From positions 12,825 to 76,824 of the forward strand of contig MNES01000084.1 of the NCBI GenBank assembly GCA_001917815.1: a stretch of DNA of 64,000 bases, in the 5' to 3' direction. This stretch comes from Chloroflexi bacterium 13_1_40CM_65_17 (GTDB taxonomy: Bacteria > Chloroflexota > Dormibacteria > Dormibacterales > Dormibacteraceae). The position numbers and the translations under genes were made by a program. Below are positions 1 through 64,000 of this stretch, piece after piece (position 1 is the first letter of the stretch; each line of letters opens with the position of its first letter). The notes below the pieces were generated by a model. That model did no database searches. It was given only the letters and a program-made list of their open reading frames with translations, and was not told the origin of the DNA.

Positions 1-92
1 CGACGTCGGCTACCGGGCCCCTCATTGCACTCTTAACATGACAGGCACGGTGGGATCGTGGGGAGGGGGATGCCCGTGGTAACATCCCAAAT

Positions 93-473
93 GTGATCGA
101 ACAAGCTGTCGTCTCACTAACCCCCGACGCTCAGGCACACCTCAAGGAGCTTCTCACCAAGGAGGGAAACCCCCAGCTGGCGCTCCGGATCTTCGTCAGC
201 GGAGGCGGCTGCTCGGGCATGCAGTACGGCATGGCTTTCGACGACATGCGCCGGCCGGAGGACGTCACCATCGACCAGGACGGGGTCCAGATCGTGATCG
301 ACGACTTCAGCGCGCCTTACATCCGCGGCTCGGAGATCGACTACGTGGACAGCCTCATGGGCGCCGGCTTCACGGTGCACAACCCGAACGCGGTTCACTC
401 GTGCTCCTGCGGTCACTCGTTCGACACCGGCGACGATGCAGGCGGAGCCCAAGCCTGCGGCTGCGGGCACTAA
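93..473 (+). CDS. erpA: A-type Fe-S cluster carrier (HesB/IscA/ErpA family)
   Basis: 126-aa ORF with GTG start. Family motifs GGGCSGMQYG and C-terminal CSCGHSF are visible. Extra 16-aa tail ends in CGCGH. Confidence 0.85.
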   Translation: MIEQAVVSLTPDAQAHLKELLTKEGNPQLALRIFVSGGGCSGMQYGMAFDDMRRPEDVTIDQDGVQIVIDDFSAPYIRGSEIDYVDSLMGAGFTVHNPNAVHSCSCGHSFDTGDDAGGAQACGCGH

Positions 474-1002
474 CCAGCGCTCTCGACGCCGGGTTCGTGA
501 ATACGTACTTCTGACGCTGGGCGTGCTCACGCCCATCGGCATTCTGGCGGTCAACGCGTCCGCCTTCGTCATGGTCCACCTCGACGCCTTCCGGCTCATA
601 ATTGCCGGCCTTGCCCTCCTGAGCGGGTTGGTCCTCAACGGCTTGACCGCCTGGTGGCTGCTCCGCCTGGCCAGCCTCCACGCCCCGCCGCTGTTCCGCG
701 AGTACCGGACCTGGGCGATCGGGGCTGCGGTCTTGATCGTCGCGCTGACCGCCGCCGGAGGCGGGTACCTCACCTATCTGGGCATGCGGGACCCGCGCCA
801 TCTGCCAGATTCCCTGTCGGTGGTCGTGGCCGCCTTCATGCTCCTGCTGCCCTTCGCGGTGACCTTCGCCGGCCGGCGCATGGCCGGGCTCGGTGGGATC
901 ATCCCTGTCGACGAACCGACCCCACGGGACAAGCCACACCGGACCTCCCCATCCCGCCGCCCGCTGCGCGGGGGGCCGACTTCCCCGCAAGCGGGGAAGT
1001 AA
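436..1002 (+). CDS. hypothetical membrane protein (about four hydrophobic helices, Pro/Arg-rich tail)
   Basis: 188-aa ORF with G/C-rich third codon positions and four long hydrophobic stretches. Overlaps erpA by 38 nt, so the start is uncertain. The last ~18 codons are the antisense of the repeat copy at 944-999. Confidence 0.5.
   Translation: MQAEPKPAAAGTNQRSRRRVREYVLLTLGVLTPIGILAVNASAFVMVHLDAFRLIIAGLALLSGLVLNGLTAWWLLRLASLHAPPLFREYRTWAIGAAVLIVALTAAGGGYLTYLGMRDPRHLPDSLSVVVAAFMLLLPFAVTFAGRRMAGLGGIIPVDEPTPRDKPHRTSPSRRPLRGGPTSPQAGK
944..999 (-). repeat. composite SD/anti-SD palindromic repeat, copy B (variant arms)
   Basis: Minus-strand reading: CTTCCCCGC-TT-GCGGGGAAG / TCGGCCC / CCCGC-GCA-GCGGG / CGGCGG / GATGGGGAGG. 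Same three-part architecture as the other six copies. Confidence 0.7.
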
Positions 1003-1030
1003 AAAAAGAGCCCCTCGAACCGAGGGGCTC
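1001..1030 (-). terminator. intrinsic terminator downstream of groEL
   Basis: Minus-strand GAGCCCCTCG-GTT-CGAGGGGCTC (10-bp GC-rich stem) followed by TTTTTTT. Confidence 0.85.
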
Positions 1031-1052
1031 TCCACCGCCGAGCCTGAGCGGG

Positions 1053-1096
1053 TCTCCCCACCCGGCCTTCGGCCACCCTCCCCGCGAGCGGGGAGG
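1053..1096 (-). repeat. composite SD/anti-SD palindromic repeat, copy A (groEL 3' UTR)
   Basis: Minus-strand reading: CCTCCCCGC-TC-GCGGGGAGG / GT / GGCC-GAA-GGCC / GG / GTGGGGAGA. Begins 13 nt after the groEL stop. Confidence 0.8.
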
Positions 1097-1108
1097 TGAT
1101 TTGACTCT

Positions 1109-2734
1109 TTACATCATGTCGCCCATGCCGCCGCCACCCGGCATGCCGCCGCCACGCTTCTCCTCGGGTACCTCGGTCACCATCGCCTCGGTGGTCAGCA
1201 CCATCGCGGCGATCGACGCGGCGTTCTGCAGCGCCGAACGAGTGACCTTGGCCGGGTCCACGATGCCGGACTCGAACATGTTCACGAACTTGTCGTTGAG
1301 GGCGTCGTAGCCGAAGCCCGGCTTGGCCTTGCGGACTTCCTCGACGATGACGGAGCCTTCCTTGCCGGCGTTCTGAGCGATCTGCTTCAGAGGCTCCTCG
1401 AGCGCCTTGCGGACGATGTTGACTCCAGTCGCCTGGTCTTCCTTCAGACCAAGCCCGCCGTCGAGCTTCTTCTGCGCGTTGAGCAGCACGGTGCCGCCGC
1501 CCGCGACGATCCCCTCTTCCACCGCGGCCTTGGTCGCGCTCAGCGCGTCCTCGATGCGGTGCTTCTTCTCTTTCTGCTCCACCTCGGTGGCAGCTCCGAC
1601 CTTGATCACGGCGACGCCGCCGGCGAGCTTCGCGAGCCGCTCCTGCAGCTTCTCCTTGTCGAAGTCCGACGTGGTCTCTTCGACCTGCGACTTGATCGAC
1701 TTGATCCGCGCCTGGATGGCCTCCGGCTTGCCGGCGCCTTCCACGATGGTGGTGTCGTCCTTGGTGACGGTCACCCTGCGAGCCTTGCCGAGCTGCTCAA
1801 CCTTGGTCTGGTCGAGCTTGAGGCCGAGGTCCTCGCTGATGACCTGGCCACCAGTCAGGATCGCCATGTCCTCGAGCATCGCCTTGCGGCGGTCACCGAA
1901 GCCGGGCGCCTTGACGGCGACCGCGGTGAACGTGCCGCGGAGCTTGTTGACGATTAGCGTCGCGAGCGCCTCGCCCTCGACGTCCTCGGCCACGATCAGA
2001 AGCGGCTTTCCCTGCTGGACCACGCGCTCCAGCACTGGGAGCAGGTCCTGGATCGCGGAGATCTTGCGGTCGGTGATCAGAATGTACGGATCCTCGAGCA
2101 CCGCCTCCATGCGGTCGGGGTTGGTGACCATGTACGCGGCCACGTAACCGCGGTCGAACTGCATGCCCTCGACCACCTCGAGCTCGGTCGCCATGACCTG
2201 GTTGTCCTCGACCGTGATCACGCCATCCTTGCCCACCTTGTCCATCGCGTCGGCGATGAGGGAGCCGATCTGCTCGTCCTGGCTGGAGATCGCCGCCACG
2301 TGGGCGACGTCCTCGTGGCCCTTGACGGGCACTGAAAGCCTCTTGATCTCCTCGACCACAGCGTCTACGGCCTTCTGGATGCCGATCTTGAGCTGCATCG
2401 GGTTGGCGCCCGCAGTCACGTTGCGGAAGCCTTCGCTGATCATTGTCTGAGCGAGAAGCGTCGCCGTGGTGGTGCCGTCACCGGCCACGTCGTTGGTCTT
2501 CGTCGCCACCTCGCGCAGCAGCTGGGCGCCGGTGTTCTCCATGGGGTCCTTGAGCTCGATCTCGCGCACGATCGTGACGCCGTCGTTGGTCACGGTCGGA
2601 GCGCCGAACTTCTTCTCGAGGACCACGTTGCGGCCCTTGGGCCCGAGCGTGATGCGTACGGACTGGGCCACGGTGTCGATGCCCTTCTTCAGGGCCTGCC
2701 TCGCGTCTACGTCGAATGTGACTGTCTTTGCCAT
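1109..2734 (-). CDS. groEL: chaperonin GroEL (Cpn60)
   Basis: 541-aa [15 protein letters not shown] motif and C-terminal GGM-type tail ([14 protein letters not shown]). Confidence 0.98.
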
Positions 2735-2756
2735 ATACCTTTCCCTCTTGCCTTAA

Positions 2757-3065
2757 TTACTTCTTGGCTTTGCCGTTGGATGCGACGATGGCGAGCACGT
2801 CCTTCTCGGAGACGATCAGATACTCGATGTCGTCGATCTTGAATTCGTTGCCGGCGTACTTGGCGTAAAGCACCTTGTCGCCGACCTTGAGCTCCATCGG
2901 CACCTTGGTGCCGTTGTCCAGGATCCTTCCGGTCCCCACGGCCTCGACGGTTCCCTCCTGGGGCTTTTCCTTGGCGGTGTCCGGGAGGACGATCCCGCTC
3001 TTGGTCTTCTCTTCCTTGTCCGACGGTTTGACCACTACACGATCGCCTAGCGGCTTCAGATTCAT
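2757..3065 (-). CDS. groES: co-chaperonin GroES (Cpn10)
   Basis: [14 protein letters not shown]... The ATG at 3065 lies 7 nt after GAGGAGG, so the TTG at 3071 in the track is too close to the SD. Confidence 0.95.
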
Positions 3066-3120
3066 GTGCAACCCTCCTCAGCTGAAATTGATGTCTTTGG
3101 CACTCCCCTGGCCCGAGCGC

Positions 3121-3147
3121 TTAGCACTCAGGGGGGTCGAGTGCTAA
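3121..3147 (-). promoter_or_regulatory. CIRCE operator (HrcA binding site)
   Basis: Perfect consensus TTAGCACTC-N9-GAGTGCTAA, 56 nt upstream of the groES start. Confidence 0.9.
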
Positions 3148-3176
3148 TAGTACTACCGCCGGGCCGGCGGGGTTAA
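3147..3176 (-). promoter_or_regulatory. putative groESL promoter
   Basis: Minus strand TTAACC-N18-TACTAT immediately upstream of CIRCE. Motif match only. Confidence 0.35.
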
Positions 3177-3400
3177 ACCTGGCTCGACTCGGCGGCCTGG
3201 ATGAGCTGTCGGGCCTGGTCCGCCTCGGCGTCGGGGACCATGATCCTGGCCTCGGTGAAGTTCATCGCCGCGGAGTAGGCGGTGTCGCCGAACACCTCGG
3301 TGGTGATTCCATTCGCTTCCAGGACAGCCGCGATGAGGTCGGCCTTGAGCCGCTCGCCCCGGAAGACCACCTCCCAGCCCGTGACTCCCATCAATCCCAT
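3173..3400 (-). CDS. small DUF2007-like protein (putative signal-transducing protein fold)
   Basis: 75-aa ORF. Pattern W.VVFRG...A.LIAAVLEANGI...V resembles DUF2007. An alternative ATG at 3391 overlaps the tsaD stop (TGATG). Confidence 0.55.
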   Translation of the reverse strand: MGLMGVTGWEVVFRGERLKADLIAAVLEANGITTEVFGDTAYSAAMNFTEARIMVPDAEADQARQLIQAAESSQV

Positions 3401-4419
3401 CCTAGAGAGGGATCCACCTGCGTTGAGGAGTGCGACTCCCCACCCGCGCTTCGCGCGGCCTCCACGCGACGTGGGGAGGCGAAATAGCCGGCGGCGGCGA
3501 TCATGGCCGCGTTGTCGGTGCAGAGCTCGAGCGGCGGTATCGTTAGCCGCGCCCGGCCCGCCACCACCTCGGCCGCGCGCCTGCGAAGGAGAGAGTTGGC
3601 GGCAACCCCACCCGCGACGACAACATCGGACACCGGTGATCTGGATAGAGCCACATCCAGCTTCTCGAGCAGCGACTCCACCACCGACTGCTCGAAGGCG
3701 GCAGCCAGATCCGCCTTTTCCTGCGGGCCGGCAGAGTCGCCGAGATCCCTAAGCCGATAGAGCAGCGCGGTCTTCAGCCCGCTGAAGCTGTACTCGAGCC
3801 CCGGCAGATGTGGCCTCGGCAGAAGCTGGCGGCGCGGGTCGCCCGTCCTTGCCAGACCGTCGAGCGCCGGACCGCCGGGGTAGCCCAGGCCCAGCATGCG
3901 GGCGGCCTTGTCGAAGGCCTCGCCGGCCGCGTCGTCGCGGGTTCGGCCGATGACCTCGAACCGGCCGTGCTCCGGCATACGGACCAGGTCGGAATGGGCG
4001 CCGCTCACCACGAGTCCCAACAAGGGCGGCTCGAGCTCAGGGCGAGTCAGAATCGCGGCATAGATGTGTCCCCACAGGTGGTTGACCCCGGTGACCGGCC
4101 TCGACCATGACGCGCCAAGACCCTCCGCGACGCCGACCCCGACCAGGAGGCAGCCCGCGAGGCCAGGGCCGCGCGTGACGGCGATCAGGTCCACGTCATC
4201 CGGGCCAAGGCCTGAGCCCTCGAACGCGAGGTCGAGCAGATGTGGCAGGCGTTCGAGGTGGTCGCGAGCCGCGAGCTCGGGAACGACTCCGCCGAAGTCC
4301 TTGTGCAGCTCGATCTGCGAGTGGATGACGTTGGCCAGAACCCTCCGGCCGCCCTCTACCAGGGCGACCGACGTCTCGTCGCAGCTGGTTTCGATTCCGA
4401 GGACGAGGGCCGCTTTTAC
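3391..4419 (-). CDS. tsaD: tRNA N6-adenosine threonylcarbamoyltransferase TsaD
   Basis: Conserved N-terminus ALVLGIETSCDETSVALVE lies upstream of the track start (4194). The frame is open to 4491 but contains no ATG, GTG or TTG. The 5' end is placed at the GTA codon overlapping the rimI stop. Confidence 0.85.
   Translation of the reverse strand, partial: VKAALVLGIETSCDETSVALVEGGRRVLANVIHSQIELHKDFGGVVPELAARDHLERLPHLLDLAFEGSGLGPDDVDLIAVTRGPGLAGCLLVGVGVAEGLGASWSRPVTGVNHLWGHIYAAILTRPELEPPLLGLVVSGAHSDLVRMPEHGRFEVIGRTRDDAAGEAFDKAARMLGLGYPGGPALDGLARTGDPRRQLLPRPHLPGLEYSFSGLKTALLYRLRDLGDSAGPQEKADLAAAFEQSVVESLLEKLDVALSRSPVSDVVVAGGVAANSLLRRRAAEVVAGRARLTIPPLELCTDNAAMIAAAGYFASPRRVEAARSAGGESHSSTQVDPSLGWD
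3436..3479 (-). repeat. composite SD/anti-SD repeat, degenerate copy C inside the tsaD 3' end
   Basis: Minus-strand reading: CCTCCCCAC-GTCGC-GTGGAGG / CC / GCGC-GAA-GCGC / GG / GTGGGGAG. Read in frame as ASPRRVEAARSAGGE. Confidence 0.5.
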
Positions 4420-5027
4420 TGCGGCTCGCCCTTGGTGATCAGCTCGCGCCGCAGGCCGCGGACTTCCGCTTCGATCCGCTCCAGGCTGGCTTCATACGCG
4501 CGCCGAAACCGCGGCGAGTGGATGGAGTCCGACCACATCACGATTGCGTCCTCGCCGTTGTCGGTGTAGTAGCCCTTGCGTCGGCCGATCACCTTGAAGC
4601 TGAAGGCCTCGTACAAGTGCATCGCGTTCTCGTTTGACGTGCGCACCTCGAGGGTCACCCATTTGGCGCCCATGTCGTAGGCCGCTTGGATGAGACCAGC
4701 GAAGACAATGCGCCCGTGGCCGCGGTGTTGAAGGTCGCGGCGGACCCCGATCGTCGTCACGTGGGCCTCGTCGTACATGCGCCACATACCGCCGTAACCG
4801 ACGATGGTCGGGTCGAAATCCGACGAGACCTGTGCCGGCGGTCGTTCGACGATGCCCTCCTGGCGCAGCACGACGTAATGCGCACTGGAGCGCGAGGCGA
4901 GCTCGCGATAGTAGGCGTTGCGGGGCCATGGGGTGACGAAGATCTCGCGCTCGATCTCCTGCACGGTCGCGATGTCCGCCTCGCGCATCAGCTCGAGCGC
5001 CAGTTGCTGGCGTAGCTGAACCATCAC
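4416..5027 (-). CDS. rimI: ribosomal-protein-alanine N-acetyltransferase (GNAT)
   Basis: 203-aa ORF with GNAT motif VRRDLQHRGHGRIV. Sits in the tsaE-tsaB-rimI-tsaD context. Its start overlaps the tsaB stop (GTGATG). Confidence 0.85.
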   Translation of the reverse strand: MMVQLRQQLALELMREADIATVQEIEREIFVTPWPRNAYYRELASRSSAHYVVLRQEGIVERPPAQVSSDFDPTIVGYGGMWRMYDEAHVTTIGVRRDLQHRGHGRIVFAGLIQAAYDMGAKWVTLEVRTSNENAMHLYEAFSFKVIGRRKGYYTDNGEDAIVMWSDSIHSPRFRRAYEASLERIEAEVRGLRRELITKGEPQ

Positions 5028-5608
5028 AAAGTGCGAGCGGAAAAGGACTGCATGTACTCGAGCCTGAGACTACCATAGGCCACTTCTCGGGCCGATTCCA
5101 GCAATCTCGCGGCCGCGGACCCGAAGGATCGCAGCTCCTCTTCGCTTTTGAAACGCAGGCCGGCAGCCTCCAGTGCGGCCTCGGTCTTTGGCCGCAGCCA
5201 GCCGGCAACAGGCCAACTGCGAGGGAGCTCGCCCGCCTCGGCGAGGCCCGGATCCGCTCCTGGCGCGAGGAAGTAAACGCGGCCGCGGCCGGCTTCGGCG
5301 ACCGCGAGGACCGGTCCGTCGCTGCGGGCCGCCTGGATGCCGAGCGTCGGCAGGGGAATGATTGGAATCTTCAGGCCCATCGCCAGGCCGAGGCCAAACG
5401 AAACGCCGACGCGGAGCCCAGTGAACGAACCTGGCCCTGTCGCCACCGCAACCCGGGTCAGCCTTTGTCCATTCCCGATCGTCCTGTAGCGAGCCGGCAG
5501 GTCAAATCCTGGCCCAGAGCTTTCGCTGAGCTCGCGTACCACCCGTCCGTCGCCGTCGATCAACGCCACCGCCGATCGCGCTGAGGAGGTGTCGATGGCC
5601 AGAATCAC
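5024..5608 (-). CDS. tsaB: tRNA threonylcarbamoyladenosine biosynthesis protein TsaB
   Basis: N-terminus (V)ILAIDTSS. The GTG at 5608 overlaps the tsaE stop (GTGA). The track's longer N-terminus is rejected. Confidence 0.85.
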
Positions 5609-6060
5609 GAACGCTCCACACGCAGGAGTCGCCGGTCGCCCCCCAGATGCTCGATAGAAATCAACGTGGCGCTCGGGCTGTCCAGCCGCTCTCCCCACTC
5701 CACGACGACCGCGCCCGCGTCGAGCAACTCCTCGAGTCCGAGGTCTCGCAGCTCGGCGCCGCTTTCAACGCGATACAGATCGACATGCGCGACCTGGACA
5801 CGGCCCGGATACACGCGGACCAGTTGGAAGGTGGGGCTCGCCACCGGCGCGGTGGAACCGACGCCTCTCGCGATCCCACGCACGAAAGTCGTCTTGCCCG
5901 CCCCGAGCTCGCCCTTCAGAAGCACCAGGTCGCCTGGACGCAGGCGCCGGCCGAGGTCTTCGCCGGCTGACTCGGTCTCCTCCGGCGACGAGGTCTCACG
6001 CGAAGTGGTCGTAGCCACGGACCTCGAGCTGAAAGTCACGACCATCGGGGCCGATGACAT
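5605..6060 (-). CDS. tsaE: tRNA threonylcarbamoyladenosine biosynthesis ATPase TsaE
   Basis: P-loop [17 protein letters not shown]. Start uncertain: candidates are ATG 6060 or 6045, or GTG 6039 or 6018. Confidence 0.8.
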
Positions 6061-6895
6061 GAACGGCTGGATCGGCAGTCATTACGCCGATGGGTCGCAC
6101 ACCAGCGTGCACAAGTTTGTCTTCGGGCCCCACACACACCAGCTCAGACTCCTCCCCACTCGCCAGCGCATCCTGTACGGTCGCGCCCGCGGCCACCGGC
6201 ACTTCAGCGACACGAATGACGCATCCCACCCCCGACACCGCGGCATATTTCTCCATCTCGCGAACCAGCCCGTCCGAGATGTCGCCACAGCTCAGCTCAG
6301 CCTGGTTCAGACGGCTCCCTTCCTCGAACTTGGGATCGGGAAGGAAGACGCGCCGCTCACGCAACGCAAGCGCCGCGGCGCCGAGCGGGCCCGTAACCCC
6401 TAAGACCCATCCCGGCTGCACGCGAGCACGGGCTAAAGGCACCAGCGGTGTGGTGCCAAGGACGGTCAGGGTCAGCACTCCGGGTCCATCGATCGCGGTC
6501 GTATCGCCGCCGGCGATTGCCATGTCAGCACGATCCGCAAGCCTGCGGATTCCTTCATAGAGCCCAGTCACGGTTTCCACAGACCAGGATTTGGGAGCAG
6601 CGAGGGCGACCAGGGCGTACTTGGGGGTGGCGCCTTTGGCGGCAAGGTCGCCGAGGGCCAGGGCGAGGGCTCGATGGCCTGCGTCGGCCGGAGTCATCCA
6701 CGAGAGGTCGAAATGGACACCCTCGACCGATGTGTCGCAGCTTGCCACGACGTAGTCCTCTGGGTAGTCCGGGTCGAGGCTCGGCCAGACAGCTGCGTCG
6801 TCCTCACCCGCAACGACTTCATATCCAGTTGTCGTCAGGTAGGGCAGGATCCTGCGCAGTAACTCTCCCTCGCCTATCCCGTCGAGTGTGGTCAC
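5996..6895 (-). CDS. thiL: thiamine-monophosphate kinase
   Basis: 299-aa ORF with AIR-synthase-like fold motifs ([18 protein letters not shown]). Confidence 0.85.
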
Positions 6896-7506
6896 GCGGT
6901 CAGCATGGCACGCAGGCGGCGGGCAGCCGACTCGGCGTCCTTCGAGTCGGCAATCGCGCGGATGACGCAGACACGATGCACGCCGATCGAAGTCAGCTGC
7001 GAGATGTTCGACTCATCGATCCCGCCGATGGCGAACACCGGAACTCGGACCGCTGCCGAAACAGCCGCGACGCCCGCCGGCCCGATCACATCCTTGTTGG
7101 GCTTCAGCGGAGTCGAGAACGTCGCTCCACAGCCGATGTAGCCGGCGCCCGCGTCCACCGCGGCCCTGGCAGCCTCCGGTTTCGACGCCGAGGCGCCGAT
7201 CAAGAAGCCTGGCGGGGCGATCTTGCGGGCTGACTCGATGCGCAGGTCGTCCGGCCCCAGATGGACCCCGTCGGCGCCCGCGATGAGCGCGACGTCGACG
7301 TAGTCGTTGACTATGAAAAGCGCACCGGCCTCGACCGTCATGTCACGAAGACGGCGTGCCACATCCAGCAGCTGCCCGCGCGGCAACTTCTTGTGGCGCA
7401 GCTGAAGGACGTCTGCGCCTCCCCGCAGCACCGCCTGCGCGAGAGCTATGACCTGTTCCGGATCACGATCGGGGGTGATGGCGTAGAGGCGGGCGGCTTC
7501 GATCAG
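6892..7506 (-). CDS. thiE: thiamine-phosphate synthase
   Basis: GADGVHLGPDDL...GADYIGCG-type motifs. The conserved N-terminus LIEAARLYAITPD lies upstream of the track start. The only plausible start is the CTG overlapping the anti-sigma stop (CTGA). Confidence 0.8.
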   Translation of the reverse strand: MIEAARLYAITPDRDPEQVIALAQAVLRGGADVLQLRHKKLPRGQLLDVARRLRDMTVEAGALFIVNDYVDVALIAGADGVHLGPDDLRIESARKIAPPGFLIGASASKPEAARAAVDAGAGYIGCGATFSTPLKPNKDVIGPAGVAAVSAAVRVPVFAIGGIDESNISQLTSIGVHRVCVIRAIADSKDAESAARRLRAMLTA

Positions 7507-7721
7507 GTGAGGATCTGGCGGAGCTTTTCTCGCAGGGCGTCGGGGGCCTTGTCCTGCTCGCAGCAGACCTTGACCAGTCGCTTCAGTGAGGCCTGGAACT
7601 CGTAGTTATCCGTGCATGGAGGGCATCCCTCGAGATGCAGCTGCAACTCGAGCATCTCGGTGTTGCTCAGCTCTCGATCCAGGTAGCGGTCGAGCTTTTC
7701 CTTACAGTCGCTGCAGTTCAT
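7503..7721 (-). CDS. rsrA: zinc-binding anti-sigma factor, RsrA-like (ZAS family)
   Basis: 72 aa with an N-terminal Cys, an HLEGCPPC (HxxxCxxC) motif and KRLVKVCC, as in RsrA. ATGA overlap with the sigma gene. Confidence 0.8.
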   Translation of the reverse strand: MNCSDCKEKLDRYLDRELSNTEMLELQLHLEGCPPCTDNYEFQASLKRLVKVCCEQDKAPDALREKLRQILT

Positions 7722-8296
7722 TCGTTTGGCACCTCCTTGGTGCCGTTGGCGCGCACGATACCGGATTCCAACGCGTAGTCATAGAGGGATTTCTGGAGCT
7801 GCTGGCGGGCACGGTGCAGCCGGGACATGGCGGTGCGGATGGGCACCCCCAGGGTCTGCGCGGCATCCCTGTAGGAGAAGCCTTCCACGTCGCCCAGGAG
7901 CACCACCTCTCGGTGCAGGGGAGGTAGCTTCTCGACAGCAGCCACGACCTCCGACGCCGCCAGCTTGTCCAGCACATCGGCTTCAGGTTTGGCGCCTTCG
8001 TCGCGCAGCTTGTCGTAGAGGACGAATTCGCCGACGTCGTCGAGGCTGACATCCTCCTTCCGGGAACCCTTGAACCGATCCCAGAAGAGATTGCGCATGA
8101 TCGCGAACAGCCAGGCCTTCATGTTCGTGCCCGGCTGGTAGCTGTGCTGGTAGCGAAGCGCGCGGAGGTAAGCCTCCTGGACCAGGTCCTGGGCCGAATC
8201 GGGGTCGCGAGTAAGCCGGAGCGCGCCCCGGTAGAGCGTGTCGAGATGTGTCAATGCCTCTTCCGCGAAGGCAGTTTGGGGTGGACTTTCCGCCAT
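7718..8296 (-). CDS. ECF-type RNA polymerase sigma factor (SigR/SigH-like)
   Basis: Region 2 (DLVQEAYLRALR) and region 4 (FSYRDAAQTLGVPIRTAMSRLHRAR). The ATG at 8296 is preferred because the 12 codons upstream are A/T-ending and atypical. Confidence 0.85.
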   Translation of the reverse strand: MAESPPQTAFAEEALTHLDTLYRGALRLTRDPDSAQDLVQEAYLRALRYQHSYQPGTNMKAWLFAIMRNLFWDRFKGSRKEDVSLDDVGEFVLYDKLRDEGAKPEADVLDKLAASEVVAAVEKLPPLHREVVLLGDVEGFSYRDAAQTLGVPIRTAMSRLHRARQQLQKSLYDYALESGIVRANGTKEVPNE

Positions 8297-8356
8297 CAGT
8301 AATGACAGTTTAGATACACCCGCCTTGCGCACTCTTGAATCGGCAGGCGGCGGGCG

Positions 8357-9427
8357 CTATTCCGAATAGCGCCTCTTGACGCGCGGACCGATCGCGGTCA
8401 GCACCTCGTAGGAGATGGTGCCCGACCAGCCGGCAACATCTTCCGCGGTGATCCGCGCGTCGCCGTCCGACCCAATAACGGTGACCACATCCCCCACCTC
8501 GACACCAGGCACGACGGTGACGTCGATGGTGATCGCGTCCATGCTGACGGCGCCGATGAGCGGTGCCTGCTGACCCCGCACGAGCACGTGGCCGCGGTTC
8601 GCCCGGGCGCGAAACACGCCATCCGCATAGCCGATGGCGACCGTCGCGACGCGCGAGCGGACCGGCGCCGCCCAGATGGCGCCGTAGCCCACGGTATCCC
8701 CGGCGGCGACCGTCTTCACATGCGTGACAACCGAGCGCAAGGCCATGGCCGGGCTGGTGCCCGGCCACTCGCAGCCAATGAGCGCGATGCCCGCCCGCAC
8801 CGCGTCAAGCGCCATCTCCGGGTACCTCAGGGCGGCGGCCGAGTTGCAGGCGTGTCGCAACCCTGGATCAACTCCGAGCCCGGCCAGGGTTTCGAGAAAG
8901 CGATCGAACTGCACGCGCGTCATCACCTCGTCCGTGCCGGCCGACGCGAAATGGGTCCACGTGCCGGCCAACCGGAGGCCGGGCGACTCGTCTATGAGCC
9001 GAGCCAGCGATGCCGCTTCGTCGGGCACGGCGCCGAAGCGGCCCATGCCGGTGTCGATCTTGAGGTGGACCGGCACCACCTCGTCGCCATCGCCCAGGGC
9101 TCGCGCCAGATCGAAGCTCGAAACGCCGATGCTGAAGCCGCCAGCGACGGCCGCGGGCGCCTGGGCGGGGATGAGCCCGCCCATCACGAGGATGCGTTCC
9201 GCGTGCACCAGCCCGGTCAGCTCGCGCGCCTCCTCGAGCGTGGCCACCGCCAGCCACGTCGCTCCGCCGCGGATTGCCGCCCGTGCCACCGGCACCGCTC
9301 CATGCCCGTATCCGTTCGCCTTCACGACCGCCATCAGCCTCGTTCCCTTCGGCAGATGCGCGAGGATGCGGGCGGTGTTGTCGCGTACGGCGCGTAGGTC
9401 GATGTCCGCCCAGCGCAGAGTGGTCAG
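8357..9427 (-). CDS. alr: alanine racemase
   Basis: PLP motif AVVKANGYGHG. The conserved N-terminus TLRWADIDLRAV precedes the track start. The first codon after the in-frame TAG of the upstream gene is CTG. Confidence 0.85.
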   Translation of the reverse strand: MTTLRWADIDLRAVRDNTARILAHLPKGTRLMAVVKANGYGHGAVPVARAAIRGGATWLAVATLEEARELTGLVHAERILVMGGLIPAQAPAAVAGGFSIGVSSFDLARALGDGDEVVPVHLKIDTGMGRFGAVPDEAASLARLIDESPGLRLAGTWTHFASAGTDEVMTRVQFDRFLETLAGLGVDPGLRHACNSAAALRYPEMALDAVRAGIALIGCEWPGTSPAMALRSVVTHVKTVAAGDTVGYGAIWAAPVRSRVATVAIGYADGVFRARANRGHVLVRGQQAPLIGAVSMDAITIDVTVVPGVEVGDVVTVIGSDGDARITAEDVAGWSGTISYEVLTAIGPRVKRRYSE

Positions 9428-10657
9428 CTAGAGACCGCCCTGGCGCAGCAGGTGCATCACGAGTGGGATTTCAGGGAGCAGGTCGCTGGCCAGCAGTCCC
9501 GAATCGCCGAGGCGCTGCGAGATCCTGCGGCCCGCCGCGGCGTGGATATAGACGCCGCTGACGGCGGCGGTGAAGGGATCCGAGCCCTGAGCCATGAGGG
9601 CGGCGATCACTCCCGACAGGACGTCACCCGTGCCGCCGGTGGCGAGTGCGGGGACCTCATGGGGATCCTCGCTCAGGCGGCCGTCAGGGTGCGCGACCAC
9701 CGTGTGCGCGCCCTTGAGGACGACGACGGTACCCCACTCCTTGGCTGCCTTGCGCGCTGTCCCGGCGCGGTCTGCGTTGACAGCGTCGGCGGTCTTGCCG
9801 GTCAGCCGGGCCATCTCGCCCGGGTGTGGTGTAAGAACCCGATTGTTGCCCAGGCGCGTTTTCTTGCGGGCGGAGTCGGCCAGTGCGTTCAGTGCGTCGG
9901 CATCGAGCACGAGCGGGCAATCGGCATGCAGCGCAAGGTCGAGGATGAGCCGCCAGGTCGAGCGGTCGCGGCCCAGGCCGGGGCCGATGACGCCCGCCTC
10001 GGCGCTCGACAGCTGCCGCAGCACCGAGTCGTACGCGGCGTGGCCGACCGCCCCCGGCGCCACCTCCGGCACCGGCGTAGCCATGACCTCGGTGCATTTG
10101 GCGGCAAGGATGGGATAGATCGTGTCGGCGACCAGCAGCCGAACCAGGCCCGCGCCGCTGCGTGCGGCGCCGGTCGCGGCGAGATACGCGGCGCCGGTGA
10201 AGCCGAGGCTCCCCGCGAGCACGACCACCGTCCCAAACGTGCCCTTGTGGGCGTCTTTCGGGCGCCGGGGGAGCATGACTGATTCCGGGGCGGGAAGCAG
10301 GCTGTCCGCCACGTCCGGCATCTCCAGATGCGAGGTCGCGACGGCGAGCCGGCTGTGGTGGGTGATGCTGACCTCCACCCGGGCTCCGCGATCGTCGCCG
10401 AGAAGCCTCACGCGGGGCGCGCCGCTCGGGCCGGGCAGGACCTCGATGCGCCGGCGGGGAAAGCAGATGCCCGTGCCGTCGAAGCACTTGATCACCGCTT
10501 CCTTGGCCGCCCAGCGCCCGGCCAGGCGCTCGGAGCTGCCGGCGCAATAGGCGAGCTCGGCGGGGGTGTAGACCTTGTTCAGAAACCCTGGGCCGGACCG
10601 CTTGACCGCAAGCGCAATCCGGTCCACCGACACCGCGTCGACGCCGATCCGCTGCAC
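9428..10657 (-). CDS. fusion of holo-ACP synthase (AcpS) with ADP-dependent NAD(P)H-hydrate dehydratase
   Basis: N-terminal ~110 aa look like AcpS (IGVDAVSVDRI, WAAKEAVIKC). The C-terminal ~290 aa look like YjeF_C (GTFGTVVVLAGS, ATGGTGDVLSG). Confidence 0.8.
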   Translation of the reverse strand: MQRIGVDAVSVDRIALAVKRSGPGFLNKVYTPAELAYCAGSSERLAGRWAAKEAVIKCFDGTGICFPRRRIEVLPGPSGAPRVRLLGDDRGARVEVSITHHSRLAVATSHLEMPDVADSLLPAPESVMLPRRPKDAHKGTFGTVVVLAGSLGFTGAAYLAATGAARSGAGLVRLLVADTIYPILAAKCTEVMATPVPEVAPGAVGHAAYDSVLRQLSSAEAGVIGPGLGRDRSTWRLILDLALHADCPLVLDADALNALADSARKKTRLGNNRVLTPHPGEMARLTGKTADAVNADRAGTARKAAKEWGTVVVLKGAHTVVAHPDGRLSEDPHEVPALATGGTGDVLSGVIAALMAQGSDPFTAAVSGVYIHAAAGRRISQRLGDSGLLASDLLPEIPLVMHLLRQGGL

Positions 10658-10673
10658 GAACCCATTTTCGTAC

Positions 10674-12515
10674 CTATTCGACAGTGACTGATTTCGCCAG
10701 GTTGCGCGGCTGGTCGACGTCCTGCCCCAGCTTGATCGCGACGTGGTACGCGAACAGCTGCAGCATGACGGTGTTCAGAATCGCGGATGCGACTTCCTCG
10801 ACGGCCGGCATCTCGAACACGTCCATGGCAACATCGTCGAGCGAGCGGTCACCCTTCGTGATGAGCGCCAGAACCGGGGCGTTGCGTGCCACGATCTCAT
10901 GCACGTTGCTCACCATCTTGTCCTTGGTCGGGCTCGCAGTGCAGATCGCCACCACCGGGAACTCCTTGTCGAGCAGCGCGATCGGGCCGTGCTTCAGCTC
11001 GCCGCCCGTGGTCCCCTCAGCGTGCACGTAGGAGATCTCCTTCAGCTTCAGAGCGCCTTCGAGCGCAACCGGGTAGCCCAGGCCGCGACCGAAGTACATG
11101 AAGTTGCGATAGCGGCTGTAGCGGTGGGCGATCTTCGCGATCTCCTTCTCGCGATCTATCAGCTCACGGACCTGATCTGGGAGGGCCCTGAGCGCTGTGA
11201 CGAGCTCACGCCTTCGCTCGAGCGAGACGCGACCATTCACTGTGGCCAGACGAAGGCTGAGCAGGCCGAGGCTGACCATGTGGGCGGTCAGCGTCTTCGT
11301 CGACGCAACTCCGATCTCGGGTCCCGCGTGCAGGTAGATGGCGCCATCAGCGTCGCGCGCCGCCGAGCTGGCAAACACGTTCGTGACCGCAACCGTGAGA
11401 GCTCCGCGCTCCTTGGCTCGATGGAGGCCGACTAGCGTGTCGGCCGTCTCCCCGGATTGAGTGAGCACGACAGCCAGGGTCTTCGGGCCGAAGGTCGGAC
11501 GGCGGTAGCGGAACTCGGACGCATCCTGCGCGCGTGCCGGGATGCCGGCCCAGTCCTCGATCAGGAACTCGCCCACCATGGCCGCGTGCCGCGACGTGCC
11601 CATGCCAAGCAGGAGGACTTCCTCGTAGCCCTTCAGCTTCTTGTCTTCGACGTCGAACTCGCGGAAGGAGACGATGCCATCGTCTGTCAGCCGCCCGCGC
11701 ATTGCGTTGGCGACCGCCTCGGGCGTGTCGTGTATCTCCTTGAGCATGAAGTGTGCAAAGCCGCCTTTCTGAGCCTGGCTCACGTCCCAGTCGACATGCA
11801 CGAGCTTCGGTTTGACCGTGGTCCCGTCCAGTGTGGAAACCTCCGCGCCGAGCGGCGTCACAGCGGCAACCTCTCCTTCCCCAAGGATCAGCACCCGTTT
11901 CGTGTAAGGGATGATCGCGGTGATGTCGGACGCCACGTAGTACTCGTGTTCCCCGAGGCCGACGACGAGCGGCGCGTTCAGCCGCGCGCCGACGAGGAGC
12001 TCGGGATCGTCGGTCGAGAACATCGCGAGCGCATACGCGCCACGAATCCGCTTCAGCGCTGCGCGGACCGCGGCGAGGAAGTCGCCCTTGTAGTTGGCCT
12101 CGATGAGATGAGGTACGACCTCGGTGTCGGTGTCGGAGGTGAACTCGTGGCCCGCCGCCTCGAGCTCCTTCTTGAGCTCGGCGAAGTTCTCGATGATGCC
12201 GTTGTGGACGACGTAGATCCGGTTCGTGCAGTCGGTGTGAGGGTGGGCGTTGACGTAGGTCGGCTTCCCGTGGGTCGCCCAGCGCGTGTGGCCGATGCCC
12301 AGCTTGCCGGTAGGCATGTTGGCCTGGAGCTTCTCGATCAGGACGTCGACCTTGCTCTCGGACTTGGTGACGCTGGTGTGGCGGTCGGCGCGCTGATGGC
12401 CCTCGAGCACGGCCACGCCGGCTGAGTCGTAGCCCCGGTACTCCAGGCGCTTGAGGCTCTCCATCAAGATCGGGGTGGCTTCGCGGTCGCCGAGGTAGCC
12501 GATGATCCCGCACAT
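10674..12515 (-). CDS. glmS: glutamine--fructose-6-phosphate aminotransferase
   Basis: 613 aa with MCGIIGY N-terminus, two SIS domains and a C-terminal KSVTVE. Confidence 0.97.
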   Translation of the reverse strand: MCGIIGYLGDREATPILMESLKRLEYRGYDSAGVAVLEGHQRADRHTSVTKSESKVDVLIEKLQANMPTGKLGIGHTRWATHGKPTYVNAHPHTDCTNRIYVVHNGIIENFAELKKELEAAGHEFTSDTDTEVVPHLIEANYKGDFLAAVRAALKRIRGAYALAMFSTDDPELLVGARLNAPLVVGLGEHEYYVASDITAIIPYTKRVLILGEGEVAAVTPLGAEVSTLDGTTVKPKLVHVDWDVSQAQKGGFAHFMLKEIHDTPEAVANAMRGRLTDDGIVSFREFDVEDKKLKGYEEVLLLGMGTSRHAAMVGEFLIEDWAGIPARAQDASEFRYRRPTFGPKTLAVVLTQSGETADTLVGLHRAKERGALTVAVTNVFASSAARDADGAIYLHAGPEIGVASTKTLTAHMVSLGLLSLRLATVNGRVSLERRRELVTALRALPDQVRELIDREKEIAKIAHRYSRYRNFMYFGRGLGYPVALEGALKLKEISYVHAEGTTGGELKHGPIALLDKEFPVVAICTASPTKDKMVSNVHEIVARNAPVLALITKGDRSLDDVAMDVFEMPAVEEVASAILNTVMLQLFAYHVAIKLGQDVDQPRNLAKSVTVE

Positions 12516-12601
12516 TTCTACTAAGTAACTCCTAGCCCGGGCTCTTTAGACGGTGCTTGAACGTGTCGGGCAGGCCCCAGGTTACACGGGCGCATTGGTG
12601 G

Positions 12602-13573
12602 TTAAGGAGACGGGGTGGTGCAGTTCGGGTTCTGGGAGATCGAATAGGTCACCCTGGCCTTGGCCACCGAACCCGTAACCCCCGATGGGAACGGGATCGT
12701 GGTGGTGGCTGTGTAATCCGATGTTTTCCCGCTCAGGTCGACTGCCGGCAGCGCGATCCTCGTGACGGTCGCCAGGGCGTCAGGCGCGCCGGTGAGGACG
12801 ACCGAGATCGGGTCCACGGCGATGTTCGTGACGCGATAACAGTTGGGCGGGGGGTTGGACGGCGCCGAGTCGACCAGGGCCACCTGGCGGCTGGTCGTCC
12901 CGGACTTCGCCTCGATGTGGATGTTGACCGTGGTGAAGTCCAGGCTCGCCGAGGGCTGCGTACCTGATACGAGCTTGTCGAGGTCGAGCGGAGTCCCGTT
13001 CTGCTCCAGCACGACCTTCTGGCTCGGGAAGTCATAGGAGCCATCGACCGGCACCGGGAAGTCCGCGTACGCCTTCAGGTTGGTCTCGCGGCTGACCGGG
13101 CCGTCAAACGAGACGGAACACGGCGCGTCCGGGCAGCGCGCCTCCATCTTGGTGACCTGCCAGCCCGGAGCCGTTCCTTTAGGCGTGCGAACCACGACCG
13201 AGAGCTTGACCACCGCGCGCTGGTCGATGTTGAGCACGACGGGCGTGGTCTGAACCGAGATTCCAGGCACGACGGTCTTCGGCACCAGGTTCACCCTCAC
13301 GCCGGTCCCCGGATTGACCTTGGTGATGTCGGCGGTCGTCAGCACGTTGCTGGAGTTGGCGGCGCTGACCAGATCTGCGAGACCGGAAACAGTCACTGTC
13401 GTTCTGGTCGGGGGATTGACCAGGATCAACCCCGAAGGCACTGTGTAGGCGATTCCCACCTGCATCGTCCGCGACGTCGGGGGGTTCTGCGAGAAGGCGA
13501 CCGCGCCCAGCATCAGCACCGCCAGCCCGAAGGCCAGCAGCTTCAGCCTCCAATCGTCGGTGATCCAGCTCAC
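12602..13573 (-). CDS. cdaR: YbbR-domain protein, CdaA regulator
   Basis: N-terminal TM helix followed by repeated beta-rich YbbR-like modules. GTGA overlap with cdaA. Confidence 0.7.
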   Translation of the reverse strand: MSWITDDWRLKLLAFGLAVLMLGAVAFSQNPPTSRTMQVGIAYTVPSGLILVNPPTRTTVTVSGLADLVSAANSSNVLTTADITKVNPGTGVRVNLVPKTVVPGISVQTTPVVLNIDQRAVVKLSVVVRTPKGTAPGWQVTKMEARCPDAPCSVSFDGPVSRETNLKAYADFPVPVDGSYDFPSQKVVLEQNGTPLDLDKLVSGTQPSASLDFTTVNIHIEAKSGTTSRQVALVDSAPSNPPPNCYRVTNIAVDPISVVLTGAPDALATVTRIALPAVDLSGKTSDYTATTTIPFPSGVTGSVAKARVTYSISQNPNCTTPSP

Positions 13574-14466
13574 GACTCCTGTCCCTTGTCTCCTTTTCTG
13601 ATTTTCTCGCGCTCCCCTGCGCTGCCGTTCGATCTTCCGTTGAGGAAGCCCAACAGGCTGCTGGCACGAGCCAGGCGCGCGGGCACTCTGACGCTGACGC
13701 GACGGCGAAGGCCGTCGGGGTCGAGGTTGCGGGTGATCTTGCCTTCCTCGATGACGGAGATGGCGCCGGTCTCCTCTGAGACTACGAGGACGAGGGCGTC
13801 AGATGCCAGAGACAACCCGAGGGCGGCGCGGTGGCGGGTGCCCACCCGCTCGCGGACCAGGCCTTCCTCAGGCAGGGGCAGCAGGCAGCCGGCCGCGAGG
13901 ATCTGGTTTCCGCGCACGATCACGGCGCCGTCGTGGAGGGGAGAGTTGGGGTAGAAGATCGACTGCAGGACCTCCGCCGAGATCTCGCCGTTGATCCGAA
14001 CCCCGGTCGCCGCATAGTCCTCGAGCCCGACGTCGCGCTCGAATGCGATAAGCGCCCCTGTCCGTTTGGCGCTCAGGCGCTCAGCGGCCCGGATCGTCTC
14101 CGAGATCGCCTGGCTGTACTCGGGCGTGCTGAACGCCGAAAGGGGATGACCGAGATGACTTAGCCTGCCCAGCTGGTCGAGGGCGCGCCTCAGCTCCGGC
14201 TGGAACATCACGATGATCGCGATGACGAGGTAAGGCGCTCCGTTCTTGAACAGCCACGACAGGAGGACGAGATTGAAGGTGCTCGACAGGACGCCGATCA
14301 CGGTCAGCACGACGAGTCCCACCAGGATCTGCGTGCCCTGGGTGCCACGCAGGAGGCGGAGGACGTAGTAGAGGACGATCGATATGACCGCCACGTCGAT
14401 GACCTCGACCCAGCCGAGGTGTCGGACCACCTCCTGGAACTGGACCACGAACTCCCGTCCGGGCAT
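13570..14466 (-). CDS. cdaA: diadenylate cyclase CdaA (DisA_N domain)
   Basis: Three N-terminal TM helices. DAC motifs TGALIAFERD, HDGAVIV and GTRHRAALG. Confidence 0.9.
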   Translation of the reverse strand: MPGREFVVQFQEVVRHLGWVEVIDVAVISIVLYYVLRLLRGTQGTQILVGLVVLTVIGVLSSTFNLVLLSWLFKNGAPYLVIAIIVMFQPELRRALDQLGRLSHLGHPLSAFSTPEYSQAISETIRAAERLSAKRTGALIAFERDVGLEDYAATGVRINGEISAEVLQSIFYPNSPLHDGAVIVRGNQILAAGCLLPLPEEGLVRERVGTRHRAALGLSLASDALVLVVSEETGAISVIEEGKITRNLDPDGLRRRVSVRVPARLARASSLLGFLNGRSNGSAGEREKIRKGDKGQES

Positions 14467-14469
14467 CGG

Positions 14470-15402
14470 CTACTTCTCTGTTCCCATGATCTCTGCCATC
14501 AGCGCCATCTGTGCGTAGAGCCGGTTGCCGGCCTGGTCGAAGACGATCGACCGCGGCCCGTCGATGACCTCGTCGGTCACCTCCTCACCACGATGGGCGG
14601 GCAGGCAGTGCAGGAATACTGCGCCCTTCGCGGCGTCCATGAGCCTTTGATTGACCTGATAAGGGGCGAACACCCGTCGTCGGGCCGCAGTCTGATCTTC
14701 CTGTCCCATGGATGTCCAGACGTCGGTGTAGACGGCGGTCGCGCCGTCGAGGGCAGAGACGTCGTTGGAGACGAGCACCTGGGATGTACCCGATCCGATG
14801 GCCTTGGCCCGCTCCAGGACCTGGTTCGCGGGCTCATACCCGGGCGGCGATATCACTGTCAAGCGGAACCCGAGCAGAGCTGACGCTTCGATGAGCGATG
14901 TCGCGATGTTGTTGCCGTCGCCGACATAAACGATTTGCTGCTCGCCGAGCGGGCCGCACGCCTCCTCTAGCGTCATGAGGTCGGCGAGGATCTGACAAGG
15001 GTGCGAGCGATCCGTGAGGGCATTGATGACCGGCTTCTTGGCGGCGCCCGCGAGCTGAACCAGGTCCGCGTGGCTGCGCATTCGGGCGACGATCAGGTCC
15101 ACGTAGCGGTCGAGAACTCGGGCCGCATCGGCGATTGACTCGCGCCGGCCGAGCTGGACATCGTGCTCGCCCAGGCTCGTGGTCGTCCCGCCAAGCCTGG
15201 CGATGCCGACCTCGAACGACACCCGCGTGCGGTGCGACGGCTTCTGGAAGAGCATCGCGACGTGACGGCCCTCGAGCGGGCGCTCAGCCCACCGGCCGGC
15301 CTTGATGGCGTGGGCATGCACCAACACCGACCTCAGCTCGGCCGGATCGAGATCGCCGACGTCGAGGAAGTCCCTTCCCCTCAGAGACACTGCAGGGATC
15401 AT
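14470..15402 (-). CDS. argF: ornithine carbamoyltransferase
   Basis: 310 aa with SHRTRVSFE, DRYVD and HCLPAHRGEEV motifs. Confidence 0.8.
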   Translation of the reverse strand: MIPAVSLRGRDFLDVGDLDPAELRSVLVHAHAIKAGRWAERPLEGRHVAMLFQKPSHRTRVSFEVGIARLGGTTTSLGEHDVQLGRRESIADAARVLDRYVDLIVARMRSHADLVQLAGAAKKPVINALTDRSHPCQILADLMTLEEACGPLGEQQIVYVGDGNNIATSLIEASALLGFRLTVISPPGYEPANQVLERAKAIGSGTSQVLVSNDVSALDGATAVYTDVWTSMGQEDQTAARRRVFAPYQVNQRLMDAAKGAVFLHCLPAHRGEEVTDEVIDGPRSIVFDQAGNRLYAQMALMAEIMGTEK

Positions 15403-15437
15403 GATGCCCCGATGGAACGCCGGCGCGTCATAAGACC

Positions 15438-15974
15438 CTACAGGCGTGGTCTGGTCAGCTCTCCGGAGACGATCGGGGCCACCGTGAGATCCCGGGCAGA
15501 GTCAAACTCGGGCAGGCGGGACCGAAGCCGGTCGTCGTCCCTCAGGCGCAGGATGAGGTCGCGGCAGGCGGCGGGCTCGAGCCCGAATTGGGCCGGCTTG
15601 AAGCCGAACGGTGGTTCATTGCTAAACCTGATCGTCAGGCGGTCCGTGACCCTCACCCTGGGCCACGAGTCGGGGTCGGAGAGGGTCACCGATTCCATGA
15701 GCTCCCACATCGCGCGCATCTCGTGCCGGCCCTGGACCACGACGATCCGGTCGCGGAAGAAGCCGAGCTTGCTCGAGGGCCAGCTGCGAAGCTGGACTGC
15801 GGCCCAGGTCAAGGCCAGCATCGCACCCAGCGCACCGGCCCCGAGGGGAAGCCCCGCCATCCAGCCTTCCGCCAGGCGGGTGGCGAGCAAGGCGAGGACG
15901 CAGAAAACGACGACGCAAAGAAGACTCAAAACACCCAGCGTCACGATCGAGCGCCTCGACCGTACGTAGATCAT
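15438..15974 (-). CDS. hypothetical membrane protein (two TM helices plus soluble domain)
   Basis: ORF with good third-position GC. The ATG at 15974 is preferred over the track start. No family recognised. Confidence 0.5.
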   Translation of the reverse strand: MIYVRSRRSIVTLGVLSLLCVVVFCVLALLATRLAEGWMAGLPLGAGALGAMLALTWAAVQLRSWPSSKLGFFRDRIVVVQGRHEMRAMWELMESVTLSDPDSWPRVRVTDRLTIRFSNEPPFGFKPAQFGLEPAACRDLILRLRDDDRLRSRLPEFDSARDLTVAPIVSGELTRPRL

Positions 15975-16048
15975 CGAGCGACCCCCACTGAGGGATAGTG
16001 TATGTCCGCCGGGCGCGCCTGGCGCCGGCACCTGGAAGGAGTGACTAG

Positions 16049-17932
16049 ATGGACGTAATCGCCGAACGATCCGACATCGACAAGGCGGTCTCGGGCAAGA
16101 CCATCCCCACGATCTTCGCGGACGCCGAGCGCCGGTGGGGCGATCGGCCCGCGCTGCGCTGGAAGAACAACGGCGACTGGGAGACGCTCACGTGGCATGG
16201 CTATCGCGAGCAGGTGGCGGCGGTCACGCTCGCGCTCCGCGAGCTCGGCTTCGGCCCTGACCAATTCGCCCTGATCATGGCGCGCAACGTACCCGAGCAC
16301 ATGATCGCGGACCTCGGGATCGTGCATGCCGGCGGCGCCGCGATCAGCGTGTACAACACGCTCGCGCCTGAGCAGATCGAGTATGTCGCCAACCATTCAG
16401 GGGCGACAGTGGCCTTCGTCGAGAACGAGGCGTTCCTGGCGAAGATTCTTGCGATCCGATCGTCAACGCCGGCACTTCGGCACCTCGTTTTGATTCACGG
16501 CGAGCCTCCGGAGGGCGTGCTGTCGTGGGACGACCTGGTCGCTTCGGGCCGCGAGGCGTATGCCCGCGACCCGTCCGCGTTCGAGCGGTCGTGGCGAGGA
16601 GTCGGGCCGGAAGACACCGTGAGCCTGATCTACACGTCGGGAACCACCGGACCCCCGAAGGGCGTGACGTACTCCCACTACAACATCGTATGGACGCTGG
16701 AAGCGACCCAGAGGCGGCTCACGTATGTCGACGAAACGTTCCTGAGCTATTTGCCGCTGGCGCACGTCGCTGAGCGGTTTACCTCGCAATGGGGCGGCAT
16801 CTATCTCGGCCACGAGGTGTACCTGTGCCCAGACCCGGCGCAGCTGCTGCCCTATTTGCTCGCGGCACGGCCGACGGTATTCGTCGGCGTGCCGAGGGTA
16901 TGGGAGAAGCTGATGTCGGGGATCCAGGCAGGGATCGAGGCGGAAGCGGACGAGGCGAAGCGCGGGATGGCCCGCGGAGCATTGGCGGCTGCACAGCAGG
17001 CGTACATGCTGCGGCGCGACGGCCGGCCCGTGCCGGATGAGATCGCCTCGGTGGCCGAGCGTGCCCAGCCCTTGTTTGTTCTCTTGCGATCGAAGGTCGG
17101 GCTCGACCGCTGCCATACCGCCATCACCAGCACGGCGCCATGCCGCCCTGAGGTGCATGAGTTCTGGGCCGCGCTCGGGATGCCGCTGTACGAGGTCTGG
17201 GGCATGAGCGAGCTGACCGGGCCCGCCACTGCGGTCCCGCCAGGCGACCACAAGGCGCCCTCGATTGGAAAGGCACTGCCGGGTGTCGAGGTGCGCCTGG
17301 GCGACGACGGGGAGCTGCTCGTGCGCGGCGGCAACGTGATGGTCGGCTATTACCGCGATCCCGCCAAGACGGCCGATGCGATCGACGAAGACGGGTGGGT
17401 GCACAGCGGCGACATTGCTGTGCAAGGCCCAGATGGCCACTTTCGCATAGTCGATCGAAAGAAGGAGCTGATCATCACTTCGGCGGGCAAGAACATCTCG
17501 CCCGCCAACCTGGAGTCACTCGCGAAGTCGAGCCCGATCATCGGCCAGGCGGTTGCGATCGGCGACGGTCGCAAGTTCATCTCGGTGCTGGTCGTGCTGG
17601 ATCCACAGGTCGCGCCACTGTGGGCCAAGGCGCAGGGGATCGACGCCCCGTCGATGGCATCGCTCGTCGACCACCCCGCGACCATCGCCGAGGTGCGGCG
17701 TGCCCTCACCCTGGCCAACACGCATCTTTCGCGTGTTGAGCAGTTCAAGCGGTTCACGATCTTGCCCAATGAGTGGTCGCCCGAATCGGAGGAGCTCACG
17801 CCGACCATGAAGCTCAAGCGTCGCGTGATCGAGTCGAAGTACAACACGGAGATCGAGGCGATGTATGGGGACCCGCCGGGCGGTCATTCGGTCGACCCCG
17901 AGTACGCGGGCCACGGCTCCGCCGAGGAGTAA
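16049..17932 (+). CDS. AMP-dependent long-chain acyl-CoA synthetase/ligase
   Basis: 627 aa with AMP-binding motif LIYTSGTTGPPKGV and GWVHSGD. SD GGAAGGAG upstream. Confidence 0.9.
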   Translation: MDVIAERSDIDKAVSGKTIPTIFADAERRWGDRPALRWKNNGDWETLTWHGYREQVAAVTLALRELGFGPDQFALIMARNVPEHMIADLGIVHAGGAAISVYNTLAPEQIEYVANHSGATVAFVENEAFLAKILAIRSSTPALRHLVLIHGEPPEGVLSWDDLVASGREAYARDPSAFERSWRGVGPEDTVSLIYTSGTTGPPKGVTYSHYNIVWTLEATQRRLTYVDETFLSYLPLAHVAERFTSQWGGIYLGHEVYLCPDPAQLLPYLLAARPTVFVGVPRVWEKLMSGIQAGIEAEADEAKRGMARGALAAAQQAYMLRRDGRPVPDEIASVAERAQPLFVLLRSKVGLDRCHTAITSTAPCRPEVHEFWAALGMPLYEVWGMSELTGPATAVPPGDHKAPSIGKALPGVEVRLGDDGELLVRGGNVMVGYYRDPAKTADAIDEDGWVHSGDIAVQGPDGHFRIVDRKKELIITSAGKNISPANLESLAKSSPIIGQAVAIGDGRKFISVLVVLDPQVAPLWAKAQGIDAPSMASLVDHPATIAEVRRALTLANTHLSRVEQFKRFTILPNEWSPESEELTPTMKLKRRVIESKYNTEIEAMYGDPPGGHSVDPEYAGHGSAEE

Positions 17933-18018
17933 GCGACCTTAACAACCAGGCTTGGCGCCTGCGTAGTGGGCACCGAGAATCCGCGCTGTGACCCATTAAC
18001 CAATTCAGGAGGATCGCG

Positions 18019-18186
18019 GTGAAGGAAAAAACGCCAGTCGTCAAACAGCTCTATAGGCTGAGCGTCGAGCCTCGCGTTGTGGAACAGCTGGCCAGGCTGG
18101 CCATGCGACTCCGTGAGCCGCGGAGCCGGCTGGCAAGCCGGCTTTTCACGGAGGCCGTCATGGGCGCCAAGCTACCGAGGCGCTAG
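18019..18186 (+). CDS. 55-aa ribbon-helix-helix-like protein (below the ORF-track cutoff)
   Basis: AGGAGG lies 7 nt upstream of the GTG. MKEKTPVVKQLYRLSVEPRVVEQLARLAMRLREPRSRLASRLFTEAV fits a strand-helix-helix pattern. Confidence 0.45.
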   Translation: MKEKTPVVKQLYRLSVEPRVVEQLARLAMRLREPRSRLASRLFTEAVMGAKLPRR

Positions 18187-18194
18187 TGGTTAGG

Positions 18195-18794
18195 TCAGGG
18201 GCCCCGCCAATTGATCGGTGCTACAGCCGCATCAGTTCCTGAGTATTGGTACGCGATGCCATCGCTGACACGAAAGACCTTCGACGAGTATCGGACGCTC
18301 TCGTTGTACAGCATGCCCTGGGGCAACACCACCATCGGTGAGAGCTCGGCGCCAGTGACGGGGTTGCGGATCGACTCGAGCTCGAGCTCCACTGCCGAAC
18401 CGATGCGTACGTGTGAGCGCGGGCCGTCGATATGCACTTCGAACGGCGCATAGCTCGTGTTTTTCAGACTGTATGTGTTGAGGAATACCGCGAAAGGGCC
18501 GCCCACCTCCCCCGCCCCGATTTTGCGCAGGGCCTCGCGCTGCTGCTTGTCCCCGCGCTCGTCGATCAGCAGAATTGCTTTTCCTCCGCCCTCATGGATC
18601 GCTCCCGGCCAATCGGCCATGATCGCGAAGTTGAGGCCGGCAAGGTCGACGTCGTCCAGGCGGCCCTGTTCGATATGCATGACCCAGCCGCCTTCGCAAT
18701 CGCCCCGTGTGGGTCGCGCTTGAAAGTTGCATGGGCAGCCCCATGCACAGTTGCAGGATTGCACGATGTTGCCCTTGATCCACCAGGTTGCCAT
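18195..18794 (-). CDS. DUF1326 family protein
   Basis: N-terminal W.IKGNIVQSCNCAWGCPCNF motif typical of DUF1326. Confidence 0.7.
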   Translation of the reverse strand: MATWWIKGNIVQSCNCAWGCPCNFQARPTRGDCEGGWVMHIEQGRLDDVDLAGLNFAIMADWPGAIHEGGGKAILLIDERGDKQQREALRKIGAGEVGGPFAVFLNTYSLKNTSYAPFEVHIDGPRSHVRIGSAVELELESIRNPVTGAELSPMVVLPQGMLYNESVRYSSKVFRVSDGIAYQYSGTDAAVAPINWRGP

Positions 18795-18843
18795 ATGGCC
18801 CGACCTTATCCGCCGGGTGAGTGTTAGTCAACCGCCGGCGAGC

Positions 18844-19671
18844 CTACCGGTACGTGCGGGTGAGCTTCTCCAGCTTGTCGAGCGAGGCGAGGGCTTGGTC
18901 CCGGCCATCGGGTGAGATGTAGAAGATGCAGCGGTCGACGCCGGCTCGCTGGAACTGTTCGATGTCCTCCGGGGTCGTTTTCGGATATACCGTCACCGGG
19001 ATGTCGCCTCGACCGGCGGCTCTGGCCAGCTCGCGCAGCTCGCCGATGCGGCCCAAGACCTCACCGCGATTCGGCATCCAGCCGTCGGCGTAAGCGACCA
19101 CGCGCTTCAGGATGTTGGGCCCGCTCCCGCCGAGGAGGATCGGCGGGTATGGCTTCTGGACCGGCTTCGGCCAGCACCACATCGGTCCGAAATTCACCAT
19201 GTCGCCGTGGTACTCGGACACCTCCTCAGTCCAGATCGTTTTCATGGCCTCGACCCGCTCGCGCATGAGCTTCCAGCGCTTTGAGAAGTCGGTGCCATGA
19301 TCGGCCATCTCCTCTCGGTTCCACCCGGCGCCGATGCCGAAGATGAAGCGTCCGCTAGAGATGTGGTCGAGGCTCGCGACCTGCTTGGCGGTATAGATGG
19401 GGTCTCGCTGGACGACGAGGCAGATGCCGGTCGCGACCCTGAGCTTTTTCGAGGCGAGGGCCGCCGCTGTGAGCGCAACGAAAGGGTCGAGCGCATGCCA
19501 GTAGTGCTTCGGCAGCTCTGCACCACCCGCCCAAGGGCTCTGCCTGCTGGTTGGGATGTGGGAATGCTCGGCCACCCAGAGCGATTCGAATCCCGCCTCC
19601 TCGACCAGGGGCGCGAGCTCGGTCATTGAGATGCCGTAGTCGGTGGGAAAAATTGCTGCGCCGACCTTCAT
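18844..19671 (-). CDS. LLM-class (luciferase-like) F420-dependent oxidoreductase
   Basis: 275 aa. FESLWVAEHSH...GRFIFGIGAGW pattern of the Rv2161c-like LLM family. Confidence 0.8.
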   Translation of the reverse strand: MKVGAAIFPTDYGISMTELAPLVEEAGFESLWVAEHSHIPTSRQSPWAGGAELPKHYWHALDPFVALTAAALASKKLRVATGICLVVQRDPIYTAKQVASLDHISSGRFIFGIGAGWNREEMADHGTDFSKRWKLMRERVEAMKTIWTEEVSEYHGDMVNFGPMWCWPKPVQKPYPPILLGGSGPNILKRVVAYADGWMPNRGEVLGRIGELRELARAAGRGDIPVTVYPKTTPEDIEQFQRAGVDRCIFYISPDGRDQALASLDKLEKLTRTYR

Positions 19672-19687
19672 GGGTTAATCGTGAGGC

Positions 19688-20446
19688 TTGCCGGTCTACG
19701 ATGCGATGGTGATGCGCGTCGCTGTCATCGCTGACATTCATGGCAACTTGCCCGCCCTCGAGGCGGTGCTGGCGGATATTGACCTCGAGGCTCCCGACCT
19801 CGTCGTCTCGTGCGGCGACGTCGCTTCAGGGCCACTGCCTGTCCAGACTCTGGACGTGCTGCGTGCGCTGCCTCACGCTCGGTTCGTGCGCGGCAACGCC
19901 GACCGCTCGCTGGTCACAGCTTTCGACGGCGGCCAACTTTCCGACATGCCGGGACCGGCTGCAGAATGGTGCGCGGCGCAGCTCAGTCGCGAACATCGGG
20001 ATTTCCTGGCGTCGTTCTCGTCAGAGTTTCCGGTTGTGATCGACGGGCTAGGCCGCGTGCTCTTCTGCCACGGATCCCCGCGCAGCGACGTGGAGATGAT
20101 GACGTCGAAGACGGCTGATGAACGTCTCAGGGAGCTCACTGCAGGTGTGGACGCCCGCGCGATCGTTTGCGGGCATACACACATGCCGTTCGACCGCACG
20201 CTGGGACGCGTGCGGGTGCTCAACCCGGGAAGCGTCGGCATGCCGTACGGCCATCCCGGAGCCTACTGGGCTCTGCTCGGGCCTGAGGTCGAATTCCGGC
20301 GCACGGACTATGACAGGGAGGCGGCTGCTGCTCGGATTCGCCAAAGCGCCTGGCCGGGAGCTGAAGACTTCGCGCGGGAGAACGTACTTTTTGTGCCCAG
20401 CGAAGAGGATGCTTTCGCGTTCTTTGGCGCGCACGGCGGGCCCTAG
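19688..20446 (+). CDS. metallophosphoesterase (YfcE/MJ0936-like)
   Basis: Motifs DIHGN, GD, GNAD, H and GHTH. The true start is probably an ATG at 19706 or 19712. Confidence 0.8.
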   Translation: MPVYDAMVMRVAVIADIHGNLPALEAVLADIDLEAPDLVVSCGDVASGPLPVQTLDVLRALPHARFVRGNADRSLVTAFDGGQLSDMPGPAAEWCAAQLSREHRDFLASFSSEFPVVIDGLGRVLFCHGSPRSDVEMMTSKTADERLRELTAGVDARAIVCGHTHMPFDRTLGRVRVLNPGSVGMPYGHPGAYWALLGPEVEFRRTDYDREAAAARIRQSAWPGAEDFARENVLFVPSEEDAFAFFGAHGGP

Positions 20447-21216
20447 TCGGTCAGCTTTTGTTTCAGCCTCGTGATCGTGGCTGTGGTAACGCCTGCCGCC
20501 TCGAGGTATGCGTCGACCCCGCCCCACCTACGTTCGACATGGTCCAGCGTGCTGAGCACCCATTCGGGTGGGCAGCGAAGCTCGCTGCGCATCGTCGCCA
20601 CTTGCTCTGGCGCGGCCTTCGCCAGCCACTCTTCATAACGGCCCGCCAGCTGGAGGTCGGTCTCGGCGTAGTCATCACCGATCGCCTGGGGTTCGACGCC
20701 CGCCAGCGACAGCATCATCGCGGCGACCAGGCCTGTGCGGTCCTTGCCGGCGAAACAGTGGAACAAGACCGGCCCGTCCGCCGAGGCGATGCCGTTGAAG
20801 ATCGCGCCGAACGCCGCCTGTCGCCGCTCGACCATCAACACATAGCGCCCTGGCATGGTGGCCGCTTCTTCGAGCAAAGGCGACGTCGCGTCGTCGATCA
20901 AAGGCAGGTGCACATATGCCAGGGGGTTTCCATCCCGCTCACCGGGCGGCGAGGAAGCGGGAGAGCTGCTCTGGAAGCGCGAGAACGCGGGGCCGGGAGA
21001 CCCGTTGACCTCCGACTCGCTGCGCAGGTCGATCACGGTGGTGATGCCGTAGTCGATCATCGCCTGCCGCCCGTCGGGGGTCAGGCTCGCGACATTGTCG
21101 GACCGAACGATGACGCCAGTCCGAGTAAGTCCATTACGTGCAGGCAGTCCGCCAAGGTCGCGGGTGTTCCGGCAGTCGGGCCATTGAAGGCGTCTCGATG
21201 TCGCCGTTGGCGCTAC
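20443..21216 (-). CDS. protein-tyrosine phosphatase (Y_phosphatase3-like, CX5R)
   Basis: Active site [10 protein letters not shown]. The family N-terminus [24 protein letters not shown] lies upstream of the track ATG (21060) with no canonical start back to the rpsI stop. The 5' end is therefore provisional. Confidence 0.6.
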
Positions 21217-21605
21217 CGCTTCGTGTATTGGGGTGCCTTCCGCGCCCGCTTCAGTCCGTATTTCTTGCGCTCCTTCATCCTCGCGTCTCGCGTCAGAAGG
21301 CCGGCCTTCTTCAAGGCGGGACGGAAATCTGGGTCGTAGTTGCAGAGCGCTCGGGCGATACCGTGGGCGATCGCGCCAGCCTGTCCGCTGTTGCCGCCTC
21401 CGACGACCTTCACACTGATGTCGAACTTGCGCTGAGTGCTGGTCACCCGAAGCGGCGCCAGGGCAGCCATCTCCAGGACGCGCCTGCCCAGGTAAGCAAG
21501 CGGATCCTTCTCATTGACCGTGATCCGGCCTTCGCCCGGCTGGAGACGCACCCGCGCGATCGCGTTCTTGCGCCGACCGGTGCCTCGGTTGAATGTGTCA
21601 GCCAA
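21213..21605 (-). CDS. rpsI: 30S ribosomal protein S9
   Basis: [12 protein letters not shown]...KAPQYTKR. The TTG at 21605 overlaps the rplM end. Confidence 0.93.
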
Positions 21606-22062
21606 TCTTGATGTCCCCTCTCGAATCGAACGTGACCACCTTCGGTTTCTGCGCGGCATGCCCATGCTCGGCTCCCGAGTAAACACGAAGTCGCTTCAGC
21701 ATGTCGGCGCCCAACGTGTTCCGCTGCAGCATCCCGCGCACTGCGTTGGTGATCGGGAATGTCGGGTCAAGCTCCTGGGCGCGCCCCAACGAGCGCTTGC
21801 GCAGACCGCCCGGGTACCCGGTGTAGCGTGTGTACTCCTTGCCGGTGAGCTTGGCGCCGCTGACCTTGATCTTGGCGGCGTTGATCACCACCACGTGGTC
21901 GCCGGTGTTCAGGTGCGGCGTGAACGTCGGCTTGTGCTTGCCGCGCAGGATTCTGGCCACGCTGCTCGCAAGGCGGCCCAAAACCTGGTCCGTGGCATCG
22001 ACCACAAACCAATCACCCTTCAGGTCCGCGGCTTTCGCGGTCCAGGTCTTCTGTTTACTCAC
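21598..22062 (-). CDS. rplM: 50S ribosomal protein L13
   Basis: [31 protein letters not shown] at 22062, 8 nt after the truA stop. Confidence 0.93.
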
Positions 22063-22070
22063 AAGGTCAC

Positions 22071-22802
22071 CTAGTAAATCACTTCCATCAATGTCAAGCC
22101 CCCGGCCGGGGCCGTTTTTGCCGCCAACCGCCGATCTCGGGCTCTCAGCACCTCGCCGACCCATTCGTGTCGCCGGTGCCCTTTGCCCACCTCCGCCAGC
22201 GCGCCCGCGATGCTGCGCGCGAGGCCTCGCAGAAAGCCTTCGGCCACCAGGTCCAGCTCGACGAAGTCGCCTCGCCGCACCACGTTCGCCGACCGCATCT
22301 CCCGCACCCTGGCGTCGGGAGGCTCCGAGGCCGAGCAGAAGCTGGTCCAGTCGTGCCGGCCGGCGAGCGGCTGCGCCGCCTTCGACATCGCGTCCACGTC
22401 GAGTCGAGCGTTCACGTGCCAGCAGCGACCCCTTTCGATAGCCGGTCTGGCGGGGCGATCCAGGTAGCGGTAGCGGTACCGCCGCCAGCGCGCCGAATAC
22501 CGGGCGTGAAAGTCATCCGGCACCACCTCTGCGCTCAGCGCGGCCACATCCTCCGGCAATCGGGCGTTTAGCGCCGCCACCAGTCGCGCCGGTGTGATGC
22601 GTCCCTCGAACCGGAAGTTCACGACCTGGCCCTCGGCGTGTGCGCCGGCGTCTGTGCGGCCGGCCGCGTAGACCGTGTGTTCCTTGCTGGTCAGCTCACG
22701 CAGCGCCCGTTTGAGCTCCGCCTCCACGGTGCGCCCGCGCGCCTGCTGCTGCCAGCCCGCAAACCCGCTCCCGTCGTACTCGAGCACGACCTTGATATTC
22801 AC
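22071..22802 (-). CDS. truA: tRNA pseudouridine(38-40) synthase
   Basis: LEYDGSGFAGWQ and AAGRTDAGAHA motifs. Confidence 0.9.
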   Translation of the reverse strand: MNIKVVLEYDGSGFAGWQQQARGRTVEAELKRALRELTSKEHTVYAAGRTDAGAHAEGQVVNFRFEGRITPARLVAALNARLPEDVAALSAEVVPDDFHARYSARWRRYRYRYLDRPARPAIERGRCWHVNARLDVDAMSKAAQPLAGRHDWTSFCSASEPPDARVREMRSANVVRRGDFVELDLVAEGFLRGLARSIAGALAEVGKGHRRHEWVGEVLRARDRRLAAKTAPAGGLTLMEVIY

Positions 22803-22823
22803 TTTTGAACCGAATGACTCTCG

Positions 22824-23177
22824 TCAGTCGACGAGTTCGATGATCACCATCGGCGCCGCGTCACCTAGGCGCGGGCCCTTGTGGACGATTCGCGTGTAGC
22901 CACCCGGCCGCTCCGAAAGGCGCGGCAGCAGGTTGGAGAACAGGCGCTCGACGACCTCGGGCTTCGAGATCTCCTCGCTCACCCGGCGTCGCGCGCTGAG
23001 ATCCTGGTCTCGGGCGGTCGTGATCAGCCGCTCGACCCATCGGCGCAGCTCTTTCGCGCGCGCCTCTGTAGTCGTGATGCGCCCGCTCTCGAGTAGCGAC
23101 GTGCACAGGTTGCGCATCAGCGCCTTGCGTGCGTCTGTGTCTCTGTTGAATCGGCGGCCGCTCTTTTGGTGTCGCAA
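22824..23177 (-). CDS. rplQ: 50S ribosomal protein L17
   Basis: MRHQKSGRRFNRDTDARKALMRNL... Confidence 0.95.
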   Translation of the reverse strand: MRHQKSGRRFNRDTDARKALMRNLCTSLLESGRITTTEARAKELRRWVERLITTARDQDLSARRRVSEEISKPEVVERLFSNLLPRLSERPGGYTRIVHKGPRLGDAAPMVIIELVD

Positions 23178-23185
23178 TTACAGGC

Positions 23186-24145
23186 TCAGCCCCGGAGGAC
23201 GCTGCCCATCTCCTCGGGCTTGATGAAGCCCTTCTCGACCAGCTTCTCCTTTATCTCGTCCAGCGACTTGCGTCCGAAGTTGCGCAGCGCCAGCAGCTCC
23301 TCCTCGCGCTTCTGCAAGAGCTGGCCAACCGTCTGGATCTCGTTTGCCTTCAGGCAGTTGAAAGCGCGAACCGAGAGATCGAGCTCTTCGATCGGCGTGT
23401 CCATCAGCCGGCTTTGCTCGCTCTTCTCCGGCGCTCCCGGACGTGAGATGGAGTCGGGGAAGTTCACGAACAGCTGCAGGTGCTTCGTGAACAGCGATGC
23501 CGCGTGGCTCACTGCCTCTTCCGGCGACATCGTGCCGTCGGTCCAGACCTCGATGAGCAGGCGGTCGAAGTCGGTCGACTGCCCGACACGGGTTTTCTCG
23601 ACCGTGAAGTTGGCCTTCTCGACCGGCGAGAAGATGGCGTCGATCGGTATGACCCCGATCGGCTGGCCCTCGCGCTTGTTTCGCTCCGCCGGCACGTAGC
23701 CCTTACCCCGCTCGACGTTCAGCTCCATGCGCAGGTGGCCTTTGGCCGCCAGCGTGCAGAGGTACAGGTCGGGGTTGACGATCTCCACGTCGGAAGAGGC
23801 CTGGATGTGCGACGCACGCACCTCGGCCGGCCCCTTGACGTCGAGGAGCAGGGTCACGGGGTCCTCGGTGAAGCTCTTCAGGCAGAGCTTCTTGAGATTG
23901 AGGATGACCTCGGTCACGTCCTCCTTCACGTGCGGGATGGCCGTGAACTCGTGGGCGACGCCGTCGATCTGGATCGACGTCACGGCCGCTCCCCACAGCG
24001 AGGAGAGCAGCACGCGCCGAAGCGTGTTGCCGAGCGTCGTCCCGAAGCCCGGGTCGAGCGGCTCGATATCGAACTTGCCGTAGTTCGCGCTCGTCTCGAG
24101 CTTGCGAACCTGCGGGGTGACTGTCAGCTGCGTGTCAATCGACAA
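23186..24145 (-). CDS. rpoA: DNA-directed RNA polymerase subunit alpha
   Basis: 319 aa. NTD GNTLRRVLLSS and CTD SVRAFNCLK..I.TVGQL. Confidence 0.97.
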   Translation of the reverse strand: MSIDTQLTVTPQVRKLETSANYGKFDIEPLDPGFGTTLGNTLRRVLLSSLWGAAVTSIQIDGVAHEFTAIPHVKEDVTEVILNLKKLCLKSFTEDPVTLLLDVKGPAEVRASHIQASSDVEIVNPDLYLCTLAAKGHLRMELNVERGKGYVPAERNKREGQPIGVIPIDAIFSPVEKANFTVEKTRVGQSTDFDRLLIEVWTDGTMSPEEAVSHAASLFTKHLQLFVNFPDSISRPGAPEKSEQSRLMDTPIEELDLSVRAFNCLKANEIQTVGQLLQKREEELLALRNFGRKSLDEIKEKLVEKGFIKPEEMGSVLRG

Positions 24146-24168
24146 TTTGGGTCCCTACCTCCGTTCCT

Positions 24169-24789
24169 TTACCGTGAATAGAACTCGACGATCAGCTGCT
24201 CTTCGACGCCCGACTCCATCTCGTTGCGGTCGGGTCGCGCGAGCACCTTGGCGGTCTTCTCGTCGCCATTGAATGAAAGCCATGACGGCACCGGCCGTAC
24301 CTTCGACGCCTCGAGGGCCACATCGATGACCCCGTTGGCCGGCTTGACCTTGACCTCGTCGCCCGGCTTGAGCTGGTACGACGGCACGTTCACCGTCTTC
24401 CCATTGACCTCGAAGTGCCGGTGCGTCACGAGCTGGCGTGCCTGCTTGCGCGAAGCGCCCAGGCCAAGCCGATAAATGATGTTGTCCAGGCGCAGCTCGA
24501 GATGCCGCAGCAGGTTGATGCCGGTGACGCCCGGCTCGCGCTCGGCCAGCTCGAAGTAGTTCCGGAACTGCTTCTCGAGCAGTCCGTAGGTCCGGCGCGC
24601 CTTCTGCTTGGCGCGGAGCTGCAGGCCGTAGTCCGATGTCTTGCGCTTGCGCGCCTGGCCGTGCATGCCAGGTGCGAACGCGCGGCGCTCGATGGCGCAC
24701 TTCGGCGTGTAGCAGCGCTCGCCCTTCAAATAGAGCTTGGCGCCCTCGCGGCGGCAGAAGCGGCAGACCGGGCCGCTGTAGTTCGCCAT
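24169..24789 (-). CDS. rpsD: 30S ribosomal protein S4 (Cys-containing form)
   Basis: MANYSGPVCRFCRREG...CYTPKC followed by an S4 domain. Confidence 0.95.
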   Translation of the reverse strand: MANYSGPVCRFCRREGAKLYLKGERCYTPKCAIERRAFAPGMHGQARKRKTSDYGLQLRAKQKARRTYGLLEKQFRNYFELAEREPGVTGINLLRHLELRLDNIIYRLGLGASRKQARQLVTHRHFEVNGKTVNVPSYQLKPGDEVKVKPANGVIDVALEASKVRPVPSWLSFNGDEKTAKVLARPDRNEMESGVEEQLIVEFYSR

Positions 24790-24792
24790 CGC

Positions 24793-25188
24793 TTAGACCC
24801 TCCGCCGCTTCGGCGGACGGCAGCCGTTGTGCGGGATCGGTGTCACATCCGTGATCGCGCTGACCTCGAGGCCGGTGGCTTGCAGCGATCGTATGGCCGC
24901 TTCGCGGCCGGCACCCGGCCCGCGCACGAACACCTCGATCGAGCGCATGCCGTGCTCCAGTGCCTTCTTGGCGGTCGCCTCGGCGGTCACCTGCGCGGCG
25001 AACGGCGTCGACTTGCGGCTGCCCTTGAAGCCCTGCGCCCCGGCAGAGCCCCACGAGATGACGTTCCCGTCGATGTCGGTGATGCTGATGATCGTGTTGT
25101 TGAAAGTGCTCTGGACGTGCGCCTGCCCGGCAACCACGTTCTTGCGTTCGCGGCGGCGGGTGCGGACGACCTTTTTTGTTTTTCCCAT
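24793..25188 (-). CDS. rpsK: 30S ribosomal protein S11
   Basis: [16 protein letters not shown]...[13 protein letters not shown]. Confidence 0.95.
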
Positions 25189-25210
25189 CAGAAGCTTCGC
25201 CTAGGGACCA

Positions 25211-25609
25211 TCACTTGCCCGCTTTCACCTTCTTCTTGCCCGCGACCGCGCGCTTGGGTCCGCGGCGGCTCCGCGCGTTGGTGCGCGTACGCTGCCCACG
25301 GACGGGAAGACCGCGCCGGTGCCGCATCCCGCGATAGGTGCCGATCTCGGTCAGGCGCTTGATGTTGGTCGCCACGTCGCGGCGGAGGTCACCCTCGATG
25401 AGGATTTCCTTGGACGAGGCCATGCGGTCGATGACCTGGCGCAGCCGCGCCACCTCTTCCTCGCTCAGGTCCTTGACCCGCACGTCCGGGTTGAGGTTGG
25501 CCGCCTTCACGATCTTCTCAGCCGTCGTGCGACCGACTCCCGTGATGTACACGAGCGAGATGACCACGCGCTTCTGCGGGGGTATGTCGACGCCGGCGAT
25601 TCTCGCCAT
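25211..25609 (-). CDS. rpsM: 30S ribosomal protein S13
   Basis: [26 protein letters not shown]... Confidence 0.95.
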
Positions 25610-25617
25610 TTAGTCGC

Positions 25618-25734
25618 TCACCCCTGCCGCTGCTTGTGCTTCGGGGTCTTCGAGCAGATCACTCGCACCACCCCGTTCCGCTTGATCACCTTGCAGCTCG
25701 GGCACATCTTCTTGACCGACGGCCGTACCTTCAT
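25618..25734 (-). CDS. rpmJ: 50S ribosomal protein L36 (Cys form, below the track cutoff)
   Basis: Hand translation: [42 protein letters not shown] overlap with the infA stop. Confidence 0.9.
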
Positions 25735-25964
25735 CTCCAAATCTCTCGAATCCGCCCTCGCGACCGATCGTGGCTCGCAAGCTCGACCCCAACCTTGTCC
25801 CCGGCCAGAAGCCGGGTGAAGTGGGTGCCGGCGCGATCGGCCACGTGAGCGAGGATCTTGGCCCCGTTCTCGAGCTCAACCCGGTAGACGCCGTTGGGAA
25901 GAGGCTCCACCACGACCCCCTTCACGAGTGGGGGGCGTTGGGGCACGAACCGTGATTGTACCAA
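25731..25964 (-). CDS. infA: translation initiation factor IF-1
   Basis: [25 protein letters not shown]...GDKVGVEL S1-like fold. Start uncertain: TTG at 25964 or an internal GTG. Confidence 0.85.
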
Positions 25965-25989
25965 ACTCGGGCCACCCCGCCGGGGACGC

Positions 25990-26781
25990 TCAGCGGGCGG
26001 CGCCGTTGGCCCTGCCGTTGGAGCCGTTCGGGGACCTCAGTGCTGTGAGAATCAAAGGCCCTTTGTCCGTGATCGCCACCGTGTGCTCGAAGTAAGCCGA
26101 AAGTCCGCCGTCGACAGTACAGATCGTCCAGCCGTCCGGCTTCATGTAAACCTCGTGCGAGCCGGCGTTGACCATCGGCTCGATGGCCAGGGTCATCCCC
26201 GGCTTGAGGCGGGGCGGCGTGCCCGGGCTGCCGAAGTTGGGCACCTGGGGGTCTTCGTGCATCTGGCGTCCGATCCCGTGGCCGACGAACTGGCGGATCA
26301 CCGAGAAGCCCGCCTTCTCGACGTGCCTCTGGATCGCCGAGGAGATGTCCCCGAGGTACCCACCCGGCTGCGCCTTGTCGATGCCCACGTAGAGCGCCTC
26401 TTCGGTGACCTTGATCAGCCGGTCGGCCTCTTTGCTGATCTTGCCCACGCCCACCGTGATCCCGACGTCGGCCCAGAAACCCTCGAGCACCAGACCCAGG
26501 TCCAGGCTCACGACGTCGCCCGCTGCGACTTTGCGATTGCCCGGGATCCCGTGCACCGCCTCGTCATTGATGGACACGCAGATCGACTTGGGGAACCCGT
26601 GATAGCCCAGGAAGCCGGGGGTTGCGCCGCCGGCCCTGATGAGCTTGTCTGCGATCCGATCCAGCTCGTCAGTGCGAACGCCCGGCTTGCAGGCCTCCTT
26701 CAGGGGAGGCAGCACCGACGCGAGCAGCCCACCCGCACGGGCCATGAGGTCGATCTCGTGTGCGGTCTTCAGGTTGATCAT
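25990..26781 (-). CDS. map: type I methionyl aminopeptidase
   Basis: 263 aa with HGIPG, DVGI.VGG, GHGIG and FEHTV metal-ligand motifs. Confidence 0.93.
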   Translation of the reverse strand: MINLKTAHEIDLMARAGGLLASVLPPLKEACKPGVRTDELDRIADKLIRAGGATPGFLGYHGFPKSICVSINDEAVHGIPGNRKVAAGDVVSLDLGLVLEGFWADVGITVGVGKISKEADRLIKVTEEALYVGIDKAQPGGYLGDISSAIQRHVEKAGFSVIRQFVGHGIGRQMHEDPQVPNFGSPGTPPRLKPGMTLAIEPMVNAGSHEVYMKPDGWTICTVDGGLSAYFEHTVAITDKGPLILTALRSPNGSNGRANGAAR

Positions 26782-27437
26782 GGCAAAAAACTCATTGAAT
26801 TAAAGCGACCATTCTCGCCGATCGCGTTAAGAACGCGTCCGGTTATCTCATCGATTGTCCCCCGTCCGTCGATCTCGGAAACAATGCCTGTGCCCCGGTA
26901 GTGCTCGAGGACGGGAACGGTCTTGGACAGATAGATCTCGATTCGGGGCTTCACGGCCTCGACGTTGTCGTCTTCGCGCTGGACGAGCGCGGTGCCGTCG
27001 GCCGCGCAAGCAGTCGTTCCAGGCGGATACGTTCGCTGGCAGGCCGGGCAGACCAGCCTCCCCGACAGCCGCTCGAGCAGCTCGGCCATCTCGACCTTGA
27101 GGTAGAGCACGCGGTCGAGGCTTCGCCCTAGCTCGCCCATCAGGACGTCGAGCGCCTCCGCCTGAGGAACCGTTCGCGGGAACCCGTCGATGATGAACCC
27201 GCCTCCGGCATCGGGCTTGTGGAGCCGGTTCCGGATCATGCCGATCATGATGTCGTCGGGGACGTACTGGCCTTTGGCCAGGATCGGTTGGGCCTGACGG
27301 CCGAGGGGCGTGCCCGCCTGGATCTCCGCGCGCAGCATGTCGCCGGTGGCTATGTGCGGGATCCCGAAGCGCGAGCGAAGCATGTTCGCCTGCGTGCCCT
27401 TGCCGCTGCCGGGCGCGCCATACAGAAGCAGGTTCAC
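26778..27437 (-). CDS. adk: adenylate kinase
   Basis: GAPGSGKGTQ P-loop and a Cys-containing LID (CPACQRTY). GTG start 7 nt after GGGGAGG. Confidence 0.95.
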   Translation of the reverse strand: MNLLLYGAPGSGKGTQANMLRSRFGIPHIATGDMLRAEIQAGTPLGRQAQPILAKGQYVPDDIMIGMIRNRLHKPDAGGGFIIDGFPRTVPQAEALDVLMGELGRSLDRVLYLKVEMAELLERLSGRLVCPACQRTYPPGTTACAADGTALVQREDDNVEAVKPRIEIYLSKTVPVLEHYRGTGIVSEIDGRGTIDEITGRVLNAIGENGRFNSMSFLP

Positions 27438-27444
27438 GGTTGGG

Positions 27445-27504
27445 CCTCCCCACCCGGCCGGACTCGCTGCGCGAGTCGGGCCACCCTCCCCACGAGTGGG
27501 GAGG
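27445..27504 (-). repeat. composite SD/anti-SD palindromic repeat, copy D (secY-adk spacer; distal arm is the adk SD)
   Basis: Minus-strand reading: CCTCCCCAC-TC-GTGGGGAGG / GTGGCCC / GACTCGC-GCA-GCGAGTC / CGGCCGG / GTGGGGAGG, then CCCAACC and GTG (adk). Confidence 0.85.
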
Positions 27505-27507
27505 TCA

Positions 27508-28839
27508 TCAACGGATAAAGCCGCGGTACTGGCGCATGACGAGCTGCGTCTGCAGCTGTTTCATGGTGTCCAGAGCGACGCCGACGACGATCAGGATCGC
27601 CGTCCCGCCCAGGTACATCTGCTGGTGGGGGATGCCCGAGATCTTGGCCGTGGCGACGGGCAGGATCACGGTGATGAAGCCGAGGAAGGTGGCGCCGGCG
27701 AAGGTGACCCGGTTCATGACCGCCGCCAGGTAGTCCGCGGTGGGACGCCCGGGACGGATTCCGGGGATGAAGCTCGAGTAGCGCTTGAGGTTGTCGGCGA
27801 CGTCGTTCACCTCGAACGTGATCGCGGTGTAGAAGTAGGTGAAGCCGAAAGTGAGGATGAAATAGAGCGCGTTGTAGGTCACGGCCATCGGGACGTTGGC
27901 GGTGTCGGGCGTGAAGTTGCCCCGTATCCACGAAGCCGCCTTGTAGTACCAGGTGTCGACCGGGGCGCCCTGGAAGTAGTTGGAGACGATGGTCGGTAAG
28001 AACATCACCGAGATCGCGAAGATGATCGGGATCACGCCCGCGTGGTTCACACGCAGCGGCAGGAAGCTGGCGCGGCTCTGTACCTGCTTGAGGCCGACAG
28101 TGCGCTGCGCCGACTGGATGGGAATCTTCCGCACCGCCTGCTGGACCTCGATGATGACCGCGGTCATGACGAGCGCGATGATCCCGAAGAGGATGAAGGG
28201 CACGTAGTCGGCCAGTCCGCCGCCTGTGGAGTGGGCGGTGAACACGGAGGCGATGCCCTGCGGCCCCCGGCCGATGATGCCGGCGAAGATGATCAGCGAG
28301 ACGCCGTTGCCGATGCCGTACTCGGTGATCAGCTCACCGAACCACATCAGCATCACGGTGCCGGCGGTGAGGACGACGACGATCTCCAGGCGCTGGAACC
28401 AATCGAGCGGGGGCAGGATGGCCGGGCTCGTGTTCTGGAACAGCACCGTGAAGCCATATGCCTGGCCGGCGCCCAGCGCGACTGTGAGGTAGCGGCTCCA
28501 ACGCTGAATGCGGCGCCGACCCGCTTCACCCTCCTTCTGGATCTCCTTGATGCGCTCGGAGATCACCGTCATCAGCTGCATGATGATCGTCGCGTTGATG
28601 TACGGGTTCATGCCCATGGCCACGACGCTGAAGCGCGACAGTCCACCGCCCGAGAACAGGTCGAGCAGTCCAAGGAGCGCCTGGGAGTTGAAGAGCTGTG
28701 CGAGCGCGGCCTGGCTCGCACCCGGCACCGCGACGTTGGCAAAGAGCCTGAAGATGACCAGGATCCCGCCCGTGAAGAGGATCTTGTTCCGCAGCTCGGG
28801 CAGCCGGATGGCGTTGACCAGGGCCTCGAGCAGGTTCAT
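27508..28839 (-). CDS. secY: preprotein translocase subunit SecY
   Basis: 443 aa, 10-TM pattern, in the rplO-secY-adk context. Confidence 0.96.
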   Translation of the reverse strand: MNLLEALVNAIRLPELRNKILFTGGILVIFRLFANVAVPGASQAALAQLFNSQALLGLLDLFSGGGLSRFSVVAMGMNPYINATIIMQLMTVISERIKEIQKEGEAGRRRIQRWSRYLTVALGAGQAYGFTVLFQNTSPAILPPLDWFQRLEIVVVLTAGTVMLMWFGELITEYGIGNGVSLIIFAGIIGRGPQGIASVFTAHSTGGGLADYVPFILFGIIALVMTAVIIEVQQAVRKIPIQSAQRTVGLKQVQSRASFLPLRVNHAGVIPIIFAISVMFLPTIVSNYFQGAPVDTWYYKAASWIRGNFTPDTANVPMAVTYNALYFILTFGFTYFYTAITFEVNDVADNLKRYSSFIPGIRPGRPTADYLAAVMNRVTFAGATFLGFITVILPVATAKISGIPHQQMYLGGTAILIVVGVALDTMKQLQTQLVMRQYRGFIR

Positions 28840-28842
28840 AGG

Positions 28843-29463
28843 CTATTCCTCGGTTGTAGGTCTGCTTTGCTCGGTCTTGGGTTCCTCGGAACCCCCCACC
28901 TGTCGGGCCCGCTTCGCGGGCGCGACTTCCTCCCCACTTCGTGGGGAGGTTTCTGGTTCCTCGGCCTTGGGCGTTCGTTTTGCGGTCTTGGCCGCCAGTC
29001 GCTTCGGGCCGATCTTCCGAGGCTCTCCGATCACCTTGACGGAGCCGCCGCGCGCCTCGATCGCCTCGCGCGCGCTCGAGCTGAAAGCGTGTGCCTCCAC
29101 TGTGAGCTTGCGGTCGAGGGATCCGGTGCCGAGGACTTTGACCTCGAAGCCGGCGCGCACAAGGCCGGCCTCCGCGAGCGAGGCGGCATCGACCTTGGCT
29201 CCGTCGGGGAACCGGCTGAGCTTCGAGATGTTCACCACCGAGTAGATCTTCTTGAACGGATTCTTGAAACCCGGCAGCTTGGGTATGCGCTGCGACAGCG
29301 GCATCTGTCCACCTTCGAACCCCGGGCGGAAGCCTTCGCTGCGCGCGTTCTGTCCTTTCTGTCCGCGCCCTGATGTCTTGCCGCGGCCCGAGCCGGTGCC
29401 GCGGCCGATGCGCCGGGCCTTGCGGTGCGCGCCCGCGGCGGGTTTCAGGTCGTGGAGCTGCAT
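28843..29463 (-). CDS. rplO: 50S ribosomal protein L15 with ~55-aa C-terminal extension
   Basis: MQLHDLKPAAGAHRKARRIGRGTGSGRGKTSGRG... 206 aa, noticeably longer than the uL15 proteins I recall. Confidence 0.93.
   Translation of the reverse strand: MQLHDLKPAAGAHRKARRIGRGTGSGRGKTSGRGQKGQNARSEGFRPGFEGGQMPLSQRIPKLPGFKNPFKKIYSVVNISKLSRFPDGAKVDAASLAEAGLVRAGFEVKVLGTGSLDRKLTVEAHAFSSSAREAIEARGGSVKVIGEPRKIGPKRLAAKTAKRTPKAEEPETSPRSGEEVAPAKRARQVGGSEEPKTEQSRPTTEE
28892..28949 (-). repeat. composite SD/anti-SD repeat, copy E, in frame inside the rplO extension
   Basis: Minus-strand reading: CCTCCCCAC-GAA-GTGGGGAGG / AAGTCGC / GCCCGC-GAA-GCGGGC / CCGACAG / GTGGGGGG. Translated as TSPRSGEEVAPAKRARQVGG. Confidence 0.8.
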
Positions 29464-29468
29464 CTCTC

Positions 29469-29753
29469 TCAGTTTCCTCGCTGGTGCTTCTTGTCGGAGC
29501 GCTTGCGCCAGATCTTGTACCGGCCGCGCTTGGGCCGCACGTACGGCTCGCCATCAACCGCGATGAGGAACGCCACCGCCTTCAGCATGCCCCTGACCGC
29601 CGGGTTGTCGGGCAGCTCGCGTGTCTGGTTGAGCCGGCGGAACCCGAGCGACTCGACGGTGGCCTTGAGCACCGGCTTGGCGCCGATGGTGCTTTTCTTC
29701 AACGTCGCCTTGAGTGTCTTGTCTGCGGTCGCGGCTGCTTTGCGAGCGGTCAC
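29469..29753 (-). CDS. rpmD: 50S ribosomal protein L30 with N- and C-terminal extensions
   Basis: Core [51 protein letters not shown]. Basic 27-aa tail. GTGA overlap with rpsE. Confidence 0.9.
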
Positions 29754-30382
29754 TTGGTCTCCTTGGGGGTCGCGGCCGGCTCGGCAGCAGCACCGTTCGC
29801 GAGCTGGTCTGAAGGTGCGCCCTGCGCGCGCCCGGCGCCATCGGCGCGCTTGTAAGCGTTTGCGAGCCGGCGGCCGACGATCTGGTCGACCTCCTTGCCT
29901 CGCAGCTCAGCCACCTGCTGAGCGGTGCGCAGCTGCTGCAATGCCGCCAGGGTCGCGCGCACGGTGTTGATGGGATTGTTGGTGCCATGTGACTTGGTGA
30001 GGATGTCCTTGATGCCCGCGGTCTCGATGACGGCTCGCATCGCGCCACCCGAGATCACGCCGGTTCCGGGTGCGGCCGGCTTGAGCATGATCCGAGCGGA
30101 CCCGAGCTTGAGCCTCACCTCGTGCGGGATCGTGGTCCCGACCATCGGGACCGTGATCATGTTGCGCTTGGCGACTTCCATGCCCTTGCGAATCGCCTCG
30201 GTCACCTCGCGCGCCTTGCCGATGCCCGCGCCGACGCGACCGTTCATGTCGCCGACAACGATCAGCGCGCTGAACGAGAACTTGCGTCCGCCCTTGACGA
30301 CCTTGGCGACGCGATTGACGCGGACGACGCGGTCGGCGAGCTCCGATCGCTCACCGCTCGAGTGTGGGTATCGAGATCCCAT
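29750..30382 (-). CDS. rpsE: 30S ribosomal protein S5 with C-terminal extension
   Basis: [25 protein letters not shown]... 210 aa. Confidence 0.95.
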
Positions 30383-30388
30383 AAGTGC

Positions 30389-30742
30389 CTAAAACTCCAA
30401 TCCGGCTTCGCGCGCGGCGTCTGCCAGAGCCTTGATTCTGCCGTGGTAGAGGAACCCGCCGCGATCGAAGACGACGCGGTTGACGCCTGCCGCCTTGGCC
30501 TTCGCGGCGATCTGCTTGCCGACCTGCGCGGCTTCTGACATGCCGTTGCCTTTGGCCTTGAGCTCGACCGTCGACGCGGCGGCCACCGTCTTGCTGGCGC
30601 CGTCGTCGATGACCTGTGCGTACAGGTGGTTGAGGCTCCGGTAGACCGCGAGCCGCGGCCTCTCCGAGGTTCCGCTCACGTTCACCCGCACACGGCGGTG
30701 CCGCTTGCTGCGGCCTTCCTTGCGATCGGTGCGCTTGATCAT
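30389..30742 (-). CDS. rplR: 50S ribosomal protein L18
   Basis: [33 protein letters not shown]. Confidence 0.95.
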
Positions 30743-31293
30743 GCGGTGGTTTTGGCACCCTTGCCGGCCTTGCCGGCCTTGCGGCGCACCTTCTCACCGC
30801 GATACATGACACCTTTGCCCTTGTAAGGCTCGGGCGGGCGGAAGGCACGGATGTCCGCGGCCACCTGGCCGACGGTTTCCTTCTCGATGCCAGAGACCGT
30901 GAACTTGGTCTGGTCCTGCACGTCGATCGTGATGCCCGGTGGGGGCTTGAACTTGATTGGGTGGGAGTAGCCAAGGCTCAGCACGATCTCGTCGCCTTGC
31001 TTCGCGACGCGGTAGCCGACCCCGACCAGCTCGAGCTGCTTGGTGAAGCCCTCGTTGACGCCGATGACCATGTTCGCGACCAGGCTGCGGACCAGGCCAT
31101 GCAGGGCGCGGTGCTTGTAGTCGTCTGATGGACGCTTGCACACGATGTGACCGTCCGCCAGCTCTACGGTGATATCCGCCGGCAGGGTGCGCTCGAGCTT
31201 GCCTTTCGGCCCTTCCACCTTTACATGCCCAGGTTCCACAGCGACCTTGACGGCGCTGGGAACCGGGATCGGCAGCTTACCAATGCGCGACAA
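30739..31293 (-). CDS. rplF: 50S ribosomal protein L6
   Basis: [17 protein letters not shown]... TTG start. Confidence 0.95.
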
Positions 31294-31309
31294 CTAATCC
31301 TTCCTTGAT

Positions 31310-31762
31310 CTACCAGACATAACAGAGCACCTCGCCCCCGAGTCCCTGGCGCAGCGCCTGGCGCCCGCTCATGACTCCTTCGGCAGTGCTCAGGACTGCG
31401 ATTCCGAGCCCACCGAGAACCCGCGGGATCTCCGTCTTTCTGGCGTAGACCCGCAGTCCAGGGCGGCTGATCCTCTTCACTCCCGAGATCACGCGGGTGC
31501 GATCGGGGCGGGACTTGAAGATGATACGCATCGACTGAGCGGTACCGTCCGATTCGATCTCGTACCCGGCGATGTAGCCCTCGTCCTTCAGGACGCGCGC
31601 GATCTCGAGCTTCAGCTTGGACGCCGGCACTCGCACCTCGGGGTGGCGCGCCGTGTTGGCGTTGCGAACGCGCGTCAGCATGTCGGCTATGGGATCGGAC
31701 ACTATCCCGGCCGGCGCCCGCTTGACGGTCTTGGCCGCGGTGGTGGCGGTGCTTGCTGCCAT
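31310..31762 (-). CDS. rpsH: 30S ribosomal protein S8 with short N-terminal extension
   Basis: [15 protein letters not shown]. The ATG at 31762 overlaps the S14 stop (TGATG). The track's longer N-terminus is rejected. Confidence 0.93.
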
Positions 31763-31956
31763 CACCAGCTCGACTTCGTAATGCCGGGGATGCGTCCCTC
31801 GGCTGCCAGTGTCCGGAAACAGATGCGGCACATGCCGAACTTGCGCAGGTAAGCGCGTGGGCGCCCGCAGATGCGGCAGCGATTGTGGAACCGAACCTTG
31901 AACTTAGGGTGCACCATGTCCCTCTTCCAGCGCTCGAGCGAAGACTTCTTGGCCAA
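31762..31956 (-). CDS. rpsN: 30S ribosomal protein S14, type Z (zinc form)
   Basis: 64 aa. [22 protein letters not shown] has two CxxC pairs. Confidence 0.93.
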
Positions 31957-31973
31957 ACTCTCTACCTCTTCCT

Positions 31974-32600
31974 TTATCTCTTCCTAAAAGGCATACCCAG
32001 CCGGGTCAGCAGGCTGCGCGCCTCATCGTCGTTGCGGGCCGTGGTCACGATCGCCACCTCGAGTCCCCGCAGCTTGTCGATCTTGTCGTAGTCGATCTCC
32101 GGGAATACGACCTGCTCGCGCAGGCCCAACGAATAGTTGCCGCGGCCGTCGAAGCCGTCGGGGTTCACGCCGCGAAAGTCGCGAATCCGGGGCAGCGCGA
32201 CGTTGAGGAGCTTGTCGAGGAAGTACCACATGCGGCGGCCGCGAAGGGTGGTCTTGATGCCGACTGTCTGGCCCTCCCGGAGCTTGAACGCGGCCACCGA
32301 CTTCCGAGCCTTGATGAGCGCGGGCTTCTGGCCGGTGATGGTGACCACGTCGCCGACAGCGGCGTCGAGCGCCTTGTCGTTGTCCTTCGCCTCACCAATG
32401 CCTACGTTGACCACGACCTTGGCGACCCGCGGGACCTCCATGACGTTCTCGTATTCGAACTCCTTCGTCATCTGAGGGACGATCTTTTCGCGGTAGGCCG
32501 TCAGCAGGCGCGGGGGAGCCTCCGACTTCGTGCCGGGGGCCTTCGGCGCTGCCGGCTTCGCGTCTTGCTTCTTCTTAGGCTGGACCTTGGCTTTGCTCAC
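31974..32600 (-). CDS. rplE: 50S ribosomal protein L5 with Lys/Ala/Pro-rich N-terminal extension
   Basis: [19 protein letters not shown] core. GTGA overlap with rplX. Confidence 0.95.
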
Positions 32601-32983
32601 TGAGCCTCCGTCTTCCTGACTCGCTCGTACGGCTCGTCGCAGTGTCTGCAGACGAGTGCGCGCGCGCCCGACTCGAGGATGATGTGCTTGGTCCTGGTCG
32701 GCCGCGAGCAGGACGGGCAGACGAGCATGACGTTCGAGTAGTCGAGCGGCGCCTCGAAGTCGACGACGCCACCCTGCGCGACGCTGACGCCGCCGCGCGA
32801 ACGGCCGGCCTTCGTGTGCCGCTTGAGGATGTTGACGCCCTTGACGACGATCTTGTGCTTTTCCGGGATTGTTCGCAGAACCTCACCGGTCTTGCCCTTG
32901 TCCTTGCCGGCGATGACGACCACGGGGTCGCCCGGAGCAAGGTCGAGCCAATGGCGGGCGGGCTGGGGTTTGTTTCTAAGCAT
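32597..32983 (-). CDS. rplX: 50S ribosomal protein L24 (four-Cys C-terminal form)
   Basis: [21 protein letters not shown] motif. C-terminal CPSC...CRHC. Confidence 0.93.
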
Positions 32984-32985
32984 CT

Positions 32986-33354
32986 CTACAGAACCTCGGG
33001 AGCCAAGCTGATGATCTTCATGAAGTTACGCTCACGCAGCTCGCGGGCAACCGGGCCGAAGATGCGCGTGCCTCGGGGGTTGTTCGCCTGCGCGAGCAGC
33101 ACGGCGGCGTTTTCGTCGAAGCGGATGAGCGAGCCGTCGGGGCGGCGATATTCCTTGTTGACACGGACCACGACAGCCTTCACGACCTCGCCCTTCTTGA
33201 CCTGGCCGCCAGGCTGCGCGGACTTGACGGTGGCGGTGATGATGTCGCCCACCGAAGCGTACTTTCGGTAGTGCCCGCCGGCCACGCGGATGCACAGGAT
33301 CTCTTTCGCTCCTGAGTTGTCCGCGACCTTGAGCCGTGTCTCTTGCTGGACCAT
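32986..33354 (-). CDS. rplN: 50S ribosomal protein L14
   Basis: [18 protein letters not shown]. The ATG at 33354 is preferred over the track start. Confidence 0.95.
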
Positions 33355-33358
33355 TTCG

Positions 33359-33649
33359 TTACTTGGCCTTCTCCACGATCTCAAGTACGCGCCATCGTTT
33401 CTCTTTGGAGATGGGACGCGTTTCCGTGATTCGGACGAGGTCGCCCACGCCGCATTCGTTCTTCTCGTCGTGGACTTTGAACCGCGTCCGCTGCTGCACA
33501 GTCTTGCGATAGAGACGGTGGGCCTTCGACGTGCCCACCTGGACGATGACCGTCTTGTTCATCTTGTCCGAGATCACGGTGCCCAGGCGGACCTTGCGCT
33601 GCCCGCGGGTGGACGCCGGGGTCTCGATGGCTTTCTGATCGGTCGCCAT
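33359..33649 (-). CDS. rpsQ: 30S ribosomal protein S17
   Basis: [21 protein letters not shown]. The ATG at 33649 overlaps the rpmC stop; the TTG at 33652 is also possible. Confidence 0.93.
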
Positions 33650-33999
33650 CAAGACGGCTCCTCGGTCTTCGCCTTGCGGGCGCGCTTCGGCTTGGGAACC
33701 TCGATCACTGGGGCGTCAGGCTCGAATCCCTCATCCACCGCCTTCGCGGGTTGTGCCTCCCTACCCGGCGCTTGCGCGTCGGCCTCCCCACGGGGTGGGG
33801 AGGTGACGATCCCCAGCTCGCGTTCGCTCAGCACCGTCATGATCCGGGCGATGTCGTGGCGCACCTTGGAAATCTGGCTCGAGTTCTCGAGCTGGCCGAC
33901 CGCGTGCTTGAAGCGGAGCTCGTAGAGCTCACGCCGCGCCGCGCGCATGCGGTCCTCCAGCTGGTCCTCCTCTAGCTCCCTCAGCTCGTCGACCTTCAT
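33649..33999 (-). CDS. rpmC: 50S ribosomal protein L29 with ~50-aa C-terminal extension
   Basis: [39 protein letters not shown] core. 116 aa, noticeably longer than the uL29 proteins I recall. Confidence 0.9.
33757..33803 (-). repeat. composite SD/anti-SD repeat, copy F, in frame inside the rpmC extension
   Basis: Minus-strand reading: CCTCCCCAC-CCC-GTGGGGAGG / CCGAC / GCGC-AA-GCGC / CGG / GTAGGGAGG. Translated as [16 protein letters not shown]. Confidence 0.8.
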
Positions 34000-34427
34000 C
34001 CAGCACCTCCGGTGGTGACCGACTCGGAGCTGACGAACCTGGTCTTGATGGGAAGCTTGGACGCGGCCAGCTTCATGGCCTCCTTGGCGACCTGGGGCGT
34101 GACGCCGCCCATCTCGAAAAGGATGCGTCCGGGCTTGACCACGGCCACCCAGCCTTCGGGGTTGCCCTTGCCTGAGCCCATTCGCGTCTCAGCCGGCTTC
34201 TTGGTGATCGACTTGTCGGGGAAGACGCGGATCCAGATCTGACCGCCGCGCTTGACGTGGCGGGTCATCGCCCGGCGGGCAGCTTCGATCTGGCGGTTGC
34301 TCATCCAGCACGCCTCGACGGCCTGCAGGCCGTAGTCGCCGAACGCGACCGTGGCGCCGCGCGTGGCGATGCCCGTGCGGCGGCCGCGGTGCATCTTGCG
34401 GTACTTGACTCTCTTCGGGATCAGCAT
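33996..34427 (-). CDS. rplP: 50S ribosomal protein L16
   Basis: [16 protein letters not shown]... Confidence 0.96.
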
Positions 34428-35393
34428 CTAGCTCTTGTCCTTTGGGGTCCCCGCGCGCTTAGCGCGGGAGCTTTCAGGAGCCTTCTTTGGTGCCGGGGCT
34501 TTCTCGCCTTTGGGCTCGGCTGCCTTGGCCTTTGCGGCAGGCTTGGCTTTGGCAGTCGTGGCTTTCGGCTTGGCTGTGGCAGCTGTCGCGCGAGCGCGCT
34601 TCGGCTCGGCGGCAGGAGCGGCGGGAGCGGCGACTTCCGCCGTCACCGGCTCCGGCGGCGCGGCCTCGACCACCGGCTGAGGAGCGATTTCGACCGGCGC
34701 TTCGGGTTGGGGAGCTATAGCCTCTCCGATGGGAGCGCCGTCGGCAATGGGCAGCCGGGCCTTCGGGGTGATCTGGTCCTTGTAGATCCAGCATTTGACG
34801 CCGATCGCGCCGAACGTGGTCTTGGCGGTGGCGCGGCCGAAATCGATGTCGGCGCGCAAGGTGTGCAGAGGCACGCGGCCCTCGCGGTCCCACTCACGGC
34901 GCGCCATCTCGGCTCCGCGCAGGCGACCGCCGCAGTAGATGCGGACGCCCTTGGCACCCGAGCGCATGGTGCGCAGGATCGCCTGCTTCATCGCGCGCTT
35001 GTAGCTGATGCGGCGCTCGATCTGGGAGGCGATGTTCTCGGCCACGAGCTGGGCATCGAGCTCGGGCTGCTTGATCTCCTGGATGGAGATGCGTACACGA
35101 TTCCCGAACCGCTTCTCGAGGTCTTCCCGCAGCTGGTCCACCGACGATCCGCCCTTGCCGATGACGATGCCGGGCTTGGCAGTGTGGATCGTGACGGTGA
35201 GCTGGGCGTTGGAAGACCGCTCGGTCTCGATCTTCGCGATGCCGGCGTTGCGCAGGCGCGCCAGGATGGCGCTCCGCATCTCGAGATCCTCGTGGAGCAT
35301 CTTCGTGTAGTCCTTGGGGTTGGCGAACCAGTTCGCCTCCCAGGGGCGGAAGACTCCAAGCCGGAATGCGTTCGGATGGACTTTATGACCCAA
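34428..35393 (-). CDS. rpsC: 30S ribosomal protein S3 with ~100-aa Ala/Pro/Lys-rich C-terminal extension
   Basis: [14 protein letters not shown]... KH domain. 321 aa. Confidence 0.95.
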
Positions 35394-35750
35394 CTACTTT
35401 TTTTCCTCTGGGCGGTCTTCGACGACCGCGGTGATGTGGCAGGTGCGGTGGAAGAACTCGTGCGCCATGCTGCGGCTGACCGGCCTTCGACGCTTGTAGG
35501 TCGGGCCTTCGTCGATCAAGAGCTGCTTGAGCACGAGGTCGTCTCGGTTGAGGTTGAAGTTGTGCTCGGCGTTGGCGGCAGCCGACTTGATCGCCTTGGC
35601 GACGTCGCGCGCGGCATGCTTCGGCGAGAACTCGAGGTACGCGAGCGCGTCCGTGACCTTCATGCCCTTGACCGAGTCGGCCACGAGCCGCGCTTTGCGC
35701 GGCGTGCGGCGGACGTACTTTTGAACTGCGGAAACTTCCATCGTCGCCAA
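35394..35750 (-). CDS. rplV: 50S ribosomal protein L22
   Basis: [22 protein letters not shown]. Confidence 0.93.
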
Positions 35751-35754
35751 CTTC

Positions 35755-36039
35755 TTACTTCAACGCCGTCGACTTTTCGGTATGGGTGCCGTGGCCGCGG
35801 AAGTGGCGAGTCGGCGCAAACTCGCCGAGCCGGTGGCCGACCATGTTCTCGCTGATGAAAACCGGCACGTGCTTGCGGCCGTCGTGGACGCCGATGGTGT
35901 GGCCGACCATGTCGGGATAGATGACCGATGAGCGCGCCCAGGTGCGAAGCACCTTTTTCTCGCGCGCCTGGTTCATCTTGTCGATCTTGGCCTTCAACGA
36001 TTCACTGATGTAGGGCCCCTTCTTCGTCGATCTGCTCAT
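35755..36039 (-). CDS. rpsS: 30S ribosomal protein S19
   Basis: [11 protein letters not shown]...[16 protein letters not shown]. Confidence 0.96.
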
Positions 36040-36043
36040 CTAC

Positions 36044-36886
36044 TTACTTACTGCGTCCTTTCTTTTCTCTGCGCCGGATGATCAGCTTGTTCGAGGCCTT
36101 CTTCGGCTTTCGCGTGCGGTAGCCGAGCGCGGGCTTGCCCCATGGGGTCTTCGGGTTGCCGCCCGGTCCGGTCTTGCCCTCACCACCACCGTGTGGGTGG
36201 TCGACGGGGTTCATCGTCGAGCCTCTGACCGTTGGCCGCACGCCCATCCAGCGGCTGCGGCCGGCCTTGCCGCCCGACTGGTTCTCGTGCTCGATATTAC
36301 CGACCTGGCCGATCGTGGCCTGGCAGCGCACGTGGATCCTTCGCAGCTCTCCTGAGGGCATTCGGATGACGGCGTAGTCGCCTTCCTTGGCTAGCAGCTG
36401 CGCCGACGTGCCTGCTGACCTTGCAAGCTGGCCGCCTCTTCCTAGGGTCAGCTCGATGTTGTGCACGGTCGAACCGACAGGGATCCTGGCGAGAGGAAGC
36501 GCGTTGCCGATGCGCACCGGCGCCTCCTCCCCGCTTTCGATGGGATCGCCGACTTTCAGGCCCAGCGGCGCGAGGATGTATCGCTTCTCGCCGTCCTTGT
36601 AATGGACGAGCGCGATGCGTGAGCTGCGGTTGGGGTCGTACTCGATGGTCGCGACCTTGCCCGCGACGCCGAACTTGTCGCGCTTGAAGTCGATCTTCCG
36701 GTAAAGCTTCCGGTAGCCGCCGCCCTGGTGTCGGGTGGTGATCCGACCCTGGTTGTTGCGGCCGGCGTGCGTGGGCAGCGACTCGACGAGGCTCTTCTCG
36801 GGCTCTTGGGCCGTGACCTCGTCGAAACCACTGATGGTCATGAAGCGCCGTCCGGGGCTGGTGGGCTTGAACTTTCTCAGTGGCAT
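36044..36886 (-). CDS. rplB: 50S ribosomal protein L2
   Basis: [14 protein letters not shown]...[12 protein letters not shown]. Confidence 0.97.
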
Positions 36887-36896
36887 TTGTTGCTCT

Positions 36897-37211
36897 CTAC
36901 ACGCTCCCGAACAAGCCTTCGATTTTCTGACCCTCGCCGAGCGTGACGATCGCTTTCTTCCAACCCGAGGTATGGCCGATCGAGCCGATTCGGCGCAGGC
37001 TGCGCCGGTTCTTGCCGCGCATGGTCACCGTGTTGACGTCCCTGACCTTGATGCCCTGAGCCTCGTACTGCTCCTCGAGCGCTTTCTTGATGTCGGTCTT
37101 GTTGGCCGTCTTGGCGACCCTGAACGTGTAACGGCCCTGCGTGTAGAGCTGGTAGGTGCGCTCGGTGATGACCGGGCCGATCACGATCTCGGAGGCGGCG
37201 CGGGTGGTCAT
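36897..37211 (-). CDS. rplW: 50S ribosomal protein L23
   Basis: [13 protein letters not shown]... ATGA overlap with the rplD stop. Confidence 0.93.
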
Positions 37212-37963
37212 TCTGCCTCGTGGTCTCCGTGGTCGTGGTCTCCGTGGTCGTGGTCCTCGTGGCCCACCTTGGGGCGCTGCGGCCGGCTGAAACTCTCCTT
37301 GAGCAGCTCCAGGCAGTCCTTCGCCAGCAATAGATAGGTATGTGAGAAGAGGTCGCGGATGTTGAGGTTGCGGGCGAGGATGATCTTGACGCCGGTCAGG
37401 TTCTCGAATGAGCGGCTCACGACGAAGTTCGGGGCCGGCAGGACGACGAGCGTCGAGTCGTCGAAACCGATGAGGTCCATCAGATTGGCGGCTTCGCTCG
37501 TTTTGGGCTCTTCGATGGCGAACCCGTCGATGACCCTGACCCGGCCCTCCGTCGCCTTCTGGCTGAGCGCGCTGCGCAAGGCCAGGCGGCGCATCTGCTT
37601 CGGCATGCGCTTGGCATAGCTTCGCGGATGCGGTCCGAACACCACCGCGCCGCCCTTCATCGACGGCTCCCTGGTCGATCCGTGCCGCGCGCGCCCCGTT
37701 CCCTTCTGGCGGTATGGCTTTGCGCCGCCGCCCGAGATTGTCGCCCGGGTCTTGGTCGAGGCCGTGCCCTGGCGAGCGTTGGCGAGCTGGCGGACGTACG
37801 CCTGGTGCATCACGGGCGTGTTCAGCTCTTCGCCGAAGATCACCTTTGGCAGCCTGACCTCGCCCTGGCGCGCGCCGGCGGAGTCGAACAGAGGGGCGTC
37901 AAGCGGATCGGCCTCCTTGCGAGCTGTCGCGGCCTTCCGCGGAGCTGTCTTACGCTCGGGCAT
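37208..37963 (-). CDS. rplD: 50S ribosomal protein L4 with His/Asp-rich C-terminal tail
   Basis: [19 protein letters not shown] core. 251 aa ending [18 protein letters not shown]. Confidence 0.94.
37220..37264 (-). repeat. three tandem 15-nt repeats encoding the uL4 (D/E)H(G/E)DH tail
   Basis: Plus strand: gtggtctccgtggtc, gtggtctccgtggtc, gtggtcctcgtggcc. Confidence 0.9.
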
Positions 37964-37973
37964 CAGAAGGGGC

Positions 37974-38000
37974 CCCCGAAAAATCGGAGATTTTTTGGGG
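37974..38000. repeat. 12-bp-arm hairpin repeat in the rplC-rplD spacer (related to 55966-55992)
   Basis: Plus strand CCCCGAAAAATC-GGA-GATTTTTTGGGG, with one G-T pair on the plus strand and an A-C mismatch on the minus strand. Confidence 0.7.
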
Positions 38001-38004
38001 TCAT

Positions 38005-38667
38005 TCAGACCTTCCTCCCGGTCGGCTTGCCCGCGGGGCCCTTCACCTTCTGCTTCTTGGTCGACTGCCGGACGAGCACGAGTGCGCCCTTCGCCCCCGG
38101 CACGCCGCCTTTGACGAGGATCAGGTTTCGCTCGGCGTCGATGCGGACGACCTTGTAAGCGCGGGACGTGGTGCGCTCGTTGCCCATCTGTCCCGACATC
38201 CGCACGCCCTTGAACACCCGCGCGGCGTCGGTGGCGCCGATGGCGCCGGGCTGGCGGACGTTCATGGAGCCGTGCGATTCGGGTCCGCGGCTGAACTTGT
38301 GGCGCTTGACGAGGCCCTGGAATCCCTTGCCTTTCGACGTCGAGGTGACGTCGACGAGCTCGCCCGCGGCGAAGATTTCCGCTTTGAGCTCCTGGCCGGC
38401 TTGGAGGCCGTCATAGCCACGAATCTCGACGACGTGGCGGTGTGGCTCGATGTTGGCCTTTTTGAACTCGCCGTAAGCCGGCTTCGTCAGTTTGTTTTCT
38501 TTGGTCGCTTCGTACGCGATGCGGGCGGCCGAATAGCCGTCCTTCTCCGTGGTCCGAAGTCCGAGGACGCGACATGGGCCCGCTTCGAGCACGGTCACCG
38601 CAGAGGTCGTGCCGTCGGCGTTGAAGAGCTGGGTCATGCCCAGCTTCCTCGCCAGCAATCCTTTCAT
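38005..38667 (-). CDS. rplC: 50S ribosomal protein L3
   Basis: [15 protein letters not shown]... Confidence 0.96.
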
Positions 38668-38969
38668 GACTTGATCTCGATGCTGACGCCGGCCGGCAGG
38701 CTGAGTCGCTGCAGCGCATCTACGACGCGCGGGTTGAAGTCGAGGATGTCGACCACCCGCTTGTGCGTTCGCATCTCGAACTGCTCGCGGGAGTCCTTGT
38801 CGATGAACGGGGAGCGGATGACGGTCAGCTTGGCGATCTCGGTGGGTAACGGAATCGGTCCCGCTGTGCGCGCGTTGGCACGCCGAGCGGTGTCGATGAT
38901 CTTGTCCGCCGCCTGATCCAGCACTCTGTGGTCGTAGGCCTTGAGCCGGATCCGAATCTTTTGCGCCAC
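38664..38969 (-). CDS. rpsJ: 30S ribosomal protein S10
   Basis: [16 protein letters not shown]... SD GGGGAGGGGG upstream of the GTG. Confidence 0.96.
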
Positions 38970-38995
38970 TGCTGCGAGCCCCCTCCCCTATTTCT

Positions 38996-40183
<1,188 letters not shown>

Positions 40184-40196
40184 TGTTTCCTCCTAA

Positions 40197-42305
<2,109 letters not shown>

Positions 42306-42313
42306 CTCTCTGA

Positions 42314-42784
42314 TCAGTACCGGAAGTGGGAGAAAGCCTTGTTGCTTTCCGCCATCCGGTGGGTTTCTTCCTTGCGCTTGACCGCCCCGCCCGTGTTCTG
42401 GGCGGCGTCGAGGATCTCAAACGCGAGCTTCTCGGACATGCTCTTCCCGCCGCGCTGGCGGGCGAAACGCACGATCCAGCGGCGCGCGAGGGCGAGCCGG
42501 CGCTCCGGCCTGATCTCGACAGGGACCTGGTAGGTGGCGCCACCCACGCGGCGGGGCTTGACCTCCAGCAGGGGGGTGGCATTGCGCAGCGCCGACTCGA
42601 ACACCTCGAGCGGCTCCTTCTTGGCCTGCTTGCTGGCACGCGAAAGCGCGTCATAGACCACGCGCTCGGCGGTCGAACGCTTGCCGCGGCTCATGACGAC
42701 GTTCACGAACTTGGCGATCGCCTCCGACTGGTAGACGGGATCGGGCGCGATGACACGCTTGACTGGACGGCTGCGGCGAGGCAT
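42314..42784 (-). CDS. rpsG: 30S ribosomal protein S7
   Basis: [18 protein letters not shown]... TGATG junction with rpsL. Confidence 0.96.
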
Positions 42785-43170
42785 CAGGCTGCCGCCTTGC
42801 TCTTTTCCCGCTTGGCGCCGTACTTCGAGCGTGCCTTCTTGCGGTTCTTGGTGCCGGCGGTGTCGAGGGTGCCGCGGATGATGTGGTAGCGGACGCCCGG
42901 CAGGTCCTTGACGCGGCCGCCGCGGATGAGCACCACCGAGTGCTCCTGCAGGTTGTGGCCGATGCCCGGGATGTAGGCGGTGACCTCGATACCCGTGGTC
43001 AGCCGGACGCGGGCGACCTTGCGCAGCGCCGAGTTCGGCTTCTTTGGCGTCTGGGTATAGACGCGTACGCAGACTCCCCGCCGCTGCGGTGAGCCCTTGA
43101 GCGCGGGCGCCTTAGACTTCGACCTGGCCGCTCGGCGACCGAGGCGGACAAGCTGCTGGATGGTGGGCAA
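42784..43170 (-). CDS. rpsL: 30S ribosomal protein S12
   Basis: (L)[12 protein letters not shown]...[13 protein letters not shown] at 43170 preceded by AGGAGAA. The upstream 177 aa of the track ORF are rejected. Confidence 0.95.
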
Positions 43171-43239
43171 ACGGTTCTCCTGGTGACGGTTGACGACAGC
43201 TCGCAGCCCACGCGGCAATAGCCGATTGGGCGACAAACG

Positions 43240-43875
43240 ATGAGTATACCCAAAAAGCGACCCTCCCAAGCCGGGCCCGGCACGAGCCACTACTTCGATC
43301 CCGCGCCGGCCGTCCGGTCCAAGCCGCGCTCGGTTTTCCTGCATCTTGGAGAGCTCGACCTGAAGCTGCAGGCGGATCGGGGAGTCTTCGGGTCGCGGGG
43401 TGTCGATCTCGGCACCCTCGTGCTGCTTCGCGAGGCGCCCGCCCCGCCGGTGGCGGGGGACATCCTGGACCTCGGCTCGGGCTACGGGGCGATCGCCATC
43501 GCTCTGGCCAGGCAAGCCCCCGAGGCGCGGATCTGGGCAGTCGATGTCAACGAACGGGCTCTGGAGCTGACCCGAGCCAACGCCCTCTCGGCCGGGACGG
43601 CCAATGTGACCGCCGGCCTGCCTGACGAGGTGCCCGGCGGATTGCAGTTCGCGGCGATCTACTCCAACCCGCCGGTTCGGGTGGGCAAGGCGCCCCTCCA
43701 CGAGCTGCTGCTCCGCTGGCTGCCCCGGCTCGAGCCCGGCGGAAGCGCGTACCTGGTGGTGCTGCGGAACCTGGGATCGGATTCACTGGCCGCATGGCTG
43801 GCGACCCAGGGTTACGACGTACGCAGGCTCAAATCGAAGAAGGGCTACCGAATCCTCGAAGTTAGGGCCCCTTAG
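43240..43875 (+). CDS. class I SAM-dependent methyltransferase (RsmC/RsmD-like small domain)
   Basis: [16 protein letters not shown] motif and an [14 protein letters not shown] motif. Confidence 0.75.
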
Positions 43876-44888
43876 ATCTGACCGGCGAAATGGCAAGCCG
43901 CCAGCTGGCCCGCATGGCCGTGCGGTTCCAGCGGCGGCTCCTGGTCTGAGCAGATCCCCGGCGCGCGGGCGATCGGGCAGCGCGGGTGGAACCGGCATCC
44001 GGAGGGCGGGTTTACCGGCGATGGGATCTCCCCCTTCAGCGTTATCGGCGCGCGGTTCCGCTCGATGCCGGGATCGGGCACGGGTATCGAGGACAGGAGA
44101 GCACGCGTGTACGGGTGCTGTGGCGCCTCGTAGATGCTCCGCCGATCCGCCGTCTCGACCACCTTGCCGAGGTACATGACCGCGATGCGATCCGACAGGT
44201 GCCGCACCACGGCCAGGTCGTGCGCGATGAAGAGGTAGGTCAGGTGGAACTCGCGCTGCAGGTCCTGGAGCAGGTTGATGATCTGCGCCTGAATCGACAC
44301 GTCCAGGGCCGACACCGCCTCGTCGCACACGATGAATGACGGGTTCACGGCGAGCGCCCGCGCGATCCCGATTCGCTGACGCTGGCCGCCGGAGAACTCG
44401 TGCGGGTAGCGGTTCGTGAAGTTCGGATTGAGGCCGACCAGGCGCAGCAGCTCCTGGACACGAGCCATCCGCTGCTTGTGGTTGCCGATGTTGAAGTTGT
44501 CGAGCGGCTCGGCGATGATGTCGCCCACAGTCATACGCGGATCGAGGGATGCGAAGGGGTCCTGGAAGATCATCTGGATCTTGCGCCGGATCCGGCGCAG
44601 GGACCGACCCCGCAGCGTCGAGATGGTCTGGCCCTCGAAGGTGATCTTGCCGCCGGTCACCGGCAGCAGCGCGGTGATCAAGCGAGCAAGCGTCGACTTA
44701 CCGCAACCGGATTCCCCCACCAGCCCCATCGTCTCGCCCCGCCGGATCTCCAGGTCGACCCCGTCGACCGCGCGCACGGACAGCCCCCCCAGTCCACCGA
44801 CCGGAAAGTACTTGTACGCCCCCTCGACGCGGAGGATGATCGGGTCGGTCTTGGCGACCGTCGCGGCCTGACGCTCAGCTGCCTGCAC
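43872..44888 (-). CDS. oligopeptide/dipeptide ABC transporter ATP-binding protein (OppF/DppF-like)
   Basis: Walker [10 protein letters not shown], signature FSGGQRQR and a C-terminal Cys-rich oligopeptide domain. Confidence 0.9.
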
Positions 44889-45939
44889 CGGGAATCTCCT
44901 GCAGCTTCTTCGCCGCCTCTTCTGAAATGACGACCTGCTTGGTCACCTCAGCAGCCTCTTCAGGCACGTTGCGCATCAGCACCCAGCATCGGGCGACCTG
45001 GTTCGGAGCGACCTCCGCCAGCTCCGGCTCCTCGCGCTTGCAGCGGTCGATGACAAACGGGCAGCGTGGGTGGAACTTGCAACCGGGGGGCGCATTCGAC
45101 AGGTCAGGCGGCAAGCCCTTGATGCTGACGAGCCGATCCTTGCGCAGCTCGTCGACCCTGGGTACCGAGCGCAGCAGCGACCATGTATAGGGGTGCTGCG
45201 GGCTCTTGAAGATCCGCTCCACCGGGCCCTCTTCCACCACCCGGCCGGCGTACATGACGACGACGCGCTCGCAGAGGCTCGCGACAAGCGCCATGTTGTG
45301 GGTGATGAGCATCATGGCGGTGCCGAGCTCACGATTGAGCTGCTTCAGGAGGTCGATGATCTGGGCCTGGACGGTGACGTCGAGCGCGGTCGTCGGCTCG
45401 TCGGCGATCAGGAGCGAGGGTTCGTTGGCAAGACCCATGGCGATCATGGCGCGCTGGCGCATTCCTCCTGAGAACTGGTGCGGGTAGTCGCTGACGCGGC
45501 GCTCAGCAGCCGGTACGCGAACCCGCTTGAGCAGCTGGATCCCCCGTACCCCCGCTTCCTGCGGCGAAAAGCGCTTATGGGCCGTCATCGCCTCTTCGAT
45601 TTGCGAGCCGATCTTCGTGACCGGGTTCAGCGACGTCATAGGGTCCTGGAAGATCATCGCGACGTCGTTGCCCCGGAAGTCCCTGATCTCGTCGTCGGTC
45701 ATCTTCGTGACATCTCGGCCCCGGAACAAGATCCGCCCCGACGTGATCCGGCCTGGATCCGGCACCAGCCGGAGGACGGAGAGCGCCGTCATGGTCTTGC
45801 CGCATCCTGACTCGCCGACCACGCCCAGGGTCTCGCCGGCGTCGATATGCAGGCTCACCCCATCCACCGCGCGCACCACTCCGCGTCGCGTGAAGAACTG
45901 GGTGTGCAGATCCTCGACCTGCAGCAGCGTTTGAGCCAC
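44875..45939 (-). CDS. oligopeptide/dipeptide ABC transporter ATP-binding protein (OppD/DppD-like)
   Basis: [16 protein letters not shown] and a C-terminal [10 protein letters not shown] motif. Confidence 0.9.
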
Positions 45940-45956
45940 TGAACGGTACTTTAGCT

Positions 45957-46871
45957 TTAGCGCTTCATACGGGGGTCGAGAGCGTCGCGCAAGCCGTCAC
46001 CGACGAAGGAGAAGGCAAGCAGGGTGAAGCCGATGGCCAGCGCGGGGAAGACAACCGAGGTCGGGTTAGCGTAGATATTCTCATAGCCGTCGAACACCAT
46101 CTGGCCCCAGGTCGGCGTGGGTGGCTGGATGCCTACGCCCAGAAAGCTGAGTACGGCCTCGAGGAAGATCGCCTGCGGGATGCCGAACGTGAGCGTCACG
46201 ATGATCGGCCCCAACGAGTTGGGCAGCAGGTGCTTGAGGATCAACTTCGCCGGTGCCGATCCCGACGACCGGGCGGCCTCGATGAACTCCTTTTCTTTGA
46301 TGGACAGGACCTGGCCGCGGACCAGCCGGGCAAGGCCGACCCAGTTCACCAATGCGATCGCGCCGAAGATGGTCAGAAGGCTCGGTCCGAAGACCGAGAC
46401 CACCACCAGGACAAACAGCAGGTCGGGGAATGCATACCAGATGTCCGTGAAGCGCATCAGCAGGTTGTCGATCCGGCCGCCGAAGTAACCCGCCGTCAAG
46501 CCGATGGCGAGACCGATGGGCAGGATGATGGCCTGCACAAAGATGCCGACAGCGAGCGAGACCCTACTGCCGAAAAGCAAACGGCTCAGAGTGTCGCGGC
46601 CGAGCTCGTCAGCGCCGAAGGCGTATCCATTCTGGCCGGGAGCCGCCTCGATGAATTCGACATGCTGCTTCAGCGGGTCCGCAATGAGGTGGAGTTGCAC
46701 AAGGAGGGGCGAGCCGAATGCGATCAGGACGAGGAGAAGGACTACGGCGGCGCCGGCAATCGCTAGCCGGTTGCGCCGAAAACGCTGCAGCGCGTCGCTC
46801 CAGAGGCCGATCTGCTGCTCGGGGACCTCCCACTGTCCCAGCTGCTCAATGGTCGCTGCGGGAAGGGCCAC
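45957..46871 (-). CDS. ABC transporter permease (OppC/DppC-like)
   Basis: 304 aa, 6-TM pattern, EAA-like loop (FIEAARSSG). Confidence 0.88.
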   Translation of the reverse strand: MALPAATIEQLGQWEVPEQQIGLWSDALQRFRRNRLAIAGAAVVLLLVLIAFGSPLLVQLHLIADPLKQHVEFIEAAPGQNGYAFGADELGRDTLSRLLFGSRVSLAVGIFVQAIILPIGLAIGLTAGYFGGRIDNLLMRFTDIWYAFPDLLFVLVVVSVFGPSLLTIFGAIALVNWVGLARLVRGQVLSIKEKEFIEAARSSGSAPAKLILKHLLPNSLGPIIVTLTFGIPQAIFLEAVLSFLGVGIQPPTPTWGQMVFDGYENIYANPTSVVFPALAIGFTLLAFSFVGDGLRDALDPRMKR

Positions 46872-47900
46872 CTAGGTCAGCCTCACCCGAGGATCGATGA
46901 ACACGTAGGCAACGTCTACGACGAGGTTCGCCACCGCGATCACCAGTGAGAAGAGCACCGTGGTGCCGAGGATCATCGGGTAGTCCCGCGATTCGATCGC
47001 GACGACGAACGCGCGGCCGATCCCGGGGATGCTGAAGACGGTCTCGACGATCACCGACCCGGTGACAAGGAACGCGAATGTCGGACCGAGGGTGGTTACG
47101 ACGGGAATCAGCGAGTTCTTCAGCACGTGCCTGGTGACTACAAGCCGCTCTGGCAGCCCCTTTGCCCAGGCCGTGCGCACGAAATCCTGCCGGATCGCCT
47201 CGAGCGTGCTGGCGCGTGTGAGCCGAGCCGTGTAGGCGATCGGAAGCAAGGCGAGCGTGAGCACTGGCATGATCAAGTGATCGTCGAGAGCAAATCCCGC
47301 GGTCGGGAGAAAGAAGTTACCCCCGGTTGCCCTATAGGACAGGACCCCGAACACGACCACCATCAGGGCGCCGATCACAAAGTTTGGAAACGAGGCGGCG
47401 ACGGTGGCAAAACCCATCGTGATGTAGTCGATCCGCGTGTTCTGCCGGAGCGCCGCGAGGACCCCCAGGCCGACTCCCACCGGGATGATCAACAAGAACG
47501 CAAGCACCCCGATCGTGGCGGTGTAAGGCCAGCTCTCGAGCAGAAGCCCCGACACGGTCTTGTTCTGGTACTGGTACGAAAGCCCGAAGTCGAAGTGGAT
47601 GACGCTCCAGAGGTAAAGGACGAACTGCTGTGTCACAGGCTTGTTCAGGCCGTACCTGATGTTCAGGTTGTTGATCACGGTGTCAGAGAGCTGACGGCCG
47701 CCCGCCTTGTCCCAGGGACTTCCCGGCGCCAGGTGCATGAGCGTGAAGGTGATGAGGATCACGAAGAACAGGATCGGCGCCATCCAGAGGATTCGTCTGA
47801 CGATGAAGATGGCGAGGCTGCCTGTTCTGGTGCTCGTGATCGCCGACAGCTGGGAAGGCAGCAGGGCGCCCCGCGTGGGACGCCCTGCTGTTACTGCCAA
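46872..47900 (-). CDS. ABC transporter permease (OppB/DppB-like)
   Basis: 342 aa, multi-TM. FVRTAWAKGL EAA loop. Start uncertain. Confidence 0.88.
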   Translation of the reverse strand: MAVTAGRPTRGALLPSQLSAITSTRTGSLAIFIVRRILWMAPILFFVILITFTLMHLAPGSPWDKAGGRQLSDTVINNLNIRYGLNKPVTQQFVLYLWSVIHFDFGLSYQYQNKTVSGLLLESWPYTATIGVLAFLLIIPVGVGLGVLAALRQNTRIDYITMGFATVAASFPNFVIGALMVVVFGVLSYRATGGNFFLPTAGFALDDHLIMPVLTLALLPIAYTARLTRASTLEAIRQDFVRTAWAKGLPERLVVTRHVLKNSLIPVVTTLGPTFAFLVTGSVIVETVFSIPGIGRAFVVAIESRDYPMILGTTVLFSLVIAVANLVVDVAYVFIDPRVRLT

Positions 47901-47913
47901 TTCGGTTGTTTTC

Positions 47914-49614
47914 CTAGTGCTGCGTGATGTACGCCTGGTTATACCTGCCGTCGCCAGGCAGGTTCTGGTCGTCCGTAGTGGTGACGGTCAGGCCCTGCAC
48001 ATAAGGCTTGATCAGGTCGTACTCGTAAGGCTGGTACATGAAACCAACGACCGCGTTGTCGATGAGCTTCTTCTGGGCCTGGGAGTACCCCTGGGCGCGC
48101 TTCGTCTTGTCGGACTCCGCGTCTGCCTTGTTCACCAGATCATCGTAAGAGGTATCGCTGACACAGCCCCAGTTGAGGCTGTGGCACGAGCCGGTCACGA
48201 AGATGTCAAACCAGTCCTGCTGGTCCGGGTAGTCGCTGATCCATCCGTCGAGGCCATAGATGTCGAACTGGCCCTTGCGGATGTTCCTGGTCACAGTCTT
48301 GCTGTCGATGACATCCAATTGGATGGTGACGCCGAGGTTGGTGCTCCATTGGTCGGCGAGGAACTGGTTCAGCGTCTTGCTAGCTGTCGAGTTGCGGGTA
48401 ATCAACTTCATCTTCGCCAGCTGTGCCGCCTTGCCCGAGTCGGCGAGCAACTTCTTGGCCGCCGCGGGGTCGAAACTCTGTGCGTTATCTGATGTGTCGT
48501 ATCCGTTCATGCCCTTGGGGATGAACGTCCCGAGGGACTTACCGTTGCCGTGCTCGATGTCGTTGACGAGCTTGTCGCGGTCGATCGACTTGGACAGCGC
48601 CATGCGCACGTTCTTGTCGTCAAGTGGCGCTCGCGTCGAGTTGTACGAGATCCAGTACTGGCTGAGGGTTGGGATCAGCTTCGCTTCCTTGCTCAGCTTG
48701 GGATCGTTGCGCACGACGGTGACGTCGGCGAGCGGTACGCCGATGATGTCAAGCGCGCCGGTCTGGTACTGCGAGTAGGCCGTGTTGCCGTCCGAGATCT
48801 CGTAAAGGACGATCTGCTGGAGGTGCGGCGCCGGGGCCCAGTAGTTCGGGTTCGGCACCAGCGTCACGTGGTCCTTGGACGCGATCTCTTTGATCTTGTA
48901 TGGCCCGTTGCCGATGATGGTCGATGCATTGTTTGCCCAGGCCTCGGCCTTCGTTGCGTCGGTCGACGCGAACGAACCGCCGGCGGCCTGCTCGATGATG
49001 TCCTTGCGCAGCGGGACAGCCATCCAGAGCGTCGCCACCCACTTGAAGTAGGCGGCCGGATGGTCGAGGGCGACTACGAATGTCTTGTCGTCTGGCGCGG
49101 ACAGTCCTAGGCCATTGAGGTACGCGTCGATAGCGCTGGCGCTGCTAACGTCGACGCTGCCGTAGGTGCCTGCACCCTTGATCGTGAGGTCGAAAAATGG
49201 GTCAACGTAGCCGGCGGCCAGCGCGGGGTTGAGGAAGTGCTTCCATCCGTAGACCCAGTCACTGGCGACCACCGGCTTGCCGTCGCTCCATTTCTCGTTC
49301 GTTCGCAGGTGGAACGTGTACGTCAGGCCATCCGAAGAAACGTCGTAGCTCGTCGCGCCCAGCGGCTCGACGTCGCTCGAGTCTGCCTTCGCCCGGAAAA
49401 GGCTGTCGAATGTCTGAATGCCAACGGCTCGCTCATACGTATATGTCTGCTGGGTCGGGTCGAAGCTGTTCGGCTCCACGCCGTTGTTGGCGCGAAGTAT
49501 CTGCTGGTCGGCGGGGGCGAGGTTCAGGCTCGGGGCGTTGCTTCCACCGCAAGCCGCAACCACTACCGCCACCGACACGAGCGCCGTCGCTCGAAGGTGG
49601 TTGCCTAACTGCAT
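47914..49614 (-). CDS. peptide ABC transporter substrate-binding lipoprotein (family 5 SBP)
   Basis: Signal peptide with lipobox VVAAC. The ATG at 49614 is preceded by GAGAGGTAAG. Confidence 0.85.
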   Translation of the reverse strand: MQLGNHLRATALVSVAVVVAACGGSNAPSLNLAPADQQILRANNGVEPNSFDPTQQTYTYERAVGIQTFDSLFRAKADSSDVEPLGATSYDVSSDGLTYTFHLRTNEKWSDGKPVVASDWVYGWKHFLNPALAAGYVDPFFDLTIKGAGTYGSVDVSSASAIDAYLNGLGLSAPDDKTFVVALDHPAAYFKWVATLWMAVPLRKDIIEQAAGGSFASTDATKAEAWANNASTIIGNGPYKIKEIASKDHVTLVPNPNYWAPAPHLQQIVLYEISDGNTAYSQYQTGALDIIGVPLADVTVVRNDPKLSKEAKLIPTLSQYWISYNSTRAPLDDKNVRMALSKSIDRDKLVNDIEHGNGKSLGTFIPKGMNGYDTSDNAQSFDPAAAKKLLADSGKAAQLAKMKLITRNSTASKTLNQFLADQWSTNLGVTIQLDVIDSKTVTRNIRKGQFDIYGLDGWISDYPDQQDWFDIFVTGSCHSLNWGCVSDTSYDDLVNKADAESDKTKRAQGYSQAQKKLIDNAVVGFMYQPYEYDLIKPYVQGLTVTTTDDQNLPGDGRYNQAYITQH

Positions 49615-49730
49615 ACGCGTCTTACCTCTCAGGTTCTGATCCTGCAGCCTTCTTCCCGTTAGCCGTCTCACGGGGCGAGAGTGCGCCGGCAGCAGGTCTT
49701 ACTCACACAGCCTCTTCGGCTACGAAATGA

Positions 49731-49760
49731 ATTCTGTTGTGACCCACCTCTGAGTGTCAA
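49731..49760 (-). promoter_or_regulatory. putative promoter for the downstream SBP-permease-ATPase genes
   Basis: Minus strand TTGACA-N18-CAGAAT in the 187-nt spacer. Motif match only. Confidence 0.35.
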
Positions 49761-49801
49761 GTCAGATAGGAGGTGACATGGTCGAACGTCTGTTTGGGCA
49801 C

Positions 49802-51472
49802 TCAGTGTGCAGCGATGTAAATATCCGCAGGAAAGAGTGCGCCGGGCCAGACGTCGACGGAAGTCGGAGTCACAGCGCGCACGTACGGCCGCACCAGGCT
49901 CCAGGTCACCGACTGGGCCAGAACCGCCACGGGCAGGTCCGTCGCCAGCAGCTTCTGGGCCTGCCTGTACTCCTGGTCGCGGCGGTCGGGCTGAAGGTCT
50001 GAGGCGGCTGACTTCACGAAATTGTCGTACTGCTTGTTCTGGTAGAGGGCGAAGTTGTTCGAGCTGGTGGTGAGGAAGATGCCGAACCAGTCAGATGGAT
50101 CGGGATAGTCGGCCATCCAGCCCAGGGGTCCGGCAATTTGAAAGTCACCCGAATAGAGACGCGAACTGAGAGTGTTGCCATCGAGCGCTTCCAGCGTCAA
50201 GTCGACGTCAAGGTTGGCCTTGAGCTGGTCGTGGATGAACTTGGCCGTGGCCTTGCCGAAATCAGACGTCTGGTCGTACGAAAACTTCACGCCCGAAAGC
50301 TGCTTGGCGGTCACACCCGACGCCGCCAGTAGCGCGCGCGCCTGCGCGACGTCGAATGTCAGCGTCGAGCCGAGGTCAGGAGCGTAGCCATGCATGCCTT
50401 TAGGGATGAACGTCTGGGACGGCATGCCCTGGCCCTGGAAGATCTGCGCGATGAACGCGTCGCGATCGATCGCGGTCGCGATCGCCTGTCGCACCTTCGG
50501 GTTGTTCAGGGGCGCTGCGTTGATGCGAAACGTGATCCAGAACACCGTCAGCGCGGGCGTCTTGACGAGATACTGCTTCAGCTGCGCATCGCCAGCCACG
50601 CCGGCCGCCTGCGCCGGCTGCACGTCTATGGAGTCCAGCTCGCCATTCTTGAACTTGGTGAGCGCGACTGCACCGTCATTGACAACGACGAAGGTGATGG
50701 CGGTCAGCTTCGGCTTCGCACCCCAGTAATGCGTGTTCGGGACGACCGTGATGTGATCGTGGACGACCAGCTCGCTGACTCGGAATGGTCCGTTGGTCGC
50801 GAGCGATTCCGGTGTGGTTGCCCACTTGTCTCCGTTCTTCGTCACCACGTCCTGCCTGATCGGCGCGCCGGCGGGCATGGCGGCGATCCACACGAACGCC
50901 GGGTTGGGATGCGAAAGCGTGACCTGGAACGTGGAGTCGTCCAACGCCTTCAGCCCAATCGCGTCGAGCGCGCCCTCGATGCGCGAGGCGTCGCGCTGCG
51001 GGTCGAGCACCGCGACCGCCTCCCCATTGAGGATCGCGCTGGAGAAGAATGTTTCATTGGGCGCGGCGAGGCGCGGGTCGATCAAGCGCCGCCACGCATA
51101 CACGAAGTCCTGCGCCTTGACCGGAGTGCTGTCCCAATACTGCGCCGTCTTGCGTAGGTGAAAGACGTAGACCGTCCCGTTGTTGGCCACGTCGTAGCTC
51201 TGCGCAGCCGCGGGCATCAAACCATTGAGATCCGCAGTGGGTTTCAGGAGGGGTTCAGAGATCGTCCGCAGCACCGCGGTTTCGTATGGGTATTGAGTCT
51301 GACCCGGGTCGAGCGTCGCCGGCTGATCGTCGAGCTGCACTCGCAGCGTTTGGTCCTTGGCCAAGCGAGGGCCCTGGGTAAGCGGCGCCGTGGGTGCGTT
51401 GCAGGCTGTGGCGATGGCCGATGCGAGGACGGCCAGCGCAGCGGCGCGAAGCAGCCTCGAGCTTGGGGTCAC
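49802..51472 (-). CDS. second peptide ABC transporter substrate-binding lipoprotein (family 5 SBP paralogue)
   Basis: Signal peptide with lipobox IATAC. Length and pattern are parallel to the neighbouring SBP. Confidence 0.85.
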   Translation of the reverse strand: MTPSSRLLRAAALAVLASAIATACNAPTAPLTQGPRLAKDQTLRVQLDDQPATLDPGQTQYPYETAVLRTISEPLLKPTADLNGLMPAAAQSYDVANNGTVYVFHLRKTAQYWDSTPVKAQDFVYAWRRLIDPRLAAPNETFFSSAILNGEAVAVLDPQRDASRIEGALDAIGLKALDDSTFQVTLSHPNPAFVWIAAMPAGAPIRQDVVTKNGDKWATTPESLATNGPFRVSELVVHDHITVVPNTHYWGAKPKLTAITFVVVNDGAVALTKFKNGELDSIDVQPAQAAGVAGDAQLKQYLVKTPALTVFWITFRINAAPLNNPKVRQAIATAIDRDAFIAQIFQGQGMPSQTFIPKGMHGYAPDLGSTLTFDVAQARALLAASGVTAKQLSGVKFSYDQTSDFGKATAKFIHDQLKANLDVDLTLEALDGNTLSSRLYSGDFQIAGPLGWMADYPDPSDWFGIFLTTSSNNFALYQNKQYDNFVKSAASDLQPDRRDQEYRQAQKLLATDLPVAVLAQSVTWSLVRPYVRAVTPTSVDVWPGALFPADIYIAAH

Positions 51473-51501
51473 GCTTCAATCATCCCATTGTTGGTACTGG
51501 C

Positions 51502-51534
51502 AAAAACAAAGGGGCAACCCTGGCGGGCGCCCCC
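51502..51534 (-). terminator. second intrinsic terminator downstream of rpoC
   Basis: Minus strand GGGGC...GCCCC hairpin followed by TTTGTTTTT. Confidence 0.55.
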
Positions 51535-51582
51535 TGTGCACGTACGCTGACTCTAACCCAAAACAACGCAATTGTGTCGGTC

Positions 51583-51618
51583 AAAAAAAGGGAGAGACCG
51601 CACGTACAGCCTCTCCCC
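51583..51618 (-). terminator. intrinsic terminator downstream of rpoC
   Basis: Minus strand GGGGAGAGGCTGTACGTGCGGTCTCTCCC hairpin followed by TTTTTTT, starting 9 nt after the rpoC stop. Confidence 0.8.
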
Positions 51619-51626
51619 AATCGTTT

Positions 51627-55868
<4,242 letters not shown>

Positions 55869-55886
55869 GTTGTCCCTCTTCTCCTA

Positions 55887-56029
55887 CTATTCCGCCGAGT
55901 CTTCCCCGAGCTCTTCGCGCTCGAGGCTGATACCGAGGTCCAGCGGGATCTCGGGGATGTCGGAACCCCACGAAATCTGCGATTTCGCGGGGACCCCGTG
56001 TCTTATTGAATGCCGCGAAGAAGACATCT

Positions 56030-56033
<4 letters not shown>
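55887..56033 (-). CDS. 48-aa ORF coupled to rpoB that carries a duplicate of the RpoB C-terminal 24 residues
   Basis: ATG overlaps the rpoB TGA (GAATGA). Translation [48 protein letters not shown]. The 72-nt duplicate differs from rpoB at 10 sites, all synonymous. Confidence 0.65.
55966..55992 (-). repeat. 12-bp-arm hairpin inside the rpoB-rpoC spacer ORF (related to 37974-38000)
   Basis: Minus-strand RNA CCCCGCGAAAUC-GCA-GAUUUCGUGGGG, 12 bp including one G-U. The plus strand would carry an A-C mismatch. Confidence 0.7.
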
Positions 56034-59569
<3,536 letters not shown>

Positions 59570-59732
59570 TCAGGACTCCTTAAAAGGGAAAAAGGGCGCG
59601 CTCAGGAAATAGGCAAGATGAGCGGCCGGGCGTGCACGAAACGCCAGTATACGACGTCACGACCCCGTTGTGGGAACGCGAAATCGAGGCTAGGAGGACC
59701 CCTCCTGACCGAAGTGCGGGCACTATAGCATT

Positions 59733-59786
59733 CCTCCCCACACGTGGGGAGGTGGCTGCCGCCGCAGGCGCCAGCCGGTGGGGAGG
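59733..59786 (+). repeat. composite SD/anti-SD palindromic repeat, copy G (plus strand; distal arm is the SD of the aminotransferase gene)
   Basis: Plus-strand reading: CCTCCCCAC-AC-GTGGGGAGG / T / GGCTG-CCGCCGCAGGCGC-CAGCC / G / GTGGGGAGG, then 12 nt and the ATG at 59799. Confidence 0.85.
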
Positions 59787-59798
59787 TACGTTTAACCA

Positions 59799-60947
59799 AT
59801 GCCCGACTGGAAGGCCTTCCGCCACCAGTTCCCACTCCTCGACCGCTATATCTACCTGAACGCCTGTTCGCTCGGTCCTCTCCCCCGGCGCGGCCGGGCC
59901 GCCCTCGAGCGCTACGCCAACGATTGGGATACGAAGGGCACGCCGGTCTGGTACTCCGACTGGCTCCCGCTCCTGGAACGGCTCCGCACCCGGGTCGGCG
60001 CGCTGCTGAACGCGCCCCGGGGGTCGACGGCGATCGCGCCATCCGTGTCGGTTGCCCTCACGACGCTCGCCTCAGGCCTGCCGCTCCCGCCTGGTCGCAA
60101 CAAGGTCCTGATCGGCGAGCTCGACTTCCCCACGATCGGCCACCAGTGGCTGTCGCGCCCCGAATTCGAGGTCGAGTTCGTGCCCAGCGCCGACGGCATG
60201 ACCATCCCCCCGGAGGCTTTCGCCGAACGCATCGACCGGCGGACCGCCCTCGTGGCGACGACCCACCTCTTCTACACGACCGGCTACCTGCAGGACGTCC
60301 GGGCGATCGCGGACGCCGCCCACACGGCGGGCGCCCTCTGTCTCATCGACGGCTACCAGACCTGCGGCTGCGTGCCCATCGACGTGGACGCCATGGGTTG
60401 CGACGCCTTCGTCGGCGGGTGCCTCAAGTGGCTTTCCGGCGGTCCGGGCACCGCCTTCCTTTACGTGAGGCCGGAGCTGATCCCAGACGTCAGGCCTCAC
60501 GGAACCGGCTGGTTCGCCACCCGCGATCCGTTCTCGTTCACCCTGAGCGAGCTTGATTTCGCCGACGATGCCCGGCGGCTGGAGACCGGTACGTGGGCGA
60601 TGGCCTGCCACTACGCCGGCCTGGCCGGATTGGAGCTCATCCTCGAGGTCGGCGTCGAACACATCCAGGAGCGGCTGCGCGACCTCACCGATCGCATCTT
60701 GGAACGCTGCGAGGCCGCCGGGGTCAAAACTTTTACGCCCCGGGAGCGGGAGCGGCGCTGCGGGATCGTGACCCTCGAGTCGGCCCACCCCGAGGAAGTG
60801 GAGCAGGCTCTCCACAAGGCCGGCGTGATCGTCGATTCGCGACCACACCGCGTGCGCCTCTCACCTCATTGGTGCGTGACCGAATCCGAGCTCGAGCGCG
60901 GGATGGATATGGTCCTCGAGCAACTGGCCGCCGCGACGCTTACTTGA
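59799..60947 (+). CDS. class V (kynureninase/cysteine desulfurase-like) PLP-dependent aminotransferase
   Basis: 382 aa. [14 protein letters not shown] fits a PLP-lysine region of the kynureninase-like type. Confidence 0.75.
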
Positions 60948-61335
60948 TCTCGGCGGTCGCCCCTGCTTCCTTCAACCTCGCCACCGCCTTCTCCGCGTCC
61001 GCCTTGCTTACGTTCTCGAGCACGGGCTTCGGCGCGGCGTCGACCAGGTCCTTGGCCTCTTTCAGGCCGAGCTGGGTCAGCTCCCGGACGGCTTTGATCA
61101 CGTTGATCTTGCTCTCGCCCACCGCGGCCAGGTTGACCGTGAATTCGGTCTTTTCCTCTTCCGCGGCGCCGTCAGCCGAACCGCCCGCGGCGGGGGCGGC
61201 GGCCACCGCCGCGACTGGAGCCGCGGCCTTGATGCCGAACTCGTCTTCGATCGCCTTGACGGCCTCGACGACGTCGAGGATCGTCCAGTCCTTGAGCGCC
61301 TCTACGAAATCCTTCGGTGTGACCTTTGTTGCCAT
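60940..61335 (-). CDS. rplL: 50S ribosomal protein L7/L12
   Basis: Ala-rich hinge and C-terminal [23 protein letters not shown]. Confidence 0.96.
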
Positions 61336-61341
61336 CTCTAC

Positions 61342-61875
61342 CTACGCTGCCTCCAATTTCGATTTGTATGCGTTCAGCACCCCGATGAGCTGCTGAACAG
61401 GGGTTTGCATGATTCCGACGAGCTGCGCGACGGGCGATTGAAGCGTGCCCAGCAGCTGGGCGAGGAGAACTTCGCGGGACGGAAGATCCGCCAGCTGCTT
61501 GATCTGGTCGCGGTCGACGACCCGGCCCTCGACGAGACCGCCGACCACCTCGAGCTTCAGCCGGGTGGTCCGGACGAACTCGTTGATGAGCCGCGGCGGG
61601 AGGCTCATGTCTTCGTAGCCGAACGCAATCGCGACCGGGCCTTTGAGCTCGGACTCGAGCGCGGGATACCCGGCCGCGTCCGCAGCGCGCCGCGCGAGCG
61701 TGTTCTTCACCACGCGGTACTCGACATTCCCTGTCCGCAGCTTTCCCCGAAGGTCTTGCATCTGGCTGACGGTCAGCCCGCGGTAGTCGGTGAGCACGGC
61801 CACCTTCGCCTTCTTCAGCTTCTCCATCAGAAGCTCGACCTGCTCGGCTTTCTGTTCTTTCCCGGCCTTTGGCAA
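61342..61875 (-). CDS. rplJ: 50S ribosomal protein L10
   Basis: (L)PKAGKEQKAEQVELLMEKLKKAKVAVLTDYRGLTV. TTG at 61875 lies 8 nt after GGGAGGA. The track start is rejected. Confidence 0.92.
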   Translation of the reverse strand: MPKAGKEQKAEQVELLMEKLKKAKVAVLTDYRGLTVSQMQDLRGKLRTGNVEYRVVKNTLARRAADAAGYPALESELKGPVAIAFGYEDMSLPPRLINEFVRTTRLKLEVVGGLVEGRVVDRDQIKQLADLPSREVLLAQLLGTLQSPVAQLVGIMQTPVQQLIGVLNAYKSKLEAA

Positions 61876-62014
61876 AAAGAAAATCCTCCCTGCCCACACA
61901 GAGGCACGAAGGATCGGATGTCCTTCACTTCTGATCGCCTCGGTAGGAAATTAAGCCTGCCTTGCGACAGGGCACCTACGGTCTAGGGCAGGTCGCGAAT
62001 TATACGGAGTCGGC
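61876..62014 (-). promoter_or_regulatory. rplJ 5' leader with a perfect TATAAT box; possible L10 autoregulatory leader
   Basis: Minus strand TATAAT at 62004-61999, then a CCTGCC...GGCAGG stem. The position matches known L10 leaders, but no model was run. Confidence 0.3.
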
Positions 62015-62746
62015 TCAGCTCGAGGTGTGGAGCTTCGCTGCTTCCTTGACGTCGACGGGGACCGATGGTCCCTGGGTGGCGGCCAGGTAGAACGTGCGCA
62101 AGTACTGCCCTTTCGACGTGGACGGCTTGTTGCGGATCAGGGCGTCCACCAGCGCGCTGAGGTTCTGGTGCAGCTGCGTACGGTCGAAGGACACCTTTCC
62201 GATTGGCGCATGGACGATCCCGAACTTGTCGGTCCGGAACTCCACCTTCCCGCCCTTCACCTCGCGCACCGCGCGCGCCACGTCTTGAGTGACCGTGCCC
62301 GACTTGGGGTTGGGCATCAGACCTCGGGGGCCGAGAATCTTGCCCAACGGCCCGACCCGAGACATCATGTCCGGAGTCGCGACCGCGGCGTCGAAGTCGG
62401 TCCAGCCCTCGGACACCCGCTTGACAAGGTCCTCGCCACCGACGAAATCCGCGCCCGCCTCCTGCGCCTCACGAGCCTTGTCGCCTACTGCGAAGACAGC
62501 CACGCGAACCTTCTTTCCGGTCCCGTTGGGCAGGACGACCGACCCGCGCACCATCTGCTCAGCATGGCGCGGATCGACGCCGAGGCGAATGTGTGCCTCC
62601 ACAGTGGCGTCGAACTTGGAGATCGACGTCTCCTTGGCGAGCGCGACGGCTTGTTCGGGGTCGAGGCCGCCGTTGCCGTTGGCGGCCACAGCCGCCTCGA
62701 CCTTCTTCGCCGCCTCGATGTACTTCTTGCCGTGCCGCTTCGACAT
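62015..62746 (-). CDS. rplA: 50S ribosomal protein L1
   Basis: [16 protein letters not shown]... Confidence 0.96.
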
Positions 62747-62748
62747 CG

Positions 62749-63177
62749 CTACTCGATGACCTCCAGGCCCATCGATCGCGCGGTGCCCTCGATCATCTTC
62801 ATGGCTGCCTCGGTCTCATAAGCGTTGAGGTCCTTGCGCTTGGTCTCGACGATCTGCCGGACCTGCTGCCGAGTGACGCGGCCGATCTTCTCGCGGTTCG
62901 GCTTGGGAGATCCCTTGTCGACGCCGGCCGCGCGCTTGAGCAGGTTCACCGTGGGCGGGGTCTTGAGGACGAACGTGAAGGTCCGGTCCTCGAAGATCGT
63001 GATCTCGGCGGGTACGACGTCGCCGGCCTGCGCGGCCGTGCGCTCGTTGTACGCCTTGGTGAACTCCATGATGTTGATGCCGTGAGGCCCGAGCGCCGTG
63101 CCTACCGGCGGTGCGGGCGTCGCCCTTCCGGCCTGCAGCTCGAGCTTCAAGATGGCGCGAACTTTCTTCTTGCCCAC
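62749..63177 (-). CDS. rplK: 50S ribosomal protein L11
   Basis: [32 protein letters not shown] overlaps the nusG stop (TAGTG). Confidence 0.96.
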
Positions 63178-63737
63178 TAGTGGACCTTCTCGACCTGTAG
63201 CAGGTCCAGCTCGACCGGTGTCTCACGGCCGAACATGTTGACCAGCACCTTGAGCTTGCCCTTCTCCGGGTTGATCTCGTCGACCTTGCCATGGAAGTCG
63301 GTGAACGGCCCGTCGACCACCCGCACGGACTCGCCGACCTGGAACTCAACGCGGATCTTCGGCGCTTCCTGCTTCATCTGCTTCTGGATGGCCCGGACCT
63401 CTTTCTCTTGAAGCGGGACCGGGCTGTTGGCCGAGCCGACGAAGCTGGTCACGCCCGGGGTGTTGCGCACCACGAACCACGAGTCGTTGGACATCACCAT
63501 GCGAACCAGGATGTAGCCCGGGAAGATGCGCTTCTGGACGTGGCGCCGTTTGCCGTCCTTGATCTCGATCTCGTCTTCCATCGGGACGAGCACTTGAAGG
63601 ATCTTGTCCTGCATGTCCATGGACTCGATCCTCTTCTCGAGGTTCTTCTTGACCTTCTCTTCGTGGCCCGAGTAGGCGTGGACGACGTACCACTGGGCTT
63701 CTTGCTCCGGGGAGCCGGTCGTCTTCTCGACTGCCAT
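63177..63737 (-). CDS. nusG: transcription termination/antitermination factor NusG
   Basis: [17 protein letters not shown] domain and C-terminal KOW ([18 protein letters not shown]). Confidence 0.95.
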
Positions 63738-63970
63738 CAGTGGCCTGCCGGGTAGAGGAAGCGTCGCGCCGTTTCGCTCAGTAGGTAGTCCGTGCCGCCG
63801 ATGAAAATGCCCAGCACGATGACCGTGAAGATCACCACCAGCGTGTACCGGTAGAGCTCACCCCACGTCGGCCACACTACTTTGCGCAGCTCGTCGAAGA
63901 CCTCGCGCAGGAAACGACCGACGCCGCCTTCGGCGGTCGGTTCGGAACGCTTTCGTGCGGTTACGGCCAC
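63737..63970 (-). CDS. secE: preprotein translocase subunit SecE
   Basis: 77 aa. FLREVFDELRKVVWP followed by a single TM helix, in the secE-nusG context. Confidence 0.88.
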   Translation of the reverse strand: MAVTARKRSEPTAEGGVGRFLREVFDELRKVVWPTWGELYRYTLVVIFTVIVLGIFIGGTDYLLSETARRFLYPAGH

Positions 63971-63973
63971 GAC

Positions 63974-64000
63974 TTATTTGGTCTCCTTGTGCGGGGTGTG
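63974..64000 (-). CDS. rpmG: 50S ribosomal protein L33, 3' end only (truncated by the window edge)
   Basis: The minus strand reads ...HTPHKETK followed by a stop, in the usual position upstream of secE. Confidence 0.55.
   Translation of the reverse strand, partial: HTPHKETK

Follow-up and report, generated by a model that had tools for sequence, protein, structure and literature searches.

An interspersed palindromic repeat between secY and adk, probably tolerated by translational coupling, in a genome most likely of Candidatus Dormibacterota

Overall, our analysis supports a model in which the three-armed sequence directly upstream of adk is one copy of a dispersed repeat that is compatible with translational coupling and is probably selfish or neutral rather than a regulator of adk. 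We likewise consider it probable that the element represents a previously undescribed small interspersed palindromic repeat of the REP/MIRU/RPE-like kind. Seven copies (A to G, Table 1) lie in the window, by which we mean the whole stretch of 64,000 nt analysed here. Close relatives differ by gains and losses of copies, and the copy between secY and adk (copy D) is, judged by comparison of orthologous junctions, a recent, lineage-specific insertion.

The coordinates and strands of the seven copies, which had been listed in an earlier note on this DNA, were confirmed. A covariance model (R1), trained on 61 related copies (alignment A2) and searched with filters off, recovers exactly these seven in the window at 42.8-69 bits (E <= 5e-10); all remaining matches of at least 12 bits in the window overlap a copy, either on the opposite strand or in part, and matches elsewhere in the window score below 10 bits. 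The pattern of the proximal hairpin (P1) has five exact matches in the window against 0.00 expected from 100 dinucleotide shuffles. Outside the window the family is large: R1 detects 234 non-overlapping copies across the window and 1.49 Mb of fetched loci, and a search of one genome per GTDB species with the composite pattern gives at least 108 loci. The majority of the loci listed are in Dormibacterota MAGs, including MAGs under the older labels 'Chloroflexi CF_xx / UBA10874', and judged from the repeat itself the phylum of the window is most likely Candidatus Dormibacterota. The exact Adk protein of the window is also encoded on ENA soil-metagenome contigs. Some repeat-bearing contigs are found in bins labelled Nitrosotalea, Nitrosopolaris or Eisenbacteria, which probably reflects binning contamination. 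The same architecture occurs at 35-56 bits, with several copies per locus, in Hyphomicrobiales MAGs (L042, L055, L077, L100, L105 and L107), and these look-alikes are either members of the same family or products of convergence. Four loci (L057, L059, L080 and L111) carry tandem arrays of P1 alone.

The earlier note did not recognise the element as a described regulatory RNA or REP family, and in this it was right. Neither a gathering scan of the whole window against Rfam 15, in which the L10 leader was the sole hit, nor an E-value scan of 27380-27560, in which the best score was 16.6 bits against a threshold of 100, matched the element, and a scan for tRNA and tmRNA found none. Literature searches on Dormibacterota repeats gave no account of this family, and none of the papers listed by full-text searches for the arm sequences concerns a bacterial repeat, the top matches being papers on the c-MYC G-quadruplex.

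Table 1 Positions of the repeat copies, of the parts of copy D, and of neighbouring features in the window
Feature	Position	Strand	Context or basis
Copy A, subfamily CTTCCCCGC / GCGGGGAAG / GGATGGGG	944..999	-	Downstream of the terminator-like hairpin after groEL
Intrinsic-terminator-like hairpin and T-run, GAGAGCCCCTCGGTTCGAGGGGCTCTTTTTTT	1001..1032	-	Between copies B and A; read from sequence
Copy B, P2 minimal (GGCC-GAA-GGCC)	1053..1096	-	12 nt after groEL stop
groEL	1109-2734	-	
DUF2007 gene	3173-3391	-	Next after TsaD
TsaD ORF	3391-4194	-	Pfam domain ends at residue 233; ORF ends at DUF2007 start
Copy C, imperfect P1	3436..3479	-	In ~30-aa C-terminal extension of TsaD ORF
adk	26778-27437	-	In S10-spc-alpha operons, as is map
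Bridging mini-ORF (L)MTSPLVGRVARLAQRVRPGGEAQP*	27434..27511	-	Sequence; translation predicted from frame statistics
adk GTG	27437-27435	-	Sequence
Spacer from arm 3 to adk, 7 nt	27444-27438	-	Sequence
Copy D (type copy)	27445..27504	-	Sequence, RNA fold, R1 67.5 bits
Copy D arm 3 GTGGGGAGG	27453-27445	-	Sequence
GGAGG in arm 3, 7 nt upstream of adk GTG	27445..27449	-	Sequence; putative function
Copy D P2, 12 bp including one C.C mismatch	27482-27456	-	RNA fold
Copy D P2 GCA triloop	27470-27468	-	Sequence
Copy D arm 2 GTGGGGAGG	27493-27485	-	Sequence
Copy D arm 1 CCTCCCCAC	27504-27496	-	Sequence
Second TGA	27507-27505	-	Sequence
secY stop TGA	27510-27508	-	Sequence
secY	27508-28839	-	
L15 ORF, 206 aa	28843-29463	-	Stop 6 nt before secY ATG
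Copy E	28892..28949	-	In frame in L15 C-terminal low-complexity tail; peptide ...TSPRSGEEVAPAKRARQVGG...
L29 ORF, 116 aa	33649-33999	-	Stop overlaps S17 start
Copy F	33757..33803	-	In frame in L29 C-terminal tail
Copy G	59733..59786	+	Sole plus-strand copy; 5' leader of aminotransferase gene
Class-V aminotransferase gene	59799-60947	+	Between rplL and rpoB; arm 3 GGAGG 12 nt upstream of ATG

The core of the element measures ~45-60 nt (44-60 nt in the window) and extends to ~90 nt with subfamily-specific tails. Its consensus reads (T)TC(A/G)-CCTCCCCRC-N2-4-GYGGGGAGG-TC-GGC...stem...C-GNA-G...stem...GCC-GGGTGGGG(AG), and the three-arm layout originally proposed is correct. P1 is a constant 9-bp hairpin (CCTCCCCRC, a loop of 2-5 nt, GYGGGGAGG); it is followed by a variable GC hairpin (P2), with a loop of GAA, GCA or AA type in the window copies, and then by a distal (C)CGG-GTGGGGAGG-like arm, in which the nearly invariant GGGTGGGG repeats the 3' arm of P1. 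The 3' tails differ by subfamily (for example AGTCGCAC or ANNCGAGCTGGCAC), and the commonest 5' flanks are TTCA (33), CTCG (22) and GTCA (11). The likeness of the flanks to the 16S rRNA 3' end, to which the earlier note had pointed, is what would be expected of an arm complementary to a sequence that resembles a Shine-Dalgarno (SD) motif. The note had also derived copy D from copy A by exchange of a GAA loop for a 17-nt hairpin; this was mistaken in the partner, because the short-loop counterpart is copy B and not copy A.

Covariation marks the two hairpins. In alignment A2, 96.7% of cells are paired, as compared to 44-56% when the partners are slid; the base of P2 shows both-sided change at all four pairs, and position 8 of P1 covaries almost perfectly, since 101 copies have A-U there, 40 have G-C and 3 are exceptions. 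A second subfamily, to which copy A belongs, has C changed to U at position 2 of arm 1, with a compensatory G-to-A change in arm 2. At the apex of P2, a GNA triloop is present in 96 of 143 copies (GAA in 49, GCA in 42) and its closing pair is C-G in 128 of 143, the usual apex motif being GCGNAGC. This is the 'mini-hairpin DNA' motif, of an extraordinary stability that depends on the closing pair (PMC13037366, PMC3201870). Arm 3 follows a different rule: among 46 copies that were not pattern-selected, the core reads GGTGGGG in every case, the T never being replaced by C, independently of the state of arm 1, and its last two bases, which would complete GGAGG, vary, such that GGGGAG is found in 19 of the 46. 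Of the SD-like character once ascribed to the third arm, GGGTGGGG is conserved throughout the family and the AGG is not. The distance from arm 1 to arm 3 takes no fixed residue modulo 3 over 153 copies (61:58:34), for which reason we rejected the idea that the family is a coding repeat.

These patterns bear on the central proposal of the earlier note, a translational switch in which the single CCUCCCCAC arm would pair now with the proximal decoy, now with the distal SD, so that some signal could switch adk translation on or off. Both pairings are possible, as forced-pairing folds of copies B, D, E and G place them 3-5 kcal/mol apart; for copy D the values are -44.1 kcal/mol with P1 and -40.7 with the alternative, and in copy G the fold that joins arms 1 and 3 is the minimum-energy structure. 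The arm 1 variants, with G for A at position 8 and U for C at position 2, moreover keep wobble pairing with the unchanged arm 3. However, the helix between arms 1 and 3, although 91% pairable, has zero compensatory changes, its changes being one-sided only (A-U to G.U in 16 copies, U-A to U.G in 12), and its observed values equal the shuffled ones, whereas P1 does covary.

The c-MYC papers returned by the literature search suggest yet another structure, in which arms 2 and 3 (GGGGAGGGTGG ... GGGTGGGGAGG), by their resemblance to the c-MYC Pu27 G-quadruplex, would exchange between hairpin and quadruplex, with P2 as a duplex loop and a quadruplex-duplex hybrid forming when arm 1 is displaced. 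Four tracts of three or more guanines are present in copy D, in copy B and in the Hyphomicrobiales version, but across the family such tracts joined by short loops, P2 being accepted as the long one, are found in only 8 of 144 copies, on which count we rejected the G-quadruplex motif, and in the family consensus arm 2 is followed by GGAGGTCGGC. We regard this exchange as extremely improbable.

The orthologous secY-adk junctions argue most directly for the dispersed-repeat model. We fetched 80 orthologous loci, with Adk 77-100% identical, which gave 64 distinct junctions, and these are polymorphic for insertion: secY and adk share an overlapping stop/start NTGA (e.g. ...CGgtgaac) at 26, are separated by a spacer of at most 20 nt at 9, and by a spacer of 37-166 nt at 29. 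The 29 long spacers hold the element, a second family (CCCTCTCCCC-N3-GGGGAGAGGG, after which its 3' arm occurs once more), a third motif, or unrelated sequence. Where the element itself occupies this junction it comes with quite different P2 hairpins (the window type; L126/L134/L144; L141; L142/L151/L146; L137; L165; L170/L175; L189; and L161). Most close relatives, with Adk 77-95% identical, lack it here and have the NTGA overlap or at most 20 nt instead; two loci in which Adk is 95% identical (L115 and L116) have the second family in its place; and among three loci near-identical in their L15 tails, L142 carries this element, L138 the second family and L143 an empty overlap. Such varied states at orthologous positions indicate that copy D is a lineage-specific insertion and not a conserved regulatory site.

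The way in which the junction is filled is itself regular. NTGA is present at both borders in 25 of the 29 filled sites, with the left one keeping the secY TGA and the right one the adk NTG. The spacer length is 1 modulo 3 in 24 of the 29, with an open frame in all of those, and the same residue is found in ~17 of 21 spacer classes (binomial p=1e-5), the classes having been formed by grouping related spacers by eye. A spacer of this length means that a mini-ORF bridges the secY stop and the adk start. Because element length has no residue common to the family, the modulo-3 constraint belongs to the junction and not to the element. In the window, the mini-ORF begins at a TTG (27511-27509) or an ATG (27508-27506) that overlaps the secY TGA, and its own TGA stop (27436-27434) overlaps the adk GTG (27437-27435); we infer from the frame statistics that it is translated. 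Duplication of NTGA could also reflect selection instead of a mechanistic target-site duplication, since insertions would be viable only if both codons were retained.

The position of arm 3 in copy D, with its GGAGG close to the adk start, had been taken as the adk ribosome-binding site. On the basis of sequence, this GGAGG is plausibly the adk SD in the present lineage, in which GGAGG, GAGG, GGAG or AGGA precedes 44 of the 78 genes called in the window, so that canonical SD motifs are in use; it appears, though, to be incidental to this one copy. Its spacing from the GTG and this use of SD motifs are what the switch would need, but arm 3 does not keep its SD core even at the secY-adk junctions of relatives, which have GGGGCC, GGGGAT or GGGGAC there. 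Moreover, most relatives have no element at the orthologous junction, the same element resides in 3' UTRs, in coding tails and in antisense orientation, it has no sensor domain, and ribosomes translating the mini-ORF, if indeed they do, would unwind both helices. With a site that is not conserved, an alternative helix that does not covary and an element that is dispersed, we do not uphold the adk switch and consider it very unlikely.

The remaining copies illustrate how the repeat is accommodated elsewhere. The window, of ~65% GC, contains on its minus strand a translation and transcription cluster with nusG, L11, L1, L10, L7/L12, rpoB, rpoC, S12, S7, fusA, tuf and the S10-spc-alpha operons; tsaD and groES-groEL lie further along this cluster. 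Copies cluster at gene junctions, typically starting 3-30 nt past a stop codon, and the element is found at at least 8 junctions besides secY-adk, and also in 3' UTRs and coding tails. Another seven junctions carry an insertion in some relatives but are empty in the window. Copies E, F and C are read in one shared frame (xCC-TCC-CCA, giving SP..GE) in the L15, L29 and TsaD ORFs, each of which runs up to or onto the start of the following gene. The L15 tail of relatives holds 0, 1 or 2 copies, always in frame, and the cores at this site measure 45, 51 or 57 nt in the 12 copies listed, each a multiple of 3. In L29, relatives have the insert, likewise in frame, at either of two positions or not at all, with a model-defined core of 43 or 46 nt. 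Both proteins have long low-complexity C-terminal tails in all relatives, with decayed copies visible in them. Similarly, the Adk ORF in L170, L175 and L184 runs through a copy to an ATGA overlap with map. The position after groEL occupied by copy B is also occupied in two other MAGs (L065 and L066), and the subfamily of copy A recurs at the L17-truA junction in relatives.

Orientation provides a further view of how copies persist. Gene context in the MAG loci was assigned with a simple codon-based gene caller, which recovers the ribosomal genes of the window. Copies in ribosomal loci are without exception in sense orientation (59 sense, 0 antisense), a count that covers at least 8 junctions, several with more than one insertion type, and does not amount to 59 independent events; between co-directional genes in a genome-wide sample, sense and antisense copies are balanced (30 and 29). 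Co-orientation with the flanking operon, as claimed for six copies in the window, thus holds in ribosomal operons and fails genome-wide, where we rejected a general co-orientation with transcription. Orientation by replication strand was also rejected, because mixed orientations are found within single 8-kb loci (L081, L099, L101 and L034). We interpret the sense-only bias as purifying selection in operons that are highly expressed and tightly coupled. A sense copy would present its unpaired G-rich arm at the downstream end and could keep the frame open, while in antisense orientation P1 would land directly on the next ribosome-binding site. Among 58 operon copies, 44 belong to a reading frame that terminates next to or on the start codon of the following gene, a count that is in part trivial since adk and several other genes begin with NTGA.

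The same bias could be read as the signature of an RNA module that the host has recruited for differential expression within operons, in which P1 and P2 protect the 3' end of the upstream mRNA segment and the free G-rich arm acts downstream as a ribosome-binding site or a 5' stabiliser (STAB-SD-like). E. coli REP elements are mRNA stabilisers and provide a precedent; placement directly after stop codons, the conservation of the post-groEL copy in three MAG lineages and the invariance of GGGTGGGG all fit as well as the sense-only ribosomal copies do. Such a module is harder to reconcile with the balanced orientation at other co-directional gene pairs and with the presence or absence of the element differing at every junction between close relatives, and many of the operon copies lie in ORFs or mini-ORFs, where translation would unwind the hairpins. 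On balance we find an adaptive module of this kind unlikely.

We therefore return to a repeat tolerated by translational coupling, for which we suggest the following sequence of events. The ancestral secY-adk junction would have been an overlapping stop/start NTGA, and insertion would have duplicated it, such that the left NTGA keeps the secY stop and the right one the adk start. Within coupled operons, the insertions that persist would be those in sense orientation and of a length class that leaves the frame from stop to start open, as the frame statistics suggest. Ribosomes finishing secY would reinitiate on the mini-ORF, which would bring them to the adk start, and in copy D the third arm may additionally supply GGAGG 7 nt before that start. 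Elsewhere, the element would be tolerated in frame as part of the C-terminal extensions of L15, L29 and TsaD and, in relatives, of Adk.

As to how copies move, no transposase or other mobilising gene was found among the 10 genes beside the hairpin arrays, which are all housekeeping genes (FKBP, cyclophilin, cupredoxin, DksA and similar), and the ORFs between inverted copies in L073 look non-coding. Besides transposition, recombination or gene conversion between copies would be compatible with their gain and loss as well. The GCGNAGC apex makes it tempting to speculate about a single-stranded DNA stage. A purely selfish reading accounts neither for the nearly invariant GGGTGGGG nor for the post-groEL copy kept across MAGs, both of which could point to a sequence-specific function. 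These features could be combined into a mobile cassette specialised for stop/start junctions, shared by Dormibacterota and Hyphomicrobiales, which would duplicate NTGA on insertion, preserve coupling through its own open frame and its G-rich ribosome-contact arm, and pass through a single-stranded DNA stage with a putative enzyme recognising GCGNAGC and GGGTGGGG; we hold this to be a speculative and rather doubtful extension.

Support for the idea that a repeat can persist in this manner also comes from the mycobacterial MIRUs, as described by Supply et al. 1997 in the summaries given by PMC12548453 and PMC3184786. According to these, MIRUs insert at start codons with an internal ORF coupled at -4 spacing (PMC12548453), and their filled sites have tetranucleotide direct repeats (PMC3184786). 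Both families comprise short units (40-100 bp in MIRUs, here a core of 44-60 nt) that lie between operon genes and are co-oriented with them, in our case in the 59:0 ribosomal set with its non-independent insertions. In both, the start and stop of the internal ORF overlap the flanking genes (-4, NTGA), which here takes the form of TTGA/ATG on the secY stop and GTGA on the adk start; filled sites have tetranucleotide repeats (here NTGA in 25/29) and relatives have empty sites (here the 26 with a single overlapping NTGA); and tandem copies occur occasionally. The likeness is one of behaviour and not of sequence: the host phylum differs, the present family has a strong palindrome plus a repeated arm and occurs also in antisense, in 3' UTRs and as singletons genome-wide, and its length has no single residue modulo 3. 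Because host phylum and motif differ, we do not claim membership of the MIRUs.

Other palindromic repeats share some of these properties. Like REP, BIME and REPIN sequences, the element is a short, GC-rich, imperfect palindrome with many extragenic copies per genome, sited after stop codons and within operons, and forming clusters as well as the hairpin-only arrays mentioned above (L057, L059, L080 and L111). Unlike REPs and REPINs, it has no conserved 5' GTAG, its flank being TTCA or CTCG, and its layout is tripartite, with a direct repeat of one arm; no RAYT (Y1 transposase) gene is present among the 10 genes next to the hairpin arrays. Rickettsia palindromic elements (RPEs) are palindromic repeats found in frame in protein genes (Ogata et al. 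2000, as cited in PMC3184786), and the present repeat is similarly read through in frame as extra peptide in the C-terminal extensions of L15, L29, TsaD and Adk. RPEs, however, are longer (~100-150 bp) and restricted to Rickettsia, whereas the inserts here are confined to C-terminal tails beside the start of the following gene. Finally, arms 1 and 3 form inverted repeats of 8-9 bp that are comparable to the termini of a MITE such as the Correia elements of Neisseria, which also have a short flanking duplication and copies that are co-transcribed with neighbouring genes. Here, by contrast with MITEs, the element is much smaller, no parent IS with matching ends was identified, and the target is a stop/start junction and not TA, with the NTGA duplication seen at one junction.

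The case of copy D carries a caution, in that a three-arm motif with the look of SD and anti-SD sequences in front of an essential gene mimics a riboregulator, and relatives reveal it to be a dispersed repeat. As far as the literature searched extends, this would be the first interspersed repeat family described for the uncultured soil phylum Dormibacterota. It would also provide a second, independent example, outside mycobacteria, of operon repeats that persist by means of a bridging mini-ORF that preserves coupling. The tails of the ribosomal proteins L15 and L29 absorb palindromic inserts in frame, and the element explains the extended L15 and L29 proteins that gene callers report. Copies of the family may, in addition, serve as markers for strain typing and for the detection of binning contamination.

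The secY-adk and L17-truA junctions used by the first repeat family, the Dormibacterota interspersed palindromic repeat, are in relatives' loci also filled by a second family (see the table). This second family is built on the logic of the first without its variable hairpin P2: the 3' arm of a hairpin, CCCTCTCCCC-N3-4-GGGGAGAGGG, recurs in direct orientation just after it (GTCAGGGAGAGGGG or TTGGGGAGAGGGG). As with the first family, the spacers that carry it are 1 mod 3 in length. A third type of insert at secY-adk, unrelated to either family, is the palindrome CCGGATAGTCCGGACTATCCGG, two copies of which fill the spacer in L156, L158, and L160; in these three loci secY ends in TAA and the spacer length is 2 mod 3. 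The short-spacer state of the same junction has the sequence ...AAATAGCTCGatg, with GCG in place of CTCG in L130. Among the 5' flanks of the first-family element CTCG ranks second in frequency. Speculatively, this short spacer might be the footprint of a lost element.

Among the surveyed window ORFs and relatives' loci L113-L192, the ribosomal proteins L15 (173-226 aa, counting whole-called genes only) and L29 (103-134 aa) have long, variable, low-complexity C-terminal tails in this clade, each extending to the start of the next gene. S3 is likewise long, at 321 aa.

In the rpoB-rplJ region, the usual rplKAJL-rpoBC arrangement is broken by an aminotransferase gene that sits between rplL and rpoB on the opposite strand. 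A 73-nt direct repeat (family D12) has one copy within the 3' end of rpoB and a second between rpoB and rpoC, in their spacer; it resembles a duplicate of part of the rpoB C-terminal coding end. An Rfam scan of the window returned no curated RNA family besides the L10 leader.

Features and loci by position (numerical ranges refer to the window)
Feature	Position or loci	Strand	Detail
Second family, secY-adk spacer	L115/L116, L138/L139, L162, L177, L181, L169, L188
Second family, L17-truA spacer	L116, L159, L186
Short-spacer state, secY-adk	L117-L120, L123, L125, L129, L130, L133, L136, L140, L150
ORFs of the L15/L29 tail survey	28843-29463, 33649-33999
Direct repeat, 73 nt	55889-55961, 56032-56104		86% identity
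rpoB	56030-59569
Class-V aminotransferase / kynureninase-like gene	59799-60947	+
rplL	60940-61335
L10 leader (RF00557)	61870-62006	-	Rfam, 51.4 bits, upstream of rplJ
High-scoring first-family copies	L014, L017, L059, L109		Nitrosotalea bin
High-scoring first-family copies	L028, L041, L046, L089, L112		Nitrosopolaris bin
High-scoring first-family copies	L097, L103		Eisenbacteria bin

Multi-copy three-part elements also occur in Hyphomicrobiales, Xanthobacteraceae, and Beijerinckiaceae MAGs (L042, L055, L077, L100, L105, L107, L026, L021, L088), and sphingomonads have a related form. The layout in the former MAGs, CCCTCCCCGC-GAAG-CGGGGAGGGTGG, a GNA-loop stem and then CCGGGTGGGGAG, matches the three parts of the first family, a likeness for which shared descent and convergence are both possible explanations.

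The Dormibacterota repeat itself is found with high scores on contigs of MAGs labelled Thaumarchaeota or Eisenbacteria, which suggests binning contamination of the SMAG bins labelled Nitrosotalea, Nitrosopolaris, and Eisenbacteria. On that reading, the repeat could be used as a marker of contamination.

Follow-up and report, generated by a model that had tools for sequence, protein, structure and literature searches.

Why does an ORF of 48 codons, lying between rpoB and rpoC, end in the same 24 residues as RpoB itself, and why do the two DNA copies of this tail differ at silent sites only? The original prediction saw purifying selection on the peptide in this pattern and proposed a free acidic mimic of the beta-subunit tail, made in proportion to rpoB translation. 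We analyzed the locus in its window (the whole 64-kb stretch of DNA under study) and compared it with about 75 related soil-metagenome loci, which are Candidatus Dormibacteraeota-like. The explanation that we consider probable is that the ORF is the old rpoB end, pushed downstream by a hairpin insertion with its own replacement tail, and that it likely carries ribosomes to rpoC.

Organization of the rpoB-rpoC junction

All features described here lie on the minus strand. The rpoB gene (59569..56030) encodes a protein of 1179 aa with Pfam RNA_pol_Rpb2 domains, which is identical to NCBI OLC23506.1. The rpoC gene (51627..55868, 1413 aa) was located by gene calls and domain search and starts with a TTG at 55868. 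The ORF, which we read as a relay ORF, occupies 55887..56033 and runs from the rpoB stop to the native stop, as found by ORF analysis and comparison with relatives. In the sequence GAATGA (56035..56030), its ATG (56033-56031) overlaps the TGA stop of rpoB (56032-56030). The ORF terminates with a TAG (55889-55887) 18 nt upstream of the rpoC start. The segment 55866..55889 comprises this native TAG and another one, the ribosome-binding site of rpoC, which is rich in purines, and the TTG of rpoC. A Shine-Dalgarno-like GGGGAGG (56044..56050) lies inside the rpoB tail, 10 nt before the ATG. ORF boundaries, stop/start overlap and the GGGGAGG were all as originally described.

The genes around the site are rpoB, rpoC and a gene for a solute-binding protein. 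No promoter or intrinsic terminator was detected in the spacer on the coding strand, and no other gene-end duplication like that of the rpoB tail was found in the 64-kb window.

The tail is present in two copies. Copy t1 (56033..56104) consists of the last 24 rpoB codons as now translated, and copy t2 (55890..55961) of ORF codons 25-48. Both encode the same 24 residues. The 72-nt copies differ at exactly 10 positions, all 10 of them third-position and synonymous; t1 is followed by TGA and t2 by TAG, in agreement with the first description of the locus. Copy t1 is richer in A/T-ending codons. Synonymous changes make up 23% of the possible single-base changes in the 72-nt stretch. Ten silent differences out of ten are therefore unlike the pattern of a decaying copy. 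A diversity-generating retroelement was rejected as their source, since the 10 differences are not restricted to adenines of a template copy and include C, G, T and A of either copy.

The junction is polymorphic among relatives

We surveyed the rpoB-rpoC junction in the related loci and found it either empty or occupied by one or more copies of a structured hairpin element of ~70-75 nt. Among 57 tail-matched metagenome loci, 29 were empty, 16 carried the short element and 10 the tail duplication; 1 had no element other than an inverted one in rpoC. Approximately half of the relatives sampled are without the element, and a quarter have the short form, in which the ORF has no tail. The junction types are interspersed on the rpoB tree. 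The length of the duplicated sequence varies: the short form repeats the last 3-4 rpoB codons (~12 nt), the form seen in the window ~81 nt and the rpoC form 18 nt. Repeat copies at junction insertions are 11-24% diverged. The outgroup L001 shows no duplication (the scan of genome contigs was otherwise swamped by conserved RpoB motifs). Literature searches returned no account of any ORF or element located in the rpoB-rpoC spacer.

Compared with empty-site relatives, the window contains an inserted cassette at 55962..56113, as delimited by the pairwise alignments L099/L128 and L091/L104 and by the junction survey. The cassette has the order AGC Ser codon, t1, TGA, 3' arm of a stem (P1), linker, hairpin (P2), TTCC. 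The rpoB reading frame now ends in the insertion-borne tail and the TGA. The empty-site relatives have the same layout of TAG, ribosome-binding site and rpoC start as the window. In the L099/L128 pair, with flanks ~98% identical, a clean 149-nt insertion lies before the native tail; the second difference is an extra short-form element after t2.

Copy t2 is the displaced native 3' end of rpoB. It is 0-1 nt apart from the single tail of relatives without the tail duplication in five independent pairs (window/L101, an empty site with 1 nt difference; L092/L114; L098/L106; L096/L137; L099/L104). The match to the functional tail of the relatives continues through the stop and the rpoC ribosome-binding site. 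Copy t1 is carried by the insertion. The Ser codon before the tail is AGC or AGT in all duplication-type loci and mostly TCN in the others; the Ser-Glu-Glu codons of t1 are AGC GAA GAA, compared with mostly TCN GAR GAR in alleles without the tail duplication. Within one genome, t1 and t2 differ at 8-17 sites, and random pairs of native tails at ~8.

Since t2 is native and t1 insertion-specific, both copies have been shaped as genuine RpoB tails, now or recently. Silent-only differences between two real RpoB tails are therefore no proof of selection on a free peptide. Of the original argument, the first part stands, in that the copy does not show the pattern of decay; purifying selection on the peptide does not follow from it. 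The intactness of t2 may reflect too little time to decay, or maintenance. A selection test on t2 was powerless, as saturation of silent sites in the 59 functional tails leaves only one variant private to t2. We also considered that the native tail might be unusually conserved at the nucleotide level as rpoC initiation region. This was rejected, because third-position diversity is higher in the tails (0.33-0.39) than in upstream rpoB blocks (0.14-0.31).

Two observations concern the edges of the repeats. The boundary between cassette and t2 is oddly precise, as seen in L150 and L151: these loci have identical upstream sequence, t1 and element, and diverge from t2 nt 8 onward. Mosaic single tails such as that of L134 look like products of repeat recombination.

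The cassette contains a conserved RNA structure

The minimum-free-energy fold, covariation and alignments revealed two paired regions. The 5' arm of P1, GCGAAGAAGACATC (56099..56112), is rpoB coding sequence at the start of t1 and was assigned by fold and covariation. The 3' arm, GATGTCTTCTTCGC (56015..56028), was assigned by fold and alignments and encodes the conserved 'MSSS' of the ORF. It is followed by a linker (55993..56014) with a conserved CATTCAA motif and GGGGT (alignments A2 and A3). The P2 hairpin, CCCCGCGAAATC-GCA-GATTTCGTGGGG (55966..55992; fold and alignments), forms the conserved element core and follows the general pattern CCYCGCGAAATC-N3-4-GATTTCGYGRGG. The claim that the N-terminal half of the ORF overlaps strong RNA structure was borne out, as this half coincides in the fold with a 14-bp long-range stem and a 12-bp hairpin.

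Across 12 loci, 98% of the P1 cells are paired, with one compensatory change and five one-sided changes, all of which give G.U on the sense strand. Compensatory P1 changes together with rpoB codons were seen in L095, L113, L118/L131 and L145. P2, with 27 nt and a 12-bp stem, is 97-100% paired across 26 loci. All element-bearing alleles possess a stem that joins rpoB coding sequence to the element. The conservation of 'MSSS' and of 'AKSQISWG' in the ORF product is accounted for by the stems P1 and P2.

P2 occurs once in the 64-kb window, and in related loci no copy was found outside the junction. In the rpoC 5' insertions it is inverted. Elsewhere, it was found as a tandem array (P0050) and in a two-copy ORF (P0051), both known from protein alone. 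In the short form, GAT TCC GCC GA pairs with TCG GCG GAA TC, which is its reverse complement, to form a hairpin around the stop codon. Apart from the wobble positions, TCN GCN GA is complementary to itself, and Ser-Ala-Glu is therefore encoded by either arm.

At the gathering threshold, Rfam models matched only an L10 leader elsewhere in the window and nothing at the junction. A permissive Rfam scan of 55780-56220 gave a best hit of 16.6 bits compared with a gathering score of 49 (E = 2.6), which is at chance level.

The ORF as a probable relay between rpoB and rpoC

A TGA with an overlapping ATG or GTG is present in 33/33 element-bearing loci and in 0/29 empty sites, which all end in TAG or TAA. 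The GAG codon that creates GGAGG occurs in all t1 copies and in most short-form tails. It is missing in L117-like short-form tails (L117, L118, L131, L141) and in most empty-site tails; the exceptions among the latter are those in which rpoC directly adjoins the rpoB stop. Short-form elements also have this overlapping ORF, here of 22-25 codons and without the tail, and in 13 of the 16 loci its end is the native TAG. In the multi-insert loci L099, L093 and L103, two to three chained ORFs bridge the distance between rpoB and rpoC.

Across element-bearing loci, each of the three frames is used to read the hairpin. This also holds for duplication-type loci alone, where two of the frames occur among those in frame with t2 and where in-frame deletions are found. 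Spacer indels are usually compensated, such that t2 is kept in frame and the ORF ends at the native stop. In L147 and L148, 13 t2 codons are lost and the end of the ORF is still the native stop. Frame-breaking variants exist in L096, L149, L150 and L151. In these loci t2 is intact although it is out of frame with the start, which means that its intactness is no sign of selection on the peptide.

As a control, we compared the three frames in 26 single-path loci. The ATGA frame ended within -10 to +55 nt of the rpoC start in 26/26, each other frame in 16/26 (62%). The other frames also end near rpoC because open frames are common in GC-rich DNA and stops cluster before rpoC. The ORF-path argument is thus supportive, but not decisive.

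These data suggest the following course of events. A cassette of ~150 nt would have brought its own copy of the last ~27 rpoB codons (t1) and a TGA overlapped by ATG, further a segment complementary to the t1 start (P1), a linker and the conserved 12-bp hairpin (P2). It would have settled just upstream of the original tail and left t2, the stop and the rpoC ribosome-binding site downstream. A ribosome that ends rpoB at the TGA could restart at the overlapping ATG, continue through the hairpin and then through t2 in the former frame of rpoB, and terminate next to the start of rpoC. Such a relay would keep translation of the two genes linked despite the insertion. The RpoB tail at the end of the peptide would then simply result from reading the leftover in the frame that it originally had, and the 48-aa peptide is probably not itself the selected product. 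Translation of the ORF and its importance for rpoC are what we infer here from sequence comparison.

Other explanations for the ORF

A neutral by-product is unlikely, but deserves the first place among the alternatives. Here, a selfish hairpin element would sit in the junction, and the ORF would be without effect or selection. The high share of other frames that end near rpoC fits such a view, as do the inverted copies in rpoC and the tandem copies elsewhere, which mobile or repeated DNA would be expected to show, and the presence or absence of the element among relatives that are ~98% identical. However, the association of the element with TGA and an overlapping start is perfect. The GGAGG-making GAG codon, the compensation of frameshifts with the ORF end kept at the native stop, the ATGA frame that reaches rpoC in every single-path locus and the chained ORFs of multi-insert loci likewise speak against it.

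A functional small protein, as proposed originally, appears improbable. The free copy of the acidic beta tail would bind at the dock of the beta tail on RNA polymerase or on a partner. In favor of this idea, the t2 peptide is invariant in 14/14 loci found by the tail pattern and nearly so in 49 protein clusters, the ORF is equipped with a start codon and a Shine-Dalgarno-like site, and spacer indels mostly leave t2 in frame. The tail contains the motif LGIxLxRxE, which is conserved in beta and aligns with the C-terminal residues of actinobacterial beta in solved structures. However, as displaced native tail, t2 needs no new selection to explain its sequence or its silent differences. The many relatives without the element or with the tail-less short form, the changing frame of the N-terminal half, the loci with t2 out of frame or truncated and the explanation of 'MSSS' and 'AKSQISWG' by the stems also argue against a peptide function. 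Conservation of ORF, frame and tail identity in related spacers, on which the proposal depended, was found in part: the protein collection holds 49 related small ORFs, and the ORF is mostly in frame with t2, next to the four frame-breaking loci. Drift of the spacer copy is likewise present to some degree, in the truncated L147/L148 and in rare amino-acid variants (P0007, P0015, P0029). What stands of the tail mimic is an ORF that recurs in relatives, with a credible start and mostly in frame; nothing requires its peptide to be functional.

The prediction had also offered a -1 shift near the rpoB stop, which would give a longer beta with a second tail copy. Relative to rpoB, the ORF indeed occupies the -1 frame, and its last 24 residues are those of RpoB. 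However, no slippery X XXY YYZ sequence is present near GCC GAA TGA. Readthrough fares no better, as the rpoB frame meets a TAA eight codons past the TGA, 134 nt before rpoC. The linker residues of such a longer beta are unconserved, their frame varies among relatives, and a doubled tail has no evident rationale. Together, we regard frameshifting or readthrough as very improbable. A bypass like that of T4 gene 60 was considered on paper and would be unneeded, since rpoB already has a complete tail and stop.

Finally, an assembly artefact or chimera is hardly credible: 72-nt direct repeats can mis-assemble from short reads, but repeat collapse or expansion is ruled out by copies that differ at 14% of positions, the identical ORF and structure occur on 14 contigs, which were assembled independently from different samples and with different assemblers, and diverged versions are found in >40 protein clusters and on a 3.24-Mb NCBI contig.

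Comparison with known systems

The relay resembles translational coupling, in which stop and start overlap (ATGA) and the downstream ribosome-binding site is masked by pairing with the upstream coding sequence. The leader ORFs of the synthetic 'bicistronic design' work in a similar way. As in these systems, the start overlaps the upstream stop and a Shine-Dalgarno-like site lies inside the upstream gene (GAATGA and GGGGAGG in the window), P1 pairs upstream coding sequence with the region just past the start, and a short ORF ends beside the start of the next gene. In contrast to them, the ORF was made by an insertion into a formerly direct rpoB-rpoC junction, reads a leftover gene end and is chained two to three times in some loci, and coupling is putative here.

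Integrative elements that target gene ends and provide a surrogate end, such as tRNA/tmRNA islands and dusA-specific elements, offer a second comparison. There as here, the gene is completed by the copy that the element carries, and its native end has moved to the other side of the element as a diverged direct repeat; single mosaic tails like that of L134 also fit. The difference is that between the repeats lie ~75 nt of noncoding RNA structure, with no integrase or recombinase inside or adjoining, and that several insertion points within 90 nt are used.

The element also shares traits with small palindromic repeats, namely REP/REPIN sequences (PMC3116915, PMC3733652), MITEs and the Rickettsia palindromic elements, which insert in frame into genes (review PMC10969869). 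It is a conserved, short and imperfectly palindromic sequence that occurs in either orientation and at times in tandem, it lies at gene ends, is co-transcribed and is tolerated in or beside coding sequence. The size of P2 falls into the 20-40 nt range of REP/REPIN palindromes. REP/REPIN sequences, which are mobilised by RAYT (Y1 transposases), have many dispersed extragenic copies per genome; in the 64 kb of the window the element occurs a single time, and its known occurrences, with two exceptions, lie at one junction. The window copy lies between GGGGT and TTCC and has no GTAG/CGTC tag; GTAG beside the stem was seen in the L117 variant only. Unlike a MITE, it shows no target duplication of fixed length (~12, 18 or ~81 nt), and its copies are 11-24% diverged. 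Unlike in the Rickettsia elements, rpoB stops at TGA before the element, which is read only in a separate overlapping ORF. The cassette instead provides a substitute end for the gene, together with a stop.

Coding palindromes are inverted repeats whose two arms each code for conserved protein sequence (PMC6649704). The Ser-Ala-Glu arms of the short-form hairpin are reminiscent of this. However, they form a 10-12 bp stem at a bacterial gene end rather than hundreds of bp in mitochondrial genes, and only one arm belongs to an essential protein.

As to the origin of the cassette, simple target-site duplication, tandem duplication, fold-back synthesis and Campbell-type integration were considered. 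Each fits some of the features and none fits all. Only tentatively, we raise the possibility that the cassette is an undescribed miniature, enzyme-less mobile unit for the junction of an essential operon, inserted precisely in the last rpoB or first rpoC codons and spreading between lineages in a site-specific or homing-like manner. Such a unit would bring a re-encoded gene end, a stem pairing with that end, and a stop/start overlap that feeds ribosomes to rpoC. With these three parts it could be harmless where almost any other insertion is lethal.

For genome scanning, the locus shows that selection on a second copy is not proven by the fact that it differs from the first at silent sites only. 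Such a pattern can also arise when one copy was recently displaced from the real gene and the other is an imported version. The rpoB-rpoC junction is among the most conserved and essential gene junctions, and it has been invaded repeatedly in an abundant uncultured soil phylum. In each case, the beta tail and the beta-prime start are retained and the path of translation is unbroken. The natural series of empty, one, two and three inserts would allow tests of how strictly beta and beta-prime synthesis must be coupled. If the cassette is actively and site-specifically mobile, it would represent a novel lifestyle of tiny elements within essential operons.

A small ORF overlaps the rpoB stop codon and repeats the RpoB tail

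In the window, rpoB (59569..56030, minus strand, 1179 aa) ends with ...GAC TCG GCC GAA TGA. The A of GAA and the TG of the stop codon form an ATG (56033-56031, minus strand), which opens an ORF of 48 codons. This ORF ends at a TAG (55889-55887, minus strand) 18 nt upstream of the rpoC TTG at 55868. The 24 residues encoded by its codons 25-48 are the last 24 residues of RpoB. We refer to the last 24 rpoB codons as t1 and to the copy within the ORF as t2. Between the 72-nt copies there are 10 differences, each silent and in a third codon position; a random single-base change here would be silent in only 23% of cases. A GGGGAGG sequence ends 10 nt before the overlapping ATG. Thus, the original prediction was correct in every detail of the ORF and the duplication. 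An assembly artefact was ruled out, because 14 contigs assembled independently carry the exact ORF, and 49 small ORFs related to it were found in the protein collection. No second duplicated gene end was found across the 64-kb window.

The window RpoB is identical to the NCBI entries of Chloroflexi bacterium 13_1_40CM_3_65_12 and 13_1_40CM_65_17 and belongs to a 90%-identity cluster of 584 members, some named Candidatus Dormibacteraeota bacterium. Among beta subunits with solved structures, those of actinobacteria align with the tail motif at their C-terminal residues. Of the species representatives recovered from the genome collection, the nearest (L001, Chloroflexi bacterium CF_45; RpoB C-terminus 84% identical) lacks the duplication, and its rpoC starts 6 nt past the rpoB stop. 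There, RpoB runs 22 residues past the tail motif (L001 3330-3434; …ESDQWATGAPRAAQNPLDSLR).

The rpoB-rpoC junction is polymorphic

Related junctions came from a scan of metagenomes in which the tail peptide was part of the key; it yielded 57 loci with the same RpoB tail. The tail is invariant and the junction is polymorphic. In empty junctions (29 loci) the tail ends at TAG or TAA, and ~10-25 nt of purine-rich spacer lead to the rpoC start; the rpoC ATG of some adjoins or overlaps the rpoB stop. The short form (16 loci) has a ~70-nt insert after the rpoB stop, which is always TGA. The core of this insert is a hairpin, CCYCGCGAAATC-GCA-GATTTCGYGRGG, and only the last 3-4 rpoB codons are repeated downstream. 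The window form, with the entire tail duplicated, was present in 10 survey loci, in addition to the window and 3 loci from other look-ups. In L112 the sole insert is an inverted hairpin within the first rpoC codons, with the first six rpoC codons duplicated, and L093, L094 and L103 carry this inverted form on top of another insert. Several loci have two or three inserts per junction. The junction types are intermingled on a neighbour-joining tree of upstream rpoB.

The inverted hairpin lies after the sixth rpoC codon in all four of these loci. The native rpoC start now begins an ORF of 31 codons (MLKLENCDHPTKSDDFAGTP...), whose TAA immediately precedes a new rpoC start, GTG or TTG, with a GGGAGGAGG site of its own. 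L103 carries two such units in tandem.

The downstream copy matches the native rpoB end

We compared t2 with the single tails of relatives lacking the tail duplication and found near identity; four of the five comparison sites are empty. The t2 of the window differs by 1 nt from the L101 tail, that of L092 by 1 nt from L114 and that of L098 by 1 nt from L106. No differences separate L096 t2 from the L137 and L139 tails, or L099 t2 from the tail of the short-form locus L104. In the four empty-site pairs the match also takes in the stop codon as well as the ribosome-binding region of rpoC. The flanks of L099 and of the empty locus L128 are ~98% identical, with a clean 149-nt insert in L099 just 5' of the native TCG GAA GAG GAC ATC. 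Compared to L128, L099 also contains a second, short-form element after t2. Its t2 differs from the L128 tail by 3 nt, of which 1 nt lies before the start of the second element, and 12 sites differ between t1 and t2 of L099. Furthermore, AGC (or AGT) GAA GAA precedes t1 in all duplication-type loci, versus mostly TCN GAR GAR in loci without tail duplication, and these serine codons cannot be interconverted by one silent change. Based on the single-tail matches, the L099/L128 insert and the t1-specific serine codons, t2 most probably is the displaced native rpoB 3' end, and the novelty would be t1, TGA and spacer together.

The insertion-type AGC/AGT GAA GAA also occurs in the empty-site alleles L134, L138, L114, L130 and L143. 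The single tail of L134 is a mosaic: its 5' half is close to t1, and its 3' half is like native tails and is followed by TAG. Alleles of this kind look like the expected remnant of recombination between t1 and t2 with excision of the element.

The silent differences had been taken as a sign of selection on the peptide. This interpretation was not upheld. Among 46 native tails, 13 t1 and 14 t2 copies, variation is almost entirely at third positions. The t1 and t2 of one genome are separated by 8-17 differences, compared to ~8 for random native-tail pairs. As their distance exceeds that of random native-tail pairs, t1 and t2 would be two old allelic lineages of one gene end rather than products of in-place divergence. 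Each copy probably is, or was until recently, a real RpoB tail under strong constraint, so that selection on the product of the small ORF is not needed to account for silent-only differences. Selection on t2 after its displacement was sought, but a single t2 variant was absent from functional tails, which left the test powerless.

L150 and L151 are identical in upstream sequence, t1 and element, diverge from nt 8 of t2 onward and have rpoC sequences that are 11% diverged. The t2 copies of L092 and L098 equal the local native tail from the first variable site. So precise a boundary is a hint that insertion may be site-specific and not a matter of ordinary homologous exchange.

The element forms conserved RNA stems

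In the window form, TGA-A is followed by a 14-nt stretch (GATGTCTTCTTCGC) that is reverse-complementary to GCGAAGAAGACATC at the t1 start. The resulting stem, P1, is part of the minimum-free-energy fold, 98% of its cells are paired (12 loci), and L095 shows a compensatory change. Five changes affect one side only; each of them yields G.U on the sense strand, a pattern that points to the mRNA as the paired molecule. The equivalent short-form stem encloses the stop codon (GGATTCCGCC-GAATGA-GGCGGAATCC or GACTCGGCCGAA-TGAAG-TTCGGCCGAGTC) and has compensatory changes in L113, L118/L131 and L145, one of which entails Ala-to-Gly in RpoB. The conserved 12-bp hairpin of the element, P2, is near-invariant, with a U-A versus C-G swap between forms. 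Translation of P1 and P2 gives the conserved 'MSSS' and 'AKSQISWG' in the small ORF, which are hence no evidence of peptide selection. No matching Rfam family and no terminator-like signal on the coding strand were found at the junction.

In L104, L115 and other short-form loci the two arms of the stop-codon hairpin are GAT TCC GCC GA and, as reverse complement, TCG GCG GAA TC. Both arms encode Ser-Ala-Glu, because TCN GCN GA is self-complementary save at wobble positions.

An ORF path leads from the rpoB stop to rpoC

All 33 element-bearing loci examined end rpoB with a TGA that a start codon overlaps, and all 29 empty loci end it with TAG or TAA. The start is ATG, except for GTG in L093, L094, L129 and the partial L097. 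The GGAGG site arises from GAG at codon 20, a codon found in all t1 copies and most short-form tails; L117-like short-form loci keep GAA. Tails of empty-site relatives mostly have GAA, and in the exceptions the rpoC ATG adjoins the stop and GGAGG serves rpoC.

The short-form ORF has 22-25 codons and ends in ...SAE* at the native TAG in 13/16 loci. All three frames are used across the hairpin, and the frame is restored downstream. In the window form, the ORF is in frame with t2 in 12 of 13 loci, which were found independently of ORF calls; its hairpin is read in two frames, one giving AKSQISWGS, and L089 and L095 carry in-frame deletions. In L096 the ORF is out of frame with t2 and ends 15 nt before rpoC. 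Further loci were reached through odd gene calls: t2 is out of frame yet intact in L149, L150 and L151, and in L147/L148 a second element replaces its last 13 codons, yet the ORF runs to the native TAG all the same. In relatives with the tail duplication the start overlap is always conserved and the frame mostly, the exceptions being the frame-broken loci above. In multi-insert loci the ORFs form chains, running from rpoB through 50 and then 24 codons to rpoC in L099, and end to end in L093 (two ORFs) and L103 (three). Measured from the rpoC start, the end of the overlapping-start frame falls within -10..+55 nt in 26/26 single-path loci, versus 16/26 for each of the other two frames. This comparison is supportive, not decisive, since stop codons cluster upstream of rpoC.

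Among the relatives, L106 and L116 (TAATG) have an rpoC start overlapping the rpoB stop, with GGAGG inside the RpoB tail as ribosome-binding site. L114, L119 and L142 have TAG or TAA directly followed by ATG and use the same site for rpoC. The insertion shows this layout, too, for its ORF.

The hairpin outside the junction and known systems

The window contains one hairpin copy, and the hairpin is confined to the rpoB-rpoC junction in all fetched loci. A protein search with its other five reading frames gave two matches. P0050, a predicted 'protein' of 146 aa, is a tandem array of at least 8 copies with a period of 42-44 nt and rotating frames; P0051 has two copies, and both are entries of the protein collection. 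Thus, at least one genome carries the hairpin at a site other than the rpoB-rpoC junction.

The cassette resembles small palindromic repeats such as REP/REPIN, MITEs and Rickettsia palindromic elements (PMC3116915, PMC3733652, PMC10969869). Its parts have familiar counterparts in coding palindromes (PMC6649704), in stop/start-overlap coupling with a masking stem and in integrative elements carrying a surrogate gene end. However, it has no target duplication of fixed length, no GTAG/CGTC tag and no integrase, and the host protein is not read through it. By defining features it is a member of none of these systems. The cassette occurs in several forms and in chains, and its combination of a structured rpoB-rpoC insert, re-encoded gene end, coupling stem and ORF path appears undescribed in the searchable literature.

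Other features near the operon

A gene for a 382-aa class-V aminotransferase/kynureninase-like protein (59799-60947, plus strand) lies between rplL and rpoB on the opposite strand and breaks the usual rplJL-rpoBC arrangement; L081, L083, L087 and L088 share this layout. A ribosomal protein L10 leader (RF00557, 61870-62006, minus strand, 51.4 bits) upstream of rplJ is the only Rfam match at gathering score within the window. As expected for coding DNA rich in GC, very long antisense ORFs lie opposite rpoB (56006-59563, plus strand, 1185 aa) and rpoC (52239-55115, plus strand, 958 aa); they give no indication of genes.

A proposed translational relay across the insertion

The loci combine an insertion polymorphism, a t2 matching the native tail, a stop/start overlap, a covarying stem and a continuous ORF path. 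The best-supported reading of these sequences is a translational relay across the insertion. Alternatively, the ORF may be an unselected by-product, which agrees with the mobility of the element and fits in part. Such neutrality leaves the perfect association of TGA and overlapping start with the element, the ribosome-binding site and the compensated frames unexplained. The proposed free mimic of the beta tail finds weak support in a t2 that is intact nearly everywhere and mostly in frame. However, no observation requires a functional peptide. Several speak against one: the short form has no tail, the N-terminus varies in frame, some t2 copies are intact though out of frame, a truncated copy exists, and about half of the relatives lack any element. 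A longer beta subunit made by a -1 shift or readthrough is very unlikely, as the rpoB stop has no slippery site and the rpoB frame meets a stop soon after TGA.

For the relay, we infer that the ORF is translated and that its translation is important for rpoC. A ribosome translating the end of rpoB would open P1, terminate at TGA, restart at the overlapping AUG and unwind P2. It would then read the leftover tail in the old frame and terminate at the native stop adjoining the rpoC ribosome-binding site. In this way the relay would keep the coupling of rpoB to rpoC, which the empty junction has by proximity.
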